DNA of 64,000 nucleotides from an uncultured Bacilli bacterium (GTDB taxonomy: Bacteria > Bacillota_I > Bacilli_A > RF39 > UBA660). The translations under genes were made by a program, and so were the position numbers. The DNA is taken from positions 5,395-69,394 of the forward strand of contig CAKOTU010000001.1 in the NCBI GenBank assembly GCA_934120265.1, in the 5' to 3' direction. The notes beneath the pieces are model-generated. The model saw only the letters and a program-made list of their open reading frames with translations. It had not been told where the DNA came from and made no database searches. Positions 1 to 64,000 of this stretch are shown here, one piece after another. How positions within the stretch are numbered: the stretch's first letter is position 1; every line of letters starts with the position of its first letter.

Positions 1-155
1 AAGAACTTGCTGATGTTTTGAATTATTGTATTCAAATGGCAAACAAATTGGGTGTTGATCCTAAACAAATAGTGTTAGAAAAAATGGAAAAGACAGCAAA
101 AAAATATCCTGTGGAAAAATCAAAAGGGAATAGTACAAAATATACGAAGCTGTAG
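1..155 (+). CDS. MazG-like nucleotide pyrophosphohydrolase, C-terminal fragment (5' end outside window)
   Basis: Frame 3 reads ELADVLNYCIQMANKLGVDPKQIVLEKMEKTAKKYPVEKSKG... to TAG at 153-155. The ELADVL...KLG.D....V..K..K..KKYP pattern is typical of the C-terminal helices of MazG/dCTPase-type all-alpha NTP pyrophosphohydrolases. The stop lies 9 nt before the next start. Confidence 0.6.
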   Translation, partial: ELADVLNYCIQMANKLGVDPKQIVLEKMEKTAKKYPVEKSKGNSTKYTKL

Positions 156-164
156 GAGGTAGTT

Positions 165-1868
165 ATGTCTAAAATTAGTACATTAAAATTTAATGAAGGT
201 ACTTCTGCTTTATTAAAGACTAAAAAATTTGGAACTAATTGGCCTGTTGTATATATTATAAATAACAATAAAGAAGCGTATATAGGTGAAACGACCGATG
301 TGAGTATTAGATCTAATCAACACTTGGCAAATGAAGCGAGAAGAAATTTAAGTAAAATTAATGTAATAGGTGATGAAACATTCAATAAATCAGCAATATT
401 GGATTTAGAATCATTTTTAATTAAATATATGTCTGCAGATCAAAAATTTAAGTTGCAAAATGGGAATGGTGGTTTACAGAATCATAATTATTATCAAAGA
501 GAAATGTATGAGAAAAAATTTAGAGAAATATGGTTACAATTGAAATCAAAAGGATTAGTTCAACATGATTTAAAACAGATTGCCAATTCAGATTTATTTA
601 AATACTCTCCATATAAAGCATTAACAACTGATCAATATATGATAGTAAATAGTATTCTTTCGGATCTTGCTGATTTGGTAAATAAAAGAGAACCAGGAAC
701 CTTTGTTGTAGAGGGTGGGGCAGGAACAGGAAAAACAATACTTGGTATTTACATCTTGAAAATGTTATCACAAGCAAAAGATGCTTCCCAAATTGAAATA
801 GAAGAAGATCAGGTTGAACAAAATTTATCTGAAATATTAAAAATTAATGATGCTGTAGATGATTTAAAAATAGGATTGGTTATTCCTATGGAAAATTTAA
901 GAAGTACATTAAAGAAAGTATTTAGAAACATTAAGGGGTTAAAATCTAACATGGTATTAAGTCCTAATGATGTTGGCAAGAGTGACGAAAAATATGATTT
1001 GCTAATTGTTGATGAAGCTCACAGATTAAGAAGAAGAAGGAATCTTACTCAATACAGAACATTTGATAAAAATAATAGAAAAATGAATTTAGGTAATAAG
1101 GGAACTGAGTTAGACTGGATTTTATTAAAAAGTAAATATCAAATATTTTTCTATGATGAGGATCAATCTATTAAACCAACTGATGTTAGAAAAGAAGATT
1201 TTGACAAATTAATGATAAAAAAGAACTATCATCCTTATCATTTAACAGCTCAATTAAGATGCTTAGCAGGTGGCAATGAGTATATAGATTATGTAAAAGC
1301 AATATTCAGTAATAATCCACCAAAAAAGAGAATGAATTTTAAAAACTATGATTTAAAAATGTTTGATAATGTTAATGATATGATTGAAATTATAAAAGAA
1401 AAAGACAAAGAATATGGATTGTGTAGAAATATTGCGGGATATGCATGGCCTTGGAATTCTAAGGGAAAAAAAGAACCTCTTCACTCAAACAAGAATACTT
1501 TAGAAAACGGATTATATGATTTAGAAATAGACGGATATAAATATATATGGAATTCACAAGCACATGATTGGATTAATTCATCAAACTCAATAAATGAAAT
1601 TGGAAGTATACATACTACTCAAGGATTTGACTTAAATTATACAGGGTTAATTATAGGAAATGAATTAAAATATGATAATAAAAATAATTGCTTTACTGTT
1701 GATAAAAAGAATTATTATGATACAAAAGGCAAGGCTAATGCAACAGATGAAGAATTATTAAAATACTTATTAAATATTTATTGTACGATGATGACTCGTG
1801 GAATGCTTGGAACATATATTTACGTATGTGATGAAAATTTAAGAAAGTATCTAAAAAAATATATATAA
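165..1868 (+). CDS. GIY-YIG nuclease domain fused to a DUF2075 (Schlafen-group-3-like) P-loop ATPase/helicase domain
   Basis: The N-terminus WPVVYIINNNKEAYIGETTDVSIRSNQH fits GIY-YIG. Walker A is GGAGTGKT and Walker B is LLIVDEAHRL. The C-terminal TTQGFDLNYTGLIIG and MTRGMLGTYIY resemble the SF1-like motifs of DUF2075 proteins. RBS GGAGG lies at 155-159. Confidence 0.75.
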   Translation: MSKISTLKFNEGTSALLKTKKFGTNWPVVYIINNNKEAYIGETTDVSIRSNQHLANEARRNLSKINVIGDETFNKSAILDLESFLIKYMSADQKFKLQNGNGGLQNHNYYQREMYEKKFREIWLQLKSKGLVQHDLKQIANSDLFKYSPYKALTTDQYMIVNSILSDLADLVNKREPGTFVVEGGAGTGKTILGIYILKMLSQAKDASQIEIEEDQVEQNLSEILKINDAVDDLKIGLVIPMENLRSTLKKVFRNIKGLKSNMVLSPNDVGKSDEKYDLLIVDEAHRLRRRRNLTQYRTFDKNNRKMNLGNKGTELDWILLKSKYQIFFYDEDQSIKPTDVRKEDFDKLMIKKNYHPYHLTAQLRCLAGGNEYIDYVKAIFSNNPPKKRMNFKNYDLKMFDNVNDMIEIIKEKDKEYGLCRNIAGYAWPWNSKGKKEPLHSNKNTLENGLYDLEIDGYKYIWNSQAHDWINSSNSINEIGSIHTTQGFDLNYTGLIIGNELKYDNKNNCFTVDKKNYYDTKGKANATDEELLKYLLNIYCTMMTRGMLGTYIYVCDENLRKYLKKYI

Positions 1869-1870
1869 AA

Positions 1871-1902
1871 AAGTTTATAAAAAATCTTTATAAACTTTTT
1901 TT
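1871..1902. terminator. bidirectional rho-independent terminator between convergent genes
   Basis: Perfect 11-bp stem, AAGTTTATAAA (1871-1881) with TTTATAAACTT (1887-1897), and a 5-nt loop. An A-run precedes it and a T-run follows. Confidence 0.7.
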
Positions 1903-1907
1903 ATACA

Positions 1908-2474
1908 TTAAAGTATTTTATCAATAATACCATATTCTAGGGCTTCATGAGCATCTAAGAAATAATCTCTTTCGGTATCAAGTTCAACTTTTTCTAATTT
2001 TTGTCCAGTATTTTTAGCAAGCATTCTGTTAAGTTTATTTTTAAGCTTAATAATTCTTTCTGCTGCAATTTTTATTTCTGTAGCTTGACCTTGTGCACCA
2101 CCTAAAGGTTGATGAATCATTACTTCACTATTTTCTAAACAACATCTTTTTCCTTTTTTTCCACAGCTTAATAAAAATGCAGCCATACTAGCAGCCATAC
2201 CAATACAGATAGTAGATACATCACTTTTTATAAAGTTCATAGTATCTAATATGGCCATACCAGCAGTTACCGATCCTCCTGGGGAATTAATATATAAACT
2301 AATATCATTATTATTAATAGAATCTAAATATAAAAGTTCTGCTACAACAACATTAGCAACTTCATCAGTTATTTCACCACTAAGAATTACAATTCTATCT
2401 TTTAAAAGCCTTGAATAAATATCATAGGCACGTTCATAATTATTATTTTTTTCCACAATAGTAGGTATAATCAT
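1908..2474 (-). CDS. clpP: ATP-dependent Clp protease proteolytic subunit
   Basis: Full-length ClpP pattern: [20 protein letters not shown], catalytic Ser in GMAASMAA and His in MIHQPLGG. Confidence 0.95.
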
Positions 2475-2591
2475 TTTATCATCTCCTAATGTTATAATAG
2501 TGTTAATAAAGTAAATTTATACATGAAAAAAAGTGACAAAATACTTAAAATTTGTTAAAATGTAATTGTAAAAATAGAAAAGAGGAACATA

Positions 2592-3596
2592 ATGATAAAA
2601 GTAGCAATTAATGGTTTTGGAAGAATTGGTAGATTAGTATTTAGAATTATGGAAGAAGATCCAGAGTTTGAAGTAGTTGCAATTAATGATTTAACAGACG
2701 CTGAACAACTTGCATATCTTTTAAAATATGATACTAATCATCGTAACTATCGTGTTAATGATATAAGTTTTGAAGGTAATGAAATTATTGTAGGAAATAG
2801 AAGAATTAAAGTATTCGCTGAAATGGATCCTACTAATTTACCATGGGCTGAATTAGGCGTTGATGAAGTGTTTGAATGTACTGGACATTTTACAAAGAAA
2901 GAAGCAGCAATGGCTCATATTACAGCTGGTGCTAAAAAAGTTATTATTTCCGCACCTGCTAAAGGAGATTTAAAAACAATTGTTTATAATGTTAATGAAG
3001 ATATCTTAGATGGAACTGAACAAATTATAAGTGCTGCAAGTTGTACAACAAACTGTCTTGCTCCGGTTGCTAAAGTAATTAATGATGAATTTAAAATAGT
3101 AAAAGGATATATGACTACAGTTCATGCTTATACAAATGATCAAACTATTCTTGATGTAGCTCATAAAAAAGGAATTAAAGCTCGTCGTGGACGTGCTGGA
3201 GCAATGAATATAGTGCCATCTTCTACAGGAGCTGCTAGTGCTTTAGGATTAGTTATTCCTGACCTTGCTGGGAAATTAGATGGAAGCGCATTACGTGTTC
3301 CAACTCCTACAGGCTCAGTTGTTGATTTAACACTAGAGTTAGGACGTAATACAACCGTAGAAGAAATAAATAATGTAATAAAAAGTCATACTAGTGAAAC
3401 ATTAGGATTTACAATGGATCCAATTGTTTCTACAGATATTATTGGTTCACATTTGGGTGGACTTGTTGATGGACTTCTAACTAATGTTTTAGAAGTAGAC
3501 GGAAAACAATTAGTTAAAGTAGTTGCGTGGTATGACAACGAGATGGGATATAGTTCCCAAATGGTTAGAACTGCTAAATATTTAATGAAAAAATAA
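2592..3596 (+). CDS. gap: glyceraldehyde-3-phosphate dehydrogenase (type I)
   Basis: INGFGRIGRLVFR Rossmann N-terminus, catalytic SCTTNCLAP and WYDNEMGYS. Confidence 0.95.
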   Translation: MIKVAINGFGRIGRLVFRIMEEDPEFEVVAINDLTDAEQLAYLLKYDTNHRNYRVNDISFEGNEIIVGNRRIKVFAEMDPTNLPWAELGVDEVFECTGHFTKKEAAMAHITAGAKKVIISAPAKGDLKTIVYNVNEDILDGTEQIISAASCTTNCLAPVAKVINDEFKIVKGYMTTVHAYTNDQTILDVAHKKGIKARRGRAGAMNIVPSSTGAASALGLVIPDLAGKLDGSALRVPTPTGSVVDLTLELGRNTTVEEINNVIKSHTSETLGFTMDPIVSTDIIGSHLGGLVDGLLTNVLEVDGKQLVKVVAWYDNEMGYSSQMVRTAKYLMKK

Positions 3597-3659
3597 AAAA
3601 GAGGCTAAGAACTCTTTTTTATATTGAAAAAAATTGATATAATGGATATGGTGATAATT

Positions 3660-4682
3660 ATGAAAAATAAAAGAGCGTTTACACTAATTGAAATGATTGG
3701 AATTATAACTATTCTAGCATTAATCATGTTAATAGCGTTGCCATCAATGACTAAAACATTAAAAAGAAATGAACAAAAGAAATATGATAACTATATAAAT
3801 AATTTAAAATTAGTTTCAGAAAATTATTTAGTTGATCAATTACAAAAAAAGAATGTCACTTTTAATAATGACGTGACGTATTTTAGCTTGGGTGATATCA
3901 TTGACGCTGGGTATGTAAAAGACGTTATAACAAATCCTAATAATGATAAAAAGATATCAAGAGATACAAGGATTAAAGTTACACAAAATATAGATAGTAC
4001 ATATTCGTTTGAAGTTCAAGAATATTATAATAATATTTCAGATTATAATAAAGAAGATTTGATAATACACTATGATGCAGTTAAGTATACCGGAGGAAGT
4101 AAGTTTATAAATAATACAAATGAGGTAGACTATGATTTAGGAAGTAATGTGACTTGGACGGAAGATGGAATGTTGTTTGAAAACCAGACTGCTCCCGTTA
4201 TAGATTTAAATAAAAAGTATTCTACAGATAGTATTACTGTTAGTTTTAATGTTAAAAGTTTAGATGAATTAGGAAGCTGTGGTAGTTGTTATACTTGGCC
4301 TTTATATCTAAATAATTATGATAGTTCAACAAACAGTGAGACGATAACACAGTTTGCTTTTAGAAAATCAGTTTTCTTGCTTTATGGTAGTGGAAATAAC
4401 ACAGTTTTAAATTCAACTTCTTTAGAAAAAAATAAAAATTATACTATCACATTTGTTCAAGAAGGCTTAACAACAAGAAGAGTATATGTTAATGGTAAAT
4501 TAGCAAATAATTTATCATCAAAAACAGGCTTAAGTTTAAGTACTATAGTTTATAATAGAATACAGTTAAGACCAAAACTATATGATTTAAAAATAAATAA
4601 TCTATTAATCTATAATAGAGCTTTATCTAGTGATGAAGTACAAACTTTATATAATCTTGATAAAGAGAGATTTGGGGAATAA
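3660..4682 (+). CDS. prepilin-type N-terminal cleavage/methylation domain protein with C-terminal LamG (concanavalin A-like lectin) domain
   Basis: MKNKRAFTLIEMIGIITILALIMLIALPS is a class III (type IV pilin) signal. The C-terminal ...LIYNRALSSDEVQTLYN is the characteristic end of Laminin_G_3-type domains. I prefer the ATG at 3660 to the track's TTG at 3624. Confidence 0.75.
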   Translation: MKNKRAFTLIEMIGIITILALIMLIALPSMTKTLKRNEQKKYDNYINNLKLVSENYLVDQLQKKNVTFNNDVTYFSLGDIIDAGYVKDVITNPNNDKKISRDTRIKVTQNIDSTYSFEVQEYYNNISDYNKEDLIIHYDAVKYTGGSKFINNTNEVDYDLGSNVTWTEDGMLFENQTAPVIDLNKKYSTDSITVSFNVKSLDELGSCGSCYTWPLYLNNYDSSTNSETITQFAFRKSVFLLYGSGNNTVLNSTSLEKNKNYTITFVQEGLTTRRVYVNGKLANNLSSKTGLSLSTIVYNRIQLRPKLYDLKINNLLIYNRALSSDEVQTLYNLDKERFGE

Positions 4683-4683
4683 T

Positions 4684-5868
4684 ATGAAAAAAACAATAAG
4701 AGATTATGATTTAAATAATAAAAAAGTAATTATTAGATGTGATTTTAATGTTCCCATCAAAGATGGAAAAATAACTGACGATAATCGAATTAAAGAAAGC
4801 CTAGAAACTATTAAATATGCTATGGATAATAATGCTAAAGTAATATTAATGTCTCATCTAGGAAGAGTAAAGACAGAAGAAGATAAAAAGGATAAATCTT
4901 TAAAAGTTGTAAGTGATAGACTAAGTGAATTATTGAAAAAGCCTGTTATTTTTGTTGACGTAACTCGTGGTGAAAAGCTAGAGTCAGCAATTAATAACAT
5001 GAAATCTCAAGATGTATTACTTATGGAAAATACTAGATATGAAGATGTTGATGGTAAAAAAGAAAGTGGAAATGATTTAGAACTCGGAAAGTACTGGGCA
5101 TCACTAGGTGACATATTTATTAATGATGCTTTTGGTACTTGTCATAGAGCTCATGCTTCTAATGTGGGTATAGCGTCACATCTTCCAAGTGGTATAGGAT
5201 TTTTAGTAGAAAAAGAATTAAATGTTTTGGGAAAAACATTAGAAAACCCTAGCAGACCTTTTGCTGTTATTCTTGGTGGTTCTAAAGTTAATGATAAAAT
5301 AAAAGTAATAGAAAATCTTGTTACTAAAGCTGATTACATATTAATTGGTGGTGGAATGGCTTTTACATTTTTAAAGGCTAAAGATATAGAAATAGGTAAA
5401 TCAATATTAGATGAAGAAAATATTTCATTTTGTAAAGAAATGATGAATAAGTATCCTGATAAAATAATTTTACCAATTGATACTGTTTGCAGTAAAAAGA
5501 TAGATGAAGAATCAGAATTTGAAAATAAATTTATTACAGATTTAAAATCGGATGATATAGGACTAGATATTGGTTTTAATACTGTTAAGTTATTTTGTGA
5601 ATATTTAAGTGAATGTAAAACAGTGATATGGAATGGCCCTGTTGGTATGTGTGAACTAAAAAATTATCAAGATGGCACTAAAAAGTTATGTGAATTTTTG
5701 TCAAAACTAAATTCTAGTGTTATAATTGGTGGAGGAGATACCGCTGCCGCAGTAATATCATTAGGATATAAAGATAGTTTTACGCACATTTCTACAGGTG
5801 GAGGAGCTTCCTTAGAATTAATGGAAGGAAAAGTTTTACCGGGAATTGATATAATAAATGAAAAATAG
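4684..5868 (+). CDS. pgk: phosphoglycerate kinase
   Basis: KKVIIRCDFNVP, MSHLGR and the C-terminal STGGGASLE motif. The ATG at 4684 follows the upstream stop by 1 nt; the track ORF's extra 18 codons overlap the previous gene. Confidence 0.95.
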   Translation: MKKTIRDYDLNNKKVIIRCDFNVPIKDGKITDDNRIKESLETIKYAMDNNAKVILMSHLGRVKTEEDKKDKSLKVVSDRLSELLKKPVIFVDVTRGEKLESAINNMKSQDVLLMENTRYEDVDGKKESGNDLELGKYWASLGDIFINDAFGTCHRAHASNVGIASHLPSGIGFLVEKELNVLGKTLENPSRPFAVILGGSKVNDKIKVIENLVTKADYILIGGGMAFTFLKAKDIEIGKSILDEENISFCKEMMNKYPDKIILPIDTVCSKKIDEESEFENKFITDLKSDDIGLDIGFNTVKLFCEYLSECKTVIWNGPVGMCELKNYQDGTKKLCEFLSKLNSSVIIGGGDTAAAVISLGYKDSFTHISTGGGASLELMEGKVLPGIDIINEK

Positions 5869-5945
5869 ACTTATTGTACCGCTTTTTACAGTGTATACAA
5901 TGAATATGATTCATGGTAAAATGAAAAAAATAGGAATAGTCAAAT

Positions 5946-6974
5946 ATGAAAAAACTCTTACAAAATAAAAAAATAAGTTTTGCGTTTTTAATTGTATTAA
6001 CAGGTATTGTATTATTTTTTTCACTCAAAGATAATTTTTTTGAAACACTAGAGCAAATTAAAAACATGAACTTTTTGTGGCTTTTTGTTGCTATTTTATT
6101 ACTAGTTGGTTATTGGTTATTTTCATCGTTAGCAATGAAACTTATAACTAATAAATTTAATGATAAAATAAAAATAGGAAAGATATTTAAATTAAATGTT
6201 GTAACACAATTTTTTAATGGCATAACACCTTCATCTTCAGGAGGTCAACCATATCAAATTTATGCATTAAAAAAGTCAGGACTGACTTTAGTAGATAGTA
6301 CTAACGTTTCAATTCAAACGTTTGTGTGTTACCAATTTGCTCTTGTTTTACTTGGCTTTGTTGCTATCATATTTAATAAGGCACTTGGTTTATTTACGAA
6401 AATTGATTTTTTGAAAATATTAGTAATAGTTGGTTTTACTGTTAATATTGCGATTGCAGCATTTCTATTTGCGATTACAATCACTAAAAAAATGAATAAA
6501 AAAATAATTAAATTTGTAATTAATATTGGTTATAAATTAAAAATAATCAAAAACAAAGAGAAAGCAAGCAAAAAATTAAATGATAGTATAGATCAGTTTC
6601 AACAAGGAACTTATTTATTACTACAAGATAAAAAAATGTTATTACTAGCAATTTTATATCAATTATTAGGCCTTATAAGCTTATATTCTATACCAGTAAC
6701 ATTGTTGTTTGGTATGGGAGATTACTATAGTATAAATTTAGGATTATCTATAGTAGCAACTGCCTATGTTATGGTTGCAGGTTCTTTTGTTCCACTTCCA
6801 GGTGGAACTGGAGGACTAGAATATGCTTTTGTTTCATTCTTTGGTAATTTCATAGAAGGTAGTAAATTAACTGCTTTAATGATAATTTGGAGGTTTATTA
6901 CTTATTATTTAGGAATGATAATTGGTGGTATAATGTTAAATATAGGAAAAAAGGAGACGACAGATGGAAAATAA
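5946..6974 (+). CDS. flippase-like / lysylphosphatidylglycerol-synthase transmembrane-region family membrane protein (UPF0104)
   Basis: About 8 predicted TM helices with PSSSGGQPYQ and LPGGTGGLEY motifs typical of this family. The 3' end overlaps the tpiA start by 11 nt. Confidence 0.6.
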   Translation: MKKLLQNKKISFAFLIVLTGIVLFFSLKDNFFETLEQIKNMNFLWLFVAILLLVGYWLFSSLAMKLITNKFNDKIKIGKIFKLNVVTQFFNGITPSSSGGQPYQIYALKKSGLTLVDSTNVSIQTFVCYQFALVLLGFVAIIFNKALGLFTKIDFLKILVIVGFTVNIAIAAFLFAITITKKMNKKIIKFVINIGYKLKIIKNKEKASKKLNDSIDQFQQGTYLLLQDKKMLLLAILYQLLGLISLYSIPVTLLFGMGDYYSINLGLSIVATAYVMVAGSFVPLPGGTGGLEYAFVSFFGNFIEGSKLTALMIIWRFITYYLGMIIGGIMLNIGKKETTDGK

Positions 6975-7695
6975 AAAATTAGTTGTTGCAAATCTAAAAA
7001 TGGATATGGATGCGACAGAAGTTAGTGAGTATTTAAAAAGCATTGTTGGAAAGATTAATAACTCAAATATTATTATTTGTCCTTCTGCTATTTATGTTCC
7101 TTATTTCTTAAAACATCGCTTTAGTATTGGTATGCAAAATGTATGTGAAGAAAATAACGGTAATTATACTGGTGAAGTTTCTGCTCGTCAGGCTGCATCG
7201 CTAGGAATAAAATATTCATTAGTTGGTCATAGTGAAAGAAGAATTAATTATTATGAAGACAATGATTCAATTAGTAGAAAAATAAATAGTCTACTTAAAA
7301 ATAATATGACCCCCATTCTATGTGTTGGCGAAACAAATGAGGAAAAGAATTTATTGAAAACAAATAAGGTTTTAAAAAGCAAGCTAGTATCTTGCTTAGA
7401 AAATGTAAATAAAGAAGATATCTCAAAAATAATTATATCTTATGAACCAATATGGGCTGTTGGAAGTAAGAGAATCCCAACAATGGCAGAGATAAAAAAT
7501 ACTGTCAAATATATAAAAGAATTAATAAAAAAAATATATGGCATTGATATCAAAGTTATATATGGAGGTAGTATTAATTCAAACAACATCGAAAAGATAA
7601 AAAAAATTGAGTGTTTAGATGGAATTATGATAGGATCTAGCTCAACAGTTGCCTCAGAATTTATGAAAATTTTAGAAGTTATTGATCATGAATAA
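6964..7695 (+). CDS. tpiA: triose-phosphate isomerase
   Basis: VVANLKM, GHSERR, catalytic YEPIWAVGS and YGGSI. RBS AGGAGA lies upstream. Confidence 0.9.
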   Translation: MENKKLVVANLKMDMDATEVSEYLKSIVGKINNSNIIICPSAIYVPYFLKHRFSIGMQNVCEENNGNYTGEVSARQAASLGIKYSLVGHSERRINYYEDNDSISRKINSLLKNNMTPILCVGETNEEKNLLKTNKVLKSKLVSCLENVNKEDISKIIISYEPIWAVGSKRIPTMAEIKNTVKYIKELIKKIYGIDIKVIYGGSINSNNIEKIKKIECLDGIMIGSSSTVASEFMKILEVIDHE

Positions 7696-7710
7696 CTTCT
7701 TTTTATTTTT

Positions 7711-7727
7711 TTCGACAAAATTCGACA
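7711..7727. promoter_or_regulatory. two tandem perfect Spo0A boxes (TTCGACA = reverse complement of TGTCGAA) spaced 10 bp apart, upstream of spo0A
   Basis: TTCGACAAAATTCGACA occupies 7711-7727. A degenerate third copy TTCGTTC is at 7741-7747 and a TATAAT at 7772-7777. Confidence 0.6.
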
Positions 7728-7807
7728 AAACTAGCTATTTTTCGTTCTAGCACAAATCAAACCTTTAGTAGTATAATAAAAACATATGAATAGATAGGAG
7801 AACAAAT

Positions 7808-8581
7808 ATGGAAAAAATAAAATTATTAATGATAGATGATAACGTGAACTTAGTTAAAATGGTTCAAGAATATTTTAGTACTAATGAAAATATTTCATTA
7901 GACATTACTGCTTATGATGGTGCAGAAGGAATAAAAATTATAGAAGAAAGACAAAACGATTATGACATAATATTACTTGATTTAATTATGCCTAAAAAAG
8001 ACGGATTATATGTTCTAGAAGAAATGCAAAAGAGGGGCATAAATAAAAAAGTTATAGTGGAAACTAGCTATAATGCTAGTGAAGTAATTAAAGAAGTCGC
8101 AGAGTTTGGAGTAAATTATTTTATTTTAAAACCATTTGAACTAGCTGATTTAGAAAAAAGAATATTAGATACTGTTAAAACAAAAACCAATACTAAAAAA
8201 GAAATAGATTTTTATAATAGTAATTTACAAGTATCAATAACAAAAATATTACACGAATTAGGAATTCCATCACATATCAAAGGATATCAATATATTCGTG
8301 AAGGTATAGGAATAATTTTTGATCATCCAGAAACGATTGGTGGAATAACAAAGGAATTGTATCCAGAACTAGCCACAAAATTTGATACAACAGTTTCACG
8401 TGTAGAAAGAGCAATAAGACACGCAATTGAAGTTAGCTGGAATCGTGGTAGTTGGGATTTGATGGAAGAGATATTTGGTCATAGCGTTGATATAGATAAA
8501 GCTAAACCAACTAATTCTGAATTTATTGTAACAATTGCTGATAAATTAAGATTAGATTATTATAAAGTTGGTAGTGTTTAG
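7808..8581 (+). CDS. spo0A: sporulation master response regulator Spo0A
   Basis: Receiver domain (DDN...LLDLIMP) plus the diagnostic Spo0A C-terminal DNA-binding region IPSHIKGYQYIREGI...SRVERAIRHAIEVSWNRGS. Confidence 0.95.
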   Translation: MEKIKLLMIDDNVNLVKMVQEYFSTNENISLDITAYDGAEGIKIIEERQNDYDIILLDLIMPKKDGLYVLEEMQKRGINKKVIVETSYNASEVIKEVAEFGVNYFILKPFELADLEKRILDTVKTKTNTKKEIDFYNSNLQVSITKILHELGIPSHIKGYQYIREGIGIIFDHPETIGGITKELYPELATKFDTTVSRVERAIRHAIEVSWNRGSWDLMEEIFGHSVDIDKAKPTNSEFIVTIADKLRLDYYKVGSV

Positions 8582-8624
8582 AATAAAAATGTGTTATAAT
8601 TTGTTTTAGGGGGAGAAATAAATT

Positions 8625-9506
8625 ATGGATAATTCTAAATATTTATTTGTTGTAAATCCTAAAGCGGGTAAAAAAAAGGGATTGCAAATTTTTAACAGAA
8701 TTCTTCGTTTTGCTTATGAATCAAAAGAAGAAGATAATTTAAGTTGGATGTGCACCAGTGAAAATAAAGAAATAACTAAAAGAGATATTTCTTGTCGCCT
8801 AAAAGATAATCCTAATTTAACTGTATATTCTGTAGGTGGAGACGGAACATTAAACGATGTAATAAATAGTGTTGATAGTGGCACTAGACTTGGGATAATA
8901 CCTATAGGATCTGGTAATGATTTTTACCGTGTTAGTAGTAAGATAAAAGGTGATAGAAAAATAAATTTAGGAGTTGTAAACGGGCGCAAATTTATCAATA
9001 TAGCATCTTTAGGACTTGATGCTAGAATCGCTGATAGAGCAAATTATTTAAAAGAAAATTATAAAAAAACGTTAATATATTTTAGAGCTATTTTAAGTAT
9101 TATTAAAGATAATAGATCTATAGAGTATACAATTAATGGAGAAAAAGATAAATCTACAGTTCTTGTTATTGGTAATGGTAAATATTATGGCAACGGTGTA
9201 CCAATTAACCCCAAATATGATTTAAGTAGTAATTATTTAAATATAATAAGTGTTCCCGAATTAAAAGACAGACAAATAATAAAATTTATATTAAAAGCAC
9301 TTATGGAAAAACATATAGATGATCCAATGATAAATCATTATATGGCAAAAAAATTAAGTATAATATCTGATGAGGAATTATTATGTAACATTGATGGAGA
9401 AATAATGACATCTAAAGAATTTAATTTTGAAGTTATAGAAGATGGTATTACTTTAACTAATGATTACCCTCAATATGTAAAAAAAGCAATTAATTTGATT
9501 AAATAA
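8625..9506 (+). CDS. diacylglycerol/lipid kinase family protein (YegS/BmrU-like)
   Basis: NPKAGKKKG N-terminus, YSVGGDGTLNDVIN and PIGSGNDF motifs. Confidence 0.8.
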   Translation: MDNSKYLFVVNPKAGKKKGLQIFNRILRFAYESKEEDNLSWMCTSENKEITKRDISCRLKDNPNLTVYSVGGDGTLNDVINSVDSGTRLGIIPIGSGNDFYRVSSKIKGDRKINLGVVNGRKFINIASLGLDARIADRANYLKENYKKTLIYFRAILSIIKDNRSIEYTINGEKDKSTVLVIGNGKYYGNGVPINPKYDLSSNYLNIISVPELKDRQIIKFILKALMEKHIDDPMINHYMAKKLSIISDEELLCNIDGEIMTSKEFNFEVIEDGITLTNDYPQYVKKAINLIK

Positions 9507-9554
9507 TTGTTTTCTTTTTTTTTTTAGTCTATAATAAAAATAGGAGATGATGCT

Positions 9555-11054
9555 ATGAAACCATTAGTACTATGTATTTTAGATGGAGTTGGAATAAGAA
9601 AAGAACTACACGGTAATGCATTCATGAATGCTAGTAAGCCTAATTTTGATTATTTAAGTAGAAATTTTCCACATTCTTTGTTAAATGCTAGTGGAGAGTT
9701 TGTTGGGCTACCTGCTGGTCAAATGGGTAATAGTGAAGTAGGTCATCTAAATATTGGATCAGGACGCGTAGTTTATCAACCTCAGCAATTAATAACTAGT
9801 AAGATAAATGATAGAACATTTTTTGATAATAAAGAAATATTAAAAGTATTTAGACATGTCAAAAAAAATCAAAGTAGTTTACACCTTTTAGGCCTTGTAA
9901 GTAATGGTGGTGTGCACTCTCAAATAAGTCATTTATTTGCTCTACTTGACATGTGTAAACTATATGGAGTAAATAAAGTGTATATTCATGCTTTTACTGA
10001 TGGAAGAGATACTAAGCCAGATTCAGGTATTGAATTTTTAAGACAACTTCAAGAAAAAATAAATGAAGTTGGTATTGGTGAATTAGCAACTATTTCTGGA
10101 CGTTATTATGCTATGGATAGAGATAATAACTGGGATAGGATTGATAAAGCATATCAAGCTATAGTAGATGGAATAGGAGAAACATATTATTCTTTTGAAG
10201 AAGCTATGCAAAAAAATTATGAAAAAAATATTGGAGATGAATTTATCGTTCCAGCTATTATAAATAAACAAGGAATAATTGAAGATGGAGATGGACTAAT
10301 AACTTTTAATTATCGTGCAGATAGATTAAGAGAATTATTTGGTGCTTTAACTAATAAAGAAAATAAGTCTTTTGAACATACACATCTTCATAATATTAAA
10401 TTAGTAACAATGTTACCAGTAAGTGATGAAGTAATATTTAAAAATGCTTTTGAAATGCCACAATTAAAAAATACTTTTGGAGAATATATTTCAAAATTAG
10501 GACTAAAACAACTTAGAATAGCTGAAACTGAAAAGTATGCCCATGTTACTTATTTCTTTGATGGTGGAAAAGAAATGAAGTTAAAAAATTGTGATCGTAT
10601 TTTAATACCATCACCTAAAGTTCCAACATATGATTTAAAACCAGAAATGAGTGCATATGAAATTACAGATACTTTAATATCAAAGTTAAATGATTATGAC
10701 ATAGTAATTTTGAACTATGCTAATGGTGATATGGTTGGACATACTGGCGTTTATGATGCCACTGTAAAAGCGGTAGAAGCCTTAGATGATTGTTTAGGTA
10801 AACTTTATAATAAAGTAAAAGAATTAGATGGAACAATGGTTATAATTGCTGATCACGGTAATTGTGATTATATGTTGGATGAAAATGATAAACCAGTTAC
10901 TACTCATTCAACTAGTTTAGTTCCACTTATCATAACAAAAGAAGGATTAGAATTGGAAAAAGGTTCGTTGTGTGATGTTGTTCCAACAATGCTAGAACTT
11001 TTAAATATCAAAAAACCAAAAGATATGACAGGAGTAAGTTTAATAAAGAAATAG
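9555..11054 (+). CDS. gpmI: 2,3-bisphosphoglycerate-independent phosphoglycerate mutase
   Basis: LCILDGVG, GNSEVGH, ISGRYYAMDRDNNWDR, NYANGDMVGHTG and ADHGN. Confidence 0.95.
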   Translation: MKPLVLCILDGVGIRKELHGNAFMNASKPNFDYLSRNFPHSLLNASGEFVGLPAGQMGNSEVGHLNIGSGRVVYQPQQLITSKINDRTFFDNKEILKVFRHVKKNQSSLHLLGLVSNGGVHSQISHLFALLDMCKLYGVNKVYIHAFTDGRDTKPDSGIEFLRQLQEKINEVGIGELATISGRYYAMDRDNNWDRIDKAYQAIVDGIGETYYSFEEAMQKNYEKNIGDEFIVPAIINKQGIIEDGDGLITFNYRADRLRELFGALTNKENKSFEHTHLHNIKLVTMLPVSDEVIFKNAFEMPQLKNTFGEYISKLGLKQLRIAETEKYAHVTYFFDGGKEMKLKNCDRILIPSPKVPTYDLKPEMSAYEITDTLISKLNDYDIVILNYANGDMVGHTGVYDATVKAVEALDDCLGKLYNKVKELDGTMVIIADHGNCDYMLDENDKPVTTHSTSLVPLIITKEGLELEKGSLCDVVPTMLELLNIKKPKDMTGVSLIKK

Positions 11055-11078
11055 AAGATGCAATTAAGCATCTTTTTT
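11055..11078 (+). terminator. rho-independent terminator after gpmI
   Basis: AAGATGC / GCATCTT stem followed by a T-run. Confidence 0.6.
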
Positions 11079-11170
11079 GTAATTTCTTTTATATAAATTA
11101 AATTACTTTCTTATTTAGATTATTTATAGTATAATTAATACGGGAATTATTACAAGTTTAGGTGAAATAT

Positions 11171-12151
11171 ATGAAATGGAAAATAGGTAATATTGAAATT
11201 AAAAATCAAGTTGTGTTAGCACCTATGGCGGGCATATGTAACAGTGCTTATCGTAGAATTATTAAAGAGATGGGTTGTGGTCTTATTGAGGCTGAAATGG
11301 TTAGTGATAAAGCCATAAGTTTTGGTAATGAGAAAACAATTGAAATGCTTTACATGACTGATTTTGAAAGACCTATTTCTCAGCAAATATTTGGTAGTGA
11401 TAAAGAATCGTTTATTACGTCTGCTAAGTATATATATGAACACATGAAACCAGATATTATAGATATAAATATGGGATGCCCAGTACCTAAGGTTGCTGTT
11501 CGTGCTCAAGCAGGAAGTGCTCTTTTAAAAAATCCAGATAAAGTATATGAAATAGTAAAAGCAGTAGTGGATGCTGTTCCTGTTCCAGTTACTGTAAAAA
11601 TAAGAAGTGGTTGGGATGAAAAAAGTATTAATGCTGTTGAAATAGCGCAAATTATTGAGCGTGCTGGTGCGAGTGCAATTACTGTTCATCCAAGGACTAG
11701 AAGTCAAGGTTATACTGGTAAAGCTAATTGGAATATAATAAAAGAAGTAAAAGAAAATGTATCGATTCCAGTAATCGGTAATGGTGACATAACTAGTTGT
11801 TATGATGCAAAAAGAATGCTTGATGAAACAGGTTGTGATGCTGTTATGATAGGAAGAGGAGTACTAGGTAATCCGTGGTTAATAAAAGAAACGGTTGAAT
11901 ACTTAGAAAATGGTAAGGAACCTAGTAGTGTTTCTTTAGAAGATAAAATAGATATGATAAAAAAACACGTAAATTATCTTTTAGAAATCAAACCTGAAAA
12001 AGTAGCGCTTCTAGAAATGCGTAGTCATGCTGCGTGGTATTTTAAGGGAGTAGAAAATGCCAGTAAGATACGAAGTGAATTAAGTAAAATAAAAACAAAG
12101 GAAGAATTATTTAATATTTTAGATAATTTTAAGGGAGGCAAATATGAATAA
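11171..12151 (+). CDS. dusB: tRNA-dihydrouridine synthase
   Basis: LAPMAGI, DINMGCP, VTVKIR and TVHPRTR motifs. I prefer the ATG at 11171, with RBS AGGTGA 6 nt upstream, to the GTG at 11162. Confidence 0.9.
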   Translation: MKWKIGNIEIKNQVVLAPMAGICNSAYRRIIKEMGCGLIEAEMVSDKAISFGNEKTIEMLYMTDFERPISQQIFGSDKESFITSAKYIYEHMKPDIIDINMGCPVPKVAVRAQAGSALLKNPDKVYEIVKAVVDAVPVPVTVKIRSGWDEKSINAVEIAQIIERAGASAITVHPRTRSQGYTGKANWNIIKEVKENVSIPVIGNGDITSCYDAKRMLDETGCDAVMIGRGVLGNPWLIKETVEYLENGKEPSSVSLEDKIDMIKKHVNYLLEIKPEKVALLEMRSHAAWYFKGVENASKIRSELSKIKTKEELFNILDNFKGGKYE

Positions 12152-12746
12152 GAGTAATTTTGGTAAAAGGCTTGTAGCGTATATTTTAGATGCTATTATA
12201 GTATCATTAATTTTTTCAGTTTTAACAATGTTTATCAAAGAAAGTAATAATTTAATTAATTTAAATAATCAACTTAATACAATAAGTGAAAATTTTATCA
12301 ACAAAACTATAACAATGAAAGAATATTTTAATCAATATTCATCTATTGAATATTTAATAAATAAAGAAATGTTTTTACAAAATTTATTTAGCTTAATATT
12401 AATGATTGGTTATTTTGTTATTTTACCTTATTATTACAATGGTCAAACAATAGGTAAAAAGATGATGAAAATAAAAATTGTTAAAGAAGATGATAAATTA
12501 ACTATTAATGATTTAGCCTTGAGAAGTTTACTAGCTAATGGGATTGCTATGACATTTATTGAGTTAGCACTTATCTTTTTAATTAAAGATATCTCTTATT
12601 TTATAACAATATCAATTTTAAGTTTTGTTCAATTTTTACTAGTAATTACAAGCATTTTTATGATATTATATAGAAAAGACAAAAAAGCTTTACATGACAT
12701 TGTTTGTAAGACTTTAGTAGTAGATGAAAATTTAGAGGTGAAATAA
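12144..12746 (+). CDS. RDD family membrane protein
   Basis: The [13 protein letters not shown]-terminal pattern, 3-4 TM helices and the C-terminal ALHDIVCKT are typical of RDD domains. Confidence 0.7.
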
Positions 12747-14230
12747 TGAGAGAATTAACTGAGCAAGAATTAGTTAGAAGACAAAAAGCAGAAAATTTAA
12801 GAGAGTTAGGTCTTGATCCATTTGGACATAGATTTGAGCGTACTGACTATTCAGAAGATATTAAAGAAAAATATAAAGATGTAGAACATGATGCTTTTGA
12901 AAATATGAATGATACAGTTACTGTAGCAGGTCGTATTATGTTTATTAGAAAAATGGGTAAAGCATCTTTCTTCTCAATTCAAGATAAAAAAGGAAAAATT
13001 CAAATTTATATTTCTATAAATGATGTTGGAGAAGATACTTATAATTTATTTAAAAGTGCTGACTTAGGTGATATTGTTGGAGTATATGGAAAAGTTATGA
13101 AGACTAAAACCGGAGAAGTAACTATTAAATGTTTAAAATATACTCATTTAGTAAAAGCATTAAAACCACTTCCTGAAAAATTCCATGGTTTAACTGATAT
13201 CGAAGAAAGATATAGAAGAAGATATGTAGATTTAATTATGAACGAAGATTCTAAGCGTGTTGCCTTCACTCGTCCAAAGATTATTAGATGTATTCAAAAC
13301 TTTATGGATAGTCAAGGATTTGTTGAAGTTGAAACACCAGTTTTAACAACACTTCTTACAGGAGCATCTGCTCGTCCTTTTGTTACACATCATAATACAC
13401 AAGATTTAGATATGTATTTACGTATAGCTTTAGAGTTACCTCTAAAAAGATTATTAGTTGGTGGTATGGAAGCAGTTTATGAAATTGGTAGAACATTTAG
13501 AAATGAAGGAATGGATCCAAAACATAATCCAGAATTTACTCTAATGGAAGCATACCTAGCATACTCAGATTTAGAGGGTATGATGGACTTAACAGAAAAT
13601 ATGTATAAAAAGATTGCTACAGATGTTATGGGTAAAATGGTCTATAACTGGTGTGGTGATGAAATAAATCTAGATGGCACATGGAAAAGAATTAGCATGG
13701 TAGATGCTATAAAAGAACAAACTAGTATTGATTTTAGTAAAGAGATGACTTTAGAAGAAGCTAAAGCACTTGCTAAAGAACATGATATTGAAGTAGAAGA
13801 TCACTTCACAGTTGGACATATTATTAATGCTTTCTTTGAAAAATATGTAGAAGAAACATTAATTCAACCAACATTCTTATATGGTCATCCAGTAGAAATT
13901 TCCCCACTTACAAAGAGAAATCCAAAAGATCCACGTTTTGTAGATAGATTTGAATTGTTTATAGGTGGAAAAGAGTTTGCTAATGCTTACACTGAATTAA
14001 ATGATCCTATTGATCAATTAGAAAGATTTGAAGACCAACTAAAAGAAAGAGATTTGGGAAATGATGAAGCTAACGATATCGATATGGATTTCATTGAAGC
14101 TTTAGAGTATGGAATGCCTCCTGCAGGTGGTATTGGTTATGGAATAGATAGACTATGTATGTTATTTACTGAAAGTGATTCTATCCGTGATGTAATTTTA
14201 TTCCCAACTATGAAGGAAAGAAGTAAGTAA
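12746..14230 (+). CDS. lysS: lysine--tRNA ligase (class II)
   Basis: OB-fold N-terminal domain, RYRRRYVDL, the class II motifs FRNEG and ELNDP, and [10 protein letters not shown]. Confidence 0.95.
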
Positions 14231-14769
14231 TGTATTTATACGTTGTTAGGCATGGAGAAACTGCTGAAAATACTAGATCCATAATGCAAGGAAATATGGA
14301 TACAGTATTAGATGAAAAAGGTAAACTTCAAGCCAAAGAAGCAAAAGAAAAATTAAAGGGTGTTCAAATTGATTTAATAATAAGTTCTCCTAAACAAAGA
14401 ACTTTAGAAACTGCACTTATAGTCGCAGATGATGATACAATTATTATAACTGATGATAGATTGTTAAGTCGTGATCATGGTGAATTCCAGGGTAAATCAA
14501 GATATGAAATAAATCTTAAAGATTACTGGAATATAAAATTAAATAAGCAATATGAAAGAGCTGAGTGTGTCCAACATATTTATGATCGCGTTGACAGTCT
14601 AATAAATGAAATCAAAACTAAATATAAAGATAAAACAGTATTACTAGTTACTCATAGTGGTATATGTCGTATCTTATATTATTATTTTAATGGTATTCCT
14701 GAAGATGGAGATTTAATGGGATACGAATCAACAAATTGTTCAGTTGAAAGATATGAATTGGAGGATTAG
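14230..14769 (+). CDS. histidine phosphatase (phosphoglycerate mutase) family protein
   Basis: The RHGET catalytic motif is at residues 7-11 and a second His lies in VTHSG. Confidence 0.8.
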   Translation: MYLYVVRHGETAENTRSIMQGNMDTVLDEKGKLQAKEAKEKLKGVQIDLIISSPKQRTLETALIVADDDTIIITDDRLLSRDHGEFQGKSRYEINLKDYWNIKLNKQYERAECVQHIYDRVDSLINEIKTKYKDKTVLLVTHSGICRILYYYFNGIPEDGDLMGYESTNCSVERYELED

Positions 14770-14771
14770 AA

Positions 14772-15965
14772 ATGAAAATATTATCAGTAAACTGTGGTAG
14801 TTCATCATTAAAATTTCAAATGTATGAAATGCCAGAAGAAAAAGTATTAATTAGTGGGTATGTTGAAAAAATAGGACTACCAGACTGCTTTTGGACTGTT
14901 AAAGTTAATGGTGAAAAAATAAAAACATCACGTCCACTTGCAAATCATACAGAAGCTGTAGATGTTTTAATTGAAGAATTATTTAAACACAATATTGTAA
15001 AAAGCTTAGATGAAATTGAAAGAATTGGTCATCGTGTTTTACATGGTGGAGAATTCTTTAAAGAATCTGCTATTGTAACAGATGAAGTAATTGAAAAAAT
15101 TAAGTCATTAATTCCACTTGGACCACTTCACTTACCAGGTAACTTAGCCGGCATCGAAGCATTTAGAAAAGTATTGCCTAATGTTCCTATGGTAGCAGTA
15201 TTTGATACAGCATTCCATCAAACAATGCCAAAGAGAAATTATATTTACCCAGTACCACTTTCTTGGTATGAAAAATATGGTGTACGTAAATATGGTTTCC
15301 ACGGAACAAGTCATAAATATATTACAGAAGTAGTGAAACAAGAATTAGGAAAAGAAGATGTAAATTTAATTGTATGTCATATTGGTAGTGGTGCAAGTAT
15401 TGCTGCTATTAAAGATGGTAAATGTTATAATACAACAATGGGCATTACTCCATTAGATGGATTAATGATGGGTACTCGTAGTGGTGCTATTGATCCTTCA
15501 ATTCTTGAATATGTTTGTAAAGAAGCAAATATGTCAGTAGAAGAAGTTACTAACGTTTTAAATAAACAAAGTGGTTTCTTAGGAGTCGCTGGACAAGCAG
15601 ATTGCCGTGATGTAGAAGCACTTGTTGCAGAAGGTAATGAAAATGCTGTATTAGCATACGATATGTACTGTGATAGAATTGCTAAATACATTGCTGAATA
15701 TTACCTTGAATTAAATGGTAAAGTAGATTCAATTGTTTTCACTGCTGGTGTTGGTGAGAATGGATCTGGTGTTAGAAAAGAAGTACTTGATAGATTAAAT
15801 CCTATTGGTATCTATGTAAATGAAGAAATAAATGATAAAATTGCTTCATTTAAAGATATTCATGAAGGTGTTATTAGCACTAAAGATTCAAAAGTAGAAG
15901 TAAGAGTATTGCCTACTGATGAAGAAATAATGATTGTAAGAGATACTTATAATTTAACTAAATAA
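14772..15965 (+). CDS. ackA: acetate kinase
   Basis: ILSVNCGSSSLKFQ, GHRVLHGG, FDTAFHQTMP, YGFHGTSH and TAGVGENG. Confidence 0.95.
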   Translation: MKILSVNCGSSSLKFQMYEMPEEKVLISGYVEKIGLPDCFWTVKVNGEKIKTSRPLANHTEAVDVLIEELFKHNIVKSLDEIERIGHRVLHGGEFFKESAIVTDEVIEKIKSLIPLGPLHLPGNLAGIEAFRKVLPNVPMVAVFDTAFHQTMPKRNYIYPVPLSWYEKYGVRKYGFHGTSHKYITEVVKQELGKEDVNLIVCHIGSGASIAAIKDGKCYNTTMGITPLDGLMMGTRSGAIDPSILEYVCKEANMSVEEVTNVLNKQSGFLGVAGQADCRDVEALVAEGNENAVLAYDMYCDRIAKYIAEYYLELNGKVDSIVFTAGVGENGSGVRKEVLDRLNPIGIYVNEEINDKIASFKDIHEGVISTKDSKVEVRVLPTDEEIMIVRDTYNLTK

Positions 15966-15971
15966 CGAAGA

Positions 15972-15997
15972 AGCACTACCAAAGTAGTGCTTTTTTT
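15972..15997 (+). terminator. rho-independent terminator after ackA
   Basis: AGCACTAC / GTAGTGCT 8-bp stem with a 4-nt loop, followed by T7. Confidence 0.8.
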
Positions 15998-16031
15998 GAT
16001 GTTTAAAAATATATTATAAAAGAGGTGTAAA

Positions 16032-16952
16032 ATGGTAGATACTCATTATGATTTGTTAACAGTTGCGTATATATGTTATTTAAAAAATGATTATCAAGAG
16101 CTAGAAAAAATTTCTAAAGAAATAAAAAATAGTGGTGTAAATTATATATTTGCTAATTTATATTTTATGTCAAAGGAAGAAATGATAATTGAACTACATA
16201 AAAATTATTATAATCAAGATGTTAGTATATTAGAAATGTTTAAAATAGCTAAAACTATACTTGAAAACTATTTACCTAGTATTAACTTTATTTATAGTAT
16301 AGAGGGCTGTGATTATTTAAAAATTGAAGATTTAGAACCTTTATATAATAATGGCCTTAGAGCAATAATTCTTGTTTGGAACGAAAAAAATAGGTATGGT
16401 TCGGGTAATAGAACAAGTGATGGACTGACAAGTGAAGGTGTAGAGTTTTTAAATAAAGCTATATCTCTTGGTATGGGAATAGATATGTCACACGCTAATG
16501 ATAAAACATTTTATGATATGATAGATGTTATAAAAGAAAACCAGAAGCAAGGACATAAAGTTATATGTTATGCTAGTCATTCTAACTCTAGAAAATTATA
16601 TAATAGATCACGAAATTTAACAGATAATCAAATTCTAACATTAAAAGAAGTAGGCGGTTTGATTGGTATATTTTCTAATAAAAATTTTGTAAGTAATAAT
16701 AATTATAAAGATAATTATTTAGAACATATTATTCATGTTTCTAATTTGATAGGTGTTGATAATGTAATGTTATCAACCGATGATATGCGTTTTATGGGTG
16801 ATTATGATAAATATTATTTAGAATCTCCTATATTTAACTATGGCAATATTGCAAGTGAAGTAAAAGTATTACTCATGAAACATTTTTCTATAGATGATAC
16901 AAATAAAATAATGATATCAAATTGTTATAATAAAATTATTAGTATGCTATAA
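16032..16952 (+). CDS. putative membrane-dipeptidase (peptidase M19)-like protein
   Basis: The N-terminal VDTHYDLL (H-x-D metal site), the WNEKNRYGSG-type segment, DMSHAN and SHSNSR resemble the renal dipeptidase family. The assignment is tentative. Confidence 0.5.
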   Translation: MVDTHYDLLTVAYICYLKNDYQELEKISKEIKNSGVNYIFANLYFMSKEEMIIELHKNYYNQDVSILEMFKIAKTILENYLPSINFIYSIEGCDYLKIEDLEPLYNNGLRAIILVWNEKNRYGSGNRTSDGLTSEGVEFLNKAISLGMGIDMSHANDKTFYDMIDVIKENQKQGHKVICYASHSNSRKLYNRSRNLTDNQILTLKEVGGLIGIFSNKNFVSNNNYKDNYLEHIIHVSNLIGVDNVMLSTDDMRFMGDYDKYYLESPIFNYGNIASEVKVLLMKHFSIDDTNKIMISNCYNKIISML

Positions 16953-16961
16953 AGAAAAGTA

Positions 16962-17591
16962 CTATCCTTTAAGAATAGTGCTTATTATTTTTATAACTTC
17001 TTCTTTCATAACTTTATAATTTAAAGATTTATGGTGATGATATACAATTTCGTGACAATAGTTTTCCACCATACCAATTATAATATGAACTTTTTCATCT
17101 AAATTAGCTGTTTTAATCCCGTTATCTTTTAAAACATCAACTATTTTTTTGGTTGTCATTAATTCTTTGTTGTGGAAAATTTCTGCAATCTCCTCATCTA
17201 AATGAGAAAGGGCAATCATTTCTTCGTGAGCCTTTTTAGATAAAGTATGCTTCTTTATGAATATATCAAGCATTTCATCTAATATATGTTCTAGGTTATC
17301 AATCTTAATATCATTGTTTTTTAGTACATTTAAAATAGGAAACATTATATTATCGGAATAATCTTTTATACCTTCGATAAATATTTCCTTTTTGTCAGTA
17401 AAGTATTGATATATAATTCCTGTTGATACACCAGCGTATTTAGCAATATCGGTTGTATTGGTATTATAATATCCATATTCACACATTAGTTCAAATCCCT
17501 TTTCAACTATACGATTTCTTTTTTCTATTGATCTTTTTTGTGTAGGAATTCTAGTTTCTGCCATAGTATCACATCCATTAACATTATACAT
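16962..17591 (-). CDS. TetR/AcrR family transcriptional regulator
   Basis: HTH region TNTTDIAKYAGVSTGIIYQYF. An alternative start at 17564 (MAETR...) is possible. Confidence 0.85.
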   Translation of the reverse strand: MYNVNGCDTMAETRIPTQKRSIEKRNRIVEKGFELMCEYGYYNTNTTDIAKYAGVSTGIIYQYFTDKKEIFIEGIKDYSDNIMFPILNVLKNNDIKIDNLEHILDEMLDIFIKKHTLSKKAHEEMIALSHLDEEIAEIFHNKELMTTKKIVDVLKDNGIKTANLDEKVHIIIGMVENYCHEIVYHHHKSLNYKVMKEEVIKIISTILKG

Positions 17592-17634
17592 CTTTAAAAT
17601 TCATTTTTCAATATGATAAATTTGTCATATTTTA

Positions 17635-17689
17635 TTGACTTATTAATATAATGTGAGTATAATGAAAATGTGAGAAAAATATCACATTT
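17635..17689 (+). promoter_or_regulatory. sigma-A-type promoter with overlapping candidate TetR operator for the ABC operon
   Basis: TTGACT at 17635-40, a 17-nt spacer and TATAAT at 17658-63. A perfect inverted repeat follows, AAATGTGA (17666-73) N8 TCACATTT (17682-89). An extra ATGTGA half-site lies at 17651-56. Confidence 0.55.
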
Positions 17690-17705
17690 AGAAAGAAGAT
17701 GAATT

Positions 17706-18416
17706 ATGGAAGAATTAATTACTTTTAAAAACGTTAAAAAAACATATATAGTAGGAGAAAAGAAATTTAATGCTTTAGATGGTGTTAACTTTTCAATTAA
17801 CAAAGGAGAATTCGTTGTTATTTTAGGACCAAGTGGAGCAGGAAAATCAACTCTTTTAAATTTACTAGGTGGTATGGATAAAGTTACTAGTGGAAAAATT
17901 AAAGTAGGGGATGAAGTAATTTCTGACTACTCTGATAGTGAATTAACTGATTATCGTGCTGAAAATGTTGGTTTTATTTTTCAATTTTATAATATTTTAC
18001 CAACCTTAACAGTTTTAGAAAACGTGAAGATTGTTAATGACATTGTAAAAAAGCCAAAGAATGCTAAAGAAGTATTAAAAAGTGTTGGATTAGATAAACA
18101 TGCTAAAAAGTTCCCTAACCAATTGTCTGGTGGAGAACAGCAAAGAGTATCTATCGCTAGAGCTATTGCAAAAGACCCATTACTTCTTTTATGTGATGAA
18201 CCAACTGGAGCTCTTGATTCTAAAACCGGTGTTGAAGTATTAAAATTATTAAAAGAACAATGTGATGCCAATAATGGTGAAAATACTGTTGTTATAGTTA
18301 CTCACAATTCTTTAATCGCTGAGATTGCTGACCGTGTTATTAGACTTAAAAATGGTAAAGTTGAAAGTAATGAAATAAATAAACATCCAAAAGCAATAGA
18401 CGAGGTTGTGTGGTAA
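17706..18416 (+). CDS. ABC transporter ATP-binding protein (MacB/LolD-like)
   Basis: Walker [10 protein letters not shown], signature LSGGEQQR and Walker B LLLCDEPT. Confidence 0.9.
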
Positions 18417-18417
18417 T

Positions 18418-20796
18418 ATGTTAAAACACAAAATGTTACGTGATATATTGCAAAATAAATCACAATTTATAACTATTTTCTTGATGATATTGATTGGCGT
18501 AATGGTTTATGTAGGAATCGAATCATATATGGATGGTATGACAAATGCTGCTGATAAGTTTTATCAAGAAAATAATTTGCAAGATCTTAATGTTTTAGGA
18601 GAAAATTTTACTAGTGATGATTTAGATAAAATAAAATCACTAGATAATGTAAATGACGCTGAAAGAAAATTAGTTGTTACTGGTATAGATGGTGATGACA
18701 AAGATAAAACATATTTAATCAGTTTCATTGAATCAAACAATATTTCTAAGTTTTATGTTTTTGATGGTGAAGAATTTGATGTAAACAAAAAAGGTGTTTG
18801 GGTAGATAACTTCTACGCCAAAGAAAATAATTTACATGTTGGTGATACTTTAAAAATAAAATATGATACATTTACTTTAGAAGAAAAAATATTAGGTTTA
18901 ATCAATGTTCCAGATCATATATATGATGTTAAAGATGAATCTGAATTAATCCCTAATCGTAAAGTATTTGGATTTGTTTATTTATCAAGTAATGAGATAC
19001 CAGAAGAATATATCAAAAGTATGGCTATGAGAAAATTAAATATTGATAATGAAGAAGTATTTAATACTTATGTTCCAGATTTTGATCATAAAAAATATAT
19101 TCCTTATAACTACATTATGGTTGATGTAAATAGTAAAGACAATGTTAATAGTGTCAAGAATGATATTGAGGATAATGTAAAGAGTGCTTTAGCTATTGTT
19201 AAAATAGAAGATACAGCTTCTTACTTGATGTATCAAGGGGAAATTGATGAGGGAGCATCCTATGTTGGAATATTCTCTGGATTATTCTTATTTATCGCTT
19301 TACTTTCTGTTATCACAACTATGACTAGAGTTGTAAAGAAACAAAAAATTCAAATTGGAACTTTAAAAGCTCTAGGATTTAAAAAATCTAAAATATTATT
19401 ACATTATGTAGGTTATGGATTCTTTGTGTCATTACTTGCTTCAATATGTGGTATTTTACTTGGTAGATATTTTATTGGTTCAGTCTTCCTAGGTTTAGAA
19501 ATGTCATTCTTTGAAGTCCCTAATGGAGTACCAATCATTAATAATTCTAGTTACGTAGTAGCGGCTTTAGTAATTATTGTTGTTTCATTTATAACTTATT
19601 TAACTTGTTATAAATCATTACGTAAAAATCCTGCTGAAACTCTTCGTACCGAACTTCCTAAAGTAAAAAATGGTAGTTTAAATATTACAACTAAAGGTAT
19701 ATTTAAAAAGTTAAGTTTTTCTAGCAAATGGAATTTAAGAGATGTTATTAGAAATAAGTTTAGAACAATAACAGGAGTAGTTGGAATCGTTGGTTGTTGT
19801 ACATTAATTGTTTGTGCATTTGGTATGCTTAATAGTATGAATCATTTTATAAAATTACAATTTGATGATTTGTATAATTTTGATTATAAACTTACTTTAA
19901 AAAGGGATATTAAAAGTGAAGAACTAGAAAGTTTAGAAAATGAGTATGGTAATGCGACAAGTGAAACTTTAGGAATTGAAATAAAAGATACAAATGGTGA
20001 AAGAAAAGCTAATACAATATTTGTTACTGATGCTAAAGATATGGTTAGATTCCAAAATAAAAAAGATCAATTCATAAATATTGATTCTAAGGATGGTATT
20101 TATGTAACAAGTAAATTAGCTGAAACAGAAGGATATAAGATTGGTGATAAAATAAGCTGGCACATTTATGGTGATCAAACATACTACGAATCAGAAATAG
20201 TTGGTTTTAATAAAGACCCACAAAATCAAAATTTAACTATGACTCGTGAATATATGGAAAGCTTAAATCTTTCATATCAACCTGATTCTTTATATACTAA
20301 TAGTAATTTAGAAAATATAAAAGAAATTAAAGGTGTAGAAGTAGTCCAAGATATTGCTTCTTTAAAAACTAGTATGGAATCAATGCTATCGATGATGAAA
20401 ACGATGATTACTTTAATTATTTGTTTTGCTGTATTATTAGGGGCAGTTATTATTTATAACATGGGTATTTTATCCTATAGTGAAAAACAATATCAATTTG
20501 CAACTTTGAAAGTACTTGGATTTAAAGATAAACGTATTAAAAAAATATTTGTTGAACAAAATATTTGGATAGCGTTCGCATCTATTATTATTGGTCTTCC
20601 ATCTGGATATTTCTTAACTTCGTGGTTATTTAAACAATGCTTAGATGATAATTTTGATTTTAATGTTCATATTAATATTAGTACATATTTAATTGCAACC
20701 ATAGGAACATTCTTAGTTGCGTATATAGTATCTAAGCTTTTAGCTAAAAAAATAAATAAAATAGATATGGTTAGTAGTTTGAAAGGGAATGAATAG
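18418..20796 (+). CDS. ABC transporter permease, FtsX/MacB-type with duplicated 4-TM modules
   Basis: About 790 aa with two FtsX-like TM bundles and large extracytoplasmic domains. The ATG at 18418 lies directly after the upstream stop; a TTG at 18406 is the alternative start. Confidence 0.85.
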   Translation: MLKHKMLRDILQNKSQFITIFLMILIGVMVYVGIESYMDGMTNAADKFYQENNLQDLNVLGENFTSDDLDKIKSLDNVNDAERKLVVTGIDGDDKDKTYLISFIESNNISKFYVFDGEEFDVNKKGVWVDNFYAKENNLHVGDTLKIKYDTFTLEEKILGLINVPDHIYDVKDESELIPNRKVFGFVYLSSNEIPEEYIKSMAMRKLNIDNEEVFNTYVPDFDHKKYIPYNYIMVDVNSKDNVNSVKNDIEDNVKSALAIVKIEDTASYLMYQGEIDEGASYVGIFSGLFLFIALLSVITTMTRVVKKQKIQIGTLKALGFKKSKILLHYVGYGFFVSLLASICGILLGRYFIGSVFLGLEMSFFEVPNGVPIINNSSYVVAALVIIVVSFITYLTCYKSLRKNPAETLRTELPKVKNGSLNITTKGIFKKLSFSSKWNLRDVIRNKFRTITGVVGIVGCCTLIVCAFGMLNSMNHFIKLQFDDLYNFDYKLTLKRDIKSEELESLENEYGNATSETLGIEIKDTNGERKANTIFVTDAKDMVRFQNKKDQFINIDSKDGIYVTSKLAETEGYKIGDKISWHIYGDQTYYESEIVGFNKDPQNQNLTMTREYMESLNLSYQPDSLYTNSNLENIKEIKGVEVVQDIASLKTSMESMLSMMKTMITLIICFAVLLGAVIIYNMGILSYSEKQYQFATLKVLGFKDKRIKKIFVEQNIWIAFASIIIGLPSGYFLTSWLFKQCLDDNFDFNVHINISTYLIATIGTFLVAYIVSKLLAKKINKIDMVSSLKGNE

Positions 20797-20842
20797 TATT
20801 CATTCTTTTTCCAAATTGTATTATAATATAAAGGGTGATAAT

Positions 20843-22870
20843 ATGACAAAATATAAATATAATATAAATAATCTTGATTGCGCTAATTGTGCAAGAGAAA
20901 TAGAAGAATCACTAAATAAACATACTGATTTTCATAATGTTGTTGTTAACTTTAATACATCAAAATTATCATACGAATCAGATAAAGATTTTACTATAAA
21001 AGAATTAAATAGTTTGATAAAAAAAATAGAACCTGATGCTAGTGTTTCAAAAGAAGAAATAGAAGTAAAAAAAGAGTTTCATTTATCTATTATGGTAATT
21101 GGTTTATTAGTAGGTTTAGCTGGATATTTCCTAAAGCTACCTCAGTTGATTAAAATAGTACTATATGTTGTTTCTTATAGCTTGCTTCTTTATAGAACAA
21201 CAATAAATGCTATAAAATTAATTGTTAAAAGTAAAACTATCAATGAGAACTTTTTAATTACTATATCTTGTATTGGAGCTTTACTTGTAGGTGAAGTACT
21301 AGAAGGTATGATGGTAATTGTTTTATATAGTATTGGTAAAATATTAGAAGAACGTGCTATTAATAAATCACGTCAGTCTATAAAAAGTTTACTTGATATA
21401 AAACAACCATATGCTAATAAAAAATATAAAAGTAGTGTTAGAAAAATTGATGTTGAAAAAATAGAACTTGGTGATATTTTAGTTGTTAAAAAGGGTGAAA
21501 AAATACCTGTTGATGGTATTATTGTTAAAGGTAAGACCAAACTAGATACAGCTGCTCTTACCGGTGAAGCAGAACCAGTTTTAAAAACTAGAAATGATCA
21601 AGTATTATCTGGATGTATAAATCTAGATGATGTTATAGAAATAAAAGCAACTTCATTGTTTGAAGATTCTACAGTTGCTAAAATATTAGATTTACTAGAA
21701 AGCGCTACTGATAAGAAAACAAAAACTGAAACAATTGTTACAAAAGTTAGTAAAGTATATACTCCAATAGTTGTTATCTTAGCTATTTTAATAATTATCT
21801 TTTTACCTTTATTTGGAGTATCCCTAACAGATAGTATATATCGTGCTTTAACTTTCTTAGTTATATCTTGTCCTTGCGCTATTGCAATTTCAATACCTCT
21901 TTCATACTTTATGGGAATAGGTGTATCAAGTAAAGAAGGTATTTTAATAAAAGGTAGTAACTACTTAGACAATTTAAGTAATGCTAAAAACATTATCTTT
22001 GATAAAACAGGAACACTAACAAATGGCTCATTCAGTGTTTCAAAGATAGAAATTTTAGATAAAGATTATAGTGAGAATGAAGTAATTGATATCTTAGTAA
22101 AAGGTGAATCATTATCTAATCATCCTATCGCTAAATCAATTATGAATTTAAGTACTAAAAAAGTAAGTAATAAAGATGTAAAAAATTATAAAGAAATAGA
22201 AGGTAAAGGAATTACTTTTGATTTAAATAATAAACATATTTCTATTGGTAATAAAGTTTTGTGTAATTGTGAAGAAGAAGCTTTATTACACTTAAATATC
22301 AATGGTAAACATATCGCGTCTATATTTATAAATGATGGAATTAAAGATAATGCTAAAGAAGTCATATCTGAGTTAAAAAGATTTGGTGTAAAAACTTATA
22401 TGTTTACCGGAGATAAAAAAGAAGTAGCGTTAACCATCGGTAAAAAATTAGAAATAGATAAAATTAAATATGAAATGTTACCAACAGATAAGTTTAATAG
22501 TTTTGAAAAAATTGCTAAAAATAACGAAATAACAATATTTGTTGGCGATGGTATAAATGATGCTCCTGTTTTAAAAAGAGCAGACATAGGTATTTCAATG
22601 GGTAATGTTGGAACTGATTCAGCTATTGAAGCTAGTGATATTGTTTTAATATCTGATGATTTATCTAAAATACCTCAAGCTATAAAAATTTCTAAATATA
22701 CTAAAAATGTTATCAAACAAAATTTAATTTTTTCAATCTCTGTTAAAATCTTGATTTTACTTCTAAGTGTCTTTGGTCTTGCTAATATGTGGTTAGCAGT
22801 ATTTGCTGATACAGGAGTAACACTACTTACTATTTTAAATGCTTTAAAAATTTTAAAAAAGAAATACTAA
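20843..22870 (+). CDS. heavy-metal-translocating P1B-type ATPase (Cd/Zn/Co type)
   Basis: N-terminal HMA domain with DCANCA, the SCPCA transmembrane metal site, the DKTGTLT phosphorylation site and GDGINDAP. I prefer the ATG at 20843 to the track's 20789. Confidence 0.9.
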   Translation: MTKYKYNINNLDCANCAREIEESLNKHTDFHNVVVNFNTSKLSYESDKDFTIKELNSLIKKIEPDASVSKEEIEVKKEFHLSIMVIGLLVGLAGYFLKLPQLIKIVLYVVSYSLLLYRTTINAIKLIVKSKTINENFLITISCIGALLVGEVLEGMMVIVLYSIGKILEERAINKSRQSIKSLLDIKQPYANKKYKSSVRKIDVEKIELGDILVVKKGEKIPVDGIIVKGKTKLDTAALTGEAEPVLKTRNDQVLSGCINLDDVIEIKATSLFEDSTVAKILDLLESATDKKTKTETIVTKVSKVYTPIVVILAILIIIFLPLFGVSLTDSIYRALTFLVISCPCAIAISIPLSYFMGIGVSSKEGILIKGSNYLDNLSNAKNIIFDKTGTLTNGSFSVSKIEILDKDYSENEVIDILVKGESLSNHPIAKSIMNLSTKKVSNKDVKNYKEIEGKGITFDLNNKHISIGNKVLCNCEEEALLHLNINGKHIASIFINDGIKDNAKEVISELKRFGVKTYMFTGDKKEVALTIGKKLEIDKIKYEMLPTDKFNSFEKIAKNNEITIFVGDGINDAPVLKRADIGISMGNVGTDSAIEASDIVLISDDLSKIPQAIKISKYTKNVIKQNLIFSISVKILILLLSVFGLANMWLAVFADTGVTLLTILNALKILKKKY

Positions 22871-22901
22871 GTAAAGTTAAATAAGAGGATGTTGTTTGAA
22901 A

Positions 22902-22926
22902 AAGAAGTTTGAAACTTCTTTTTTTG
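22902..22926 (+). terminator. rho-independent terminator after the P-type ATPase gene
   Basis: AAGAAGT / ACTTCTT stem followed by a T-run. Confidence 0.7.
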
Positions 22927-23026
22927 TTCGTAAAAAGTTAATACTTATATTTTTGTCAGAAAATATAAAATGAACTAATTACTAAGTTTTGTGATACAAT
23001 ATTTACATATGTTAGGAGGCTTGCAA

Positions 23027-23458
23027 ATGAAAGTAATAAGCATTAAAGAAACATTTGCTACTTTAATAACTAATGGAATAAAAAGAATAGAAACAAGAAG
23101 TTGGAAAACTAATTATCGAGGTGAGTTATTTATACATGCCAGTGGTAAGAGTTTAGCTGAAGAGTTTTTAACAAATGACTTTGTAGTGGATTTGATAAAA
23201 GATATGAATATGAATTATGGTAATATTATTTGTAGATGTAATTTAGTTGATTGTGTTTATATGGATGAAAATTTTTTAGAGTTTATAAAACAAAATCCAA
23301 CAGAATATAACTTAGGAGAATATAAACTAGGCAGATATGCATGGCTTCTTGAAGACATAGAACCAATTAATCCAATACCAGCAAAAGGGCAATTAAATAT
23401 TTGGAACTTTAATGAAAGCATTGAAGGTTTAAATAAATTGGCTGAAAAAGGAAAGTAA
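23027..23458 (+). CDS. ASCH domain protein
   Basis: MKVISIKETFATLITNGIKRIETRSW matches the ASCH/PUA-like N-terminal pattern. RBS GGAGG lies 7 nt upstream of the ATG at 23027. Confidence 0.7.
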   Translation: MKVISIKETFATLITNGIKRIETRSWKTNYRGELFIHASGKSLAEEFLTNDFVVDLIKDMNMNYGNIICRCNLVDCVYMDENFLEFIKQNPTEYNLGEYKLGRYAWLLEDIEPINPIPAKGQLNIWNFNESIEGLNKLAEKGK

Positions 23459-23514
23459 AACAAACTTTTCTTTTATTTTGCTTAAAAATATTATATAATG
23501 GGTGTGGTGATAAA

Positions 23515-24822
23515 ATGTTTGAAAGTTTAGGAGAAAGATTACAAAATGCTATCGATAAAATAAAAGGTTATGGAAAAATAACAGAAGATAACATAAGTGA
23601 TGTAGTAAGAGAAATAAGATTAGCTTTACTTGAAGCTGATGTTAACTATAAAGTAGTAAAAGAATTTGTTAATAATGTAAAAGAAAAAGCTTTAGGAGAA
23701 GAAGTTGCTAAGAGCTTAAAACCTGGGGAAGTGTTTGTTAAGATTCTAAAAGATGAACTTGTTGAACTACTTGGGGGAGAAAAAGCTGACTTAAATTTAA
23801 ATGGTAATCCAGCAACTTTAATGCTTGTTGGTCTTCAAGGTACCGGTAAAACAACAATGATAGGTAAACTTGGATTAATGCTTAGAAAGAAGTATCACAA
23901 GAAACCTCTTTTGGTTGCCTGTGATGTTTATAGACCTGCTGCTATTGATCAATTAAAAACAATTGGTAAAGAATTAAATATCGAAGTATACAATGAAGGA
24001 AAAGGTAATCCAGTAGAGATTTCTAAGAATGCTATTAATTATGCTAAAGAAAATAAATTTGATTATGTTTTAATAGATACTGCAGGACGTTTACACATTG
24101 ATACTGAACTTATGGATGAATTAAAAAGTATTAATGAAAATATTCATCCCGATGAAATACTATTAGTAGTTGATAGTATGACAGGTCAAGATGCTATAAA
24201 TGTTATTGAAGGGTTTAATGAGGCTCTTCCTTTAACTGGTGCCATCTTAACAAAATTAGATGGTGATACTAGAGGTGGTGCGGCTCTTTCTATCCGTCAT
24301 TTAACTAATGTTCCAATTAAATTTGTTGGTGTAAGTGAAAAGATGGATGGAATAGAAGAATTTTATCCAGAAAGAATGGCAACCCGTATTTTAGGTATGG
24401 GAGATATTATGACAATGTTAGAAAAGGCTGAGTCAGTAATAGATGAAGAAGAAGCTTTAAAAACGGCTAAGAAAATGCAGAAAGGTAATTTTGATTTAGA
24501 AGATTTCTTAAGTCAATTAAAACAAATAAAGAAACTAGGACCTTTAGAAAATCTACTTAAAATGATTCCTGGAGCAAAAAAAATGGGATTAAATCAAGTA
24601 CATATTGATCCTAAAGATATGGCTCATGTAGAAGCAATTATTCTTTCCATGACACCTTATGAAAGAAGACATCCAGAAGTACTTAAAGCAAGTCGTAAGG
24701 TTAGAATTGCTAAAGGTAGTGGAAGAACTGTAGAAGAAGTAAATAGACTTCTAAAACAATTTGAGCAAATGAAAGATATGATGAAAAAATTTCAAAATGG
24801 TAGTTTAAAAATGCCATTTTAA
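23515..24822 (+). CDS. ffh: signal recognition particle protein
   Basis: GLQGTGKTT, DTAGRLH, TKLDGD and a Met-rich C-terminal M domain. Confidence 0.95.
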   Translation: MFESLGERLQNAIDKIKGYGKITEDNISDVVREIRLALLEADVNYKVVKEFVNNVKEKALGEEVAKSLKPGEVFVKILKDELVELLGGEKADLNLNGNPATLMLVGLQGTGKTTMIGKLGLMLRKKYHKKPLLVACDVYRPAAIDQLKTIGKELNIEVYNEGKGNPVEISKNAINYAKENKFDYVLIDTAGRLHIDTELMDELKSINENIHPDEILLVVDSMTGQDAINVIEGFNEALPLTGAILTKLDGDTRGGAALSIRHLTNVPIKFVGVSEKMDGIEEFYPERMATRILGMGDIMTMLEKAESVIDEEEALKTAKKMQKGNFDLEDFLSQLKQIKKLGPLENLLKMIPGAKKMGLNQVHIDPKDMAHVEAIILSMTPYERRHPEVLKASRKVRIAKGSGRTVEEVNRLLKQFEQMKDMMKKFQNGSLKMPF

Positions 24823-24859
24823 AAGGAAAGTTTAACTTTCTTTTTTAGTAGGTGATAAA

Positions 24860-25210
24860 ATGAGTAATGATATATTTGATAGATTAGCTAAATCAAAATT
24901 TAGATCTAGTTTTCATTTGAAAGAAAAGGATATTTTATATATAAAAGAAAAAGGACTAGATAAAATAGAAAGTCATGCTTATGATTTTGTCAATAAAAGA
25001 TTAAAAGATGTGTCTAACTTAGTAGATGGAAAACAAACACCAATGAGAGGACACCCAGTCTTTTTAGCTCAACACGCAACAGCTACATGTTGTAGAGGAT
25101 GCTTAGAGAAGTGGCACAAAATAGATAAGAATAAAATACTAACTGATAAAGAAGTAGATTATGTGGTTAATATAATTATGACATGGATTAAAAAGAATTA
25201 TAGAGTTTAA
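24860..25210 (+). CDS. DUF4186 domain protein
   Basis: GHPVFLAQHATATCCRGCLEKWH is the conserved core of DUF4186. Confidence 0.7.
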   Translation: MSNDIFDRLAKSKFRSSFHLKEKDILYIKEKGLDKIESHAYDFVNKRLKDVSNLVDGKQTPMRGHPVFLAQHATATCCRGCLEKWHKIDKNKILTDKEVDYVVNIIMTWIKKNYRV

Positions 25211-25274
25211 AGGCAAATAACATATTCATAAATAGACTTACCTCATATGATAAACTAGGTAAGGGGGATTTTAA

Positions 25275-25466
25275 ATGTTATTTAATAGAAACTGTGGCTG
25301 CAATCGTCAAATAGGTAATGCTTTTGGATTTGGTGGTGGATGTTGTAATCAACCAATGATGGAACAACCAGTTATAGAACCAACTATTAATAAATGTATT
25401 GAAAAAGAGTTCTATCATGAAGTACCACATGTTTGTTTGAAAAGTGATGACATATGGAACATATAG
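25275..25466 (+). CDS. CotD-family spore coat protein, 5' segment of a split gene
   Basis: Host-derived codons run to 25430; the last 12 codons including the stop are read-through into the insertion. RBS GGGGGA lies upstream. The sequence MLFNRNCGCN...CCNQP...EPTINKCIEKEFYHEVPH stops matching the family at His52 and is completed in frame by 31221..31376. Confidence 0.75.
   Translation: MLFNRNCGCNRQIGNAFGFGGGCCNQPMMEQPVIEPTINKCIEKEFYHEVPHVCLKSDDIWNI
25426..25451. repeat. attL: CACAT core (25426-25430) plus element-side arm
   Basis: CACAT is repeated at 31216-31220. The arm GTTTGTTTGAAAAGTGATGAC (25431-25451) is an inverted copy (15/21 matches) of 31196-31216. Confidence 0.65.
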
Positions 25467-25718
25467 TAATAAATAAAGGGACAAATCAAGATTTAATCTA
25501 ACTGAAGACATGAATAATATAGGTGATAGAGTTATTGATTAACCAATGAATGTTAAGAGATAATAATTTTGGTAAAAACAAATTCATTAGAAAATTAGAA
25601 ACAAAAATTAATGATACTTTTAACTAGATTATATGTATAACAAATTAAGCAATATAATAAAGAAATAAGTAAATATCATTTATTTTTATATGGTATAATA
25701 TTTTAAAGGAGGTTTGCT

Positions 25719-27476
25719 ATGAAATCAGAACAAATTTGTGATATTTTTGAACAACTTGATAATAATAATACTTATAAAAAAATATTTATAAATGGTGCTT
25801 GGGGTATAGGAAAAAGTTTTTATACAAATGAATATAAAAAAAATCATAATGACAATATTGTTTATGTTAGCCTTTTTGGGAAAAATTCATTTGAATCTAT
25901 AGTTAATTCTCTTTCAAAAGAATTTATGAAACAACTAAAGGGATTTAAAGGTATAAAAAGGAAAGTAATGAAATCCGTAGAAAAAATTCAAGGGTCATTT
26001 TCTTATAAAGGGATTAGTATAAATTCTCCAACTATAAATAATAAAAGCTTATTAGAAGAATATTCAGAATTACTAAAAAAGAAAGACCTTATTATAATAA
26101 TGGATGATTTAGAAAGAAAAAGTGTAAATATTCCTATAGAAGATATTATGGGATTAATTGAAGAATTTTCTCTGATTGAAAAAGTTAAAATTGTTATTAT
26201 TGGTGATGAAACTAATATTAATGAGAATGAAAAAGAAAAATGGAATAAATTTAAAGAAAAAATTGTCGAAAAAGAATACAAAATTGATACTTTTTCAGAA
26301 GAAGCAATAGAATCCATTGTTATTAAAAAGTTAAATATCTATATAAGTGAAGATAATTTAAAAAATTATATTTCAGATTTTTTAAGTAAGCACAGGGTTA
26401 AAAATTTAAGAACAATTAATAAGGGGATAAATCTGTTTGATGAAATAGTTAATAACTATCTTGAACAAAAATATGATGAAAGTGTTAATTTAATAATTTT
26501 AAAAAATTGTATGTCTGTTTCAGTAGAATATACTGAACAATTATATAAACCAGATGAAAATGACAAAGATTCAAATGATACATTTAAATTAATTTCATAT
26601 AGTACTAATTTGGAAATGCCATCTAGAATTATGTTCAATTATTTCAATTTAGATTTTGCAAATACGAGAGAATCATCTATTCTTGAATATGTAATAAAAT
26701 TTTATAATACTGAAATAAGTGATGAAGTTATAGAAAAATTTAATAATGTGTTAAAAAATTATGTTAGTGCAAAAAAAGATAAGAGTATATTCTATCTATC
26801 GGAAAAAGATATTATTAATAAATTAGAAAAAATATATACAAGTATTGAAAGTGAAAAATATAAAATAAAAACATTGGAAGAATTTATAGATGATATATAT
26901 ACAGTGCTTAATTATAATAAAAGATTTTCCTTGAAATATAATTTTGATTTGATTTCTACTCATGTTAATAATATTTTATTTACTCAGTATTATAATATTT
27001 CAAAAGATGAGTATAATAATAAAATTGATGAATTTAATTTAGTAAAATATAAATCATCTGAATTAGATGAAATTGTGAGAGTATATAATGATAGAGTATC
27101 AAAAAAATACACAATTGATAAGATAGACTACATAATCGAAAAATATAAAAACAATGATTTAAATACTAATTATTTAATATATTTAAGAGATAAATTTATA
27201 CAATATGATTCTAAATATTCACAGGAATATTTTGTTGAATCTTGTAGAAAAAATAATTTTTTATTACCAAATTTAGAGAGCGAAATTCAAGAAAGTGATT
27301 GGTTATGGACACATATGATTTGGACATTGTTTTATAAATATTTAGAACCGAATTATCAAAAAGAATTAAATGATTATGTGGAAAAAATTAAATCAAAGAA
27401 TAAACTAATTAAGTATAGAATTGATGCTTTACAAGAAAATAAACCACTAATAAAAAAAGAGATGAGTAATCGTTAA
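25719..27476 (+). CDS. KAP-family P-loop NTPase
   Basis: Walker A INGAWGIGKSF and the KAP-type Walker B LIIIMDDLERKS, followed by a long alpha-helical C-terminal region. RBS GGAGG lies upstream. Confidence 0.8.
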   Translation: MKSEQICDIFEQLDNNNTYKKIFINGAWGIGKSFYTNEYKKNHNDNIVYVSLFGKNSFESIVNSLSKEFMKQLKGFKGIKRKVMKSVEKIQGSFSYKGISINSPTINNKSLLEEYSELLKKKDLIIIMDDLERKSVNIPIEDIMGLIEEFSLIEKVKIVIIGDETNINENEKEKWNKFKEKIVEKEYKIDTFSEEAIESIVIKKLNIYISEDNLKNYISDFLSKHRVKNLRTINKGINLFDEIVNNYLEQKYDESVNLIILKNCMSVSVEYTEQLYKPDENDKDSNDTFKLISYSTNLEMPSRIMFNYFNLDFANTRESSILEYVIKFYNTEISDEVIEKFNNVLKNYVSAKKDKSIFYLSEKDIINKLEKIYTSIESEKYKIKTLEEFIDDIYTVLNYNKRFSLKYNFDLISTHVNNILFTQYYNISKDEYNNKIDEFNLVKYKSSELDEIVRVYNDRVSKKYTIDKIDYIIEKYKNNDLNTNYLIYLRDKFIQYDSKYSQEYFVESCRKNNFLLPNLESEIQESDWLWTHMIWTLFYKYLEPNYQKELNDYVEKIKSKNKLIKYRIDALQENKPLIKKEMSNR

Positions 27477-27747
27477 AAACTTACTTATCTTTTTTTCTTA
27501 TAATCGAGAAACGTCTCTAAACAAAAATAACATATATAAAAGAATTTGTTCTGTTTTGAAGTATTTTTAATGTATTTAAATATATCAATTTTCTTAATTA
27601 TTATTTGTAAATTAAAAAAAATAAAAAAGTTTAATAATATGCATATGTGAGTTGTTTTAGTAATAAATTAATGTGTAATTTTTGAATTAAAACTTTATTC
27701 TTAATTAAAGCTATAAATATGATATAATAATAATAGGAGTTGATAGT

Positions 27748-29076
27748 ATGGGATTAAGATATAGGAAAAGTATTAATTTAGGCTGTGGATTTAGAATTAA
27801 TTTAAGTAAATCAGGTGTTGGATACAGTTGGGGCTTTCCTGGTTATAGAATGACAAAAAAAGCAAATGGTGGAATTAGAACAACATATTCATTGCCTGGA
27901 ATGGGAATTTCTTATGTTGAAGAAAATAAAGGGAGAAGTTATAATTCGTCTCCTAATTTGTTAACTGGCGAAACAATTAATTATGAAAATACAAATATTA
28001 TTAATTTAGGCAAAGACGATTTGATCCTAAAAAATATAAGAAAGTTAAGAGAAATAAATTTAATGTCAAATATTTGTATTATTTCATTTATTCTTTTTCC
28101 AATATTTCCACCAATGCTATTATTTTTAATTATAGGTATAATCTTAAAATTATTGTTGGCGACAAAATGGAAAATAGATTTAATTTATGAGTTTGATGAC
28201 CATAGCTTAAAAAAATATGAATGCTTAAAAAATGTTATGTCAACACTATCAACTAGTAAAAAAATATGGCAGGTTAAAACTTCGACAAAAGTATATAATA
28301 CAAAATATAATGCTGGAGCTGGTAACAATATTACTAGATATAATATTTCCCTAGATAAAAAATTACCATTTTATATTAAGCATAATGTAGATATATATTC
28401 TTTAAAATTAAAAGGAGAAAAAATGATTTTTACCCCAGATAGAGTTTTGTATTTAAAGGGGCTAACTGGAGTATATGGTAGAAATTTTAGGGATATGTTT
28501 ATTGACGTTTGTGATACTCGGTTTGTAGAAAGTGATGCTGTACCAAAAGATGCAGAGATAATTGATTATACCTGGCAATATGTAAATAGAAGTGGTGGCC
28601 CAGATAAAAGATTCAATAATAATAAGCGCCTGCCAATATGTAAGTATGGTCAAGTGATCTTTAAAACAGATGATGGAATTAATATACGTATTGAATATTC
28701 AAACGCAGGGCTTAAATCAATAATTAAAAATTCATTTATTGAATTTGCTAAATATCATAATGAAGAAATTGATAATGAACAAAAAAATAATTTGAAATCA
28801 GATTATGAAGATAGTAAAATTCAGGGTTCGGATAGTAGTAATCTAGAAAGTATAGATGATAATAGTGTTGAAAGTGAACCCTTATACAAGGAAGTTGTAG
28901 AATTTGTTATATCAAATGGAAAAGTAAGTGCTTCTCTTTTACAGAGAAAATTTAAGTTTGGTTATAATAGAGCTGTTCGTTGTGTTAAATTGCTAGAACA
29001 AAATGGTATTATTGGACCAAATAATGGAACAAAAACTAGAATGGTAATTATTAAAAATAGGAGTGATGAAGAGTAA
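27748..29076 (+). CDS. membrane protein with N-terminal DUF4236, a central TM segment and a C-terminal FtsK-gamma winged-helix DNA-binding domain
   Basis: MGLRYRKSINLGCGFRINLSKSGVGYSWGFPGYRMT...PGMGISY matches DUF4236. The hydrophobic stretch is ICIISFILFPIFPPMLLFLIIGIILKLLL. EPLYKEVVEFVISNGKVSASLLQRKFKFGYNRAVRCVKLLEQNGIIGP matches the FtsK/SpoIIIE gamma domain. Confidence 0.75.
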   Translation: MGLRYRKSINLGCGFRINLSKSGVGYSWGFPGYRMTKKANGGIRTTYSLPGMGISYVEENKGRSYNSSPNLLTGETINYENTNIINLGKDDLILKNIRKLREINLMSNICIISFILFPIFPPMLLFLIIGIILKLLLATKWKIDLIYEFDDHSLKKYECLKNVMSTLSTSKKIWQVKTSTKVYNTKYNAGAGNNITRYNISLDKKLPFYIKHNVDIYSLKLKGEKMIFTPDRVLYLKGLTGVYGRNFRDMFIDVCDTRFVESDAVPKDAEIIDYTWQYVNRSGGPDKRFNNNKRLPICKYGQVIFKTDDGINIRIEYSNAGLKSIIKNSFIEFAKYHNEEIDNEQKNNLKSDYEDSKIQGSDSSNLESIDDNSVESEPLYKEVVEFVISNGKVSASLLQRKFKFGYNRAVRCVKLLEQNGIIGPNNGTKTRMVIIKNRSDEE

Positions 29077-29414
29077 AATTTTTATTACTCTTTTAATTTA
29101 TATAAATAACTAAATTTTTAATATTTTTAGGTGTATATTAGTAAAAAAATATTTGTATACTAAATATTTTTTTGACATTCTAACAAACATTTTAAGTTTT
29201 ATTATTTAATCATACTATTTTTTCAGACTTCATCGTATTTGCTTTTGTTTGATACTATAGTGTTTTTTGGTATTTTATTTTCAATAGATCTATTTTTTTA
29301 AATAGTCTTTTTTTGTATTAAATATTTATTGTTGTTATTTGAATGATGCTTAAGTAGAAAACGAAAGAATTTAATAAAAATCTTATATTGGCATAAGTTT
29401 AATTAGGTGAACCT

Positions 29415-29501
29415 ATGAAAATAAAAAATCATTTTGATGAAAATGGTAAAAAATTAGAAGATATATTAGAACAATTTTTACTTAAAATTTGTTTGGACTA
29501 A
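29415..29501 (+). CDS. possible 28-aa small ORF upstream of the recombinase (MKIKNHFDENGKKLEDILEQFLLKICLD)
   Basis: AGGTGA RBS 5 nt upstream of the ATG. No recognisable family, so it may not be expressed. Confidence 0.25.
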   Translation: MKIKNHFDENGKKLEDILEQFLLKICLD

Positions 29502-29572
29502 ATCGTTATAGGCCTTTAAAAACAAAGAAAAAATGATATATATCAATATGTGTTCAACCAAAAGGAGAAATT

Positions 29573-31156
29573 ATGAATTTAAAGAACACATGGAAAGCTG
29601 GTATTTATATAAGACTTTCCAAAGCTGATGAAAAAGAAGAAAACGATGAAAGTGAAAGTATAACTAATCAAAGAAATTTTATAATTTCATTTTTACAAGA
29701 AAACAATTATGAATTATATGATGAGTATATTGACGATGGACTTACTGGAACAAGTTTTGATAGACCTGCTTTTAATAGAATGATTGATGATATTGAAAAT
29801 AAAAGAATAAATATGGTTATTACAAAGGATGCTTCAAGGTTAGGAAGAAATAATGAAGATTTTATCGGTTATACTGAAAGGTATTTTCCTGAACATAATA
29901 TAAGATATATTTCTATACTTGATGGAATTGATACTTATTTAGATAATATTGGCAATGATATGATACAAATAAAAGGTATGATGAATGAATGGTATAGTAA
30001 AGATATCTCTAAAAAGATTAAAGCAAGTATAGAAACTAAAAAGAAACAGGGGTTGTTTCTTGGTGGTTATACCCCTTATGGTTATAAACATGATCTAAGG
30101 AATAAATATAAACTTATTATAGATAAAAATGTAGATGATAATGTTAAACTTATTTATGATATGTTTATTAAAGGTAATAGTTTAGGAAAAATAGCAAAAT
30201 ATCTTACTGAAAATAAAATACCAACACCAAGTGTTTATAAAAGTATGAATTTTAATAAAGATAGAAAGACAAGAAATATTTGGGATCCAAAAACTATTGA
30301 TAATATATTAAAAAATCCCACATATATTGGTAATTTAGTACAAAATAGAAGAAAAAAAATAAACTATAAATCAAAAAAGGTAGTTACTAATCCAAAGGAA
30401 AAATGGATTATAGTTGAAAATACACATGAAGCAATAATTGATTTAGAAACTTTTGAAATTGTACAAAATATTTATTCGAAAAATAAAAATAGGAATGAAA
30501 AATCCCACGATTATTTATTAAGAGGTTTTTTATTTTGCAAAGAATGTGGTCATACTTTAGGAATTCAACAAAGTAGCGATAAAAAAAGAAACTATATGAT
30601 ATGTAATCATTATAGAAAGTATGGAAAAAATAGTTTTTGTTCTCCACATAGTAATAGATATGAAGATGTTGAAGAATTGGTATTGAAAGAAATAAGAAAA
30701 ATGTGTAAGAAATGCGTTAATAAGAAAAAATTTGAAAGTATCTTAAAAAATAATACTAAAAAAAGCAAGATGTTAGAAGAGATAAATAATAAAATTGAAA
30801 AAGCAACTAATTTATTACTAAACAATAAAGAATCTATTAAAACAATATACAAGGACAGAGCAAAAGGACTTGTAGATTTAGAAACATATACAGAAGTTTA
30901 TAATGATTTAATAAACGAAACTAATGAAATTAAAATTTTAATTGATGAATTAGAAAAAAGTAAAAAAAATTTATTAAATAATAAATTATATGATAATTAT
31001 AATTATGAAGAAATTGTTGAAGAGTATTTATCAATGAAAAAGCCTAACAAATTACTTTTATCTAGTATTATTGATAGAATAATCATTGATGAAAATAAAA
31101 ATGTTGATATTTACTATAAAATCAAACCTATTTCTGATTATAAAATAGGAAAATAA
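29573..31156 (+). CDS. large serine recombinase (resolvase/invertase catalytic domain, recombinase domain, zinc ribbon and coiled-coil)
   Basis: AGIYIRLS catalytic-Ser N-terminus, DDGLTGTSFDRPAF, VITKDASRLGRN, the PYGY recombinase domain, the Cys cluster CKECGH...CNHY...C and a long Lys/Glu-rich coiled-coil. The architecture is SpoIVCA/SprA/TnpX-like. Confidence 0.9.
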   Translation: MNLKNTWKAGIYIRLSKADEKEENDESESITNQRNFIISFLQENNYELYDEYIDDGLTGTSFDRPAFNRMIDDIENKRINMVITKDASRLGRNNEDFIGYTERYFPEHNIRYISILDGIDTYLDNIGNDMIQIKGMMNEWYSKDISKKIKASIETKKKQGLFLGGYTPYGYKHDLRNKYKLIIDKNVDDNVKLIYDMFIKGNSLGKIAKYLTENKIPTPSVYKSMNFNKDRKTRNIWDPKTIDNILKNPTYIGNLVQNRRKKINYKSKKVVTNPKEKWIIVENTHEAIIDLETFEIVQNIYSKNKNRNEKSHDYLLRGFLFCKECGHTLGIQQSSDKKRNYMICNHYRKYGKNSFCSPHSNRYEDVEELVLKEIRKMCKKCVNKKKFESILKNNTKKSKMLEEINNKIEKATNLLLNNKESIKTIYKDRAKGLVDLETYTEVYNDLINETNEIKILIDELEKSKKNLLNNKLYDNYNYEEIVEEYLSMKKPNKLLLSSIIDRIIIDENKNVDIYYKIKPISDYKIGK

Positions 31157-31193
31157 AAAACTTAATTGGAAAATTAAGTAAAATTTATACATT

Positions 31194-31376
31194 GTGTTAT
31201 CACTTTGGAAGCAGGCACATTGCTGTCCAATTCATACACACACTATAAATAAACATATCTATACACATACATATACTCCACAATATTCTTGTTCTGAAGA
31301 AAATGTTGTTGTAAATAATGACTGTGGAAGTTGTAGTGGTCTTGCTAATCAAGGATTTAACAACACAAATATGTAA
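31194..31376 (+). CDS. CotD-family spore coat protein, 3' segment of the split gene (host-derived from 31221)
   Basis: ...H CCPIHTHTINKHIYTHTYTPQYSCSEENVVVNNDCGSCSG... continues the His/Thr/Pro-rich CotD-like core. The first 8 codons from the GTG at 31194 are element DNA, so this is not a genuine start. Confidence 0.75.
   Translation: MLSLWKQAHCCPIHTHTINKHIYTHTYTPQYSCSEENVVVNNDCGSCSGLANQGFNNTNM
31196..31220. repeat. attR: element-side arm plus CACAT core (31216-31220)
   Basis: GTTATCACTTTGGAAGCAGGC (31196-31216) is an inverted partner of 25431-25451. It contains the perfect 8-mer ATCACTTT, matched by AAAGTGAT at 25441-25448. Each 8-mer lies 10 nt from the shared ACAT. Confidence 0.65.
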
Positions 31377-31385
31377 TGTGAAAAA

Positions 31386-31411
31386 ACCAACGAAAAAATC
31401 GCTGGTTTTTT
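31386..31411 (+). terminator. rho-independent terminator after the coat gene 3' segment
   Basis: ACCAACG / CGCTGGT stem (one mismatch) followed by T6. Confidence 0.7.
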
Positions 31412-31480
31412 ATTATAGAAAAAATTATTGACATAATATACAAATTTATATATATTGTAGTTGAATAGAGATGATAATAT

Positions 31481-31873
31481 ATGGATGATGAAAAAATATT
31501 AAAAGATTTAGATGATCATTTAACATTATCTTTTTATACTGATATGACACAAGACAGACTGAATAAGTTAATTGATTATTGCAAAAATAATGATTTAAGA
31601 GAAAAGGCCTGGAGACTCGCTCTTACTTTTTCTAATTATAACTTTGATTATTTAAAATTAGCTAAATATTATATTGAAGTAAAAGACTCGTGGTATTTAC
31701 CAGAGCTATTACACGTAGTAGGTGAAGAAAAAATTAAAATATATGATGTGTATAGTGATGTTTTAAAAACAAATGATGAAAAATTTATCGCTGAAGTTCA
31801 AGAAGCATTTATGTGGTATTTCAGTGCTGAAGATAAAGATGAATTAAAAAAGGTAATAGATGGTTGTAAATAA
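31481..31873 (+). CDS. hypothetical protein (130 aa, acidic, helical)
   Basis: Clean ORF with a weak RBS. I recognise no family. Confidence 0.5.
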   Translation: MDDEKILKDLDDHLTLSFYTDMTQDRLNKLIDYCKNNDLREKAWRLALTFSNYNFDYLKLAKYYIEVKDSWYLPELLHVVGEEKIKIYDVYSDVLKTNDEKFIAEVQEAFMWYFSAEDKDELKKVIDGCK

Positions 31874-31949
31874 TTTAATTATACAAAAAAAGCACTATTT
31901 AGTGTTTTTATTTTTATATTAGAAAAGTTATAAAAAATGTAAAAAGTTA

Positions 31950-31979
31950 TTGACAAACATTTGTTTGCTTTGATACAAT
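31950..31979 (+). promoter_or_regulatory. sigma-A-type promoter with an AAAC-N4-GTTT palindrome in the spacer, upstream of the DinD-like gene
   Basis: TTGACA at 31950-55, an 18-nt spacer and TGATACAAT (extended -10) at 31971-79. AAACATTTGTTT occupies 31955-66. Confidence 0.5.
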
Positions 31980-32105
31980 TTAATTGCTTGAAAGATAATG
32001 TATATGGATAAAACTTATTGATAATAATTATTCTTTGAAAATTTTTTAGTATAAATTGAAGAAATATAATAAAAAACAGTCGATATAAGAACGAGGAGGT
32101 TACGA

Positions 32106-32957
32106 ATGAATCAGGATAAAATGCATTTAATTAATAAAATTATTAATAATGAAACAATAAGAACGGTGTGGGATAAAGAAGATGAAAAATATTATATTAG
32201 TGTTGTTGATATAGTGGGAGTAATATCAGAAAGCAAAGATAAACAGTCTTACTGGAGAAAACTAAAGCAGAGGTTAAAGGAAGAAGGAAATGAAACCGTG
32301 ACAAATTGTCACGCTTTGAAATTAAAAGCTCAGGATGGTAAATATAGGTTAACAGATGTTGTCGATATTGAAGGAATATTTAGAATAATTGAATCTATTC
32401 CTAGTAAAAATGCAGAACCAATAAAGATATGGTTAGCTAAATTAGGAAGTGAAAGAATTGATGAAGTATTTGATCCATCACTTGCAGCACAAAGAGCTAT
32501 AGATATATATCGTGCTAAAGGTTATGATGAAAAATGGATTGCAAAAAGAATTAAAGGTATTCAAGATAGAAAACAACTTACTGATGTATGGAAAGATGGT
32601 GGAATAACTGAATCAAAAGAATATGCAATCCTTACAAATGAAATTTATAAAGAATGGTCTGGCATGACTGCAAAAGAGTATAAATCATTTAAAGGACTTA
32701 GGAAAGAATCATTAAGAGACAATATGTCTGATATAGAAGTGGCACTTGCAGATTTAGGGGAAATAGCAACTAGAGAGATTGCTAAAAAGAAAAATCCAAA
32801 AGGTTTGAATGAAAATATTGAGGTGGCAAGGCGAGGTGGTAAAATTGCTGGTAATACAAGAAAAGATTTGGAAAACGAACTTGGTGAGAGTGTAGTTACT
32901 AGCGATAATATATTAAGCTATGAATATATCGACGAAAAAGAAATTGAAATGAAATAG
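32106..32957 (+). CDS. Bro-N domain protein, DinD (DNA-damage-inducible protein D)-like
   Basis: The N-terminal IRTVWDKEDEKYYISVVDIVGVIS...YWRKLKQRL resembles Bro-N/DinD family proteins. RBS GAGGAGG lies upstream. Confidence 0.7.
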   Translation: MNQDKMHLINKIINNETIRTVWDKEDEKYYISVVDIVGVISESKDKQSYWRKLKQRLKEEGNETVTNCHALKLKAQDGKYRLTDVVDIEGIFRIIESIPSKNAEPIKIWLAKLGSERIDEVFDPSLAAQRAIDIYRAKGYDEKWIAKRIKGIQDRKQLTDVWKDGGITESKEYAILTNEIYKEWSGMTAKEYKSFKGLRKESLRDNMSDIEVALADLGEIATREIAKKKNPKGLNENIEVARRGGKIAGNTRKDLENELGESVVTSDNILSYEYIDEKEIEMK

Positions 32958-33036
32958 ATGAGTATGCATCATTATAATAAGAATTTTAGGCACTAAAAAT
33001 TAATTATAAATAACAAAAAACACCGTTTAGGTGCTT

Positions 33037-33540
33037 TTATTTTGTATATTTTAAAATAGAAAAGATGTTATCAATAATAAATAATATAACTAAAGTATAA
33101 GTTAGCCATTTGGGAATTTTATTTACCAGCTTATCACTAATATCTTTGAAAAGATAAATAAATGCTAGAGCTAGAACACCCCAAACTAAAGATATTTCAA
33201 TAGCAACATATTTCCCCATAGCTAATTTAAATTTACTATAATTCCAAAAAGTAACATGAAATAAGTATTCAATTGTTATGCCACCAATCCATTCAATGAT
33301 GGTAAGAGCAAGTGATACCCAAAGAAAAATAATTATTGATTGAATAATTTTATTTTTCTTTATGTTTTTAAAAACAAAATTAGAAATAAGTATAATAAGA
33401 ATAATACCTATACCATAAACTGGAGTCCATGGTCCATATAGATAACCACTGTTTCCACCGTTATGAATTAAAAACAAAAATATTGTTTCAAATAAATATC
33501 CAATAATAGAATAAAGAAAGAAATAATTTAAATAGTACAT
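33037..33540 (-). CDS. small polytopic membrane protein (putative ABC-transporter type IV / DUF1113-like)
   Basis: FLYSIIGYLFETI...YLYGPWTPVYGIG pattern and 5 TM helices. Confidence 0.55.
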   Translation of the reverse strand: MYYLNYFFLYSIIGYLFETIFLFLIHNGGNSGYLYGPWTPVYGIGIILIILISNFVFKNIKKNKIIQSIIIFLWVSLALTIIEWIGGITIEYLFHVTFWNYSKFKLAMGKYVAIEISLVWGVLALAFIYLFKDISDKLVNKIPKWLTYTLVILFIIDNIFSILKYTK

Positions 33541-33582
33541 AGTATCACCTTTATTATGGTGGAAAATAAATTAAATTATATA

Positions 33583-34266
33583 CTAATTTAAATTAATATA
33601 TTTATCATAGTATTCTTCAAGTGTTAATTTTTCATCATGTATTGTTTTAGCAACATCTTTTCCCACGTAACGATAATGCCAAGGTTCATATTTAAATTCA
33701 GTAATTTTTTCTTTTCCTTTAGGATATCTTAAAATAAACCCATATTTGTATGCATTTTCTTTCATCCATACAAATTCTTTAGAATTTTCAAATTCATCAT
33801 AATCGCGATTAGATCCTTCTACATCAACAGCAAGCCCAGTTTGATGTTCGGAGTGTCCAGGACGAGCAGAACATTTATCTGCGTAATCTATGCCTTTTTC
33901 TTCTACGTACATATTGTAAAGTTTGTCTTGGTATTCATAATCACGATAAGTAGAAACTGCAACAACTCTATATCCTAAGTTTTTAGCGTCTTTACTTAAA
34001 GTTTCAAAAGCAATTTTTGCTTCCTCCCTTAAATATTTATTTTCATTAGCGAATTCATTAGATATGGGCTCTAATTTACTAGGAACATAATTTTCAGGAA
34101 GTTTATATTCTTTATTAACCAAAACTAAATATATATCAGGCTCAGTAATAGTTTTGATATTTTTATAATAGCTATTACCTAAAAGATCAATATCTTTGGT
34201 ATAGAAAATTAAGATAAGAACAGTTAAGACAGTATAAAAGCAAGCTTTAAATGTTTTAGTACTCAT
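33583..34266 (-). CDS. D-alanyl-D-alanine carboxypeptidase, VanY/M15B family
   Basis: Signal anchor, the SEHQTGLAVD zinc-site motif and EPWHYRYVG. Confidence 0.85.
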   Translation of the reverse strand: MSTKTFKACFYTVLTVLILIFYTKDIDLLGNSYYKNIKTITEPDIYLVLVNKEYKLPENYVPSKLEPISNEFANENKYLREEAKIAFETLSKDAKNLGYRVVAVSTYRDYEYQDKLYNMYVEEKGIDYADKCSARPGHSEHQTGLAVDVEGSNRDYDEFENSKEFVWMKENAYKYGFILRYPKGKEKITEFKYEPWHYRYVGKDVAKTIHDEKLTLEEYYDKYINLN

Positions 34267-34362
34267 TTTATCACCACTATATTATATGAACAAAATAATT
34301 AATTTGCCTCAATAAAATAAGACAAATTATTTGATGTATGATAAAATTAAAATGGTGATGAT

Positions 34363-35028
34363 ATGAACATAAATGATATTCTTAATAAAACTCGTAATGA
34401 GATAGTTTTAACCGAAGAAGAAGCAATGTATTTTTTAGATTACTATTGTACAAGGATAAAAAAAGCATATGGAATAGATAATTCTAATAAGTGTGATTAT
34501 AAAGTTTGTTTTGCAACAACCAAGGATGTTGGAATTGAAATGATTATGCGAGGTGGTTTAAATGGGGCTTTATTAAATATTAATAGAGAATTAGATATAC
34601 CTCTTACACATTATTCAAATGTTATTGTTTTTTACGTAGATGGAAAAATAGTCCCATATCTAATAGATTTAACATATAATCAATTTTTTAAAGATTACAA
34701 TGATGATGATAATTATGTTTTTCTTGATAACTTTGTTGTTAATGAAAAGCAAAGATATTTAGTTGATAAACTAAATAAAGATGGATATGTGGAATTAGAC
34801 GATGAATTGTTAAGAATATACATAAATATGTTTTTAGATTTTTATGATGTTAAAGAAGCAAAACGTGATAATGCTTACCGCAATGTTATTGAAAGAATTG
34901 AAAAAGAGGCATTAATAAACATATCATCAATTAGACATATAAGGGAAGAAATTTTATTATTAACAAAGTTGCGCGATGAGATTTTAGCTGTAGTAGAAGA
35001 AAAAACTAATGAAAGTAAAAAAATGTAA
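34363..35028 (+). CDS. hypothetical protein (221 aa)
   Basis: Clean ORF with RBS GGTGAT. I recognise no family. Confidence 0.5.
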   Translation: MNINDILNKTRNEIVLTEEEAMYFLDYYCTRIKKAYGIDNSNKCDYKVCFATTKDVGIEMIMRGGLNGALLNINRELDIPLTHYSNVIVFYVDGKIVPYLIDLTYNQFFKDYNDDDNYVFLDNFVVNEKQRYLVDKLNKDGYVELDDELLRIYINMFLDFYDVKEAKRDNAYRNVIERIEKEALINISSIRHIREEILLLTKLRDEILAVVEEKTNESKKM

Positions 35029-35132
35029 TAAGTTAATATTTATTACATTTTTTATTACTGAAATTTAATAATTGTCAAAAAGAAAAATGAATATTTGTTT
35101 GAGTAACTATTACGATTTTAAAAAATATACGT

Positions 35133-35161
35133 TTGACAGATATTTTAGGAGAAGATATAAT
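35133..35161 (+). promoter_or_regulatory. consensus sigma-A promoter for the fused ABC transporter gene
   Basis: TTGACA at 35133-38, a 17-nt spacer and TATAAT at 35156-61. Confidence 0.6.
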
Positions 35162-35217
35162 GCTTAGTGTGATTAAAGAGTGTTAAAAAAATAAACTTAT
35201 AATATGAAAGGAGTTTT

Positions 35218-37797
35218 ATGTTAAAATTAAAAAATATAACAAAAATATATACAACTGGTAATGAAAAACTAAAAGCTTTAGATGGCATTGATATTACGTT
35301 TAGAAAATCAGAGTTTGTTTCCATTTTGGGACCAAGTGGTTGTGGTAAAACAACTCTTCTAAACATTATTGGTGGCCTTGATAGATATACTTCAGGCGAT
35401 CTTATTATTAATGGTAAGTCAACCAAGTATTTCAAAGATCGAGACTGGGATAGTTATAGGAATTATTCAGTAGGTTTTGTTTTTCAAAATTATAACTTGA
35501 TAGGGCATCAAACTGTTTTATCTAATGTTGAGTTAGCTTTAACAATTTCTGGCGTATCGAAAAAAGAAAGAAGAAAAAGGGCTATTAAAGCTTTAGAAGA
35601 AGTAGGATTAAAAAATCATATAAATAAAAAACCAAATCAATTATCTGGTGGACAGATGCAAAGAGTTGCTATTGCAAGAGCTTTAGTTAATAATCCAGAT
35701 ATTATTTTAGCAGATGAACCCACAGGAGCACTTGATACAAAGACGAGCATTCAAGTTATGGAAATTTTAAAAAAGATTTCTAAAGATAAATTAGTTATTA
35801 TGGTTACACATAATCCTGATTTAGCTCAAAAATATTCAAGTCGTATTATTAAAATTTTGGACGGTAAAATAATTGATGATTCTGATGAAGTAAAAGAAAC
35901 TTCAAAAGAGGAAAAAGTAAATGATACTAAAAGAAGAACGTCTATGAAATTTTTTACTGCTTTACATTTGAGTTTAAATAATCTAATGACTAAAAAAGGT
36001 AGAACTATTTTAACTTCTTTCGCGGGATCAATTGGAATTATTGGTATTGCTTTAATTCTTGCCATATCAACTGGTGTTCAAAATTATATCAATAAAGTAG
36101 AAGAAGATACCTTATCTTCCTATCCTTTAACAATAGAGGAATCAACAATAGATATGAGTAGTATGATTGATACGATGATGGGTGAAAATAAAAGCTCTGA
36201 AAAAAGAGAAGAGGGAAAAATATATTCATCTGATATTATGGATGATTTGATGGCAAGTTTATCTAGTAAAATATCAACTAATAATTTAAAGGCTTTAAAA
36301 GAATATATTGAATCAGACACTAGTAAAATAAAAGAAAACAGTAATGCTATTAAATATAGTTATAATCTTGATATAAATTTATATAAAAGTGATACTGATA
36401 ATGGTATCGTAAAAGTTAATCCAAGTACTGTTTTAGAGACAATTGGAATGACTAATTCTTATAGTCAAATGATGTCTTCATCATCAATGATGGGTAATAA
36501 TAATGTATGTGAAGAATTAATTGACAACGATGAATTATTAAAATCACAATATGATTTATTAGCTGGTTTTTGGCCTACTAAATATAATGAGGTTGTTTTG
36601 ATTGTAGGGAAAAATAATGAAATTAGCGATTATACTTTATATTCACTTGGATTAAAAGATCAAAATGAATTGAAATCAAAAATGAAAGCTATTCAAAATG
36701 GTGAGAAAGTTGAATCTGGTGAAGAGACTGTTTATAGTTATGATGAATTATTAAATCTATCATATAAACTAGTATTAAATTCAGATTATTATGTAAAAAC
36801 TAATAATTTATGGATTGATAAGTCAGAAGATGATTTATATATGAAACAAATTATTAAAGACGCAGAAGAAATAAAAGTAGTGGGTATTATAAAGCAAAAT
36901 GATGATTCAGTTGCAACATCTAAAAGTGGGCAAATAGGATATACTAGTGATTTAATGAAGTATGTTATTGATAAAACAAATAATTCTGATGTTGTAAAAG
37001 AACAAAAAGAAAATAAAGGAGTAAATGTCTTTACAGGATTAGAATTTCCAAAAGATGAATTAAATAGTGATTTTGATTATAATTCTTTATCTGATGAAGA
37101 AAAAATAAAACTTAGTCAATTAAGCAGCGAAGAACTAGCTGAACTTATGGAAGCATACAAAAACAATAAAGATTCTAGTTATGAAAATAATTTAATAAAA
37201 TTGGGTTCTGTAGATATATTATCACCATCAAGCATTAGCATCTATCCTAAAGATTTTGATTCAAAAAATAATCTGATAGATATTATTGAAGAATATAACA
37301 AGAATGCAAGAAACAATAATAAAGAAGAAAATGTTATTAATTATACTGATGTTATTGGAACAATGATGAAATCAGTTAGTCAAATAATTAATACTATTAG
37401 CTATGTTTTAATTGCATTTGTAGCTATATCACTTATTGTTTCATCTATTATGATTGGAATTATTACTTATATCTCTGTATTAGAAAGAACAAAGGAAATC
37501 GGTATCTTAAGAGCGATAGGGGCATCTAAAAAAGATATATCTAGGGTATTTAATGCAGAAACATTAATAGTTGGTTTTATATCTGGTGTTATTGGTATAA
37601 TAATAACAATGCTTCTTACTTTACCAATTAACGGTTTGATACATATGATAACAGGTGTTAGTATCGTTACTAGGGTTCCATTTAGTGCTGCTATAATTTT
37701 AGTTATTATTAGTATGTTACTTACAATAGTAGCAGGATTAATTCCTTCTCGTATTGCATCAAAGAAAGATCCTGTAGTTGCACTTAGAACAGAGTAG
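35218..37797 (+). CDS. ABC transporter, fused ATP-binding and FtsX-type permease protein (MacB-like)
   Basis: Walker A GPSGCGKTT, LSGGQMQR and ILADEPT, then a large extracellular region and a C-terminal FtsX 4-TM bundle (ERTKEIGILRAIGASKKDI). Confidence 0.85.
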   Translation: MLKLKNITKIYTTGNEKLKALDGIDITFRKSEFVSILGPSGCGKTTLLNIIGGLDRYTSGDLIINGKSTKYFKDRDWDSYRNYSVGFVFQNYNLIGHQTVLSNVELALTISGVSKKERRKRAIKALEEVGLKNHINKKPNQLSGGQMQRVAIARALVNNPDIILADEPTGALDTKTSIQVMEILKKISKDKLVIMVTHNPDLAQKYSSRIIKILDGKIIDDSDEVKETSKEEKVNDTKRRTSMKFFTALHLSLNNLMTKKGRTILTSFAGSIGIIGIALILAISTGVQNYINKVEEDTLSSYPLTIEESTIDMSSMIDTMMGENKSSEKREEGKIYSSDIMDDLMASLSSKISTNNLKALKEYIESDTSKIKENSNAIKYSYNLDINLYKSDTDNGIVKVNPSTVLETIGMTNSYSQMMSSSSMMGNNNVCEELIDNDELLKSQYDLLAGFWPTKYNEVVLIVGKNNEISDYTLYSLGLKDQNELKSKMKAIQNGEKVESGEETVYSYDELLNLSYKLVLNSDYYVKTNNLWIDKSEDDLYMKQIIKDAEEIKVVGIIKQNDDSVATSKSGQIGYTSDLMKYVIDKTNNSDVVKEQKENKGVNVFTGLEFPKDELNSDFDYNSLSDEEKIKLSQLSSEELAELMEAYKNNKDSSYENNLIKLGSVDILSPSSISIYPKDFDSKNNLIDIIEEYNKNARNNNKEENVINYTDVIGTMMKSVSQIINTISYVLIAFVAISLIVSSIMIGIITYISVLERTKEIGILRAIGASKKDISRVFNAETLIVGFISGVIGIIITMLLTLPINGLIHMITGVSIVTRVPFSAAIILVIISMLLTIVAGLIPSRIASKKDPVVALRTE

Positions 37798-37809
37798 GTG
37801 GAAATGGAA

Positions 37810-37835
37810 AAAACGACTTGTAAAAGGTCGTTTTT
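37810..37835 (+). terminator. rho-independent terminator after the ABC gene
   Basis: AAAACGAC / GTCGTTTT 8-bp stem with a 9-nt loop, followed by a T-run. Confidence 0.7.
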
Positions 37836-37923
37836 ATGTTACTATGTCTTTAACAAGAAAACTTGCATAAAATAAAAAAGAACACTTAATTTTCGCATGT
37901 TGAGTGTTGCCTATTAATAGGGT

Positions 37924-37958
37924 ATCACCTAAATCATTGCTGAGTTAGGTGATTTTTT
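37924..37958 (+). terminator. second, orphan rho-independent terminator with no ORF upstream of it
   Basis: ATCACCTAA / TTAGGTGAT 9-bp stem with a 12-nt loop, followed by T6. It is preceded by hairpins AACACT...AGTGTT (37881-37908) and CCTATTAATAGG (37910-37921). Confidence 0.6.
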
Positions 37959-38012
37959 CTTTCTTAGATTTACATCTTTTATAATAAATGTTAAAATATA
38001 AGTGGTGATGAT

Positions 38013-38444
38013 ATGAAAAAGTATTTTAAATTAATTGGTATTCCATTTTTGATTGCGGTAGCGATTTTTCTGTTTATTAGATTTATTTGGTTACCAGAAT
38101 TCAAATTTAAAGATATGACGGTTGATGAATATGTAAACCTTTATAATTCTAATGGTGAAGGGGTTATTTATGTAACTAAAGAAGATGCTGTTATGAAAGA
38201 TGAATTTGAAGAAGTTATTGGTTCTAATTTTCATAATAAAAAAGTAGAAGTTTATAAACTAGATTTAACTAATGTATCCGGTGATGATGAACAAAAATTT
38301 ATTGATGCAAATGAATTTACAGATGATTCATTTGTTATACCAATGTTAATATATGTTAAAGATGGAAGCGTTAAGGATGCTATTTTAGGATATGCTCCTG
38401 ATTATAAAGTAGAAGAGTTTATTCAAAATAACAACATAGAATAG
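38013..38444 (+). CDS. hypothetical membrane-anchored protein (143 aa)
   Basis: N-terminal TM helix and RBS GGTGAT. It may have a thioredoxin-like fold, but no CxxC is present. Confidence 0.5.
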   Translation: MKKYFKLIGIPFLIAVAIFLFIRFIWLPEFKFKDMTVDEYVNLYNSNGEGVIYVTKEDAVMKDEFEEVIGSNFHNKKVEVYKLDLTNVSGDDEQKFIDANEFTDDSFVIPMLIYVKDGSVKDAILGYAPDYKVEEFIQNNNIE

Positions 38445-38451
38445 GTGAATT

Positions 38452-40596
38452 ATGAACGATTTAATTATTAAAGAAATAAGTACTAATTTAAACATTAAAG
38501 ATAGTAGCGTTAAAGCTACTTTAAAATTATTAAGTGAAGGTAATACTATTCCTTTTATTGCTCGTTATCGTAAAGAAGCAACTAATTCTTTGAATGAAGA
38601 GCAAATTAGGGCTATAAATGAATATTATATCTATCAAGTAAATTTATTAAAGAGAAAAGAAGATGTACTTAGATTAATTGATGAAAAAGGCTTGCTAACG
38701 GAAGAATTAAAAAATAAAATTATGAGTTGTACTAAACTTGTTGAAGTAGAAGATTTATATAGACCTTATAAAGAAAAGAAAAAAACAAAAGCAACTGATG
38801 CTATTAATAATGGACTTGAACCACTTGCTAAAAAGATTATGTCATTTCCTTTGAATGGAACTATTTCTGAACTTGCTAAATCATACATCAATGATAAAGT
38901 TAAAAATATTGATGAAGCTTTAACTGGTGCTAAATATATCATAGCTGAATGGATAAGCGATAATGCATATATTAGAAAAAACATTAGAAGAATAACTTTT
39001 AACAGTGGTGTTATTACAAGCAAGAAAAAGAAAAGTGCAGTAGATGATAATAAAGTATATGAAATGTATTATGATTATAAAGAAAATGTAAAGTATATAA
39101 AACCACACCGAGTTTTGGCTTTAAACCGTGGTGAAAAAGAAAATATATTAAGTGTTAATATTGAAATCGATTTAAAAGAAATCATTTCGTTTATAAGTAA
39201 GAATGTTATAAAAAATGATAAGTCATTCGTTACTGATATTGTAAACGAGGCTATTGAAGACAGTTATAAGAGATTAATTGCTCCAAGTATTGAAAGAGAG
39301 ATAAGAAGTGAACTTACTGAAAAAGCTGATGAAGTAGCAATTGATTCATTTGGTAAAAATTTGGAAAATTTATTATTACAACCACCAATGAAAGATAAAA
39401 TGATTTTAGGACTTGACCCTGCATATCGTACTGGTTGTAAGTTAGCTGTTATTGATTATACAGGTAAAAAGTTGGATATTAAAGTTATATATCCACATGA
39501 ACCACATAAAAAATATGAAGAAGCAAAAAAGATAATGCTAGATTTAATTGATAAGTATAATATTGATATTATTGCTATAGGTAATGGTACAGCTAGTCGT
39601 GAAAGTGAAGCTTTTGTTGCAGATGTTATATCAAGTTCCAAAAGAAAACTTGAGTACATAATTGTAAGTGAAGCTGGTGCCAGTGTTTATTCTGCTAGTA
39701 AACTTGCTATATCCGAGTTTCCAGATTTGCATGTTGAAGAAAGAAGTGCTATAAGTATTGCCAGAAGACTTCAAGACCCTTTAGCAGAGCTTGTTAAAAT
39801 AGATCCTGAAAGTATTGGTGTTGGTCTTTATCAACATGATGTATCAAATAAAAGATTGAAGGAGTCACTTGACTTTGTAGTTAGCAAGTCAGTAAACCAA
39901 GTTGGAGTAAATGTTAATACAGCTAGTCCATTCTTACTTAAGTATGTGTCTGGTCTTACTAGTAAAGTTATTGATAAAATAATAAATTTAAGAGAAACAA
40001 AAGGAAAAATTTTATCACGAATTGAGTTAGAAAAGGTATTAACTCCAAAAACTTATGAGCAAGCCATAGGATTTTTAAGGATTGTTGATGGAAAAAATGT
40101 TTTAGATGAAACAGGAATTCACCCAGAAAGTTATAATGTAACTTTAAAACTTTTAGATAAATTAGGTCTTTCACTAGATGATATTGGTTCTAAACAAATA
40201 ATTAAAAAGTTAGATGAAATTGATATAGAAAATATGGCTAAAGAGTTAAGTACAGATATTTATACACTAGATGATATTGTTAAGTGTTTAAAAAATCCAA
40301 TGCGTGATCCAAGAGATGAAATGCCAAAACCACTTCTTAGAAGTGATATCCTACATTTAGAAGATTTAAAAGTAGGTATGAAGTTACAAGGTACAGTTCG
40401 TAATGTAGCGCCATTTGGAGTATTTATTGATATTGGTCTTAAAAATGATGGACTAGCCCACGTATCAAAACTTAGCAAAGAGTTTGTCAAAGATCCAATG
40501 GATGTTGTAAGCGTTGGTGATATCGTTGATTGTTATGTAGATGAAATATTTATGGATAAAAATAAAGTAGCTCTTTCGTTAATTGAACCAAAATAG
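38452..40596 (+). CDS. tex: Tex-like transcription accessory protein (YqgF-like and HhH domains plus C-terminal S1 domain)
   Basis: N-terminal TIPFIARYRKE, the YqgF-like region LGLDPAYRTGCKLAV and the C-terminal S1 domain GTVRNVAPFGVFIDIG. Confidence 0.9.
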   Translation: MNDLIIKEISTNLNIKDSSVKATLKLLSEGNTIPFIARYRKEATNSLNEEQIRAINEYYIYQVNLLKRKEDVLRLIDEKGLLTEELKNKIMSCTKLVEVEDLYRPYKEKKKTKATDAINNGLEPLAKKIMSFPLNGTISELAKSYINDKVKNIDEALTGAKYIIAEWISDNAYIRKNIRRITFNSGVITSKKKKSAVDDNKVYEMYYDYKENVKYIKPHRVLALNRGEKENILSVNIEIDLKEIISFISKNVIKNDKSFVTDIVNEAIEDSYKRLIAPSIEREIRSELTEKADEVAIDSFGKNLENLLLQPPMKDKMILGLDPAYRTGCKLAVIDYTGKKLDIKVIYPHEPHKKYEEAKKIMLDLIDKYNIDIIAIGNGTASRESEAFVADVISSSKRKLEYIIVSEAGASVYSASKLAISEFPDLHVEERSAISIARRLQDPLAELVKIDPESIGVGLYQHDVSNKRLKESLDFVVSKSVNQVGVNVNTASPFLLKYVSGLTSKVIDKIINLRETKGKILSRIELEKVLTPKTYEQAIGFLRIVDGKNVLDETGIHPESYNVTLKLLDKLGLSLDDIGSKQIIKKLDEIDIENMAKELSTDIYTLDDIVKCLKNPMRDPRDEMPKPLLRSDILHLEDLKVGMKLQGTVRNVAPFGVFIDIGLKNDGLAHVSKLSKEFVKDPMDVVSVGDIVDCYVDEIFMDKNKVALSLIEPK

Positions 40597-40607
40597 GAGA
40601 TGATAAT

Positions 40608-41039
40608 TTGAAAAAATTAATATTTGCATTATTATTTTGTTTATTATTAACTGGATGTTTTGGCGAAACTGGTAGTGGAATCATTACTAAGACATGTACC
40701 AAAACTATAGAAGAAGAAGGGCTAACTATAACAGAAGAACGTGTTATTAAAAATGAAAATAATAATATCATAGTGGTTATCTTTCGTGATATAATAACAA
40801 ATAATGGTGATGATAATTATTTTAAGGCGTTAAAAAACAGTTATACATCAGAAGTTAATAGTTTAAATGAAAGTAATGTTTTATCTACTATCGATAACGA
40901 AAAAGATAAAGAGTTAATTGTAACTTATAATTTTAATTACAAAGATTTAGATGAAGAAATAAAGGAAAAATATGATTTAACAGATTTAAATCACAATCAA
41001 ATAAAGAAATATGAAGAAGAAGGATTTAAGTGTAAGTAG
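40608..41039 (+). CDS. lipoprotein (YehR/DUF1307-like)
   Basis: TTG start with AGGAGA RBS and lipobox LLLTGC. Confidence 0.6.
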   Translation: MKKLIFALLFCLLLTGCFGETGSGIITKTCTKTIEEEGLTITEERVIKNENNNIIVVIFRDIITNNGDDNYFKALKNSYTSEVNSLNESNVLSTIDNEKDKELIVTYNFNYKDLDEEIKEKYDLTDLNHNQIKKYEEEGFKCK

Positions 41040-41047
41040 GAGGAATT

Positions 41048-41620
41048 ATGAAAAAGATTTTAAGTATATTGAGTTGTTTAGTATTGTTAGTTATTATAAC
41101 TGGATGTGGAAGTAATAAGAATGATAATGATGCTTTAAAATTTAAAAATGAGTATGAAGCATTAAACAGTAGTTCAGTTAAGATGGATATTAGTGAAAGC
41201 AATCCTATTAAATACGCTACTTTTGATGAAATAGTGGAAGTTTTAACAAAAGGTACAGGAGTTGTGTACTTTGGTTTCCCAGGATGCCCTTGGTGTAGAA
41301 ACGTTATACCTGTTTTATTTGATGTAGCAAAAGAAAATAATGTAGATACAATTTATTATTTTAATCCACGTGAAATAAGAAGTAGTGGTGATGATGCATA
41401 TCAAAAACTTATTACTATTTTAAATGATTATCTAGAAGAAAATGATGAAGGTGTAAAGACTTTATATGTTCCAGATGTTTATTTTATTAAAGATGGAAAA
41501 ATAATGGGAAATCATTTATCTACAGTTGATTCACAAAATGATCCATATACAGCACTAACTGAAGAACAAACTACAGAACTAAAAAATATATATCAAGAAT
41601 TATTTGACAAAATAAAGTAG
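41048..41620 (+). CDS. lipoprotein with thioredoxin-like CPWC motif
   Basis: Lipobox IITGC and a GFPGCPWCRN redox motif. Confidence 0.65.
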   Translation: MKKILSILSCLVLLVIITGCGSNKNDNDALKFKNEYEALNSSSVKMDISESNPIKYATFDEIVEVLTKGTGVVYFGFPGCPWCRNVIPVLFDVAKENNVDTIYYFNPREIRSSGDDAYQKLITILNDYLEENDEGVKTLYVPDVYFIKDGKIMGNHLSTVDSQNDPYTALTEEQTTELKNIYQELFDKIK

Positions 41621-41664
41621 ACATATTCTACTTTTTTTGTTAGAATATACCGAAGGTGATTGCG

Positions 41665-42393
41665 ATGGAGAAAAAGCAAATAAGCGATATTAGATGTAAG
41701 GGAAGATTAATTTTTTTTAATATTAGTAACAATTCAAGGTTATATTTGAAAAACGATGAATTATTAAAATTTTCTCCCGGAATAAAAAACGGTGATAAAT
41801 TTGAAACAATTATTAATAAAGTTAGTGGTAATGAGTCTTTTTCTCAAATAAATTATTTATTATACAGTCAAGAAAAAATAAGAGGATATTCGATGCGTTT
41901 TTATAGAGGTGCTAAAAACTTGAAACGGCTATCGAACAGATCATTCTCACTAAAAAAAGAGGACTGTTGTAAAATTCAAAAAGCTTTTGATTTTATGACT
42001 GAAAATAGTTTACATTATGATGATGTACATCGAAAAAATTTTATGATTACTAGGTCAGGACAATTAATAGTTGTTGATTTAGAATCTTTAAGTGATTCAA
42101 AAGTAAAAGAAGTGGCTTCTAAAAATAATGAAATGGCTTCAGTGTTATCTTTATCATACTTATATAATATAGAGGTTAATGAAATTTTAGCATTAATAAG
42201 AAATAGGTCATCATTTTTAGTTAATGGTAATGAATTGTTATTTGACTATTTCTATAATTTAAATGAAAATAGTGATCTTCAAGAGTTATTGAAATTAGTT
42301 TCTATTGAAGATATTGAGGCAAATAGAAAGCAATTAAAAAGGGATTCAAAAGTTCTAAGTAAAAATGAATATTTTAGAAAATATTATTACTAA
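41665..42393 (+). CDS. hypothetical protein with protein-kinase-like catalytic loop
   Basis: HYDDVHRKNFMITRSGQLIVVDLES resembles the H-x-D-x-x-x-x-N ... D catalytic and Mg loops of the kinase-like / aminoglycoside phosphotransferase fold. I prefer the ATG at 41665, with RBS AAGGTGA. Confidence 0.45.
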   Translation: MEKKQISDIRCKGRLIFFNISNNSRLYLKNDELLKFSPGIKNGDKFETIINKVSGNESFSQINYLLYSQEKIRGYSMRFYRGAKNLKRLSNRSFSLKKEDCCKIQKAFDFMTENSLHYDDVHRKNFMITRSGQLIVVDLESLSDSKVKEVASKNNEMASVLSLSYLYNIEVNEILALIRNRSSFLVNGNELLFDYFYNLNENSDLQELLKLVSIEDIEANRKQLKRDSKVLSKNEYFRKYYY

Positions 42394-42440
42394 GGATATG
42401 AATTCCTTTTTTGATGTAAAAAAGAGGAATATGTGGTAAA

Positions 42441-44084
42441 ATGTATATGGTGATTAAAATGACCTTTTTAGATAAAGTTGTTTCAAAAAAGAAAAATATT
42501 GTTTTGTTTTTAATAGTAGTAGCAGTAATTAGTTCTGTTACATTATTTTTAATACCTAATATGAGTAGGGGACATGATCTTGCTTTTCACTTATCAAGGA
42601 TATCAGCTCTTAAAGATAATTTAAAATTAGGAATAGTAGGCGGATATATTTATCCTAATTATTTAGGTGGCTATGGTTATGGCAATGGATTATTTTATCC
42701 AGATTTATTCCTTTATATTCCAGCCTTTTTATCATATTTAGGATTAAGCGTTATAACATCATATAAAATATTTCTATTATTAATATCATTCTTTTCAGTT
42801 GGAACGATGTATGTTTGTGTAAAAGGTATTAGTAAAAATAAAAAAAGTGCTTTAATATCTTCATTTATATATGGATTTGCTTCTTATCGTTTGATAGACA
42901 TGTTTACACGTGCCGCATTAGGTGAAACATTAGCTTTTGTTTTCGCCCCACTGGTTATTTATGGAATGTATGAAATTATTTATGGTGATTACAAAAAATT
43001 TTATATTTTAACTATTGGAATGAGTGGCCTTATTCTTAGTCATTTAATAAGTACATATTTAGTTGGCATTGTTTTAGTTATTATGTGTCTTGTAAATATA
43101 AAAAAATTATTTCAAGAAAAAAAACGAATACTTTATTTAATAGTAGCGGCTTTAGCTACCTTATGTTTAACTGCTTATTTCATTTTCCCAATGCTAGAAC
43201 AAATGCTTAGCGGTAAATTCATCTTTAATAATTTAGATGAAACAAGTAAATTATTAGAAAGATCTTTACCAATTTGGTCTATATTCATTGAGTTTCCTTA
43301 TCATGTTTTAAGAAAACTATGGATTCCTACAGGACTTGGTATTGGATTTATCATTTTAATTTATTATTATTTTAAAAACTTTAAGGATAATGATAAATTT
43401 ACTAATTACTGTTTTATTACAGGAATTATATTTTTAATTTGTTCAACTAATTTATTTCCTTGGAATTTATTTCAAGGAATACTATCGCCAATTCAATTTC
43501 CTTGGCGTTTCTATTTTGTTTCTGTTTTACTTTTAAGTATCGGATCTGGAGTAATGTTGAGTAAACAGAATGTTGAAATTGAAAAAAAAGCTAAATTTTT
43601 ATTTATTATCTTTTTAATTCCTGTAATTACTATTGGAACTTTAAATTTCTTTGAAAAAAATATAAAAGAAGTTGGAGAATATGAAATCTCATTTGGTGAG
43701 TATATGCCATTAAGTGCTAATAAAGATTATATTTTAAAAAGAGGAGACGTTATAACTTCCAAGTATCCTTTAAACCATTCGTTTACTCGTAATGGATTAT
43801 CTCTAGAAATTGAATATCACAACAATGAAGGTACTAATTCTTTGGAATTACCACTTCTTTATTACAAGGGGTATAAAGCTTCAACTAGTGAAAAAGAATT
43901 AGATGTATATCAAACAGATAATGGTTTAGTTGGAGTTGATATTGATACTAATGAAGACGTTGTTTATGTGTCTTATGCTGGTACTAAAATCCAAAAATTA
44001 TCAAAGGCTATTTCTGTAGTAGCAGTGTTGATTTTTGCCATTTATTTATATTTGAAAAAAAGAGGTGTCGCTGATGAAAAATAA
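42441..44084 (+). CDS. polytopic membrane protein, probable lipid-linked glycosyltransferase (PTPS-related/YfhO-like)
   Basis: More than 10 TM helices and an N-terminal GHDLAFHLSRISALKDNL motif. The start may instead be 42459. Confidence 0.55.
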   Translation: MYMVIKMTFLDKVVSKKKNIVLFLIVVAVISSVTLFLIPNMSRGHDLAFHLSRISALKDNLKLGIVGGYIYPNYLGGYGYGNGLFYPDLFLYIPAFLSYLGLSVITSYKIFLLLISFFSVGTMYVCVKGISKNKKSALISSFIYGFASYRLIDMFTRAALGETLAFVFAPLVIYGMYEIIYGDYKKFYILTIGMSGLILSHLISTYLVGIVLVIMCLVNIKKLFQEKKRILYLIVAALATLCLTAYFIFPMLEQMLSGKFIFNNLDETSKLLERSLPIWSIFIEFPYHVLRKLWIPTGLGIGFIILIYYYFKNFKDNDKFTNYCFITGIIFLICSTNLFPWNLFQGILSPIQFPWRFYFVSVLLLSIGSGVMLSKQNVEIEKKAKFLFIIFLIPVITIGTLNFFEKNIKEVGEYEISFGEYMPLSANKDYILKRGDVITSKYPLNHSFTRNGLSLEIEYHNNEGTNSLELPLLYYKGYKASTSEKELDVYQTDNGLVGVDIDTNEDVVYVSYAGTKIQKLSKAISVVAVLIFAIYLYLKKRGVADEK

Positions 44085-46644
44085 AAAAGTATTATATTAT
44101 TTATTATCATTTTTTATACCAGCCTTATTAATTACAATAATATATGCTTGTATAGGAATTTATCCATTTGGTAAAAAGTCACTACTTACTGTTGATTTAG
44201 CAGGACAGTATGTAGCGTTCTTTAATGCCTATAAAAATATTTTTAGTGAAGGAATAAGCATATTCTATTCATTTAGTAAAACTTTAGGTGGTAATATGTT
44301 TGGACTTATTACTTACTATTTATTAAGCCCAGTTAATTTAATTTTGCTATTTTTTAGTAGAACTAATATTACGGAAGCAATATTCTTAATTAATGTAGTA
44401 AAAATAGGCTTATGTGGTTTAACCGCTTTCACATATTTTAGAAAAACGTTTAAAGATCAAAGTTTCATTCCTTTAGTTTTTAGTTTAGTTTATGCACTAT
44501 GTGCTTATAATATTGTTTATAGTCAAAACCTACTTTGGTTAGACGGTGTAATTATTTTACCACTTGTTTTCTTAGGCATAGATAGGCTTATTGAAAAAGA
44601 AAAACCAATGTTATTTTATGGAATGTTAACATTAACTATTTTCTGTAATTATTATATTGGGTATATGACTTGTATAGCATCATTAGCATATTTCTTATAT
44701 AAATTATATTTAAAAAATAATTATAAACTAAGTTTAAAGGATAATAAAAAGGATATAATTTACTTTTTTAAATATGCTTTACTTGCGGTTGGTACAACCA
44801 TGATAATCTTACTTCCTTCAATATTTTCTTTGATGGCTGGAAAAGCAGGAAGTAATATAAGTGAATTTATTCCAAAACAAACTTATCCATCTATCGAACT
44901 TATCTCACGTATGTTTATAGGTTCATTTAACAATAGTGATTTATCAGGTGGCTGTCCTAATATCTTTATTTCGCTATTTATGATTATTTTAGTGTTATTC
45001 TATTTTTTCAACAACAAAATTCCAAGACAAGAAAGAAAAGCTAGTTTAATATTTATATTATTCTTTATTATAAGCTTTACATTTTATTCAGTAGATATTA
45101 TTTGGCATACATTTCAACATCCAGCGGGATTTCCATTTAGATACTCATTTATATATGATTTTGTATTACTAATAATTGCGTATAAAAGCTATGTTAATAT
45201 AAATGGAGTAGATAAAAAATGGTTTAAGAAAGCTATCCCTGGAGTTGTTGTTATAACGCTTATTATGGATAAACTTATGTATAATTCTAATATGTATTAT
45301 AAAATAATAGCTTCTGGAGTATTAATCGTTATCTATATTTTGTATTTATACTATAGTAAAAAACAAAATATTAATAAAATAATAATAGCTTTAATAACTT
45401 TAGAAATGGTTGTTAATGGGTTACTTGTTGTATGTAATATGAAGTATCAAGATAGAAGTGAATACGTTGACTTTGTTAACAGTTATGGACAAGTTATTGA
45501 TAAAATAAAAGAAAACGATAATGATTTCTATAGAATAGAAAAGAATTATTCTTATTCAACAAATGATTCCTTATTACTAAATTACAATGGTATTTCTCAT
45601 TTTAGTTCTACTTATGAAGGTAGTAACAATGAATTATTAGGAGATTATCTAGGAATCTTTAATAGATTCTATATCACTAATTATAATGGTTCAACGCCTG
45701 TTACTAATTCAATTTTTAATATCAAGTATTTACTTTTTAATAAGAAAATAAATTATTATAATAAGATTGATTTATACAAAACAAACACTGATAATATTTA
45801 TGTTTATCAAAATCAATATAATTTACCTTTAGGATTTATGGTTAATGATAAATTAAAAACTCTAGAATTAAAAGAATTAAAACCTTTTGAAAATCAAAAC
45901 GATATATTAAAGGCAATGACAGGTAGAGATGTAGATGTTTTCTTAGAAAACAAAAATGTTACATATAACTTAAACAACGTTAAGTTAAAAGAAAATTCAA
46001 AAGAGCCATTAACTTATAACATTATTAATTCTAACTACGCTGCTAGTATCAAATATAAAGTAAAAGTAGAACATGGTGGATTATTATACGCTTATGTTTC
46101 ATCAGATTATAACAAAAAAGTTGATATTAAAGTTAATGGAAAGAGCATTATAGACACAACCGATCAAAACGACTATCGTTATAATATTTTAGAACTAGGT
46201 GAATATAATGTTGATGACGAAATAGATTTTGAAATTGTTTTACTTGATAGTTCAATTAAGTTTAACGAAGTTGTGTTCTATACTTTAGATAAAGATAACT
46301 TTGAAAAGCAAATCGAAAAACTACAAAATAATAATAGTTTAAATATAGAAGAATTTAATATAGATTATATTAAAGGCAATGTTAATGTAGAAAATGACAA
46401 TGAGATACTTTACACATCTATACCTCTTGATAAAGGTTGGACAGTAAAAGTAGATGGTAAAAAAGTAGACAAGGTTGAAATATTTAATTCTTTAATTGGA
46501 ATTGAATTAAGTAAAGGAGAACATGTTATAGAATTTACTTATGTTCCTAGAGGTTTATATGCTGGTGGATTTGTTTCAATTGTATCTTTATTCCTTGTGA
46601 TATTTTTAAAAAAAGAGAAAGTGGGTAAAAGAAAGTGCAAATAG
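44074..46644 (+). CDS. YfhO family membrane protein (putative glycosyltransferase for cell-wall polymers)
   Basis: About 850 aa with many TM helices, a large extracytoplasmic C-terminal domain and a final TM helix, which is the YfhO architecture. The start overlaps the upstream stop. Confidence 0.7.
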
Positions 46645-47462
46645 TAGAATTAATTAAAATTATATTTTTTGGAATAGTTGAAGGTATTACAGAGTGGTTA
46701 CCAATCAGTAGTACCGGTCATTTAATCTTATTAGAACAATTTATTAAATTGAATGTTAGTGATTCATTTATGGAAATGTTTAGAGTTGTAATTCAATTGG
46801 GTGCTATTATGGCTGTTGTTGTTTTATACTTCCATAAGCTTAATCCTTTTTCTCCTAAAAAATCTAGTAAAGAAAAAAAGGATACTTGGAGCCTATGGTT
46901 TAAAGTGGCAGTAGCGTGTATTCCAGCTGTAATATTCTCAGTGTTTGATGATAAAATGGATGAATTATTTTATAACTGGATTACAGTTGCTATTATGTTA
47001 ATTGTTTATGGTATACTATTTATTGTAATAGAAAATAGAAATAAAAATAAAGAACCAAAGGTAAAAGATGTTAATGATATTTCTTACAAGTTAGCGTTAA
47101 TTATAGGATTATTTCAAGTACTAGCTATTATTCCAGGAACTAGTAGATCTGGGTCAACTATAATGGGAGGAATTTTATTTGGAGCTTCACGTGCCGTAAC
47201 AGCAGAATTTACTTTCTTCTTAGGAATTCCTGTTATGTTTGGAGCCAGTTTATTAAAGCTTATTAAATTCGGATTTGCATTCACAACTGCCGAGGTAGTT
47301 ACACTATTAATAGGTATGTTAACCGCATTCTTAGTTTCTATTATAGTTATTAAATTCTTAATGAATTATATTAAAAAACATGACTTTAAAGCTTTCGGAT
47401 GGTACCGCATTATACTAGGTATTCTAGTTATATTATATTTTTTAATATTTAAAACCATTTAA
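46635..47462 (+). CDS. uppP: undecaprenyl-diphosphate phosphatase
   Basis: [14 protein letters not shown] and [10 protein letters not shown] motifs with 8 TM helices. Confidence 0.9.
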
Positions 47463-47465
47463 TAG

Positions 47466-47494
47466 TTGACATTAAATTAAAAAAAACTTATACT
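47466..47494 (+). promoter_or_regulatory. sigma-A promoter of the S-box leader
   Basis: TTGACA at 47466-71, a 17-nt spacer and TATACT at 47489-94. Confidence 0.65.
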
Positions 47495-47503
47495 TAAGTT
47501 AGA

Positions 47504-47624
47504 TCTTATAAAGAGTGATGGAGGGACTAGCCCAATGAAGTCACACCAACCTATTTAATTAGGTGGTAAAGCTAGAGCGATAAGATAACTTTTCACACTC
47601 AAGAGTTATCTTGAGTGTTTTTTT
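47504..47624 (+). promoter_or_regulatory. SAM-I (S-box) riboswitch with expression-platform terminator
   Basis: TCTTATAAAGAGTGATGGAGGGACTAGCCCAATGAAGTCACACCAACC...GGTGGTAAAGCTAGAGCGATAAGA carries the conserved S-box core and P1 pairing (TCTTATA/ATAAGA). The terminator is CACTCAAGA/TCTTGAGTG plus T7 at 47596-47624. The competing antiterminator is AAGATAACT (47582-90) with AGTTATCTT (47604-12). Confidence 0.85.
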
Positions 47625-47649
47625 GTAAGATTACAAAGGAGGAGATAAG

Positions 47650-48675
47650 ATGAAATTTTATAGTAATGAAATAGTATTTAGAGGTCATCCTGATAAAGTA
47701 TGTGATCAAATAAGTGATGCTATTTTAGATGAGTGTTTAAGACAAGATAAAACTTCAAGATGTGGAATTGAAGTAGTAGGTGGAAAGGGAAAGATATTTG
47801 TAACTGGTGAAATAACTAGTAATGCAAAATTTGACTTAACTAATATTGTAAAAAGAGTGTTAAAAGATATTGGTTATAATGATAATTATGAAATTATTGA
47901 TAATATTGGAAAACAAAGTCAAGATATTGCACTTGGAACTAATGTAGAAGTAGGCGGAGCAGGAGATAATGGAATGATGTTTGGTTATGCTTGCAAAGAT
48001 ACTAAAGAATTATTGCCAAAAGCCATGGTAATATTACAAAAACTAAGCGAAGAATATGATAAATTAGTTCATAGTGATGAAAGATTTTGTGCTGATGGAA
48101 AAGCTCAAATTACAGGTGTTTATGACGAACATAATAAACTAATAAAAATTAAAGATTTTACAGTATGCTATCAAAATACTGAAAAAGAAAGAGAAAAAAC
48201 AGATGAAATAATAAAAGAAATCTGTGATAAAATTTGTAAGGAATACAATGTGGAAGTAGAAACATATTTAATAAATCCTACTGGTAGATTTGAAATTGGT
48301 GGATTTGATGGTGACGCTGGATTAACAGGAAGAAAAATAGTTGTTGATAGTTATCAATCATTTGCTAATGTTGGTGGAGGGGCATTCTCTGGAAAAGACC
48401 CAAGTAAAGTAGATAGAAGTGGTGCTTACAAAGCAAGAGAAATAGCTAAAAAAATAGTATCTTCAAATGATAAATATGAATGGTGCCAAGTACAACTATC
48501 ATATGCAATAGGAATAGAAGAACCATTAGCAATCTATATTGAAACAAATTTAGGTAATATAGAAGTTGATAAAGAATTATATGAAGAGTGTAAACCAAGA
48601 AATATTATAAAAGATTTAAATCTTTTAAATGAGCACTATGAAGAAAGAGCTAAATTTGGTCATTTTAGAAACTGA
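47650..48675 (+). CDS. metK: methionine adenosyltransferase (S-adenosylmethionine synthetase), short form of 341 aa
   Basis: GHPDKVCDQISDAILD, GAGDNGMMFGYA, DGKAQIT, NPTGRFEIGG and GGGAFSGKDPSKVDRSGAY. Confidence 0.9.
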   Translation: MKFYSNEIVFRGHPDKVCDQISDAILDECLRQDKTSRCGIEVVGGKGKIFVTGEITSNAKFDLTNIVKRVLKDIGYNDNYEIIDNIGKQSQDIALGTNVEVGGAGDNGMMFGYACKDTKELLPKAMVILQKLSEEYDKLVHSDERFCADGKAQITGVYDEHNKLIKIKDFTVCYQNTEKEREKTDEIIKEICDKICKEYNVEVETYLINPTGRFEIGGFDGDAGLTGRKIVVDSYQSFANVGGGAFSGKDPSKVDRSGAYKAREIAKKIVSSNDKYEWCQVQLSYAIGIEEPLAIYIETNLGNIEVDKELYEECKPRNIIKDLNLLNEHYEERAKFGHFRN

Positions 48676-48779
48676 TTAGTGACAAATTTAAAAACATTTT
48701 CGTATAATTAATACGTAAAGGTAGTAATTTACCCTAAAAATATTATAATCAAGTAAAAGTAGACAATTATTTAAAATAA

Positions 48780-49040
48780 TTAATATTCTTAAATTGAATA
48801 GGTGTTCAATAGTTAAGAGCATATTGAGACCTTTCATTATTAAAATAATAGATGTAATCTTCAATAGATTTAAAATATCATTAGAATCATTAATTTTAAA
48901 ATCAATGAATAATTCTTCTTTAATCCAGCTATTAATGGCTTCCATAGCACCATTTTCGGTAGGAGAGCCTGGCTTAGAAGTAGAATGTATGATATTATAT
49001 AGATGTAAAGATTCATTGAATCTTTTAGTTACCACCAAAA
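48780..49040 (-). pseudogene. IS3-family transposase (OrfB, rve integrase core) C-terminal relic
   Basis: The minus-strand translation ...STSKPGSPTENGAMEAINSWIKEELF... matches the conserved S.....G.P.DN..ME.F...LK.E segment of IS3/IS150 transposases. The N-terminal ~250 aa are absent and the downstream frame is degenerate. Confidence 0.6.
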
Positions 49041-49069
49041 TATTATAACGTAAAGTGTAATTTTTTTAG

Positions 49070-49099
49070 TTGGCAAATGCTTCTGGGGGGGGGGTATAA
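49070..49099 (+). promoter_or_regulatory. promoter of the pilin-like gene with a homopolymeric G tract in the spacer
   Basis: TTGGCA at 49070-75, an 18-nt spacer (AATGCTCT plus G10) and TATAAT at 49094-99. RBS AGGAGGAG and the ATG at 49133 follow. Confidence 0.6.
49084..49093. repeat. G10 homopolymer
   Basis: Counted directly: ten consecutive G at 49084-49093, in a window where G/C runs longer than 4 are otherwise essentially absent. Confidence 0.95.
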
Positions 49100-49132
49100 T
49101 TTATAAAGAAAGTAAGATTAGGAGGAGTTAAA

Positions 49133-50521
49133 ATGAAGAAGAAAAATGCTTTCACTTTAATAGAATTACTAGCGGTAATAGTAGTATTAGCAATAATAGC
49201 CTTAATAGCAACCCCAATAGTAATGAATACAATTAAGAATGCAAAGAAAGGAGCAGCTGAGAGAAGTGCGGATAGTTACATAAAACAAGTAGAAACAGTA
49301 GTAGCAACCGAAAGACTTGAAGGAAACATCTTAGAAGGTGAATATATAATTCAATCAGATGGGAATTTATGCCCACTATCAGGATGTGGAGAAAATGATA
49401 AAGACAAAATTATTGTTGAGATGGAAGGAAATAAACCAACAGGTGGAACAATAACAATAAATAATGGTCAAGTAACAACAGATTCAACAATGACAATAGG
49501 AGAATATGATGTAAGTTATGATGAAACAACAAATAAATATGTTGCCACAAAATTAGAAACATATTCTATAACATATAATCTAACAAATGTAAGTGGAGAT
49601 AATAGTAATGGATCAAGTATAACAACAAAAGATGTAAAGACATTAAAGTTTACATCAAATAAAGGATATCGTTTACCAGAAAGTGTAACAGTAACAGGAG
49701 CAACAAATGTATGGGATAAAACTACCGGAACATTAACATTATCCAAAGTAACTGGTGATGTAACTGTAACAATAGTAGGAGAAGAAATGCCTCCATATAA
49801 AAATGGAGAAGTAGTGTATTTTAATGTAACAACAGGAGAAAAATGCTTGTCATCAGATTATACAGAAACTCAAAGTAATACAGGAGTAAAAGAAGGCTGT
49901 ATGAAATTCTATGCATTTAATGATGATGGAAAAGATACAGTAAATTTAATACTAGATCATAATACAACTGCATTAGTTGCATGGAATTCAAGCAGAAGTA
50001 GTGTAAATGGTCCAAAAGAAGTATTAGACAAATTAAAAAGTGATACATCATCATGGCAAGGAACTATAACACCAGCAAATTATACGATGGATCAAACAGG
50101 AAAAACAAGTAAAGCAAAATATACAATAGATTATAGTAGTTATAAAGCAAGATTAATAACAGCTGATGAAGTTGCACAAATTACAGGGAATACTTCTTGG
50201 GATGAAAAAACTGCTAGTAATTATTATTACTTGGATAGTAAAACAACAACTGCAAGTACAACATGTAAAAGTGGAGATACTAGCGGATGTAAATATGGAT
50301 GGTTATATGATAGAACATATACAGGTTGTACAAAATATGGATGTTTAAATAATTCAGATCAAGTAACATCAGGCTATTGGACAGCATCTTCTGATGCTTT
50401 CATCTCTTACTACGCTTGGCACGTGCGTTACGGCGCTAACGTGAGTAGCAACGTCGTTTCCGATTCGAGCGAAGACGGTGTCCGCCCAGTTATAACTATC
50501 TCAAAATCACAACTAGGATAG
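49133..50521 (+). CDS. prepilin-type N-terminal cleavage/methylation domain protein with Thr/Ser-rich repeat-like middle region and DUF1566 (Lcl C-terminal, lectin-fold)-like C-terminus
   Basis: MKKKNAFTLIELLAVIVVLAIIALIATPIV is a class III signal. The C-terminal ...SGYWTASS....AW.V.Y.........DGVRPV follows the DUF1566 pattern YW[ST]S..(n)AW.V.F..G(n)VR.V. Confidence 0.75.
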   Translation: MKKKNAFTLIELLAVIVVLAIIALIATPIVMNTIKNAKKGAAERSADSYIKQVETVVATERLEGNILEGEYIIQSDGNLCPLSGCGENDKDKIIVEMEGNKPTGGTITINNGQVTTDSTMTIGEYDVSYDETTNKYVATKLETYSITYNLTNVSGDNSNGSSITTKDVKTLKFTSNKGYRLPESVTVTGATNVWDKTTGTLTLSKVTGDVTVTIVGEEMPPYKNGEVVYFNVTTGEKCLSSDYTETQSNTGVKEGCMKFYAFNDDGKDTVNLILDHNTTALVAWNSSRSSVNGPKEVLDKLKSDTSSWQGTITPANYTMDQTGKTSKAKYTIDYSSYKARLITADEVAQITGNTSWDEKTASNYYYLDSKTTTASTTCKSGDTSGCKYGWLYDRTYTGCTKYGCLNNSDQVTSGYWTASSDAFISYYAWHVRYGANVSSNVVSDSSEDGVRPVITISKSQLG

Positions 50522-50528
50522 ATTTTAT

Positions 50529-50558
50529 AAACATGAATTCTTTTATTCATGTTTTTTT
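50529..50558 (+). terminator. rho-independent terminator after the pilin-like gene
   Basis: AAACATGAAT / ATTCATGTTT 10-bp stem with a 6-nt loop, followed by a T-run. Confidence 0.8.
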
Positions 50559-50599
50559 GTGTATCAAATTATGATAAAATATAACAAGTGGTGATAAGT

Positions 50600-52462
50600 A
50601 TGTATTATAAAATAAGCAATGGTAGTGTAACACTTTCTGGTAATACTATTTTAGAAGATATTAATTTTAAAGTTAGTGATAATGAAAAAATAGGTATAGT
50701 TGGTCGTAATGGTAGTGGTAAGACAACATTACTTAAAGCTATAGTAGGTGAAATAGATTTAGAGAATGGTTATGATGATTTAAAGGTAGAAAGTGTTGGA
50801 GATTATAAAGTTGGATATGTTAAACAAAATATTGACAATAATTTGAATATTAAAATGATTGATTATATAGTTGATGCTTATTCTAATCTTATTGATATAG
50901 AAAAAAATATGAAGAAATTAGAAAATAAAATGATATCTGGATATGATGAAAATATTGTTAATAAATATAATGATTTGATATCAAAATATGAATATCTAGG
51001 TGGTTATACTTATAAAAAAGAATACGAGGTAGCACTAAAAAAATTTGGTTTTAGTGAAAGTGATAAAGATAAGTTACTAAGTGAATTTTCTGGAGGACAA
51101 TTAACTAAGTTATCACTAGTAAAATTATTACTTAGTAAACCTGATTTACTTATACTTGATGAACCAACAAATCACTTGGATATAAGCACTATCGAATGGT
51201 TAGAAGATTATTTAAAAAATTATAATAAAAGTATTATTATAGTTAGCCATGATCGTATGTTTTTGGATAACGTTTGTAACGTTATATATGATATAGAATA
51301 TGGTACTTTAAAAAGATATAATGGTAATTATACTTATTTTGTAAATAAGAAACACGAAGATTATTTAAAACAAGAACGTGATTACGAAACTCAACAAAAA
51401 GAAATAAAGAGGTTGCAAGCTATTGCAGATAGGTTTAGATATAAACCATCTAAAGCATCAATGGCAATGTCTAAACTAAAACAAATAGAAAGAATGGTTA
51501 AAATAGATAAACCACAAAAAGAAAACAGCAGGACTTTCAAAACTAATTTTAGCCCTAATCAAGAAAGTTATCGTGATGTTTTAAAAGTTAAAAATTTATC
51601 TATAGGTTATGATAAAGAATTAAGTAAATTAACTTTTAATGTAGAACGTAAAGATAAATTAGGTATTATAGGTGAAAATGGAATTGGTAAGAGTACATTA
51701 CTTAAAACAATTATGGGATTTATTAGTCCTTTAGGTGGTAAATATACATTTGGTGATAAAGTTAATATTGGGTATTTTTCTCAACAACTTGATAATATAG
51801 ATTCTAACAAAACAATTTATGAAGAAATAGATAACGCGTTTCCTAGTATGTCACCAACAGAAATAAGAAGTTTGTTAGGTGCTTTTGATTTTCACGGCGA
51901 TGAAGTATTTAAAAAGATTTCTAGTTTATCTGGGGGAGAAAAAGTAAGAGTTAGTTTATGTAAGATATTAAATAGCAGACCAAATGTTCTTATTTTAGAT
52001 GAACCAACAAATCACTTGGATATTATCAATAAAAATACGATAGAAAAGATGTTAAAAGAATATAATGGTACAATTATTATGGTAAGCCACGATAGATATT
52101 TGATAAAAAATGTATGTACGAAATTATTAGTATTTAATAAAGATGAAGTTATTTTATATAGTTATGGATATGATGAATATTTAGAAAAAAGAAAAGTAAT
52201 TAAAGAATCTGAAATAATAAAGAAAGAAAATAAAGTATCAAAAAAAGAAGTTAATATTAATTTAACAAAAGAAATAAATAAAATTGAAAAAGTGATAGAT
52301 AATAAAGAAAAGGAATTAGCTAAATTAAATAAAGAACTTTTAAAAGAAGAAGTATATATGGATATTAGTAAAGCTAAATCTATACAAGAAAAAATAGAAA
52401 AAATTACAAAAGAAATAGAAATTAAAACTAAGGAATGGGAAGATTTAGCAAATAAGCTGTAA
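50600..52462 (+). CDS. ABC-F family ATPase (two ABC domains with linker, no TM; translation-factor type)
   Basis: Two Walker A motifs (GRNGSGKTT, GENGIGKST), two signatures (FSGGQLTK, LSGGEKVR) and a Lys/Glu-rich C-terminal coiled-coil. I prefer the ATG at 50600. Confidence 0.9.
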   Translation: MYYKISNGSVTLSGNTILEDINFKVSDNEKIGIVGRNGSGKTTLLKAIVGEIDLENGYDDLKVESVGDYKVGYVKQNIDNNLNIKMIDYIVDAYSNLIDIEKNMKKLENKMISGYDENIVNKYNDLISKYEYLGGYTYKKEYEVALKKFGFSESDKDKLLSEFSGGQLTKLSLVKLLLSKPDLLILDEPTNHLDISTIEWLEDYLKNYNKSIIIVSHDRMFLDNVCNVIYDIEYGTLKRYNGNYTYFVNKKHEDYLKQERDYETQQKEIKRLQAIADRFRYKPSKASMAMSKLKQIERMVKIDKPQKENSRTFKTNFSPNQESYRDVLKVKNLSIGYDKELSKLTFNVERKDKLGIIGENGIGKSTLLKTIMGFISPLGGKYTFGDKVNIGYFSQQLDNIDSNKTIYEEIDNAFPSMSPTEIRSLLGAFDFHGDEVFKKISSLSGGEKVRVSLCKILNSRPNVLILDEPTNHLDIINKNTIEKMLKEYNGTIIMVSHDRYLIKNVCTKLLVFNKDEVILYSYGYDEYLEKRKVIKESEIIKKENKVSKKEVNINLTKEINKIEKVIDNKEKELAKLNKELLKEEVYMDISKAKSIQEKIEKITKEIEIKTKEWEDLANKL

Positions 52463-52486
52463 GTCAGTATAAACTGACTTTTTTTG
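52461..52486 (+). terminator. rho-independent terminator after the ABC-F gene
   Basis: AAGTCAGT / ACTGACTT stem with a 4-nt loop, followed by T7. Confidence 0.8.
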
Positions 52487-52602
52487 TGTATTTTTTTTGT
52501 AAAAAAAAGGAAATAAGGGAAAAATGTAGAATGTTATAAGTGAAGGGTTATAAAAATGTAATCCTTTTTTAATACAAAAAATTCAAAGAAAGGGATGAGA
52601 AA

Positions 52603-53529
52603 ATGAATAATGAAATTGTATTATTTGAAAATCAAAATGTAAAGTTGGAGGTGAATGTTAATGATGAGACAGTTTGGCTTACTCAAAATCAGATGGCACG
52701 GTTATTTGATAGAGATATTAAAACTATTAGTAAACATATTATAAATGTTTTTGAAGAAGAACTAGACAAGGAAAGCAATTCTCAAAAAATGAGAATTGCA
52801 AATTCTGATAAACCAGTTACTTATTATAATTTAGATGTAATAATAAGCGTAGGGTATAGAGTAAAAAGTAAAAACGGAATAGTATTTAGAAAATGGGCCA
52901 ATAAAGTATTAAAAGATTATTTGATAAAAGGATATGCTATAAATAATAAAAGACTAGAATATTTAGAAAAAACAATTAAATTAATAGATATAGCAGGAAG
53001 AATAGATGAAGAATTAAATGGCAATGAAGCAAAAGAAATAATAAGAGTTATAAATGATTATTCAAAAGGATTAGATTTATTAGATGATTATGATCATAAA
53101 AGAATAGTAAAACCTAGTGGTACTGTTAATGATAAAAAGATAAGTTATGAAGAATGTATAGAGATAATAAATAAATTAAAATTTAATAATGAAAGTAATT
53201 TATTTGCTAGAGAAAGAGATGAAGGGCTAAAAAGTATTATAGGAGCAATATATCAGTCATATGATAGCTTAGATTTATATAAAACAGTAGAAGAAAAAGC
53301 AGCTAATTTTTTATACTTGATAGTAAAGAATCATGTCTTTATAGATGGAAATAAAAGAATAGGAGCAACACTTTTTATATATTTTTTAAGATATTATAAT
53401 TTATTATATATTGAAGGAAAACAAGTAATAGATAATAATACACTAGTTGCCTTAACTCTTTTAATAGCCCAATCTAATCCTAAAGAAAAAGAAATATTAA
53501 TTGATTTAGTTATGAATTTTTTTAGTTGA
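52603..53529 (+). CDS. RhuM-like N-terminal domain fused to a Fic/Doc (death-on-curing) domain
   Basis: The N-terminal VWLTQNQMARLFDRDIKTISKHI...VISVGYRVKSKNGIVFRKWA matches the RhuM virulence-protein family. The C-terminal HVFIDGNKRIGA is the Fic/Doc motif H-x-F-x-[DN]-[GA]-N-K-R. Confidence 0.75.
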   Translation: MNNEIVLFENQNVKLEVNVNDETVWLTQNQMARLFDRDIKTISKHIINVFEEELDKESNSQKMRIANSDKPVTYYNLDVIISVGYRVKSKNGIVFRKWANKVLKDYLIKGYAINNKRLEYLEKTIKLIDIAGRIDEELNGNEAKEIIRVINDYSKGLDLLDDYDHKRIVKPSGTVNDKKISYEECIEIINKLKFNNESNLFARERDEGLKSIIGAIYQSYDSLDLYKTVEEKAANFLYLIVKNHVFIDGNKRIGATLFIYFLRYYNLLYIEGKQVIDNNTLVALTLLIAQSNPKEKEILIDLVMNFFS

Positions 53530-53621
53530 GTATAATAAAACTTTGATAATTTTTTCTTGTGGAAAACTCTTGAAAAATAAGCATAAATAGTATATACTAT
53601 TACTTGTATTGGAGGAAAGTT

Positions 53622-54869
53622 ATGGAAAATATAAAAGAGATAAATATTAAAGTAGAAGGAAAAGAATGGGAAGAAGCTTTAGATAAAGCATTTGTTAAGG
53701 CTAATGCTAAAGCTAAAATAGATGGATTTCGTCCAGGAAAAGCTCCAAAAGAAGTATTTTTAAAGAAATATGGTAAAGAAGCTTTATACATGGATGCTGC
53801 TGACATTGTTTTAGATGGTGCTTATCGTAAAGTATTTGAAGATAATAAAGATTTAAATATAGTAGCGCAACCAGAGATTGGACTTAAATCAATTGATGAA
53901 AAAGGTGTTGAATTTACATTTAAATTAACTTTAAAACCAGAAGTTAAATTAGGTAAATATAAAGGATTAAATGTTAAAAAAGATAGCGTTAAAGTAACTA
54001 AAGAAGAAGTAGAACACGAGATTGAACATTTACGTAGTCATTATGCTGAAAATGTTGTTAAAGAAGGAAAAGTTGAAAATGGTGATATTGCTATTATAGA
54101 CTTTGAAGGATTTAAAGATGGTAAAGCATTTGACGGTGGTAAAGGAGAAAATTACTCATTAACTATTGGTTCAAATACATTTATTCCAGGATTTGAAGAT
54201 CAAATTATTGGTATGGCTAAGGGAGAAGAAAAAGATATTAATGTTACTTTCCCAGAAGATTATCATAGTGAAGAATTAAAAGGTCAACCAGTTGTATTCA
54301 AAGTAAAAGTAAATGAAATTAAAGAAGTAAAAATTCCAGAATTAGATAAAGATTTCTTTGAAGATTTAGGAATGGAAGGAATTGATTCTAAAGAATCTTT
54401 AGAATCTCAAGTTAAAGAAAATATTAAAGCTCGTCGTGATGCAGATGCTGAAAATAAATATATTGATGAATTACTAGAAGCTGCTGCTAAGAATGTAGAA
54501 GTAGATATTCCAGATGTTATGATTAGTGAAGAACAAGATCGCATTTTAAGACAATATGAAGAAAACTTAAAAATGCAAGGATTAACATTAGAACAATTCT
54601 ATCAATTTACAAACAGTGATGAAGCTGCACTTAAAGAACAAATGAAAGATGAAGCTACTAAGAGAGTAACTTATAGATTAATGTTAGAAGCTATTGCTAA
54701 AGCTGAAAAAATTGAAATAACTGATGAAAAAGCTAACGAAGAAGCTGAAACATTAGCAAAACGTTACCAAATGCCAGTTGATGAATTCTTAAAAGCATTT
54801 GGTGGTATTGAAATGATTAAATACGATTTAGAAATGCGTGGAGCAATAGATGCATTAAAGGGTGAATAA
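53622..54869 (+). CDS. tig: trigger factor
   Basis: GFRPGKAPKEVFLKKYG ribosome-binding signature and a central FKBP-type PPIase domain (DFEGFKDGKAFDGG). GGAGGA RBS lies before the ATG at 53622. Confidence 0.95.
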   Translation: MENIKEINIKVEGKEWEEALDKAFVKANAKAKIDGFRPGKAPKEVFLKKYGKEALYMDAADIVLDGAYRKVFEDNKDLNIVAQPEIGLKSIDEKGVEFTFKLTLKPEVKLGKYKGLNVKKDSVKVTKEEVEHEIEHLRSHYAENVVKEGKVENGDIAIIDFEGFKDGKAFDGGKGENYSLTIGSNTFIPGFEDQIIGMAKGEEKDINVTFPEDYHSEELKGQPVVFKVKVNEIKEVKIPELDKDFFEDLGMEGIDSKESLESQVKENIKARRDADAENKYIDELLEAAAKNVEVDIPDVMISEEQDRILRQYEENLKMQGLTLEQFYQFTNSDEAALKEQMKDEATKRVTYRLMLEAIAKAEKIEITDEKANEEAETLAKRYQMPVDEFLKAFGGIEMIKYDLEMRGAIDALKGE

Positions 54870-54918
54870 TTCACTCTTTTTTCTTTGTTTTATGGTAAAA
54901 TAAAGTAGAGGTGGTAAG

Positions 54919-57090
54919 ATGGTTTGTGAAGTTTTGGTTGAGCTTAAAAGTAAAAATATAGATAAAACGTTTACATATCTAATACCTGATAAATTTAAAG
55001 ATAAAGTAAAAGAAGGAATTAGAGTATTAGTTCCTTTTGGAAAGCAAAAATTAGAAGGTTTTGTTTTAAATATATCTGATAATTTACCAGAATATAGCTT
55101 AAAAGAAATTATTGACTTAATCGATTTCGAACCTGTATTAAATAACGAGTTATTAGATTTAGGTAAATATATTAGTAAAAAGACTTTATGTAATTTAATT
55201 ACTGTTTATCAAGCTATGTTACCGGTAGCGTTAAAAGCTAAAAATGGAAAGATAATAAATAAAAAGTTTGATACTTATGTAGTTATTAATAATGATGATT
55301 TTAGCGATATTAAAAGTAATAAACAACTAGAAATTTTAGATATTGTTAAAGATAGAAAAAAAGTATTAAAAAAAGAATTAAATGATATATCTTTATATTC
55401 AGTTAAAACTTTAGTAGAAAAAGGTTATTTGAAAGAAATAAAAGAAGAAAGTTATCGTATTAAAAGAGATAGTATTAAAAAAGATGAACCTAAAGTTTTA
55501 AATGAAGAACAAAAACATGCATATGATGAAATTACTAATAACTTAGGTTCGTTTGTGCCATTTTTACTTCATGGTGTTACAGGAAGTGGTAAAACAGAAG
55601 TATATATGCATGTTATAGATAAAGTCATAAAAAGTGGTAAACAAGCTCTTGTTTTAGTTCCAGAAATAAGTTTAACTCCACAATTTGTTTCACAGTTTGA
55701 AAATAGATTTGGTAGTGATATAGCTGTTCTTCACAGTCGTTTGAGTGAAGGAGAAAAGTATGATGAGTGGCGTAAGATTATCAGGAATGAAGTAAGTATT
55801 GTAATCGGGGCTAGAAGCGCTATATTCGCACCTCTAAACAATATTGGTGTTATTATAATTGATGAAGAACATACTTCAACCTATAAACAAGATAATAATC
55901 CACATTATAGTGCGATTGATGTAGCGTTATATCGTGCTCGCAAATATAACTGTCCAGTTGTTTTAGGAAGTGCAACTCCATCTATAGAAAGCTATACACG
56001 TGCCAAAGCAGGGGTTTATAGGTTGCTAGAACTAAAAAATAGAGTAAATAAACATTTACCTACAGTAGAATTAGTTGATATGAAAGATGAAATGCGAAAA
56101 GGTAATCGTGTTTTATGTGAAGATTTAATTAACTCCTTAAATGAATGTATAAAAAAAGATGAGCAAGCTATCATCCTATTAAATAGAAGAGGATTCTCCA
56201 CCATATTAACATGTAAAAATTGTGGTTATACAGGAAAATGTCCTAACTGTGATATTCCTTTAACCTATCACAAAACATCCAATACGATGAGATGTCATTA
56301 CTGTGGTTATGGTAGTGGAAAGATAAATATATGTCCAGAATGTGGCAGTAAGGAAATTAATTACTTTGGAATGGGTACAGAAAAACTTGAACAATGGATA
56401 AATGACAATATCGGAGGTGCTAGAACAATAAGAATGGATATTGATACAACATCCAACAAAGGGGCACACGAAAAAATAATAACAGCTTTTAAAAATAAAG
56501 AATATAACATTTTAATAGGAACGCAAATGATTGCTAAAGGTCTTGACTTCCCATCTGTTACATTAGTCGGAGTAGTAAGTGGAGATGCTAGTCTAAATAT
56601 TCCTGACTTTAGAAGCGCGGAAAGAACATTTCAATTATTAAATCAAGTTGCGGGAAGAGCAGGGCGAAGTGAAAAGCTAGGTAAAGTTATTATTCAAGGA
56701 TTTAATATGAATCATTATAGTATCAGATATGCAAGTACGCATGATTATATAGCTTTTTATGAAGAGGAAATGAAAATAAGAAGAGATTTAAAATATCCAC
56801 CATATTATAATCTTTGTTTAATTAAAGTATGTGGTATTGATTATAATATGGTAAGTGATGCTTCTAATAAAATAGCTAGTTATTTAAAAAGAGAATTAGA
56901 GAATAAAGCAATTATTCTGGGACCTACTAGTGCTAATATTCCTAAAATAAATAATACATATTATTTAAATATCATTTTAAAATATAAAAAAACAGAATAT
57001 ATAATTGAAGCTTTAAATTTTATAAAAAATGAATATAAGGAAAATCGTAAAATAAATTTAGATATTTATTTAAATCCTAATCAAATATAG
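54919..57090 (+). CDS. priA: primosomal replication restart helicase PriA
   Basis: GVTGSGKTEVY, the DEEH box and a Cys-rich zinc-binding insertion (CKNCGY..CPNCD..CHYCGY..CPECGS). Confidence 0.95.
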   Translation: MVCEVLVELKSKNIDKTFTYLIPDKFKDKVKEGIRVLVPFGKQKLEGFVLNISDNLPEYSLKEIIDLIDFEPVLNNELLDLGKYISKKTLCNLITVYQAMLPVALKAKNGKIINKKFDTYVVINNDDFSDIKSNKQLEILDIVKDRKKVLKKELNDISLYSVKTLVEKGYLKEIKEESYRIKRDSIKKDEPKVLNEEQKHAYDEITNNLGSFVPFLLHGVTGSGKTEVYMHVIDKVIKSGKQALVLVPEISLTPQFVSQFENRFGSDIAVLHSRLSEGEKYDEWRKIIRNEVSIVIGARSAIFAPLNNIGVIIIDEEHTSTYKQDNNPHYSAIDVALYRARKYNCPVVLGSATPSIESYTRAKAGVYRLLELKNRVNKHLPTVELVDMKDEMRKGNRVLCEDLINSLNECIKKDEQAIILLNRRGFSTILTCKNCGYTGKCPNCDIPLTYHKTSNTMRCHYCGYGSGKINICPECGSKEINYFGMGTEKLEQWINDNIGGARTIRMDIDTTSNKGAHEKIITAFKNKEYNILIGTQMIAKGLDFPSVTLVGVVSGDASLNIPDFRSAERTFQLLNQVAGRAGRSEKLGKVIIQGFNMNHYSIRYASTHDYIAFYEEEMKIRRDLKYPPYYNLCLIKVCGIDYNMVSDASNKIASYLKRELENKAIILGPTSANIPKINNTYYLNIILKYKKTEYIIEALNFIKNEYKENRKINLDIYLNPNQI

Positions 57091-57136
57091 TAAAAATGTG
57101 ATAAAATAATATTAGTAATTATAGAAAGGATTGTTT

Positions 57137-58099
57137 ATGAATTTAGAAGATGTAAATGTAAAAAAAGATTTAAAAATTGTTTTTATGGGGACACCTGAAT
57201 TTAGTGTTCCTGTGTTAGAAGGTTTAATTGAAAATTATAAAGTTAGAGCTATTGTAACACAACCAGATAGACCTATTGGACGTCATGGCGAAATGAGTGC
57301 TAGTCCTGTAAAAAGAGTGGGAATTAAAAATACTATTTTAGTGTTACAGCCTGATAAAATAAAAGAACATATCGAAGAAATAACATCTTTAGAACCTGAT
57401 TTAATTGTTACTTGTGCTTATGGCCAAATTTTACCTAAAGAAATACTTGACTGTCCAAGATTGGGGTGTGTTAATGTTCATGCTTCACTTCTTCCTAAAC
57501 TAAGAGGAGGGGCACCAATTCATAGAGCTATTATGAATGGTTATAAAAAAACTGGTATAACTATTATGTATATGGGTATTGGTATGGATGATGGTGATAT
57601 TATAACTCAAGAAGCAATAGATATTGACATTAATGATACTGCGGAAACATTACATGATAAGTTAAGTATTTTAGGAAGAGATTTACTTTTAAAAACACTT
57701 CCTTCTATTATAGATGGAACTTGTGAAAGAACAAAACAAGATTCTAGTTTAGTTACTTATGGATTTAATATTAAAAGAGAAGATGAGAGAATCGACTTTT
57801 CTAAAACTAAACGTGAGATATACAATAAGGTTAGAGGATTAAATTCATGGCCTGGTGCTTATTGCTTATATGAAGGAAAAATACTAAAAGTTTGGAAATG
57901 CCGTGAAGGTGAAACTTATAGACCTGATTTATTTGATGGCCAAGTGACAGCAATTTATCCAGATGGTTTTGGAGTAAAAGTTAGTAATGGAGAAATAATA
58001 TTTACTACTGTTCAACCAGAAGGTAAGAAAAAAATGGCAGTAACTGATTTTCTAAATGGAATTAATAAAGATGAATTTATTGGCAAAGTATTAGATTAG
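57137..58099 (+). CDS. fmt: methionyl-tRNA formyltransferase
   Basis: VFMGTPEFSVPVL, NVHASLLPKLRGGAPI and the C-terminal OB-like domain. Confidence 0.95.
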   Translation: MNLEDVNVKKDLKIVFMGTPEFSVPVLEGLIENYKVRAIVTQPDRPIGRHGEMSASPVKRVGIKNTILVLQPDKIKEHIEEITSLEPDLIVTCAYGQILPKEILDCPRLGCVNVHASLLPKLRGGAPIHRAIMNGYKKTGITIMYMGIGMDDGDIITQEAIDIDINDTAETLHDKLSILGRDLLLKTLPSIIDGTCERTKQDSSLVTYGFNIKREDERIDFSKTKREIYNKVRGLNSWPGAYCLYEGKILKVWKCREGETYRPDLFDGQVTAIYPDGFGVKVSNGEIIFTTVQPEGKKKMAVTDFLNGINKDEFIGKVLD

Positions 58100-58107
58100 G
58101 TGATTGT

Positions 58108-58746
58108 ATGTTTAAAAAAACAAAAGAAAAAATAAATAATAATGAGTACGTTGCCATGTTTAAAAAACTATGGTCAAATAAACGTTATCGCTCATTATTA
58201 ATTTTATTACTTTATTTTATCTTTTTTGGAATAATTATAGGTTCTGTGAGATCTAATTATAAAAATATGGATAATATTTCTGAAGATGATAAAAAAGAAG
58301 AAGTAACCGTTGTTGAAAAAATGTCTTCTTGGGATAATTATAATAGTGATTATGAATATAACATAGCAGTAAATGATTTGGATGCAGCTACTTGCAGTGT
58401 CAAAGATGGAATTGTTAATCTAACTGTTAATAATAAAAATTATACTATTATTAATAATAATATTTATTTGAATAAAAATGATGATTTAAAAAAGGTAAAT
58501 AAAATAACTGAGTTAAAGATTTCTATTCCAATAACTAAATTAAATGTTAAAAACATAATGGATTATCTTCGTAATTTAGAAATTGATAGTTATCAAGAAA
58601 ACAAAATAAACTATTATGTTCCTGCGTCTTATTTTATTGATGATGTTGATGATAATATTTTAGTAGAAGTAATAGGAAATACTAAATTGGAAGAAATTAT
58701 TATCAATTATCAGGAAGAAAAGATTACGTTAAAAATTGGTGATTAA
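58108..58746 (+). CDS. hypothetical membrane-anchored protein
   Basis: A single N-terminal TM helix and an Asn-rich extracytoplasmic region. I recognise no family. Confidence 0.5.
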   Translation: MFKKTKEKINNNEYVAMFKKLWSNKRYRSLLILLLYFIFFGIIIGSVRSNYKNMDNISEDDKKEEVTVVEKMSSWDNYNSDYEYNIAVNDLDAATCSVKDGIVNLTVNNKNYTIINNNIYLNKNDDLKKVNKITELKISIPITKLNVKNIMDYLRNLEIDSYQENKINYYVPASYFIDDVDDNILVEVIGNTKLEEIIINYQEEKITLKIGD

Positions 58747-58808
58747 ATTTTAAAAGTATTAGATAAAAATTATATAAAAAGTAATAGAAAGTTAAAAAGA
58801 GGTTAATT

Positions 58809-59114
58809 ATGGAAGTAGTAATAGTAATGGCAGTAATAGGTGCTATAGTGTTTTTCTTTAAAAGAACATTTAGTGGCTTTATATATGCTGTAGGAATGGT
58901 TGATATATTTTTAAGAATTTTAGCATTTTTAAAAGTTCAATTATTAGGTGGAGAAGCTTTAGCGTTTGTTAATCGTTGGTTTCCAGCTTCGATTCCTGCT
59001 ATAATTGAAAAATATACTGATGGAGCGTTAACAACAGTGCTTTTCTGGGTATATATTGTAATAATGATAATTTTTGAAGGATATATTATAAAAGGATTTA
59101 TTAAAAAGAGATAA
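58809..59114 (+). CDS. small integral membrane protein (101 aa, 3 TM)
   Basis: Hydrophobic ORF with RBS AGAGG. I recognise no family. Confidence 0.45.
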   Translation: MEVVIVMAVIGAIVFFFKRTFSGFIYAVGMVDIFLRILAFLKVQLLGGEALAFVNRWFPASIPAIIEKYTDGALTTVLFWVYIVIMIIFEGYIIKGFIKKR

Positions 59115-59172
59115 TTGTCTCTTTTTTCTTGAATCAAAAACAAATGTTTGCTATAATTATAATGGTGATAAT

Positions 59173-59727
59173 ATGTATGCGTATATTGATGGTATAGTAA
59201 AAGAAGTAGAAAGCAATTATATTGTTTTGGACAATAATGGAATAGGTTATCAAATATATACACCTAATCCTTATTCATTTAATATAGATGAAAAATATAA
59301 AGTATATTTGTTTCAATTAATAAAAGAAGATGAAAATAGTTTATACGGTTTTAAAAGTAAAGAAGAAAAAGATTTATTTTTAAAACTAATAGAAGTAAAA
59401 GGATTAGGATGTAAGATGGCTCTTCCTATGCTAGCTACTGGCTCAACAGCAGGTATTATTGATGCTATTGAAAGAGAAAATATTTTATATCTAAAAAAAT
59501 TCCCTAAAATAGGAGATAAGGTAGCCCGTCAAATAATTTTAGATTTAAAAGGTAAACTTGTAAGTGGGGAGAAAGTTGTTAGTAATAAGGATTTTACAGA
59601 GCTTACAGAAGCTTTAAAATCACTTGGGTATAAGACTAGTGATATAAACAAAATACTTCCAAGTATTAAAGCTGATGAAGATGTTGAAAATCAAATTAAA
59701 GATGCACTACGTTTATTATTAAAATAG
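59173..59727 (+). CDS. ruvA: Holliday junction branch migration complex subunit RuvA
   Basis: MYAYIDG..V......VL..NGIGYQIY N-terminal OB fold and HhH motifs (VKGLGCKMA, FPKIGDKVA). Confidence 0.9.
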   Translation: MYAYIDGIVKEVESNYIVLDNNGIGYQIYTPNPYSFNIDEKYKVYLFQLIKEDENSLYGFKSKEEKDLFLKLIEVKGLGCKMALPMLATGSTAGIIDAIERENILYLKKFPKIGDKVARQIILDLKGKLVSGEKVVSNKDFTELTEALKSLGYKTSDINKILPSIKADEDVENQIKDALRLLLK

Positions 59728-59735
59728 GAGGTTCT

Positions 59736-60317
59736 ATGAGAATAGGAATAGATATAGATGATACAATTTGTAGTACGTTTGATTTTATTTTACCTTATTG
59801 TTGTAAATATTATGGTATAGATTATAATGAAGCAAAAGAAAAAGGATATTCTTTAGAATACTTAATTAATAACTATGGTTATTATGATTTTGCAAAAAAA
59901 TACTATGGTAAAATCATTCCATATGTTCCTCTAAAGAAAGACGTTGTTAAATATTTAAATAAAATTAAAAAACGTGGTCATCAGATAATTTTTATAACAG
60001 CGCGATCAAGTCGTGGGTATGATAATCCTTACCAATTGACTTATGACTATTTGGTAAAGAACAAGGTTCCTTTTGATGAATTAATAACAGATGTCTTAGA
60101 AAAAGATAAAGCTTGTGTTGATGAATCAATAGATATTTATTTAGATAATGATATTAATAATTGTATAAAAACAAAAGCTATAGGAATAAATACATATTTA
60201 AATATTAGTGAAAATAGTCAAAAGAATAAAGAATTTAAGTGCGTTAAAAATTTTAGACAATTTTATAAAATTATAAAGAAGGAGGAGAAAAGTGGAAGAA
60301 GAAAGAGTAGTAACTAA
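59736..60317 (+). CDS. HAD-superfamily hydrolase, putative 5'(3')-nucleotidase (NT5C/YorS-like)
   Basis: Catalytic IDIDDTI (DxDxT) at the N-terminus and ITAR motif II. The 3' end overlaps the ruvB GTG start by 26 nt. Confidence 0.6.
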
Positions 60318-61284
60318 TCATGAATTAGCAGAAGATACTTTTGAAGAAAATATTCGTCCTGATAGTATTGATGAATATATTGGACAGAAGGAAGTAAAAG
60401 AAAACTTAGATGTTTTCATTAAAGCAGCTAAGATGCGAAATGAATCGTTAGATCATGTTTTACTTTATGGCCCTCCAGGGCTTGGTAAAACAACCCTTGC
60501 TTTTATAATTTCTAATGAAATGGGAACAAATATTAAAACTTCTTCTGGTCCGGCTATTGAAAAAAGTGGTGATTTAGCAGCACTTCTTTCAAGTCTAGAA
60601 CCTGGAGATGTACTATTTATTGATGAAATTCACAGAATACCAAGATATATAGAAGAAATTCTTTATTCAGCTATGGAAGATTTTACTTTAGATATTATTG
60701 TTGGTACTGACTCGTCAAGCAGAAATATTAAAATTAATTTACCACCATTTACTTTAGTAGGAGCAACGACTAGAGCTGGTGATTTAACTGGACCATTAAG
60801 AGATCGTTTTGGTATTATATCAAAATTAAATTACTATACAGAAGAAGAACTTACGCAGATAGTTAAAAGAACAAGTCGGGTCCTTGATTGTCCAATCGAT
60901 GATGATGCTGCTATTGAATTAGCTAGACGTAGCAGGGGTACACCAAGAATTGCTAATAGATTATTTAAAAGAGTAAGAGACTATGCATTAGTTTTGGGTA
61001 GTGGTGTCATTGATTTAAAAATAACTAAAATAGCACTTGATAAATTAAAAGTTGATAGTTTAGGTTTAGATGAAACTGATTATAATTTATTAAGATCTAT
61101 TATCGAAAAATTTAATGGTGGTCCTGTAGGAATTGATGCTATTGCATCTTCTATAGGTGAAGAGCAAAGTACTATAGAAGATGTATATGAACCATATTTA
61201 TTACAACAAGGATTCTTAAAAAGAACAAATAGAGGACGTATTGTAACAGATAAAGCATATGAACATTTAAATATAGAAAGGTGA
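60292..61284 (+). CDS. ruvB: Holliday junction branch migration DNA helicase RuvB
   Basis: LRP..ld[21 protein letters not shown] and [13 protein letters not shown] start with RBS GGAGGAG. Confidence 0.95.
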
Positions 61285-61288
61285 TAAA

Positions 61289-62293
61289 ATGAAAGTATTA
61301 GTAACAGGAGGAGCTGGATATATAGGAAGTCATACAATGGTTGAGCTTTTAAATGCAGGATATGATGTTGTATGTATAGACAATTTTTCCAACTCAAAAC
61401 CAGAGACGTTAGAAAATGTAAAAAAAATAACTAATAGAGATTTTAGTTTTTATGAAGGGGATGTTTGTTGTAAAGATATTTTAAATAAAATTTTTGACGA
61501 ACAGAAAATTGATGTAGTTATACATTTCGCAGGATATAAAGCGGTAGGTGAATCAGTAAAATTACCTATAAAATATTATCGTAATAACCTTGATTCAACA
61601 CTCTCGTTATTAGAAGTGATGAATAGTCATAATTGTAAAAAAATAGTTTTCTCTTCAAGCGCAACAGTATATGGAAAACCAGAAATATTGCCACTAAAAG
61701 AGAATTCAAAATTAGCACCTATGAATCCATATGGGACTACAAAGTTAATGATTGAAAAAATATTGAAAGACTTATATTGTTCTGATAATGATTGGGGTAT
61801 AGCAATTCTTCGTTATTTCAATCCTGTTGGTGCTCATGAATCCGGATTAATTGGTGAAGACCCAAATGGTATTCCTAATAATTTAATGCCATATATTGTG
61901 AAAGTTGCTACTAAGGAATATCCTAGTTTAAAAGTATTTGGTAATGATTATGATACTAAAGATGGTACTGGAGTAAGAGACTATATTCACGTTGTAGATC
62001 TTGCTAAAGGGCACGTTAAAGCTATTGAAAAAATAAATAGAGATAATGGTATTGATTGTTATAATTTAGGAACTGGTTGTGGATATAGTGTTTTAGATTT
62101 AGTAGAAACATTTAAAAGAGTAAATAATGTCGAAGTTCCATATGAAATTGTTGAAAGAAGACCTGGAGATATTGATATGTATTATGCTGATCCAGTATAT
62201 GCTGAAGAAAAATTAAATTGGAAAGCAGCAAAAAGTATTGATGATATGTGCAAAGATGCATATAACTTTGCAATAAAACAAAAAAGAGATTAA
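61289..62293 (+). CDS. galE: UDP-glucose 4-epimerase
   Basis: VTGGAGYIGSH, SSSATVYG, YGTTK and RYFNPVGAH. Confidence 0.9.
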   Translation: MKVLVTGGAGYIGSHTMVELLNAGYDVVCIDNFSNSKPETLENVKKITNRDFSFYEGDVCCKDILNKIFDEQKIDVVIHFAGYKAVGESVKLPIKYYRNNLDSTLSLLEVMNSHNCKKIVFSSSATVYGKPEILPLKENSKLAPMNPYGTTKLMIEKILKDLYCSDNDWGIAILRYFNPVGAHESGLIGEDPNGIPNNLMPYIVKVATKEYPSLKVFGNDYDTKDGTGVRDYIHVVDLAKGHVKAIEKINRDNGIDCYNLGTGCGYSVLDLVETFKRVNNVEVPYEIVERRPGDIDMYYADPVYAEEKLNWKAAKSIDDMCKDAYNFAIKQKRD

Positions 62294-62302
62294 ATTCTCT
62301 TT

Positions 62303-63211
62303 TTATTTTGCTTCCAAATATAGCTTTTTATTATATTGATGTTGAGAAGTTTTTTTAGCTTCTAGTTGCTCATTATTAATTAAGAAAAAATCATAAATTA
62401 GTATATCTTCACCAGTGTTGGTAACGGGATCATCCCAAGTTAAATCTAAATGATACCAATTATTATCTATATAAACGTAATTCCAAATATGTTCATTACT
62501 AGCTATTCTATAGTTTTTAATTCCTATTTTATCTAAATATATAGCCATAACATCGCTATATCCACCACATATAGCTTTATTTTCAAATAATACACCATAT
62601 GCATTATAAGGTCTTGTTGGGTAATCGTTTTTGTCAGTATTAATATGATAATTATTGTCATATCTTGTGTTATTTATAATATAGTCATGAAATGATTTTA
62701 TTTTTTCTCGATCACTCATAGAACTATTTATATTTTCTTTTATATATTTATCTATAGTAGAATTAATTGATTTTATTTCTTCTTCTGTATAAGCTTTATT
62801 AATGTTTATTTGTATTCTATTAAAACTGTCAGTAGAAACCGCAATATTCTTAAATGAATTAAAAGGATCTACATAATTATTGATAGCTTCTATTTCAGCA
62901 GAATTTCTTGTATAATTATTAAAGTCGTTAATGCAATTTTCATAATCGTTAGAGCAGTAAAGAACAACTTCATTCATTCCACTATTTAGGACAGTATAGA
63001 ATATATTATTGAAGTCATCATTACTTGAAGGTGTTAAGTTTATAGTATTTTGTACTAACTCAAAATCATCATTTTTGTGATACTCGTTAAGTTCTAAATT
63101 AGTTGTTCCTTTAAATAAAATCTTTTGCACAACGTATAAAACGATAGTATCTTTATTAAAATAAGTTATCCCCAAAAGGATAAGTAATAGAATTAAACCA
63201 GACTTCTTCAT
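62303..63211 (-). CDS. membrane-anchored transglutaminase-like cysteine protease domain protein
   Basis: Cys-His-Asp core: AICGGYSD ... HIWNYVYIDNNWYHLDLTWDD. I prefer the start at 63211, with RBS AGGTGA, to 63229. Confidence 0.75.
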   Translation of the reverse strand: MKKSGLILLLILLGITYFNKDTIVLYVVQKILFKGTTNLELNEYHKNDDFELVQNTINLTPSSNDDFNNIFYTVLNSGMNEVVLYCSNDYENCINDFNNYTRNSAEIEAINNYVDPFNSFKNIAVSTDSFNRIQININKAYTEEEIKSINSTIDKYIKENINSSMSDREKIKSFHDYIINNTRYDNNYHINTDKNDYPTRPYNAYGVLFENKAICGGYSDVMAIYLDKIGIKNYRIASNEHIWNYVYIDNNWYHLDLTWDDPVTNTGEDILIYDFFLINNEQLEAKKTSQHQYNKKLYLEAK

Positions 63212-63263
63212 ATGATCACCTAGTTTCATTATATCAAAACATAATAAAAAAAAGAAGTATTAA

Positions 63264-63527
63264 TTACTTCATTTCATTTACTTTTTTAGTTAAACGAGAT
63301 TTGTTACGAGCACAAGTGTTTTTAGCAGTAACACCTTTAGAAACGGCTTTGTCAATTCTCTTAATAGCTACTTTTAAAGCATCATTGGCTTTATCTTTAT
63401 CTTTACTAGCTACAGCTTTTTCAACATTTTTCATAGCTGTTTTCATACTAGCTTTGTACATGTTATTTTGTTCATTTTTTTTACTAATTACTTTTACTGC
63501 TTTTTTAGCATTTTTCATATTTGGCAT
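63264..63527 (-). CDS. rpsT: 30S ribosomal protein S20
   Basis: MPNMKNAKKAVKV...KN...KS..KT..K, a basic 87-aa protein with the typical S20 N-terminus. Confidence 0.95.
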   Translation of the reverse strand: MPNMKNAKKAVKVISKKNEQNNMYKASMKTAMKNVEKAVASKDKDKANDALKVAIKRIDKAVSKGVTAKNTCARNKSRLTKKVNEMK

Positions 63528-63647
63528 AATCTCACCTCCAAGTCATTCAATACATAATATTTTAGCAAACATTTTCACAAATTGCAATGATTTTATTAAA
63601 TTATCATAATATTTAAGCTTTTGTTTATAATAAAAATGGTGATTATA

Positions 63648-64000
63648 GTGAATAAAGAGGTTGATTTATCAAAATATGAGCTTCGTACTGACTTAGCTAT
63701 CGAGTCAATTGATAGTTTTTCTAGTATTGATGGAATAGAAAAAAGTATTAGAAATGTAGAAAATATTAGAGTTACAACAGTAAAAGTAAATGAAATTGGT
63801 AGTAAAAAAATAAATAAAAAAGTAGGGAAATATGTTACAGTTGAGTTTATAGATGTGACTGATTCTGATAATCGTAAAAAAGTATTAGATATTTTTTCTA
63901 AGGAATTAAAAAAGCTATTAAATGATTGTCAAATCAAAGAGGATGATAGTTGCCTTGCTATTGGACTTGGAAACTCTTCTTCAACTCCAGATTCTTTAGG
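63648..64000 (+). CDS. gpr: GPR endopeptidase (spore germination protease), N-terminal part (3' end outside window)
   Basis: RTDLAIES and GLGNSSSTPDSL motifs, GTG start with RBS GGTGAT, and the conserved rpsT-gpr neighbourhood of spore formers. Confidence 0.85.
   Translation, partial: MNKEVDLSKYELRTDLAIESIDSFSSIDGIEKSIRNVENIRVTTVKVNEIGSKKINKKVGKYVTVEFIDVTDSDNRKKVLDIFSKELKKLLNDCQIKEDDSCLAIGLGNSSSTPDSL

What the first reader, a model, noticed from the sequence alone, without database searches (positions are those of the whole stretch)
25275..31376. CotD-family spore-coat gene split by a 5.79-kb serine-recombinase element: candidate developmentally excised (skin-like) intervening element
ORF 25275..25466 reads MLFNRNCGCN...EPTINKCIEKEFYHEVPH and then VCLKSDDIWNI-stop. 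ORF 31194..31376 reads (M)LSLWKQAH and then CCPIHTHTINKHIYTHTYTPQYSCSEENVVVNNDCGSCSGLANQGFNNTNM-stop. Neither is a complete protein. Both contain the pentanucleotide CACAT (25426-25430 and 31216-31220), with CAT as an in-frame His codon in each. Joining at that repeat removes exactly 5,790 bp and gives one 103-aa ORF: 52 codons from the left segment, then 51 codons plus the stop from the right. It reads ...FYHEVPHCCPIHTHTINKHIYTHTYTPQY.... I recognise this His/Thr/Pro-rich core as the inner spore coat protein D (CotD) family. The intervening DNA ends with a large serine recombinase gene whose stop lies 60 nt from the right junction. The host is a spore former, since spo0A and gpr are in the same window. 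This arrangement matches skin in sigK and SPbeta in spsM of Bacillus subtilis. There a SpoIVCA/SprA-type serine recombinase excises the element only in the terminally differentiated mother cell, rebuilding a late sporulation gene while the forespore germ line keeps the element. I cannot say from here whether a cotD-resident element of this kind has been described.
Basis: partly seen in the sequence, partly recalled or inferred. Interest (0 to 1): 0.9.

Follow-up and report, generated by a model that had tools for sequence, protein, structure and literature searches.

The report
Mobile element splitting spore-coat gene cotD
A 5.8-kb mobile DNA element carrying its own serine recombinase sits exactly inside the spore-coat gene cotD of an uncultured gut spore-former, and it belongs to a large, apparently undescribed group of small elements that all use this same spot; whether they jump out during spore formation to rebuild the gene, as similar elements do in other spore genes, is still untested.

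Summary
cotD is split at 25429/25430 and 31219/31220. Removing 5,790 bp gives a 103-aa ORF. A metagenome contig with the same gene order (ffh, DUF4186, cotD) carries the uninterrupted gene and aligns to both flanks with a 5-bp overlap, CACAT.

The insert is a non-phage integrative element. It encodes a KAP NTPase (candidate defence gene), a DUF4236/FtsK-gamma protein, a conserved 28-aa ORF and an intact large serine recombinase (LSR).

It is not a one-off. LSRs 55-99% identical (clade A), and a second clade only about 40% identical, split cotD at the same CA dinucleotide. The hosts are diverse, the elements measure 3.2-8.7 kb, and the cargo varies. Every case where both ends were recovered rebuilds an intact CotD ORF.

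In this species about 4% of contigs carry the element. It is much less diverged than its flanks, so it was mobile recently.

Excision in the sporulating mother cell (skin/gin-like) is plausible but unproven. Support is limited to precedent and to CATA-type promoter boxes. No directionality factor was identified, no excised junction was found, and a sister LSR clade splits a non-sporulation gene.

Verdict: a new member of the known class of sporulation-gene intervening elements, with a new target gene. I found no earlier report of it.

The parts
25244..25252 (+). CATATGATA box (CATAnnnTA, the -10 type used by mother-cell sigma factors), 22 nt upstream of the cotD start codon
   Evidence: A CATAnnnTA box lies at the equivalent position upstream of cotD in 5 of 6 orthologous loci; the sixth has one mismatch. 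This is motif-level evidence only.
25275..25429 (+). cotD 5' segment: codons 1-51 plus the CA of His52. As it stands, the ORF runs on to a stop at 25466.
   Evidence: Colinear with the uninterrupted allele in L001 and with 24 homologues.
25428..25429 (+). Deduced crossover dinucleotide CA in attL, inside the 5-bp repeat 25426-25430
   Evidence: CA is the only sequence shared by the attL and attR cores in all lineages. It is also the centre of symmetry of the reconstructed attP.
25430..31219 (+). The 5,790-bp intervening element. G+C is 22.3% against 26.7% for the window.
   Evidence: The same element occurs in at least 10 further metagenome contigs.
25430..25459 (+). Left-end recombinase-binding arm (TGTTTGTTTGAAAAGTGATGACAT...), i.e. 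the attP right half-site
   Evidence: Conserved in L002, L015, L017, L018 and L019. It pairs as an inverted repeat with the right-end arm: 20 of 30 positions match, against 9.0 +/- 2.5 for random windows.
25490..25700 (+). Decayed remnant of a 74-84-aa ORF. The start codon and ribosome-binding site are deleted, and there are frameshifts.
   Evidence: Alignment with L002. The intact ORF belongs to a DnaB-helicase cargo backbone that also occurs with a tyrosine integrase, so it is not part of the LSR module.
25719..27476 (+). Cargo gene: KAP-family P-loop NTPase, 585 aa
   Evidence: Pfam KAP_NTPase, E 2e-10. PADLOC candidate defence system PDC-S49, E 6e-26. phrog_4740.
27748..29076 (+). Cargo gene: protein with DUF4236 and an FtsK-gamma winged helix, 442 aa
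   Evidence: Pfam DUF4236 (E 1.6e-20) and FtsK_gamma (E 3.5e-22). phrog_17982.
29372..29399 (+). sigma-E-like promoter motif TAATAAA-N13-CATAAGTT, directly upstream of the orf28 ribosome-binding site
   Evidence: One of only two + strand matches in the 64-kb window; shuffles give 1.4. I wrote the pattern after seeing the site. The CATA box is conserved in 9 clade-A elements and the -35 match in 4.
29415..29501 (+). orf28, MKIKNHFDENGKKLEDILEQFLLKICLD: a conserved small ORF coupled to the recombinase gene
   Evidence: Present directly upstream of the LSR in all clade-A elements and in a sister clade. By my reading of the alignment, the substitutions are mostly synonymous. No Pfam family matches; there is only a weak DUF6870 hit, E 0.04.
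29573..31156 (+). Large serine recombinase, 527 aa, intact
   Evidence: Pfam Resolvase, Recombinase and Zn_ribbon_recom. phrog_95 integrase, E 2e-112. The YIRLS motif with Arg14 and Ser16 is invariant in 7 relatives.
31160..31179 (+). Perfect 8-bp hairpin ACTTAATT-GGAA-AATTAAGT just after the recombinase stop codon; probably its terminator
   Evidence: Read directly from the sequence. An equivalent hairpin is present in L002 and L015.
31188..31219 (+). Right-end recombinase-binding arm (GTTATCACTTTGGAAGCAGGCA) with the crossover CA at 31218-31219 (attR)
31220..31376 (+). cotD 3' segment: last base of His52 through the stop codon

Best explanation
Shown. A 5.79-kb non-phage integrative element has inserted by serine-recombinase site-specific recombination at a CA dinucleotide in the His codon of the conserved EVPH(C/V)CPIHTH motif of cotD. 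The recombination module is the two att arms, the 28-aa ORF and the LSR gene. The rest is exchangeable cargo, here a KAP NTPase (candidate defence gene) and a DUF4236/FtsK-gamma protein. The element belongs to a broad family of small elements for which cotD is the dedicated attachment site, and it has moved between strains recently.

Inferred. cotD is expressed only late, in the terminally differentiated mother cell. The element can therefore sit in the gene at no cost to vegetative cells. The LSR would then recombine attL with attR in the sporulating mother cell, rebuild an intact 103-aa cotD and release a 5.79-kb circle, while the forespore chromosome keeps the element. This is the behaviour of skin, SPbeta, vfbin, gin and yin. 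The most likely timing device is a mother-cell (sigma-E-type) promoter in front of the orf28-LSR pair. orf28 is the only candidate accessory or directionality factor.
For: Insertion and exact junction:
- Empty-site contig with a 5-bp overlap.
- The joined ORF is 99% identical to an uninterrupted protein and colinear with 24 homologues.
- All 25 homologues hit PF11122.

LSR-type att sites:
- The reconstructed attP is an imperfect palindrome centred on CA: 20 of 30 positions match, against 9.0 +/- 2.5 for random windows, and none of 5,000 random windows reached 20.
- CA is the only core shared by all lineages.

The LSR is intact.

Family:
- Clade-A LSRs (55-99% identity) lie in cotD in L002, L015-L019 and L021.
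- In total, 28 of 80 metagenome loci carry cotD fragments beside the LSR, including a second LSR clade at 39-44% identity with different attP arms but the same CA.
- Joining at CA gives intact CotD ORFs of 89-115 aa in the four distinct host lineages where I rebuilt the gene (window species, L002, L015, L018).

Recent mobility:
- The element is 99.6% identical between strains whose left flank is 97.5-98.1% identical and whose right flank is 93%.
- Flank differences begin 39 bp from the junction.

Timing (weak):
- A CATAnnnTA box lies upstream of cotD in 5 of 6 orthologous loci.
- A sigma-E-like motif and a conserved CATA box lie upstream of orf28-LSR.
- Spo0A is in the window.

Precedent: elements of this kind studied in sigK, spsM, spoVFB, gerE and yabG are reported to excise during sporulation (PMC5595907, PMC4191935, PMC10747680).
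Against: - No excision product was seen. There is no attP junction in any of the roughly 100 fetched loci, nor in IMG/VR.
- No directionality factor was identified. orf28 matches no known family. It appears to be co-transcribed with the LSR, which is awkward for a factor that has to set direction.
- The promoter matches are short motifs in DNA that is 73-78% A+T, and I defined the sigma-E pattern after seeing the site.
- The closest solved catalytic domain is TnpX. From my own knowledge, TnpX excises and integrates without any developmental cue.
- A sister LSR clade that also has orf28 splits an ABC substrate-binding-protein gene unrelated to sporulation. So insertion into a coding sequence by this recombinase family does not in itself imply developmental rescue.
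- The element occurs in only about 4% of contigs of this species, so it is not a fixed part of the sporulation programme.
- Terminator-like hairpins after both cargo genes argue against simple read-through from the cotD promoter to the LSR (read by eye).
Confidence: 0.55

Rival explanations
1. Plain insertional inactivation. The LSR lineage uses the cotD motif only because its DNA is highly conserved across hosts and the gene is dispensable for growth. Carriers simply make spores without CotD. Excision happens only rarely, for horizontal transfer, and is not tied to sporulation.
For: - The element is polymorphic, at about 4% of contigs, and was mobile recently.
- The junction falls in the most conserved stretch of the protein, which makes it a good universal attachment site.
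- A sister LSR clade splits a non-sporulation gene.
- No directionality factor and no attP junction were found.
- The closest solved catalytic domain is TnpX.
- From my own knowledge, B. subtilis cotD mutants have only mild phenotypes.
Against: - Two LSR clades that share only about 40% identity and have unrelated attP arms use the same dinucleotide of the same late sporulation gene.
- No disabling mutation was seen in either cotD half in any carrier lineage where the gene was rebuilt. The insertions may simply be young, however.
- Every comparable element tested experimentally does excise during sporulation (PMC5595907, PMC10747680).
Confidence: 0.33
2. A reversible on/off switch. The LSR both integrates and excises without a directionality factor, as TnpX and CcrAB do. 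At all growth stages this would produce mixed populations in which cotD is intact or split, giving varied spore coats rather than a mother-cell programme.
For: - The best curated matches are CcrB and XisF, both far below their cutoffs, and the closest solved catalytic domain is TnpX.
- Excised yin element was detected at all time points in C. botulinum (PMC10747680).
- The same host cotD allele is occupied by different elements in different samples (L069 compared with L002).
Against: There is no direct evidence. No attP junction or free circular form of this element was recovered. If the circle cannot replicate, excision in dividing cells would lose the element, and the window's cargo contains no replication gene.
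Confidence: 0.1
3. Assembly artefact: a chimeric join of an unrelated element into cotD.
For: None.
Against: The same two junctions occur in at least 10 independent assemblies from different samples and sources. The equivalent junctions occur in other species.
Confidence: 0.01

Closest known systems
gin element in gerE of Bacillus cereus ATCC 10987 (recombinase GirC, directionality factor GirX; PMC5595907)
   Same: A non-phage element interrupts a very short, late, mother-cell sporulation gene (gerE 225 bp; cotD 312 bp). It carries a large serine recombinase. It has a short shared core at attL and attR and an inverted-repeat attP. It is present only in some strains and is near-identical between strains, which implies recent transfer.
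   Different: gin is 28.6 kb and has three recombinase genes and a proven directionality factor, GirX. Its sporulation-specific expression and its excision were demonstrated in vivo and in vitro. The cotD elements measure 3.2-8.7 kb and have one LSR, no identified directionality factor and no experimental data. The target gene is also different.
skin in sigK (B. subtilis SpoIVCA; C. difficile CD1231 with CD1234) and SPbeta in spsM (SprA with SprB) (PMC5025042, PMC4191935, PMC5499854)
   Same: An LSR rebuilds a composite mother-cell gene by recombining attL with attR. The element stays in the spore genome. The recombinase gene lies next to one end of the element.
   Different: Those elements are prophages or prophage remnants of 14-134 kb (sizes from my own knowledge). 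Their directionality factors and sigma-E or sigma-K control are known. sigK is a regulator, so its interruption gates the developmental programme. cotD is, by family assignment, a structural coat gene, so interrupting it should not gate development.
yin element in yabG of Clostridium botulinum V73 (PMC10747680)
   Same: A clostridial host. The target is a late, coat-related gene of the sigma-K regulon. The attB site is conserved in strains that lack the element.
   Different: yin is a prophage reported from a single strain. The cotD elements are non-phage, form a large family across genera, and include two recombinase clades.
Clostridial transposon LSRs such as TnpX of Tn4451
   Same: The closest solved catalytic domain to the window's LSR is TnpX (75 bits). 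Both are small cargo elements without phage genes.
   Different: From my own knowledge, TnpX-type elements have relaxed target choice around a GA dinucleotide and need no directionality factor. Here the target is one defined site with a CA crossover.

Membership tests
CotD spore-coat protein family (Pfam PF11122) | The sequence matches the family profile at or above the curated cutoff | tested here: inconclusive
   The rebuilt ORF scores 19.5 bits against a 22-bit cutoff (E 1.4e-3), over residues 32-89, which span the junction. All 25 aligned homologues, at 64-84% identity, hit PF11122 and no other family (best E 1.9e-6). One homologue is named CotD family by NCBI. Family membership is well supported even though the window's own score is just under the cutoff.
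Large serine recombinases | An N-terminal resolvase catalytic domain with the Arg and Ser of the YxRxS motif, followed by a recombinase domain and a zinc-ribbon domain | tested here: met
   Resolvase 88.7 bits, Recombinase 94.8 bits and Zn_ribbon_recom 52.3 bits, all above their cutoffs. Y12, R14 and S16 are invariant in 7 relatives.
Large serine recombinases | Att sites with a 2-bp crossover at the centre of an imperfect inverted-repeat attP, and a less symmetric attB | tested here: met
   attP matches at 20 of 30 symmetric positions around CA, against 9.0 +/- 2.5 by chance. attB matches at 10 of 30. CA is the only core common to all lineages. The cleavage position itself is deduced, not measured.
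Sporulation-gene intervening elements (skin, SPbeta, vfbin, vrin, gin, yin) | The element interrupts the coding sequence of a sporulation gene expressed in the mother cell | tested here: inconclusive
   The interruption of a CotD-family CDS is shown. Mother-cell expression is inferred from B. subtilis cotD, which belongs to the sigma-K regulon (my own knowledge), and from a conserved CATAnnnTA box. Expression was not measured in this organism.
Sporulation-gene intervening elements | Precise excision restores an intact, functional reading frame | tested here: met
   In silico only. The join reproduces the natural uninterrupted allele. It also gives intact ORFs in the four host lineages where the gene was rebuilt.
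Sporulation-gene intervening elements | Excision takes place during sporulation, in the mother cell, and the element is kept in the spore genome | not testable with these tools
   This needs DNA from staged cultures or spores. No attP junction was found in the fetched contigs or in IMG/VR, but that is uninformative about timing.
Sporulation-gene intervening elements | The recombinase and/or a directionality factor is under the control of a sporulation sigma factor | tested here: inconclusive
   There is a sigma-E-like motif and a conserved CATA box upstream of orf28-LSR, but I defined the pattern after seeing the site. No directionality factor was identified. orf28 is the only conserved companion. 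orf74/84 is excluded, because it travels with a cargo backbone that also uses a tyrosine integrase.
Prophage-like elements (skin-like in the narrow sense) | Phage structural, lysis or replication genes within the element | tested here: not met
   The only genes are a KAP NTPase, a DUF4236/FtsK-gamma protein, orf28 and the LSR. The PHROG matches are to families of unknown function or to integrase.

The most novel reading that the evidence does not exclude
cotD is a dedicated 'germline-only' landing pad. At least two serine-recombinase lineages have come to use the same CA dinucleotide of this late coat gene. Small elements carrying defence or toxin genes can then ride in the vegetative and spore genomes at no cost, because a minimal two-gene module removes them in the mother cell. 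That module would be a roughly 28-aa peptide plus the LSR, driven by a sigma-E-type promoter. The 28-aa peptide would be the smallest known recombination directionality factor, and it would define a widespread family of small proteins coupled to LSR genes.
Probability: 0.15. Interest if true: 0.8.

Novelty: new member of a known kind. Interest (0 to 1): 0.6.

Why it matters
Intervening elements that are cut out to rebuild sporulation genes are known for sigK, spsM, spoVFB, spoVR, gerE and yabG, mostly in cultured Bacillus and Clostridium species.

This finding would add:
- A new target, cotD, which is a structural coat gene rather than a regulator.
- The smallest elements of this kind seen so far, from 3.2 kb.
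- A whole family in uncultured gut spore-formers, including two recombinase clades with the same crossover point.

It gives a compact, well-defined LSR with attP and attB. The attB lies in a motif conserved across many Firmicutes, which could be useful as an integration tool.

It gives a testable candidate (orf28) for a new type of LSR accessory factor.

It links defence-gene cargo to insertion sites in sporulation genes.

If excision turns out not to be developmental, the finding instead documents a natural, common knockout polymorphism of a conserved coat gene in gut bacteria.

Tried and rejected
1. orf74/84 as the directionality factor. It lies just inside attL, in the same orientation as cotD, and is a pseudogene in the window. 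I rejected it because its family is small (17 clusters). It also belongs to a DnaB-helicase backbone that occurs with a tyrosine integrase plus an HTH_17 protein at other sites. It was not detected in L018, L019 or L021.

2. Read-through from the cotD promoter to the LSR. All genes in the window's element point the same way as cotD. However, terminator-like hairpins follow both cargo genes (by eye), and in L002 and L015 the cargo genes face the other way.

3. The sigma-70 promoter and terminator scan was uninformative in this AT-rich DNA: 55 promoter-like sites found against 64 expected, and no terminators.

4. Naming the host. Two cluster look-ups on 16 window proteins returned no organism names. 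Only L002 carries a title, 'uncultured Firmicutes bacterium'.

5. Pfam and PHROG assignment of the small ORFs found nothing beyond a weak DUF6870 hit, E 0.04. No paper in the library mentions DUF6870.

6. Search for attP (excised circle). None was found in the fetched loci or in IMG/VR.

7. Literature. Four searches found no report of an element in cotD. Abe et al. 2013 (Mol Microbiol), which describes vfbin and vrin, did not come up in my searches and I did not read it.

8. gpr was not found among the 20 window proteins scanned. I did not pursue it.

9. A second cotD copy that could compensate: none in the window. The rest of the genome is not available.

Full report
**1. Observation**

CACAT occurs at 25426-25430 and 31216-31220. 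Removing 5,790 bp yields a 312-nt ORF of 103 codons, reading ...FYHEVPH|CCPIHTHTINKH....

A shared pentamer is trivial by chance. The proof is an empty site. A search with the joined protein found P0001 (103 aa, 99% identical, uninterrupted) and 286 further full-length relatives. The contig that carries P0001 (L001) has the same gene order: ffh, DUF4186, cotD. It aligns to window 23466-25430 at 97.2% and to window 31216-31467 at 96.8%, and the two alignments overlap by exactly CACAT.

The rebuilt protein hits Pfam CotD (PF11122) at 19.5 bits, just under the 22-bit cutoff, and the match spans the junction. All 25 aligned homologues hit PF11122 and nothing else. The junction falls between P51 and H52, in the most conserved block of the family, YHEVPH[VC]CPIHTH.

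Spo0A is encoded at 7808..8581, so the host has the master regulator of sporulation. I did not locate gpr.

**2. What the insert is**

The element runs from 25430 to 31219 and has 22.3% G+C, against 26.7% for the window. All its genes lie on the same strand as cotD:
- A decayed remnant of a 74-84-aa ORF (about 25490-25700).
- A KAP-family P-loop NTPase (25719..27476). It matches the PADLOC candidate defence system PDC-S49 at E 6e-26.
- A DUF4236/FtsK-gamma protein (27748..29076).
- A 28-aa ORF with a strong ribosome-binding site (29415..29501).
- An intact 527-aa large serine recombinase (29573..31156), with Resolvase, Recombinase and Zn_ribbon_recom domains.

There are no phage genes. The closest curated families are CcrB and XisF, both far below their cutoffs. 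The closest solved catalytic domain is TnpX.

**3. Att sites**

Joining the right and left ends reconstructs attP...GTTATCACTTTGGAAGCAGGCA-CA-TGTTTGTTTGAAAAGTGATGAC.... Its arms match as an inverted repeat at 20 of 30 positions around CA. Random 62-mers from the window give 9.0 +/- 2.5, and none of 5,000 reached 20. attB matches at only 10 of 30, which is the usual asymmetry between attP and attB for these enzymes.

Across related elements the shared core differs: CACAT (window), CACA (L002), CCACA (L015), CATGTTTGT (L018), CAT (L021) and ACA (clade B). The only bases common to all are CA, at window 25428-25429 and 31218-31219. I take CA as the crossover dinucleotide. This is a deduction, not a measurement.

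**4. A family of elements that target cotD**

- A MAG contig (L002) has an LSR 93% identical to the window's. It sits in the cotD gene of another species (CotD 71% identical), in an 8.7-kb element with different cargo: a DnaB-type helicase, HTH regulators and others.
- LSRs 82, 82 and 75% identical lie in cotD in three more hosts (L015, L017, L018). In L018 the whole element is 3,180 bp: a Wzy_C-like gene, orf28 and the LSR.
- LSRs 58% and 55% identical (L019, L021) are again in cotD. Their cargo is hybrid histidine kinases in one and an AbiEii toxin in the other.
- A metagenome scan with an LSR alignment returned 80 loci, and 28 of them have cotD fragments beside the LSR. Among them is a second LSR clade (B, 39-44% identical to the window's). 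Its attP arms are unrelated (GTCTATCATAAAGGG...CA...TTTATGATAGAC), but it crosses over at the same CA. Cargo in clade B includes NERD, Bro-N, GNAT, Fic and ASCH proteins.
- Contig L069 carries a clade-B LSR next to a cotD 3' half identical to that of L002, which holds a clade-A element. The two kinds therefore use the same site in the same host.
- In a neighbour-joining tree without bootstrap, clades A and B are each coherent. They are separated by clades with other targets.
- I rebuilt cotD in four distinct host lineages (window species, L002, L015, L018). Joining at CA gave intact CotD ORFs of 89-115 aa in all four.
- Host Ffh proteins are 73-76% identical where the LSRs are 75-82% identical. 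This suggests transfer between distant hosts rather than co-descent.

**5. Population picture in the window's species**

The truncated 63-aa product is on about 13 contigs, and the main intact 103-aa variant is on 286. Roughly 4% of contigs therefore carry the element.

The same element occurs in strains whose flanks differ in gene content. Between the window and L005 or L009, the element is 99.6% identical. The left flank is 97.5-98.1% identical and the right flank 93%. Left-flank differences begin 39 bp from the junction. The first four are at 39, 60, 99 and 132 bp, and all are silent, because the 63-aa products are identical.

This step in divergence at the junction indicates independent site-specific insertions of a recently mobile element. 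It does not fit co-transfer of the element with its flanks.

**6. What is conserved inside the elements**

Besides the LSR, only orf28 is shared by all clade-A elements.
- Its substitutions are mostly synonymous by my reading of the alignment.
- Similar peptides, with the consensus MKIxNxFDENGKxLQxIxEQFLIxYCL, lie directly upstream of the LSR gene in a sister clade, and in L019 the peptide gene overlaps the LSR start.
- Clade B has a 58-75-aa ORF that overlaps the LSR start, with what looks to me like a related motif.
- No Pfam or PHROG family describes these peptides.

orf74/84 lies just inside attL in L002, L015 and L017, and is a pseudogene in the window. It looked like a candidate directionality factor. 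It belongs instead to the DnaB-helicase cargo backbone, which also occurs with a tyrosine integrase at other sites. Its decay therefore says nothing about whether the window's element can still excise.

**7. How it most likely works**

Shown:
- Site-specific integration by an LSR at CA in cotD.
- Precise deletion restores the gene.
- The element is one of many that use this site, and it was mobile recently.

Inferred: excision in the sporulating mother cell rebuilds cotD while the forespore keeps the element. The grounds are:
- Precedent. The intervening elements studied in sigK, spsM, spoVFB, gerE and yabG are reported to excise during sporulation (PMC5595907, PMC4191935, PMC10747680).
- Two recombinase clades use the same site in a late coat gene.
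- A CATAnnnTA box lies upstream of cotD in 5 of 6 orthologous loci.
- A conserved CATA box lies upstream of orf28-LSR and, in 4 of 9 elements, there is also a sigma-E-like -35 match. The full motif has only two + strand matches in the 64-kb window. I wrote this pattern after seeing the site, so it is a lead and not a test.

Against:
- No attP junction was recovered.
- No directionality factor is known.
- Terminator-like hairpins follow the cargo genes.
- The catalytic domain resembles TnpX.
- The element is at low frequency in the population.
- The sister LSR clade, which also has orf28, splits an NMT1-like ABC substrate-binding-protein gene that has nothing to do with sporulation.

I put developmental excision at about 0.55, plain insertional inactivation at about 0.33, and a switch that is independent of growth stage at about 0.1.

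**8. Comparison with known systems, and novelty**

The closest analogue is gin in gerE. Both are non-phage, interrupt a tiny late mother-cell gene, depend on an LSR and are strain-specific (PMC5595907).

The window's element differs in several ways:
- It is much smaller (5.8 kb here, 3.2-8.7 kb in the family, against 28.6 kb for gin).
- It has a single LSR.
- It has no identified directionality factor.
- The target gene is different.
- The host range is much broader.

It is not skin-like in the narrow sense, because it has no phage genes.

Four full-text searches found no report of an element in cotD. The targets listed in recent papers are sigK, spsM, spoVFB, spoVR, gerE and yabG. The library lacks most papers from subscription journals, so the absence of a report is not proof.

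I class this as a new member of a known kind. What is new is the target gene, the scale of the family, the shared crossover point in two LSR clades, and the small ORF coupled to the LSR gene.

Noticed in passing
window 31875-33002: A 1.13-kb stretch about 0.5 kb downstream of cotD is present in the window (and, by gene content, in L007) but absent from L005 and L009. It carries a 283-aa Bro-N-domain gene (32106..32957). That protein is 71% identical to a cargo gene of a clade-B cotD element (L058:4421-5305). I found no att arms near it.
   Followed up: partly
L033, L036, L037, L039, L043, L055, L082 (about 60-600 bp after the LSR stop): A sister LSR clade, 42-49% identical and also preceded by an orf28-like peptide, abuts the N-terminal half of an NMT1/SsuA-like ABC substrate-binding-protein gene on the opposite strand. 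The gene ends at the same point in different hosts. This appears to be a second dedicated insertion site, in a non-sporulation gene. I assigned the gene family by eye and did not scan it.
   Followed up: partly
L030:11560-11640: An LSR 53% identical to the window's is followed by an uninterrupted attP-like palindrome (AAAGTTTCACTT...GGCATG...GAAAAGTGAAAGA). The contig has higher G+C by eye. By eye it also encodes an FtsK/TraG-like ATPase and a replication-relaxation-like protein. It may be a free or conjugative form of a related element.
   Followed up: no
L002:11697-11927: A 76-aa ORF about 2 kb downstream of the split cotD ends with a near-copy of the CotD C-terminus (SQYSCSEECQTVNLDCGKCSGFVGQ), fused to an unrelated N-terminus. 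It could be a scar of an earlier rearrangement at this locus.
   Followed up: no
L105:440-17094; L103 and L104:10001-18050: An element of about 8 kb has the same backbone as the L002 cargo (orf92, DnaB_C helicase, HTH genes) but carries a tyrosine integrase and an HTH_17 protein instead of the LSR. It is present as two tandem copies in L105. In L103 it lies next to a yabG-like gene (Peptidase_U57), veg and spoVG.
   Followed up: no
window 50588-52462: A 624-aa ABC-F protein passes the NCBIfam cutoff for ribosomal-protection-like ABC-F proteins (473.5 bits against 380). Its best match is OptrA (617 bits, well below the 1450 cutoff). It may be an antibiotic-resistance-type ABC-F protein.
   Followed up: no
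L069 compared with L002: The cotD 3' halves are identical (100% of the 45-aa C-terminal segment), yet L069 carries a clade-B LSR and L002 a clade-A LSR. Two unrelated elements therefore compete for one attachment site in one host species.
   Followed up: partly
window 29500-29572, compared with L002, L015 and L017: Between orf28 and the LSR start, L002, L015 and L017 have a perfect extended -10 box, TGGTATAAT. In the window an 8-bp deletion reduces it to TGATATATA. This may be a separate vegetative promoter for the LSR alone.
   Followed up: no

Follow-up and report, generated by a model that had tools for sequence, protein, structure and literature searches.

The window analyzed here, a stretch of 64,000 nucleotides from an uncultured Bacilli bacterium, contains an element of about 5.8 kb that was described in an earlier note as carrying only two substantial genes besides its recombinase. 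Gene 1 encodes a KAP-family NTPase and gene 2 encodes a protein combining a DUF4236 motif, a hydrophobic segment and an FtsK-gamma domain. The question raised by this locus is whether the two genes work together as one system, as had been proposed, or are neighbors that act separately. The features that bear on it are as follows (positions are those of the window).

25275-25430, + strand: 5' portion of the interrupted cotD-like gene, with the attL core at its end (allele P0234 on L191, exact junction)
25431-25718, + strand: left end of the element with a decayed copy (~25468-25690) of a 74-aa ORF (blastn and translation)
25719-27476, + strand: gene 1, 585 aa, soluble KAP-family P-loop NTPase with a helical C-terminal region (Pfam, PADLOC, AF2)
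27477-27646, - strand: deletion scar (blastn against L112 and L118)
27477-27571, - strand: within the scar, remnant 3' end of a 111-aa gene (collinear with L112)
27572-27582, - strand: within the scar, the junction (blastn)
27583-27646, - strand: within the scar, remnant of the region upstream of an HTH_17 gene (match to L112 and L118)
27748-29076, + strand: gene 2, 442 aa (Pfam, PHROGs, AF2)
27754-27915, + strand: gene 2, DUF4236, residues 3-56 (Pfam E 1.6e-20, above the cut-off)
28051-28185, + strand: gene 2, hydrophobic anchor, residues 102-146 (hydropathy)
~28165-28737, + strand: gene 2, beta-rich core of ~190 aa, phrog_17982 (PHROGs E 2.9e-56)
28870-29052, + strand: gene 2, FtsK-gamma winged helix, residues 375-435 (Pfam E 3.5e-22)
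29573-31156, + strand: large serine recombinase with Resolvase, Recombinase and Zn_ribbon_recom domains (Pfam)
31216-31376, + strand: attR core CACAT (31216-31220) with the 3' portion of the interrupted cotD-like gene (attB/attL/attR alignment)

The element, which is of the serine-recombinase type and splits a cotD-like spore-coat gene, could be bounded precisely. An unoccupied allele from another sample (L191), with the order ffh, DUF4186 and an intact 103-aa cotD-like gene, supplied the attB sequence. Alignment of attB with attL and attR showed a core, CACAT, common to attL (25426-25430) and attR (31216-31220), giving a length of 5,790 bp in agreement with the earlier estimate. The intact allele, P0234, shows 99% identity, with an exact junction at EVPH|CCPIH. 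With a shared core and an empty allele present, the interruption is precise and the reading frame can be reconstituted. The 5.79-kb large-serine-recombinase element is inserted at the CACAT core within the conserved HEVPHCCP motif of the cotD-like gene. The CotD Pfam match across the junction was weak (E 0.0014, below the cut-off); homologues of the split gene carry the names CotD family and PF11122, which backs the CotD assignment.

The recombinase matched the integrase family phrog_95 (E 2e-112) and, below the cut-off, an NCBIfam CcrB/XisF-like model. Its gene shared 87.6% nucleotide identity with the 5' region of the recombinase gene of L112, part of a sister element (L112/L113). The 74-aa ORF is intact in that sister element, and translation of the window copy against the L112 protein revealed stops and frameshifts. 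Besides the two cargo genes and the recombinase we found no intact ORF of at least 50 aa between the att sites, as the earlier description of the gene content had implied, and no transfer genes in the element. A search for terminators found none, the 53 promoter-like sites (61 expected) come from a scan that is uninformative in AT-rich DNA, and a repeat search returned nothing above AT-rich noise.

The KAP signature that had been read from gene 1 was borne out. Its NTPase lies at about residues 21-237 (Pfam KAP_NTPase, PF07693, residues 21-237, E 2.1e-10, 40.8 bits against a cut-off of 20), and the Walker A motif GAWGIGKS (25794-25817) and the Walker B motif IIMDDLER (26088-26120) are intact and invariant in 18 homologues. 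The remaining ~330 aa at the C terminus are all-helical and contain no known domain. Transmembrane helices in or beside the NTPase domain are common in the KAP family but not universal, and no transmembrane segment was found in gene 1: the maximum KD19 hydropathy was 1.48, with no hydropathy window above 1.6, and the AF2 model (pLDDT 82.7), an AAA+/STAND-like fold, is soluble throughout. A fold search with this model returned generic AAA+/STAND matches (ORC/Cdc6, RdrA) at low TM and no effector clue. Gene 1 matched phrog_4740 and three PADLOC models of PDC-S49 (E 6.1e-26, 4.4e-16 and 3.6e-10), the longest match covering residues 8-516, and had no match among the NCBIfam models or the PADLOC Tmn models. 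A dN/dS of 0.24 against its closest homologues indicates purifying selection. PDC-S49 itself is presumably only a computational candidate, as its PADLOC name suggests, and a literature search returned no mention of it and no functional work on it.

Homologues of gene 1 adjoin a type I RM system (L019), a type II RM system with a small resolvase (L017), AAA_21 and RloB (L013), a UvrD-PDDEXK helicase-nuclease with a methylase (L012), and a type IIG RM system with a PLD-helicase (L114). KAP homologues also occur singly in SPbeta-like phages, in SPbetaL1 near Gad1. The proposal of a defense role was thus supported for gene 1 taken alone, by the PDC-S49 matches, the location of homologues in defense islands and prophages, and its place in a published class of single-gene KAP defenses. 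By analogy with that class, the product of gene 1 most likely acts against phages by itself. Its KAP domain would bind and hydrolyze nucleotide and in doing so switch or drive the C-terminal region, as inferred from other proteins in which a KAP domain is joined to an unknown C terminus.

Gene 2 likewise has the composition first described for it, and in addition a beta-rich core and a disordered linker between the core and the gamma domain. The gamma domain of FtsK and SpoIIIE is a winged helix that reads KOPS/SRS. The copy in gene 2 scored 78.3 bits against a Pfam cut-off of 30.6 and matched the solved FtsK gamma 2j5o at E 3e-12, and the model (pLDDT 75.6 for the AF2 model of gene 2) matched 2ve9 with a TM of 0.92 and an rmsd of 1.2 A. 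The recognition helix reads NRAVRCVK as compared to NRAARMIE. Of the residues that read KOPS in E. coli FtsK gamma (N1296, R1300 and E1303), the N and the R are kept and the E is replaced by K. The alpha/beta RecA-like motor (PF01580, PF17854) is absent from gene 2, and NCBIfam recognized the FtsK C terminus only. PDB searches with gene 2, by sequence and by fold, recognized its gamma domain only and gave no match for the beta core, and matches in BFVD were limited to other DUF4236 proteins. Neither gene 2 nor any other architecture of its family matched PADLOC, so that the PADLOC check proposed for the element was positive for gene 1 and negative for gene 2. Gene 2 is also under purifying selection (dN/dS 0.17 against its closest homologues). 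A literature search on DUF4236 returned no functional work. Gene 2 is an orphan member of its family, here with FtsK gamma as the C terminus. Judged by its domains, the protein most likely keeps double-stranded DNA close to the membrane, on the inner face.

The earlier note had presented the two genes as a module, and the neighborhood check of this claim was negative. Not one of the 105 non-self loci that have the gene-2 core carried a KAP relative (71 of these loci extend 2 kb or more upstream), and none of 31 non-self KAP loci carried a gene-2 relative; these counts cover a few kb and not whole genomes, as many of the sampled contigs are short. Only in L004-L007, all of them copies of this element, were both families found together.

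The adjacency in the window goes back to a deletion. As had been observed, a separate ribosome-binding site, AGGAG-type in both cases, precedes each of the two genes, and the gap between the genes is 271 nt. In blastn comparisons, positions 25490-27571 of the window corresponded to 6269-8393 of L112 at 84.7% identity, a match that runs through the KAP gene and takes in 95 nt belonging to the 111-aa gene. Positions 27583-27646 corresponded to 8809-8877 of L112 and to 306-374 of another relative, L118, and 8394-8808 of L112 (415 bp) are missing from the window. The lost ~415 bp held two opposite-strand genes, one for the 111-aa protein and one for an HTH_17 excisionase-like protein, and the remnant left in the scar is non-coding. 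Genes 1 and 2 are therefore adjacent because a deletion of ~415 bp removed these two genes. In the closest relatives the organization is not operon-like, as the two opposite-strand genes lie between the corresponding positions. With this scar and the neighborhood counts, the claim of a two-gene module was not sustained.

Beyond the scar, the window follows L118 into gene 2 at 82.5% identity. In L118 an 80%-identical gene-2 homologue is immediately preceded by the 111-aa gene and an identical HTH_17 gene. The L118 contig ends inside the 111-aa gene; judging from the gene order of L112, a KAP gene is probably located a short way beyond that end. Two or more 80%-related elements may thus carry both KAP and gene 2. 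They would represent one lineage, and the two genes would not be adjacent in it. The sister element L112/L113, located in the same target gene, keeps the KAP gene (81% amino acid identity) and the recombinase, and ~6.6 kb of other cargo replaces gene 2. The pair formed by the 111-aa and HTH_17 genes was ruled out as a general KAP partner, since among KAP homologues only those of 81% and 62% identity have it nearby.

The beta core of gene 2 alone retrieved 3,046 representative clusters, in which the core is usually found at residues ~140-340. The family occurs across phyla. Its DNA-binding C termini are swappable and consist of FtsK gamma, SAP or the complete alpha-beta-gamma motor of FtsK. The alpha/beta motor is present in the sister architectures P0023 and L045, and the motor- or SAP-carrying architectures occur in loci with SSB and adhesin genes. 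The family is found in mobile elements and defense islands, and its neighbors recur. A Zn-ribbon/TM/DUF4352 protein lies immediately downstream of gene-2 relatives in 14 loci, and most gamma-type orthologue loci with downstream sequence have this Zn-ribbon/DUF4352 partner. Helicases resembling Hhe/PDC-S37 lie directly upstream of gene-2 relatives in L037/38/40 and on a Pseudomonas plasmid, and a kinase/FHA/Fer4_12/AAA_2 (ClpB-like) operon was found in 11-16 loci of the family. None of these recurrent partners is present in the window, and no remnant of the DUF4352 partner was found anywhere in it. For gene 2, then, the evidence for the proposed defense role is circumstantial and comes from the neighbors of its relatives. 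With low certainty, gene 2 may be a mobile-element-borne exclusion or defense factor or a DNA-handling accessory.

The two genes are ordinary accessory cargo. They are probably independent of one another in function, the load of a decayed mosaic element in which gene 1 stands alone and gene 2 is an orphan. An alternative is a single anti-phage or anti-plasmid system made of both genes, in which the membrane-tethered gamma protein detects DNA entering the cell and passes a signal to the KAP NTPase, or vice versa. The two genes do lie side by side on one strand, are intact and show purifying selection, both families are seen in defense-island-like contexts, and the L118-type relative may link them non-adjacently. 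However, co-occurrence was absent from 105 and 31 independent loci, the adjacency was made by deletion of two opposite-strand genes, and the sister element has retained KAP but has no gene 2; moreover, the recurrent partners of gene 1 and gene 2 differ, KAP homologues are found alone in SPbeta-like phages, and the genes have separate ribosome-binding sites with the 271-nt scar between them. We therefore consider a joint system very unlikely. The other proposal of the earlier note, that the gamma domain interferes with or exploits SpoIIIE/FtsK in sporulation and so biases inheritance or excision of the element, found no support and is in our opinion highly improbable. The location of the element in a spore-coat gene, the close structural match to FtsK gamma and the conservation of two of the three KOPS-reading residues in the recognition helix would agree with it. 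On the other hand, the third specificity residue has changed from E to K, the sister element sits in the same target gene without gene 2, gamma-type orthologues are located at many non-sporulation-gene sites, and the gene-2 family, members with the same core included, is spread over non-sporulating phyla, their plasmids and phages. The family is found in Pseudomonas, Rhizobium, Vibrio, Xanthomonas, Listeria and cyanophage.

Gene 2 might instead serve the maintenance of the element, either as an architectural or directionality cofactor of the recombinase, possibly in place of the lost HTH_17 protein, or as a motor-less relative of FtsK-like conjugative translocases in entry exclusion. In favor of this, it lies directly upstream of the recombinase gene, a relative in L120 lies directly downstream of a serine recombinase, and sister architectures, whose loci also have SSB and adhesin genes, carry SAP or the complete FtsK motor. 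Serine recombinases occurred within ~6 kb in ~9 of the 105 loci, a count for which a cluster-based listing was used beside the phmmer count, which under-counted; ~90% of the family loci are without a nearby recombinase. As a membrane anchor would also be unusual for a recombination directionality factor and the element has no transfer genes, we find a maintenance role unlikely. A broader view is that the gene-2 family, built from DUF4236, a membrane hairpin, the beta core and an exchangeable DNA-binding C terminus, is a very large unrecognized group of membrane-anchored, DNA-recognizing proteins that serve mobile elements in exclusion or immunity. Its members would work with one or another partner: Mpr-like Zn-ribbon/DUF4352 proteins, helicase-nucleases of the Hhe type or the kinase/FHA/ClpB-like operon. 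The copy in the window would then be an active orphan, conceivably newly coupled to KAP in this lineage; we consider this to be rather doubtful.

Under the preferred reading of two independent genes, a tempting but unsupported "new two-gene system" is removed and two separate items remain. A soluble PDC-S49-type KAP NTPase carried by a minimal intervening element of a sporulation gene would broaden the newly validated class of KAP defense proteins, and it would show that elements of this kind earn their keep through defense cargo. The large unannotated DUF4236-core family, with its recurring defense-type partners, is a reasonable target for systematic defense-discovery screens.

Several known systems can be compared with this locus. 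A study of Enterococcus and gut metagenomes (PLoS Biol 2026, PMC13552941) shows that individual KAP P-loop NTPases whose C-terminal regions are uncharacterized can block phages. Those tested were EF_KAP and three gut-metagenome KAPs, and both Walker B and the C-terminal region were required (PMC13552941). Gene 1 resembles this class in its layout, a KAP NTPase followed by ~300 aa without a known domain, in its Firmicute/gut origin and, as in PDC-S49, in carriage beside serine recombinases and defense genes. EF_KAP has two transmembrane helices whereas gene 1 has none, and gene 1 lies on an intervening element with a large serine recombinase whereas the EF_KAP class lies next to a small one. 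According to the summary in PMC13552941, Tmn and PifA of the F plasmid are KAP/YobI-like P-loop NTPases implicated as single proteins in phage exclusion; unlike Tmn, gene 1 has no PADLOC Tmn match and no membrane insertion.

Residues 375-435 of gene 2 match FtsK/SpoIIIE gamma (PDB 2ve9, 2j5p, 5dcf) by Pfam and by structure and keep the N and the R, whereas the third specificity residue, E or D in FtsK gamma, is K. Gene 2 also differs from FtsK/SpoIIIE in that the alpha/beta motor is missing and gamma is joined to DUF4236, a membrane anchor and the beta core. Mpr (DUF4352) is a phage-resistance protein of Mycobacterium smegmatis (PMC9262609, PMC12596739), and the usual downstream partner of gene-2 orthologues, the Zn-ribbon/TM/DUF4352 protein absent from the window, is likened to it by domain. 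The element as a whole resembles the serine-recombinase intervening elements of sporulation genes, namely skin (sigK), SPbeta (spsM) and gin (gerE) (PMC5025042, PMC4191935, PMC5595907). In contrast to these, the candidate directionality factor HTH_17 has been lost here, the target is a cotD-like gene, and the cargo is of the defense type and does not consist of prophage genes. Like them, it has a large serine recombinase at one end and is inserted precisely, at a short core, in a sporulation-type gene of which an empty allele is present in the population.

The element carrying the KAP-family NTPase gene (gene 1) and the DUF4236/FtsK-gamma gene (gene 2) splits a cotD-like spore-coat gene. A 103-aa protein was restored by fusing the 63-aa ORF at 25275 with the one that ends at 31376, and an intact allele (P0234, 99% identical, with EVPH joined exactly to CCPIH) was found at 2171-2482 of L191, a contig from a different metagenome sample that shares the window's ffh-DUF4186 synteny. 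A CACAT core is common to attB, attL (25426-25430) and attR (31216-31220), so the insertion is precise and 5,790 bp long; its presence is polymorphic in the population. Annotations of the target's homologues name them CotD-family spore-coat proteins or list PF11122; the reconstituted protein itself falls just under the Pfam cut-off. Besides genes 1 and 2, the only element gene encodes a 527-aa large serine recombinase, as expected from the earlier note, which described a 5.8-kb element with two cargo genes and a recombinase. Just beyond the right end of the element, 31481-32957 holds a 130-aa ORF without a family match and a 283-aa Bro-N domain protein; since Bro-N domains are characteristic of phage and mobile-element DNA, the element may adjoin another mobile segment.

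Features of the two cargo genes:
25719-27476: gene 1, KAP NTPase, 585 aa (Pfam KAP_NTPase)
27748-29076: gene 2, DUF4236/FtsK_gamma protein, 442 aa (Pfam)
gene 2, residues 3-56: DUF4236, exceeding the Pfam cut-off
gene 2, residues 102-146: hydrophobic stretch of ~45 residues with a central Pro-Pro, two helices in the AF2 model
gene 2, ~residues 140-330: beta-rich core, phrog_17982 (E 2.9e-56)
gene 2, residues 375-435 (window 28870-29052): FtsK_gamma, exceeding the Pfam cut-off

The individual genes bore out their earlier description. Both ORFs have exactly the lengths given, each has its own AGGAG-type RBS, and 271 nt separate one from the other. The KAP signature of gene 1 was recovered by Pfam (40.8 bits against a cut-off of 20), and its Walker A (GAWGIGKS) and Walker B (IIMDDLER) motifs are unchanged in 18 homologues. 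In the AF2 model (pLDDT 82.7) an AAA+/STAND-like NTPase precedes ~330 aa that are entirely helical, and fold matches are generic (ORC/Cdc6, the RADAR ATPase RdrA). Hydropathy of the whole protein revealed no hydrophobic segment. Gene 1 also matches phrog_4740 in PHROGs.

In gene 2, Pfam identified DUF4236 and an FtsK gamma domain, and hydropathy and AF2 showed the hydrophobic segment. The gamma domain superposes on KOPS-bound FtsK gamma (2ve9) with a TM score of 0.92. The recognition helix reads NRAVRCVK, compared to NRAARMIE in P. aeruginosa. The KOPS-reading residues of E. coli FtsK are N1296, R1300 and E1303; N and R are kept in gene 2 while the third position, E or D in FtsK and SpoIIIE, is K. 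These positions also vary among family members (R to M, E to D), which suggests a diversified DNA specificity rather than KOPS/SRS reading. The N-terminus is strongly basic (net +7 over residues 1-60). Together with the Pro-Pro break, this suggests a membrane hairpin with DUF4236 and the gamma domain both cytoplasmic, a topology drawn from the AF2 model and from hydropathy and charge. If so anchored, the protein could bind double-stranded DNA at the membrane.

To score co-occurrence of the two families, we built alignments of KAP proteins (A1) and of gene 2 (A2), fetched loci in both directions, and searched all six-frame ORFs with the profiles. KAP relatives contributed 24 genome loci and 1 viral locus; gene-2 relatives contributed 80 metagenome and 67 viral loci, and the contigs of the closest homologues were added. 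None of the 105 non-self loci with a gene-2 core (71 with at least 2 kb of upstream sequence) contained a KAP relative, and no gene-2 relative was found in the 31 non-self KAP loci (24 with at least 2 kb of downstream sequence). Both families occur together only in L004-L007, where the proteins are 100% identical and the loci represent this same element in further samples. The earlier note had named just such a lack of conserved co-occurrence as refuting its proposal.

Comparison with related elements accounts for the adjacency. The closest KAP homologue (P0122, 81% amino acid identity) belongs to a sister element (L112/L113). This element, too, interrupts cotD-like genes, with the break at the same place, HEVPHVC (L112 5995-6156; L113 2815-2985), in one case after recO-DUF212 and in the other after ffh. 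These two genes are different paralogues, so the element family targets a conserved motif and not a single locus. At its left end the sister element has a 74-aa ORF and the KAP gene; then come two convergent genes, one for a 111-aa protein and one for a 61-aa excisionase-like HTH_17 protein, followed by ~6.6 kb of unrelated small genes and a 527-aa recombinase. Gene 2 is absent from it. For gene 2, the nearest homologue (P0002, 80%) is on another contig, L118, where an identical HTH_17 gene and the beginning of the 111-aa gene come before it.

By blastn, window 25490-27571 aligns to L112 6269-8393 (84.7%), running into the 111-aa gene for 95 nt from its 3' end; 27583-27646, to the region upstream of HTH_17 in L112 (8809-8877) and L118 (306-374); 27701-29207, to L118 631-2151 (82.5%); and 29219-29969, to L112 15493-16265 (87.6%). 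This collinearity indicates that 415 bp were lost between 27571 and 27583, comprising most of the 111-aa gene and the whole HTH_17 gene (the pair occupies L112 8295-8805). The AT-rich gap is a deletion scar (27477-27646), and translation and an ORF scan found no coding capacity in the remnant. The ancestral layout had an opposite-strand gene pair between genes 1 and 2. A caveat is L118, which stops within the 111-aa gene and probably has a KAP gene further upstream as well; this would belong to the same lineage, and gene 2 would again not be its direct neighbour. The same two small genes accompany a 62%-identical KAP in L114-L116. The window copy of the 74-aa ORF (25468-25690) is a frameshifted, stop-containing pseudogene, a second sign of decay around three maintained genes; the window element is thus a decayed, minimal derivative of a mosaic family. 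If HTH_17 is the recombination directionality factor, its loss may have left the element unable to excise, in which case the spore-coat gene would stay split. G+C in the region is lowest over the KAP gene and scar (25500-27750), at 0.18-0.22 compared with 0.25-0.33 in flanking ffh/DUF4186, consistent with a foreign origin.

Gene 2 belongs to a large family with partners of its own. A search with the core alone returned 3,046 clusters at 50% identity, 2,136 with E<=1e-10. The core lies at ~residues 140-340 in most matches listed, many of them proteins of ~330-380 aa. The C-terminal extension is swappable: some members have gamma alone (~450 aa), others the complete FtsK alpha-beta-gamma motor (750-870 aa), and others again a SAP domain or a ~250-aa uncharacterised region. 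Among IMG/VR contigs, 11 of 16 core-containing matches lie within 3 kb of a contig end.

Recurrent neighbours vary by subgroup. A Zn-ribbon/TM/DUF4352 protein (~240 aa) is encoded immediately 3' of gamma-type and alpha-beta-gamma-type members in 14 loci (L032-L036, L041-L048, L121), often overlapping, and is present in most gamma-type loci with downstream sequence. DUF4352 is a domain of the mycobacterial phage-resistance protein Mpr (PMC9262609, PMC12596739). In L037, L038 and L040 a 1,261-aa PDC-S37/Hhe-type helicase-nuclease ends 4 nt before the gene-2 relative (L037 640-6243), and on the P. aeruginosa conjugative plasmid pHPA0875-2 (L194 1-6098) a DUF3320 giant helicase overlaps the start of the core gene, which hints at a two-gene association across Firmicutes and Pseudomonas. 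Gamma-less relatives are preceded by a kinase operon in 11-16 loci. Its seven genes (~1000-9000 of L060, L061, L063, L068, L076, L077, L090, L098, L106 and L111) encode, in order, a Ser/Thr kinase, a ~455-aa protein, an FHA + Zn-ribbon protein, a Fer4_12 (radical-SAM-activase-like) protein, an AAA_2 ClpB-like ATPase matching PADLOC PDC-M37B/DolB, a ~244-aa protein with a weak PDC-M21C match, and the DUF4236-core protein. This operon appears to be undescribed so far. DUF4238, AbiO/Nhi-like proteins and Dcm methylases are among the further neighbours. In L120 (2182-18009), ~14.6 kb apparently split a Peptidase_S11 (D-Ala-D-Ala carboxypeptidase-like) gene; this DNA carries two large serine recombinases, an MkoC/Hhe-like helicase, a 51%-identical gene-2 homologue, and CBASS-type (Sa_NUDIX, DncV-like) and Thoeris-type (ThsA_Macro, ThsB_TIR) genes. 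This stretch resembles a defence island carried by a second gene-splitting element.

The domains of both proteins are real. With co-occurrence confined to copies of one element, adjacency produced by deletion, and separate recurrent contexts for the two families, we regard a joint sensor/effector system against incoming DNA as improbable. Even less probable is the earlier note's alternative, that gene 2 acts with SpoIIIE in sporulation, because the family is spread across phyla on plasmids and phages (Listeria, Pseudomonas, Vibrio, Citrobacter, Rhizobium, Xanthomonas, Hymenobacter, Curtobacterium, Microcystis), which argues against a sporulation-specific role. We favour separate functions. Gene 2 would be an accessory protein of mobile elements that binds DNA while anchored in the membrane, possibly serving exclusion or defence, and that here lacks its usual partner: no DUF4352, Hhe-like helicase or kinase-operon partner occurs in the window. 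Its dN/dS of 0.17 reflects purifying selection and shows that the orphan is maintained. Real discovery potential lies only in this uncharacterised family, independent of the present locus.

A PADLOC search divided the pair: gene 1 matches all three PDC-S49 models (best E 6e-26), and gene 2, for whose family PADLOC has no model, matches none. Gene 1, too, is under purifying selection (dN/dS 0.24). Its relatives stand alone beside a type I RM system (L019), a type II RM system and small resolvase (L017), AAA_21+RloB (L013), a UvrD-PDDEXK helicase-nuclease and methylase (L012), or a type IIG RM system and PLD-helicase (L114). What the window and sister elements have in common is the KAP gene and the recombinase, consistent with KAP as the selected cargo. 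SPbeta-like phages carry single full-length relatives (24-28% identity), at 5001-6698 both in Bacillus phage SPbetaL1 (L001), six genes from the anti-Gabija gene gad1, and in phage Goe12 (L002). SPbeta is itself a sporulation-gene intervening element (PMC5025042, PMC4191935, PMC5595907).

Gene 1 is a defence-type KAP NTPase carried by a sporulation-gene intervening element, and both kinds are already known. By analogy with its class, it would be a stand-alone, nucleotide-switched anti-phage protein. Single proteins with a KAP P-loop NTPase and a ~300-aa unknown region, from Enterococcus, Faecalibacterium, Lachnospira and one unclassified gut contig, protected E. faecalis from phages; neither the Walker B motif nor the C-terminal region was dispensable for protection, and the authors concluded that it does not act by abortive infection (PMC13552941, 2026). 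At the level of domain architecture gene 1 resembles these proteins, and it differs from EF_KAP in lacking membrane helices.

What the first reader, a model, noticed from the sequence alone, without database searches (positions are those of the whole stretch)
50370..50491. GC-rich, adenine-poor, NNC-codon patch at the extreme C-terminus of the DUF1566-like domain: looks like a DGR variable region with no RT or TR in the window
The 28 codons 50408-50491 are TAC TAC GCT TGG CAC GTG CGT TAC GGC GCT AAC GTG AGT AGC AAC GTC GTT TCC GAT TCG AGC GAA GAC GGT GTC CGC CCA GTT. By hand count they are about 57% G+C and about 19% A. Fourteen of the 28 end in C and only 2 end in A. The rest of the gene and the whole window are dominated by A/T-ending codons. 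The patch maps onto the ligand-binding end of a DUF1566/C-type-lectin-like fold: YWTASS...AW.V.Y.G...VRPV. Diversity-generating retroelements diversify this position in this type of domain. Adenine-specific mutagenesis of AAC/AAY codons in the template repeat yields NNC codons and depletes A in the variable region. A GC-rich initiation (IMH) segment closes the variable region, and GACGGTGTCCGCCCAG here could be that segment. I see no reverse transcriptase, Avd-like gene or template repeat in these 64 kb. So this would be a remote or orphaned target, or else a horizontally acquired mosaic. An IS3 relic 1.4 kb upstream shows the locus has been rearranged.
Basis: partly seen in the sequence, partly recalled or inferred. 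Interest (0 to 1): 0.8.

Follow-up and report, generated by a model that had tools for sequence, protein, structure and literature searches.

The report
Fossil DGR variable region, pilin-like adhesin
The odd GC-rich patch is the hypervariable tip of a pilin-like surface protein, written in the past by a retroelement that rewrites adenine-coded codons; relatives still carry that retroelement, but in this lineage the patch appears frozen and no retroelement lies within the 64 kb.

Summary
Window 50408-50491 is 57% G+C and 19% A in a 26.7% G+C window, and it is the only 84-nt stretch in 64 kb that reaches 50% G+C.

The patch lies at the 3' end of gene 49133-50521 (462 aa). The protein has a prepilin N-terminus, beta-rich middle domains and a C-type-lectin-like C-terminal domain.

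More than 3,800 homologues keep a fixed frame (GYWTASS..AW.V....GVRPVI) around hypervariable residues. In 16 same-length relatives the variable codons differ at positions 1 and 2, while position 3 stays C or T. That is the AAY-to-NNY signature of a diversity-generating retroelement (DGR).

Relatives carry complete DGRs for this family, with a template repeat, an RT-14-like RNA, and MutS-like (MSL), bAvd and reverse-transcriptase genes. Two samples share one template but differ in the variable region only at template adenines.

The window holds no template repeat, MSL, Avd or reverse transcriptase. Its variable region is identical in a 99.9%-identical strain. In a lineage 4-6% diverged, the 3' two-thirds differs by only 3 synonymous changes.

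Verdict: a genuine DGR variable region, now an orphaned or dormant remote target. It is a new member of a known kind.

The parts
49133..50521 (+). Target gene: 462-aa pilin-like surface protein. It has a prepilin N-terminus and long helix, beta-rich middle domains and a C-terminal lectin-like domain that carries the variable region.
   Evidence: ORF. Pfam N_methyl E 5.8e-7, above its cut-off. AlphaFold model pLDDT 87: helix 9-62, then beta domains. More than 3,800 homologues.
49133..49210 (+). Prepilin-type N-terminal cleavage/methylation motif (MKKKNA|FTLIELLAVIVVLAIIALIATP).
   Evidence: Pfam PF07963, residues 1-26. Invariant F7 T8 L9 E11 L12 L13 in 93 homologues.
49070..49100 (+). Promoter-like TTGGCA, a spacer holding a G10 run (49085-49094), then TATAAT. 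The run is G9 in a 99.91%-identical strain. This is a candidate phase-variable switch.
   Evidence: Read from the sequence. G10 versus G9 is the only indel in 6.76 kb between the window and L257. Function is inferred, and a homopolymer assembly error is not excluded.
49775..50518 (+). C-terminal ligand-binding domain (residues 215-462), probably C-type-lectin-like.
   Evidence: AlphaFold model pLDDT 92, pTM 0.90. The only significant PDB match is the T. ramosa IgA peptidase 9qa6 (prob 0.99, TMq 0.49). That enzyme's N-terminal domain is described as a C-type-lectin-like domain resembling the Lcl C-terminal domain (PMC12237041). BFVD matches are DUF6273, tail-fibre and receptor-binding proteins of phages. 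A homologue gives a weak Pfam Lcl_C hit, E 0.059.
50387..50489 (+). Variable region (VR): the span colinear with the template repeats of related DGRs. The hypervariable codons lie within about 50393-50477.
   Evidence: Codon-by-codon colinearity with the TRs of L250, L217 and L254. The window differs at 15 of 29 positions that are A in all three TRs, and at 6 of 43 positions that share one non-A base (Fisher p = 0.0012). It is the only stretch of at least 50% G+C in the window.
50477..50508 (+). 3' boundary: GC-rich GGTGTCCGCCCAG (50477-50489), where TR-VR homology ends, then the VR-specific flank TTATAACTATCTCAAAATC (IMH-like).
   Evidence: In L250, L251, L247, L253 and L255 the TR reads ...CGCCCAGATT... 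and the VR reads ...CGCCCAGTTATAAC.... Read by eye from those sequences, the window flank matches that of the active L250/L251 target at 25 of 26 bases.
50529..50560 (+). AT-rich hairpin AAACATGAAT...ATTCATGTTT followed by a T run. Probably the gene's terminator. It may also serve as the hairpin that aids retrohoming downstream of a VR.
   Evidence: Read by eye. The terminator scan did not list it because the stem has too few G-C pairs. The retrohoming role is only an analogy with Bordetella phage BPP-1, from my own knowledge.
48688..49038 (-). Relic of the C-terminal end of an IS3-family transposase, directly upstream of the gene.
   Evidence: rve_3 E 0.0026, below the cut-off. An intact 297-aa rve transposase occupies the same site between metK and the pilin gene in L258.

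Best explanation
Window 50387-50489 is the variable region of a DGR target gene. The gene encodes a type-IV-pilin-like surface protein whose C-terminal lectin-like domain presents the variable residues.

The patch was written by mutagenic retrohoming. An AAY-rich template-repeat RNA is reverse-transcribed by a DGR reverse transcriptase, helped by bAvd and a MutS-like (MSL) protein. Random bases are inserted opposite template adenines, and the cDNA replaces the VR up to the GC-rich ...CGCCCAG boundary. This explains three features of the patch: NNC/NNT codons, loss of A, and scaffold codons that avoid A (GCT TGG, GTG, GGT GTC CGC CCA). Together these make a GC-rich island in an AT-rich genome.

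In this lineage the process is no longer acting on this gene. No TR, MSL, Avd or RT lies in the 64 kb. The VR is unchanged in a near-clonal strain from another study. Its 3' two-thirds shows only neutral synonymous drift in a lineage 4-6% diverged. So it is an orphaned, or at least long-dormant, remote target.

Related genomes show how orphaning happens: deletion of MSL-Avd-RT by recombination between the TR and a downstream VR, and a nonsense mutation in the RT. Variation in this lineage now comes from many dispersed paralogues with different frozen VRs, from recombination between them, and possibly from promoter phase variation.

Shown: the compositional anomaly, family hypervariability, the AAY-to-NNY signature, complete and active DGRs in relatives, absence from the window, and stasis. 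Inferred: pilus display and adhesin function, past retrohoming in this lineage's ancestor, and loss of the DGR from this genome.
For: - Composition and codon counts.
- More than 3,800 homologues keep a conserved frame around hypervariable residues exactly here.
- In 16 same-length VR DNAs, the 19 hypervariable codons have mean entropy 1.56/1.62/0.97 bits at positions 1/2/3. Their third positions are 60% C, 33% T and 4% A. Just upstream, third positions are 41% A, 41% T and 7% C.
- Complete cassettes next to family members:
  - L250-L252: target, TR, RT-14-like RNA (Rfam RF02921, 36 bits, E 0.003, below the gathering score), MSL (MutS_I), bAvd, RT (RVT_1), second target, polA.
  - L253-L256: MSL, bAvd, RT, TR.
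  - L012: a more distant relative.
- L250 and L251 share one TR. Their VRs differ from it at 14 and 19 adenines. The single non-A mismatch lies beyond the homology end. L255's VR has 24 A-mismatches and none at non-A positions inside the VR.
- The window VR is colinear with these TRs, including the TCG codon. Mismatches are enriched at conserved TR adenines: 15/29 against 6/43, p = 0.0012.
- The 3' flank is nearly identical to that of active targets.
- Absence from the window.
- Stasis:
  - The VR is identical in the three members of the 90% cluster.
  - It is identical in L257, which is 99.91% identical over 6.76 kb and comes from another study.
  - L258, whose flanks are 93.8-96.5% identical, has only 3 synonymous differences from GCT TGG to the VR end.
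  - Ten 90% clusters show 0-3 variable VR columns each; the one exception (35) comes from two truncated members.
- DGR decay in relatives: TR/VR hybrids followed by polA, with no MSL, Avd or RT, and an in-frame stop at RT codon 51 in three assemblies.
Against: - The cognate TR was not found. Against heterologous TRs, 17-21 non-A positions mismatch. So direct TR-VR proof is missing for this genome.
- Only 64 kb of the genome was visible. A DGR elsewhere cannot be excluded, and remote targets more than 100 kb from the RT are documented (PMC5758913).
- The stasis evidence rests on one near-clonal strain, two other cluster members and one sister lineage, not on read-level data. Rare subpopulation variants would be invisible in consensus assemblies.
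- The IMH-like flank is intact, so the site may still be competent for retrohoming.
- The lectin-like fold is inferred from one PDB match, and I could not see which residues were aligned. Pfam Lcl_C/DUF1566 does not hit the window protein.
Confidence: 0.73

Rival explanations
1. The patch is an active remote target. An intact DGR (TR, MSL, bAvd, RT) lies elsewhere in the same chromosome and still rewrites this VR in trans, but rarely, or only under conditions not sampled.
For: The IMH-like 3' flank matches that of the active L250/L251 target at 25 of 26 bases. The family is dispersed, with several members per contig and usually no RT within 10 kb, as expected for trans targets. Remote targets and trans action are established for chromosomal DGRs (PMC5758913). 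C-ending codons are still well preserved in an AT-rich genome.
Against: The VR is identical in strains from different studies. A lineage 4-6% diverged shows only synonymous drift. By contrast, two samples of the species with the active DGR already differ at many adenine sites. VRs are invariant within almost all 90% clusters sampled across many people. DGR cassettes in this clade are often decayed.
Confidence: 0.18
2. The patch is a compositional mosaic unrelated to retrohoming: a GC-rich segment brought in by horizontal transfer or recombination, or codon usage imposed by amino-acid selection on a binding loop.
For: Recombination tracts do exist in this gene. Against the window, L258 alternates between 73-82% and 95-98% identity, and the 5' seven VR codons lie in such a tract. 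An IS relic abuts the gene.
Against: Transfer or selection does not predict that positions 1 and 2 vary while position 3 stays C/T. Nor does it predict mismatches concentrated at template adenines, colinearity with real TRs next to RT genes, or a GC-rich island that ends exactly at the TR-VR homology boundary.
Confidence: 0.03
3. The family's variable regions are diversified mainly by gene conversion among paralogues and truncated 3' cassettes, as in pilin antigenic variation. On this view the DGR is a minor or ancestral contributor.
For: Promoter-proximal, truncated 3' gene fragments lie downstream of full genes (L217, L232, L233, L006). Identical VRs occur in proteins whose remaining sequence differs by more than 10%, for example P0065/P0068 and P0024/P0078. 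L258 is a mosaic.
Against: The truncated fragments have the TR's 5' flank and a VR's 3' flank. They sit where MSL-Avd-RT-target2 lies in L250, so they are better explained as deletion scars. Gene conversion reshuffles existing variants but does not create the AAY-to-NNY pattern.
Confidence: 0.06

Closest known systems
Treponema denticola DGR (TvpA and seven remote targets)
   Same: A chromosomal, non-phage DGR. The VR sits at the extreme C-terminus of a C-type-lectin-fold surface protein. Several paralogous targets are scattered around the genome far from the RT (PMC5758913).
   Different: That cassette carries an HRDC accessory gene, not MSL. Its targets are lipoproteins, not prepilin-like proteins. 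Here the RT and TR are absent from the window and the VR looks frozen.
MSL-containing DGRs ('architecture D' of Wu et al. 2018; Legionella pneumophila DGR; some Bacteroides DGRs)
   Same: The relatives' cassettes have the same gene set: MutS-domain-I-like MSL, bAvd and RT, with an adjacent TR (PMC5758913; bioRxiv 10.1101/2024.11.15.621889).
   Different: The host is an uncultured low-GC gut member of the Bacilli, and the target is a prepilin-like protein. None of these genes is in the window.
Bacteroides DGRs that diversify Type V pilus tip adhesins
   Same: Gut commensals use DGRs to diversify the adhesive end of pilus subunits (bioRxiv 10.1101/2024.11.15.621889).
   Different: Those are Type V pili of Bacteroidota. 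This protein has a type-IV/GspG-type prepilin N-terminus and comes from Bacillota. I found such targets mentioned only once in the library, as a rare VR-holding domain (PMC11661182).
Bordetella phage BPP-1 DGR (Mtd, TR, Avd, bRT)
   Same: Adenine-specific mutagenesis of AAY codons, a VR at the C-terminus of a lectin-fold receptor-binding protein, and a GC-rich element at the 3' end of TR-VR homology followed by a VR-specific flank (from my own knowledge of the paradigm, consistent).
   Different: That system is phage-borne with a single adjacent target, it has no MSL, and it is active.
Lcl C-terminal domain (Pfam Lcl_C, formerly DUF1566) and the N-terminal lectin-like domain of the T. ramosa IgA peptidase
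   Same: The best structural neighbour of the modelled C-terminal domain is 9qa6. Its N-terminal domain is described as a C-type-lectin-like domain resembling Lcl. A homologue has a weak Lcl_C hit at its very C-terminus.
   Different: There is no Pfam hit on the window protein itself, and a PDB sequence search found nothing. At about 248 aa, the domain is larger than the 117-position Lcl_C model.

Membership tests
Diversity-generating retroelement (the complete system) | A DGR-clade reverse transcriptase gene | tested here: not met
   There is none in the 64 kb: motif scan and phmmer with the L012 RT, and tblastn with the L250 RT. The rest of the genome was not available. Relatives have one.
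Diversity-generating retroelement (the complete system) | A template repeat that differs from the VR essentially only at its adenines | tested here: not met
   No TR in the window. Pattern scans of viral contigs found none. Against heterologous TRs the window VR has 17-21 non-A mismatches, so none of them is its cognate TR.
DGR target gene / variable region | The VR is homologous to a bona fide TR, with changes concentrated at template adenines | tested here: met
   It is colinear with the TRs of L250, L217 and L254. It differs at 15 of 29 conserved A positions and at 6 of 43 conserved non-A positions, p = 0.0012. Across the family, positions 1 and 2 vary while position 3 stays C/T.
DGR target gene / variable region | The VR lies at the C-terminal end of a C-type-lectin (or Ig) fold ligand-binding domain | tested here: inconclusive
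   The position at the extreme C-terminus is met. The fold has high model confidence. The lectin assignment is indirect: a single match to 9qa6 plus the published description of that protein's N-terminal domain. No match to Mtd, TvpA or similar proteins was listed.
DGR target gene / variable region | A GC-rich 3' end of homology followed by a VR-specific flank (IMH) | tested here: met
   The window has GGTGTCCGCCCAG followed by TTATAACTATCTCAAAATC. The same boundary occurs in five TR/VR pairs, and the flank matches the active L250/L251 target at 25 of 26 bases.
DGR target gene / variable region | Ongoing diversification: strains differ in the VR at adenine-templated positions only | tested here: not met
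   The VR is identical in the cluster members and in L257. L258 shows only 3 synonymous changes in the 3' two-thirds. The feature is met in the relative species, L250 versus L251.
Type IV pilin / pseudopilin-like proteins (prepilin N-terminus) | An N-terminal cleavage/methylation motif with Phe+1 and Glu+5, followed by a hydrophobic helix | tested here: met
   Pfam N_methyl, 29.3 bits against a cut-off of 21.2. The sequence reads ...NA|FTLIELLAVIVVL.... The model has helix 9-62.
Type IV pilin / pseudopilin-like proteins (prepilin N-terminus) | Assembly machinery (prepilin peptidase, ATPase, platform protein) in the genome | not tested
   None appeared among the window ORFs I annotated (1-11 kb; 39-57 kb). 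T2SSE and TadE genes lie near a family member in the relative L254. The whole genome is not available.
Pfam Lcl_C (formerly DUF1566) | A match to the family profile at or above its gathering score | tested here: not met
   No hit on the full protein at E up to 1, nor on the C-terminal domain at E up to 0.1. The homologue from L251 scores 14.1 bits against a cut-off of 34.9, E 0.059.

The most novel reading that the evidence does not exclude
In this clade of uncultured gut Bacilli the DGR may act as a 'hit-and-run' generator. It writes new binding tips into a growing set of pilin-like adhesin genes scattered between housekeeping genes. It is then repeatedly lost, through TR x VR recombination or RT nonsense mutation. 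What remains is a germline repertoire of frozen variable regions. The cell would then exploit that repertoire by recombination between paralogues and by homopolymer-controlled promoter phase variation (G10 versus G9 in the promoter spacer of this gene). That would be a two-stage variation system, analogous to building and then selecting from an antigen-receptor library.
Probability: 0.3. Interest if true: 0.65.

Novelty: new member of a known kind. Interest (0 to 1): 0.5.

Why it matters
DGRs are the only known natural system of targeted protein hypermutation in bacteria, and the human gut holds the highest known density of them.

This case ties a very large family to a DGR. The family has more than 3,800 clusters, is essentially unannotated, and consists of type-IV-pilin-like proteins of uncultured gut Bacilli. 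That identifies the C-terminal patch as the ligand-binding tip.

It also shows that a GC-rich, A-poor, NNY-codon island in an AT-rich genome marks a DGR target even when the retroelement is absent.

The related loci form a natural series: active, nonsense-mutated, and deleted through TR x VR recombination. The series shows how targets become orphaned and how long a DGR-written sequence persists.

Two practical points follow. Annotation pipelines that require an RT nearby will miss such targets. Strain-tracking methods should not assume that these patches are hypervariable.

Tried and rejected
1. The genome-contig scan with the full-length alignment seeded on the generic prepilin motif. It did, by luck, deliver L012, a complete DGR with a pilin-like target.
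2. A fully degenerate '{VR base or A}' pattern against viral contigs matched only poly-A runs. The anchored version found nothing. The family is not in IMG/VR or in GenBank phages.
3. I searched for the RT of the window's own species by matching 'longest contig' lengths between RT homologues and family members. No length matched.
4. Looking up P0121, the NCBI copy of the window protein, for a record name failed.
5. The fold search with the full-length model was swamped by Ig-like hits. Only the model of the isolated C-terminal domain was informative.
6. A PDB sequence-profile search found nothing.
7. I first read the AAC-rich copies downstream of L217, L232, L233 and L006 as stand-alone TRs. 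I rejected that reading. Their 3' flank is that of a VR (IEVLRSKLI*) and L217's is followed by polA, so they are TR/VR recombination scars.
8. I considered that the 5' difference between the window and L258 reflects partial retrohoming. I rejected this because retrohoming rewrites from the 3' end, and because the difference extends about 240 nt upstream of the VR.
Full report
**1. The observation**

The window is 26.7% G+C and 39.9% A. The 84 bases at 50408-50491 are 57.1% G+C and 19.0% A. Of their 28 codons, 14 end in C and 2 end in A. The rest of the gene has third positions A239/T143/G30/C23.

Sliding an 84-nt frame over all 64 kb, only one block (50366-50514) reaches 50% G+C. The patch lies in the top 0.014% of frames. 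It is in frame at the 3' end of ORF 49133-50521, which encodes 462 aa.

**2. The gene**

- The N-terminus is a prepilin cleavage/methylation motif: Pfam N_methyl, 29.3 bits against a cut-off of 21.2.
- An AlphaFold model built on 93 homologues (pLDDT 87) shows a long N-terminal helix (residues 9-62), then beta-rich domains and a C-terminal alpha/beta domain.
- Modelled alone, the C-terminal 248 residues reach pLDDT 92 and pTM 0.90.
- The only significant PDB neighbour is the Thomasclavelia ramosa IgA peptidase, 9qa6 (prob 0.99, TMq 0.49).
- The paper on that enzyme describes its N-terminal domain as a C-type-lectin-like domain resembling the Legionella Lcl C-terminal domain, the family once called DUF1566 (PMC12237041). 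I could not see which residues of 9qa6 were aligned, so this link is indirect.
- Among predicted viral structures, the neighbours are DUF6273, tail-fibre and receptor-binding proteins of phages.
- Pfam Lcl_C does not hit the window protein. A homologue gives a weak hit at its very C-terminus, E 0.059. 'DUF1566-like' therefore holds at best at the fold level, not as family membership.

**3. The family**

A search of 5.8 billion proteins gave more than 3,800 homologues, nearly all from human and animal gut metagenomes and almost none with a name.

Their C-termini keep an invariant frame, GYWT.SS ... AW.V ... G[VI]RPVI. The residues between are different in almost every cluster.

The genes are dispersed, several per contig, and wedged between housekeeping genes such as pheS, glyS, ileS, priA and polA. 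The window holds one member. It also holds one other prepilin-like gene with a different lectin domain (3684-4682), between gap and pgk.

**4. The mutational signature**

I compared 16 family VRs of the same length as the window's. Their 19 hypervariable codons have mean entropy 1.56, 1.62 and 0.97 bits at codon positions 1, 2 and 3. Their third positions are 60% C, 33% T and 4% A. The 25 codons just upstream have third positions 41% A, 41% T and 7% C.

First and second positions scrambled with the third fixed as a pyrimidine is the reverse of ordinary protein evolution. It is what adenine-specific mutagenesis of AAC/AAT codons produces.

**5. The retroelement exists in relatives**

*How the cassettes were found.* A chance locus from an otherwise wasted scan, L012 (an uncultured Bacilli MAG), holds a full DGR. 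It has a 559-aa prepilin-like target with two VRs, an AAC-rich TR, two small ORFs and a 323-aa RT.

A scan of metagenome contigs with the C-terminal domain then revealed AAC-rich, non-coding copies just downstream of family genes. In L235 such a copy is followed by a MutS-domain-I-like ORF. Searching with that ORF led to complete cassettes.

*L250-L252.* The order is: target (372 aa), a conserved leader, the TR, an RT-14-like RNA, MSL, bAvd, RT (350 aa), a second target (380 aa), then polA. The RNA match is to Rfam RF02921 across the full model, at 36 bits and E 0.003, below the gathering score.

*L247-L249 and L253-L256.* The order is MSL, bAvd, RT, TR.

This is the known MSL-type DGR architecture (PMC5758913).

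*Evidence of activity.* L250 and L251 come from two samples and carry the same TR. Their adjacent VRs differ from it at 14 and 19 adenines. The only non-A mismatch lies beyond the end of homology. So the element is active in that species. L255's VR has 24 A-mismatches and none at non-A positions inside the VR.

**6. The window patch is such a VR**

Span 50387-50489 aligns codon for codon with the TRs of L250, L217 and L254, including scaffold codons such as TCT, GCT TGG, GTG, TCG and GGT GT. CGC CCA G.

| Position class in all three TRs | Positions | Window differs |
|---|---|---|
| A | 29 | 15 |
| Same non-A base | 43 | 6 |

Fisher's exact test gives p = 0.0012. Five of the six non-A differences are third-position changes.

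TR-VR homology in every relative ends at ...CGCCCAG. After it, VRs read TTATAAC..TCTCAAAATC and TRs read ATTTCC.... The window has the VR-type flank, matching the active target at 25 of 26 bases.

None of the TRs I found is the window's own. They show 17-21 non-A mismatches to it, similar to the 17-24 differences among the TRs themselves.

**7. There is no retroelement here, and no sign of current activity**

*Absence.* The window has no TR-like copy on either strand. It has no RT motif or RT homologue. Nothing in it resembles the L250 MSL, bAvd, RT or TR cassette.

*Stasis.*
- The three members of the window protein's 90% cluster have identical VRs.
- L257, from a different study, is 99.91% identical over 6.76 kb and has the same VR.
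- L258 is the orthologous metK - IS - pilin - ABC-F locus of a lineage with 93.8-96.5% identical flanks. From GCT TGG to the VR end it differs by three synonymous third-position changes only, the same level of drift as the flanks.
- The seven 5' VR codons do differ in L258. But they lie in a tract of 73-82% identity that runs about 240 nt upstream into non-VR sequence. That is a recombination mosaic, not retrohoming, which rewrites from the 3' end.
- More widely, ten 90% clusters drawn from many people show 0-3 variable columns in the VR, against tens elsewhere. The one apparent exception is due to truncated members.

The VR of this gene has therefore been static since before these lineages split.

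**8. How targets become orphans**

In L217 the AAC-rich copy has the TR's 5' leader but a VR's 3' flank (...PVIEVLRSKLI*). It is followed directly by polA. In L250 the same place holds TR, MSL, bAvd, RT and target 2 before polA.

Recombination between the TR and the downstream VR, which are direct repeats, would delete exactly those genes. L232, L233 and L006 carry hybrids that start TR-like and turn VR-like at different crossover points.

In L247-L249 the RT has an in-frame stop at codon 51 in three independent assemblies.

DGR decay is thus frequent in this clade. That makes an orphaned target in the window's lineage plausible, but it is not proven, because only 64 kb could be examined.

**9. 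Mechanism and function**

I judge it about 93% likely that the patch was written by DGR retrohoming. I judge it about 75% likely that it is now a frozen, orphaned or dormant target.

The protein is most likely exported and processed as a prepilin and presented on, or as the tip of, a type-IV-pilus-like fibre. The lectin-like domain would bind a variable ligand such as a host glycan, mucus, another microbe or a phage. This is inferred from the domain order and from analogy with DGR-diversified Type V pilus adhesins of Bacteroides (bioRxiv 10.1101/2024.11.15.621889). No assembly genes were seen in the parts of the window I annotated.

A G10 run sits in the 19-nt spacer between TTGGCA and TATAAT upstream of the gene. 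It is G9 in L257, and that is the only indel in 6.76 kb. This could be a phase-variation switch or a homopolymer assembly error.

**10. Comparison with what is known, and novelty**

Everything mechanistic here matches known DGR biology:
- MSL-type cassettes and remote targets (PMC5758913);
- pilus adhesins as gut DGR targets (bioRxiv 10.1101/2024.11.15.621889);
- a one-line mention of a GspG-type pilin domain holding a VR (PMC11661182).

I found no paper in the library that describes this family or DGR targets with type-IV prepilin N-termini in gut Bacilli. The window feature is therefore a new member of a known kind.

The wider picture is a less familiar angle and would need whole genomes and read-level data to establish. 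It comprises a huge dispersed family of pilin-like adhesins with DGR-written but frozen tips, repeated loss of the DGR through TR x VR recombination, and possible promoter phase variation.

Noticed in passing
window 49070-49100: A G10 homopolymer (49085-49094) fills the spacer between a -35-like TTGGCA and a -10 TATAAT just upstream of the pilin-like gene. The 99.91%-identical strain L257 has G9, the only indel in 6.76 kb. This could be a phase-variable promoter or a homopolymer assembly error.
   Followed up: partly
window 3684-4682 (+): A second prepilin-like gene (MKNKRAFTLIEM...) with a Laminin_G_3 / concanavalin-A-like lectin domain sits between gap (2592-3596) and pgk (4630-5868), inside the glycolytic gene cluster. 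It has no DGR-type patch.
   Followed up: partly
window 48688-49038 (-); L258 4148-5041: The window holds a remnant of an IS3-family transposase. The orthologous locus L258 has the intact 297-aa transposase at the same site, and there the pilin-like gene is split into 112-aa and 341-aa ORFs.
   Followed up: partly
L217 8440-8570; L232 7441-7813; L233 5592-5980; L006 8872-9146: AAC-rich or half-diversified gene fragments have a TR-type 5' leader and a VR-type 3' end. They sit where MSL-bAvd-RT-target2 lies in L250. They look like scars of a TR x VR recombination that deleted the retroelement.
   Followed up: yes
L247 10721-11833 (also L248, L249): The DGR reverse transcriptase has an in-frame stop at codon 51 in three independent assemblies. 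MSL, bAvd and the TR look intact. It is probably a recently inactivated DGR.
   Followed up: partly
L250 1008-1157 (+): The stretch directly after the TR matches the Rfam RT-14 RNA motif over the full model (36.3 bits, gathering score 48.1, E 0.003). This is presumably the structured spacer RNA of this DGR. A second conserved hairpin-rich leader lies upstream of the TR (L250 about 740-860; weak sraA hit, E 0.011).
   Followed up: no
L012 140-3883: A complete DGR in an uncultured Bacilli MAG. Its 559-aa prepilin-like target carries two VRs (1062-1139 and 1671-1748) in a duplicated C-terminal module, served by one TR (1851-1928).
   Followed up: partly
L002 7806-7897 (P0114, P0117, P0120): An intact family gene has an almost unmutated, Asn-rich VR (RAANSNYAWRVNYNGNVISLNVDNNNRNGIRPVI). 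P0114 is encoded, residue for residue, on five metagenome contigs, four of which were shown, each from a different sample. It could be a VR homed with little mutagenesis, or an ancestral state.
   Followed up: no
L251 3789-4628 versus L250 3145-4287: In one of the two samples with the active DGR, the second target gene has a completely different C-terminal half. Only the last ...CCCAGTTATAGAAG... of the VR flank is retained. The locus is rearranging within a species.
   Followed up: no
window 47503-47586 (+): A SAM riboswitch (63.5 bits) lies upstream of metK (47650-48675).
   Followed up: no
window 52603-53529 (+): A 308-aa ORF downstream of the ABC-F gene. At the matching position in L257 the product hits Pfam Virulence_RhuM and Fic.
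   Followed up: no
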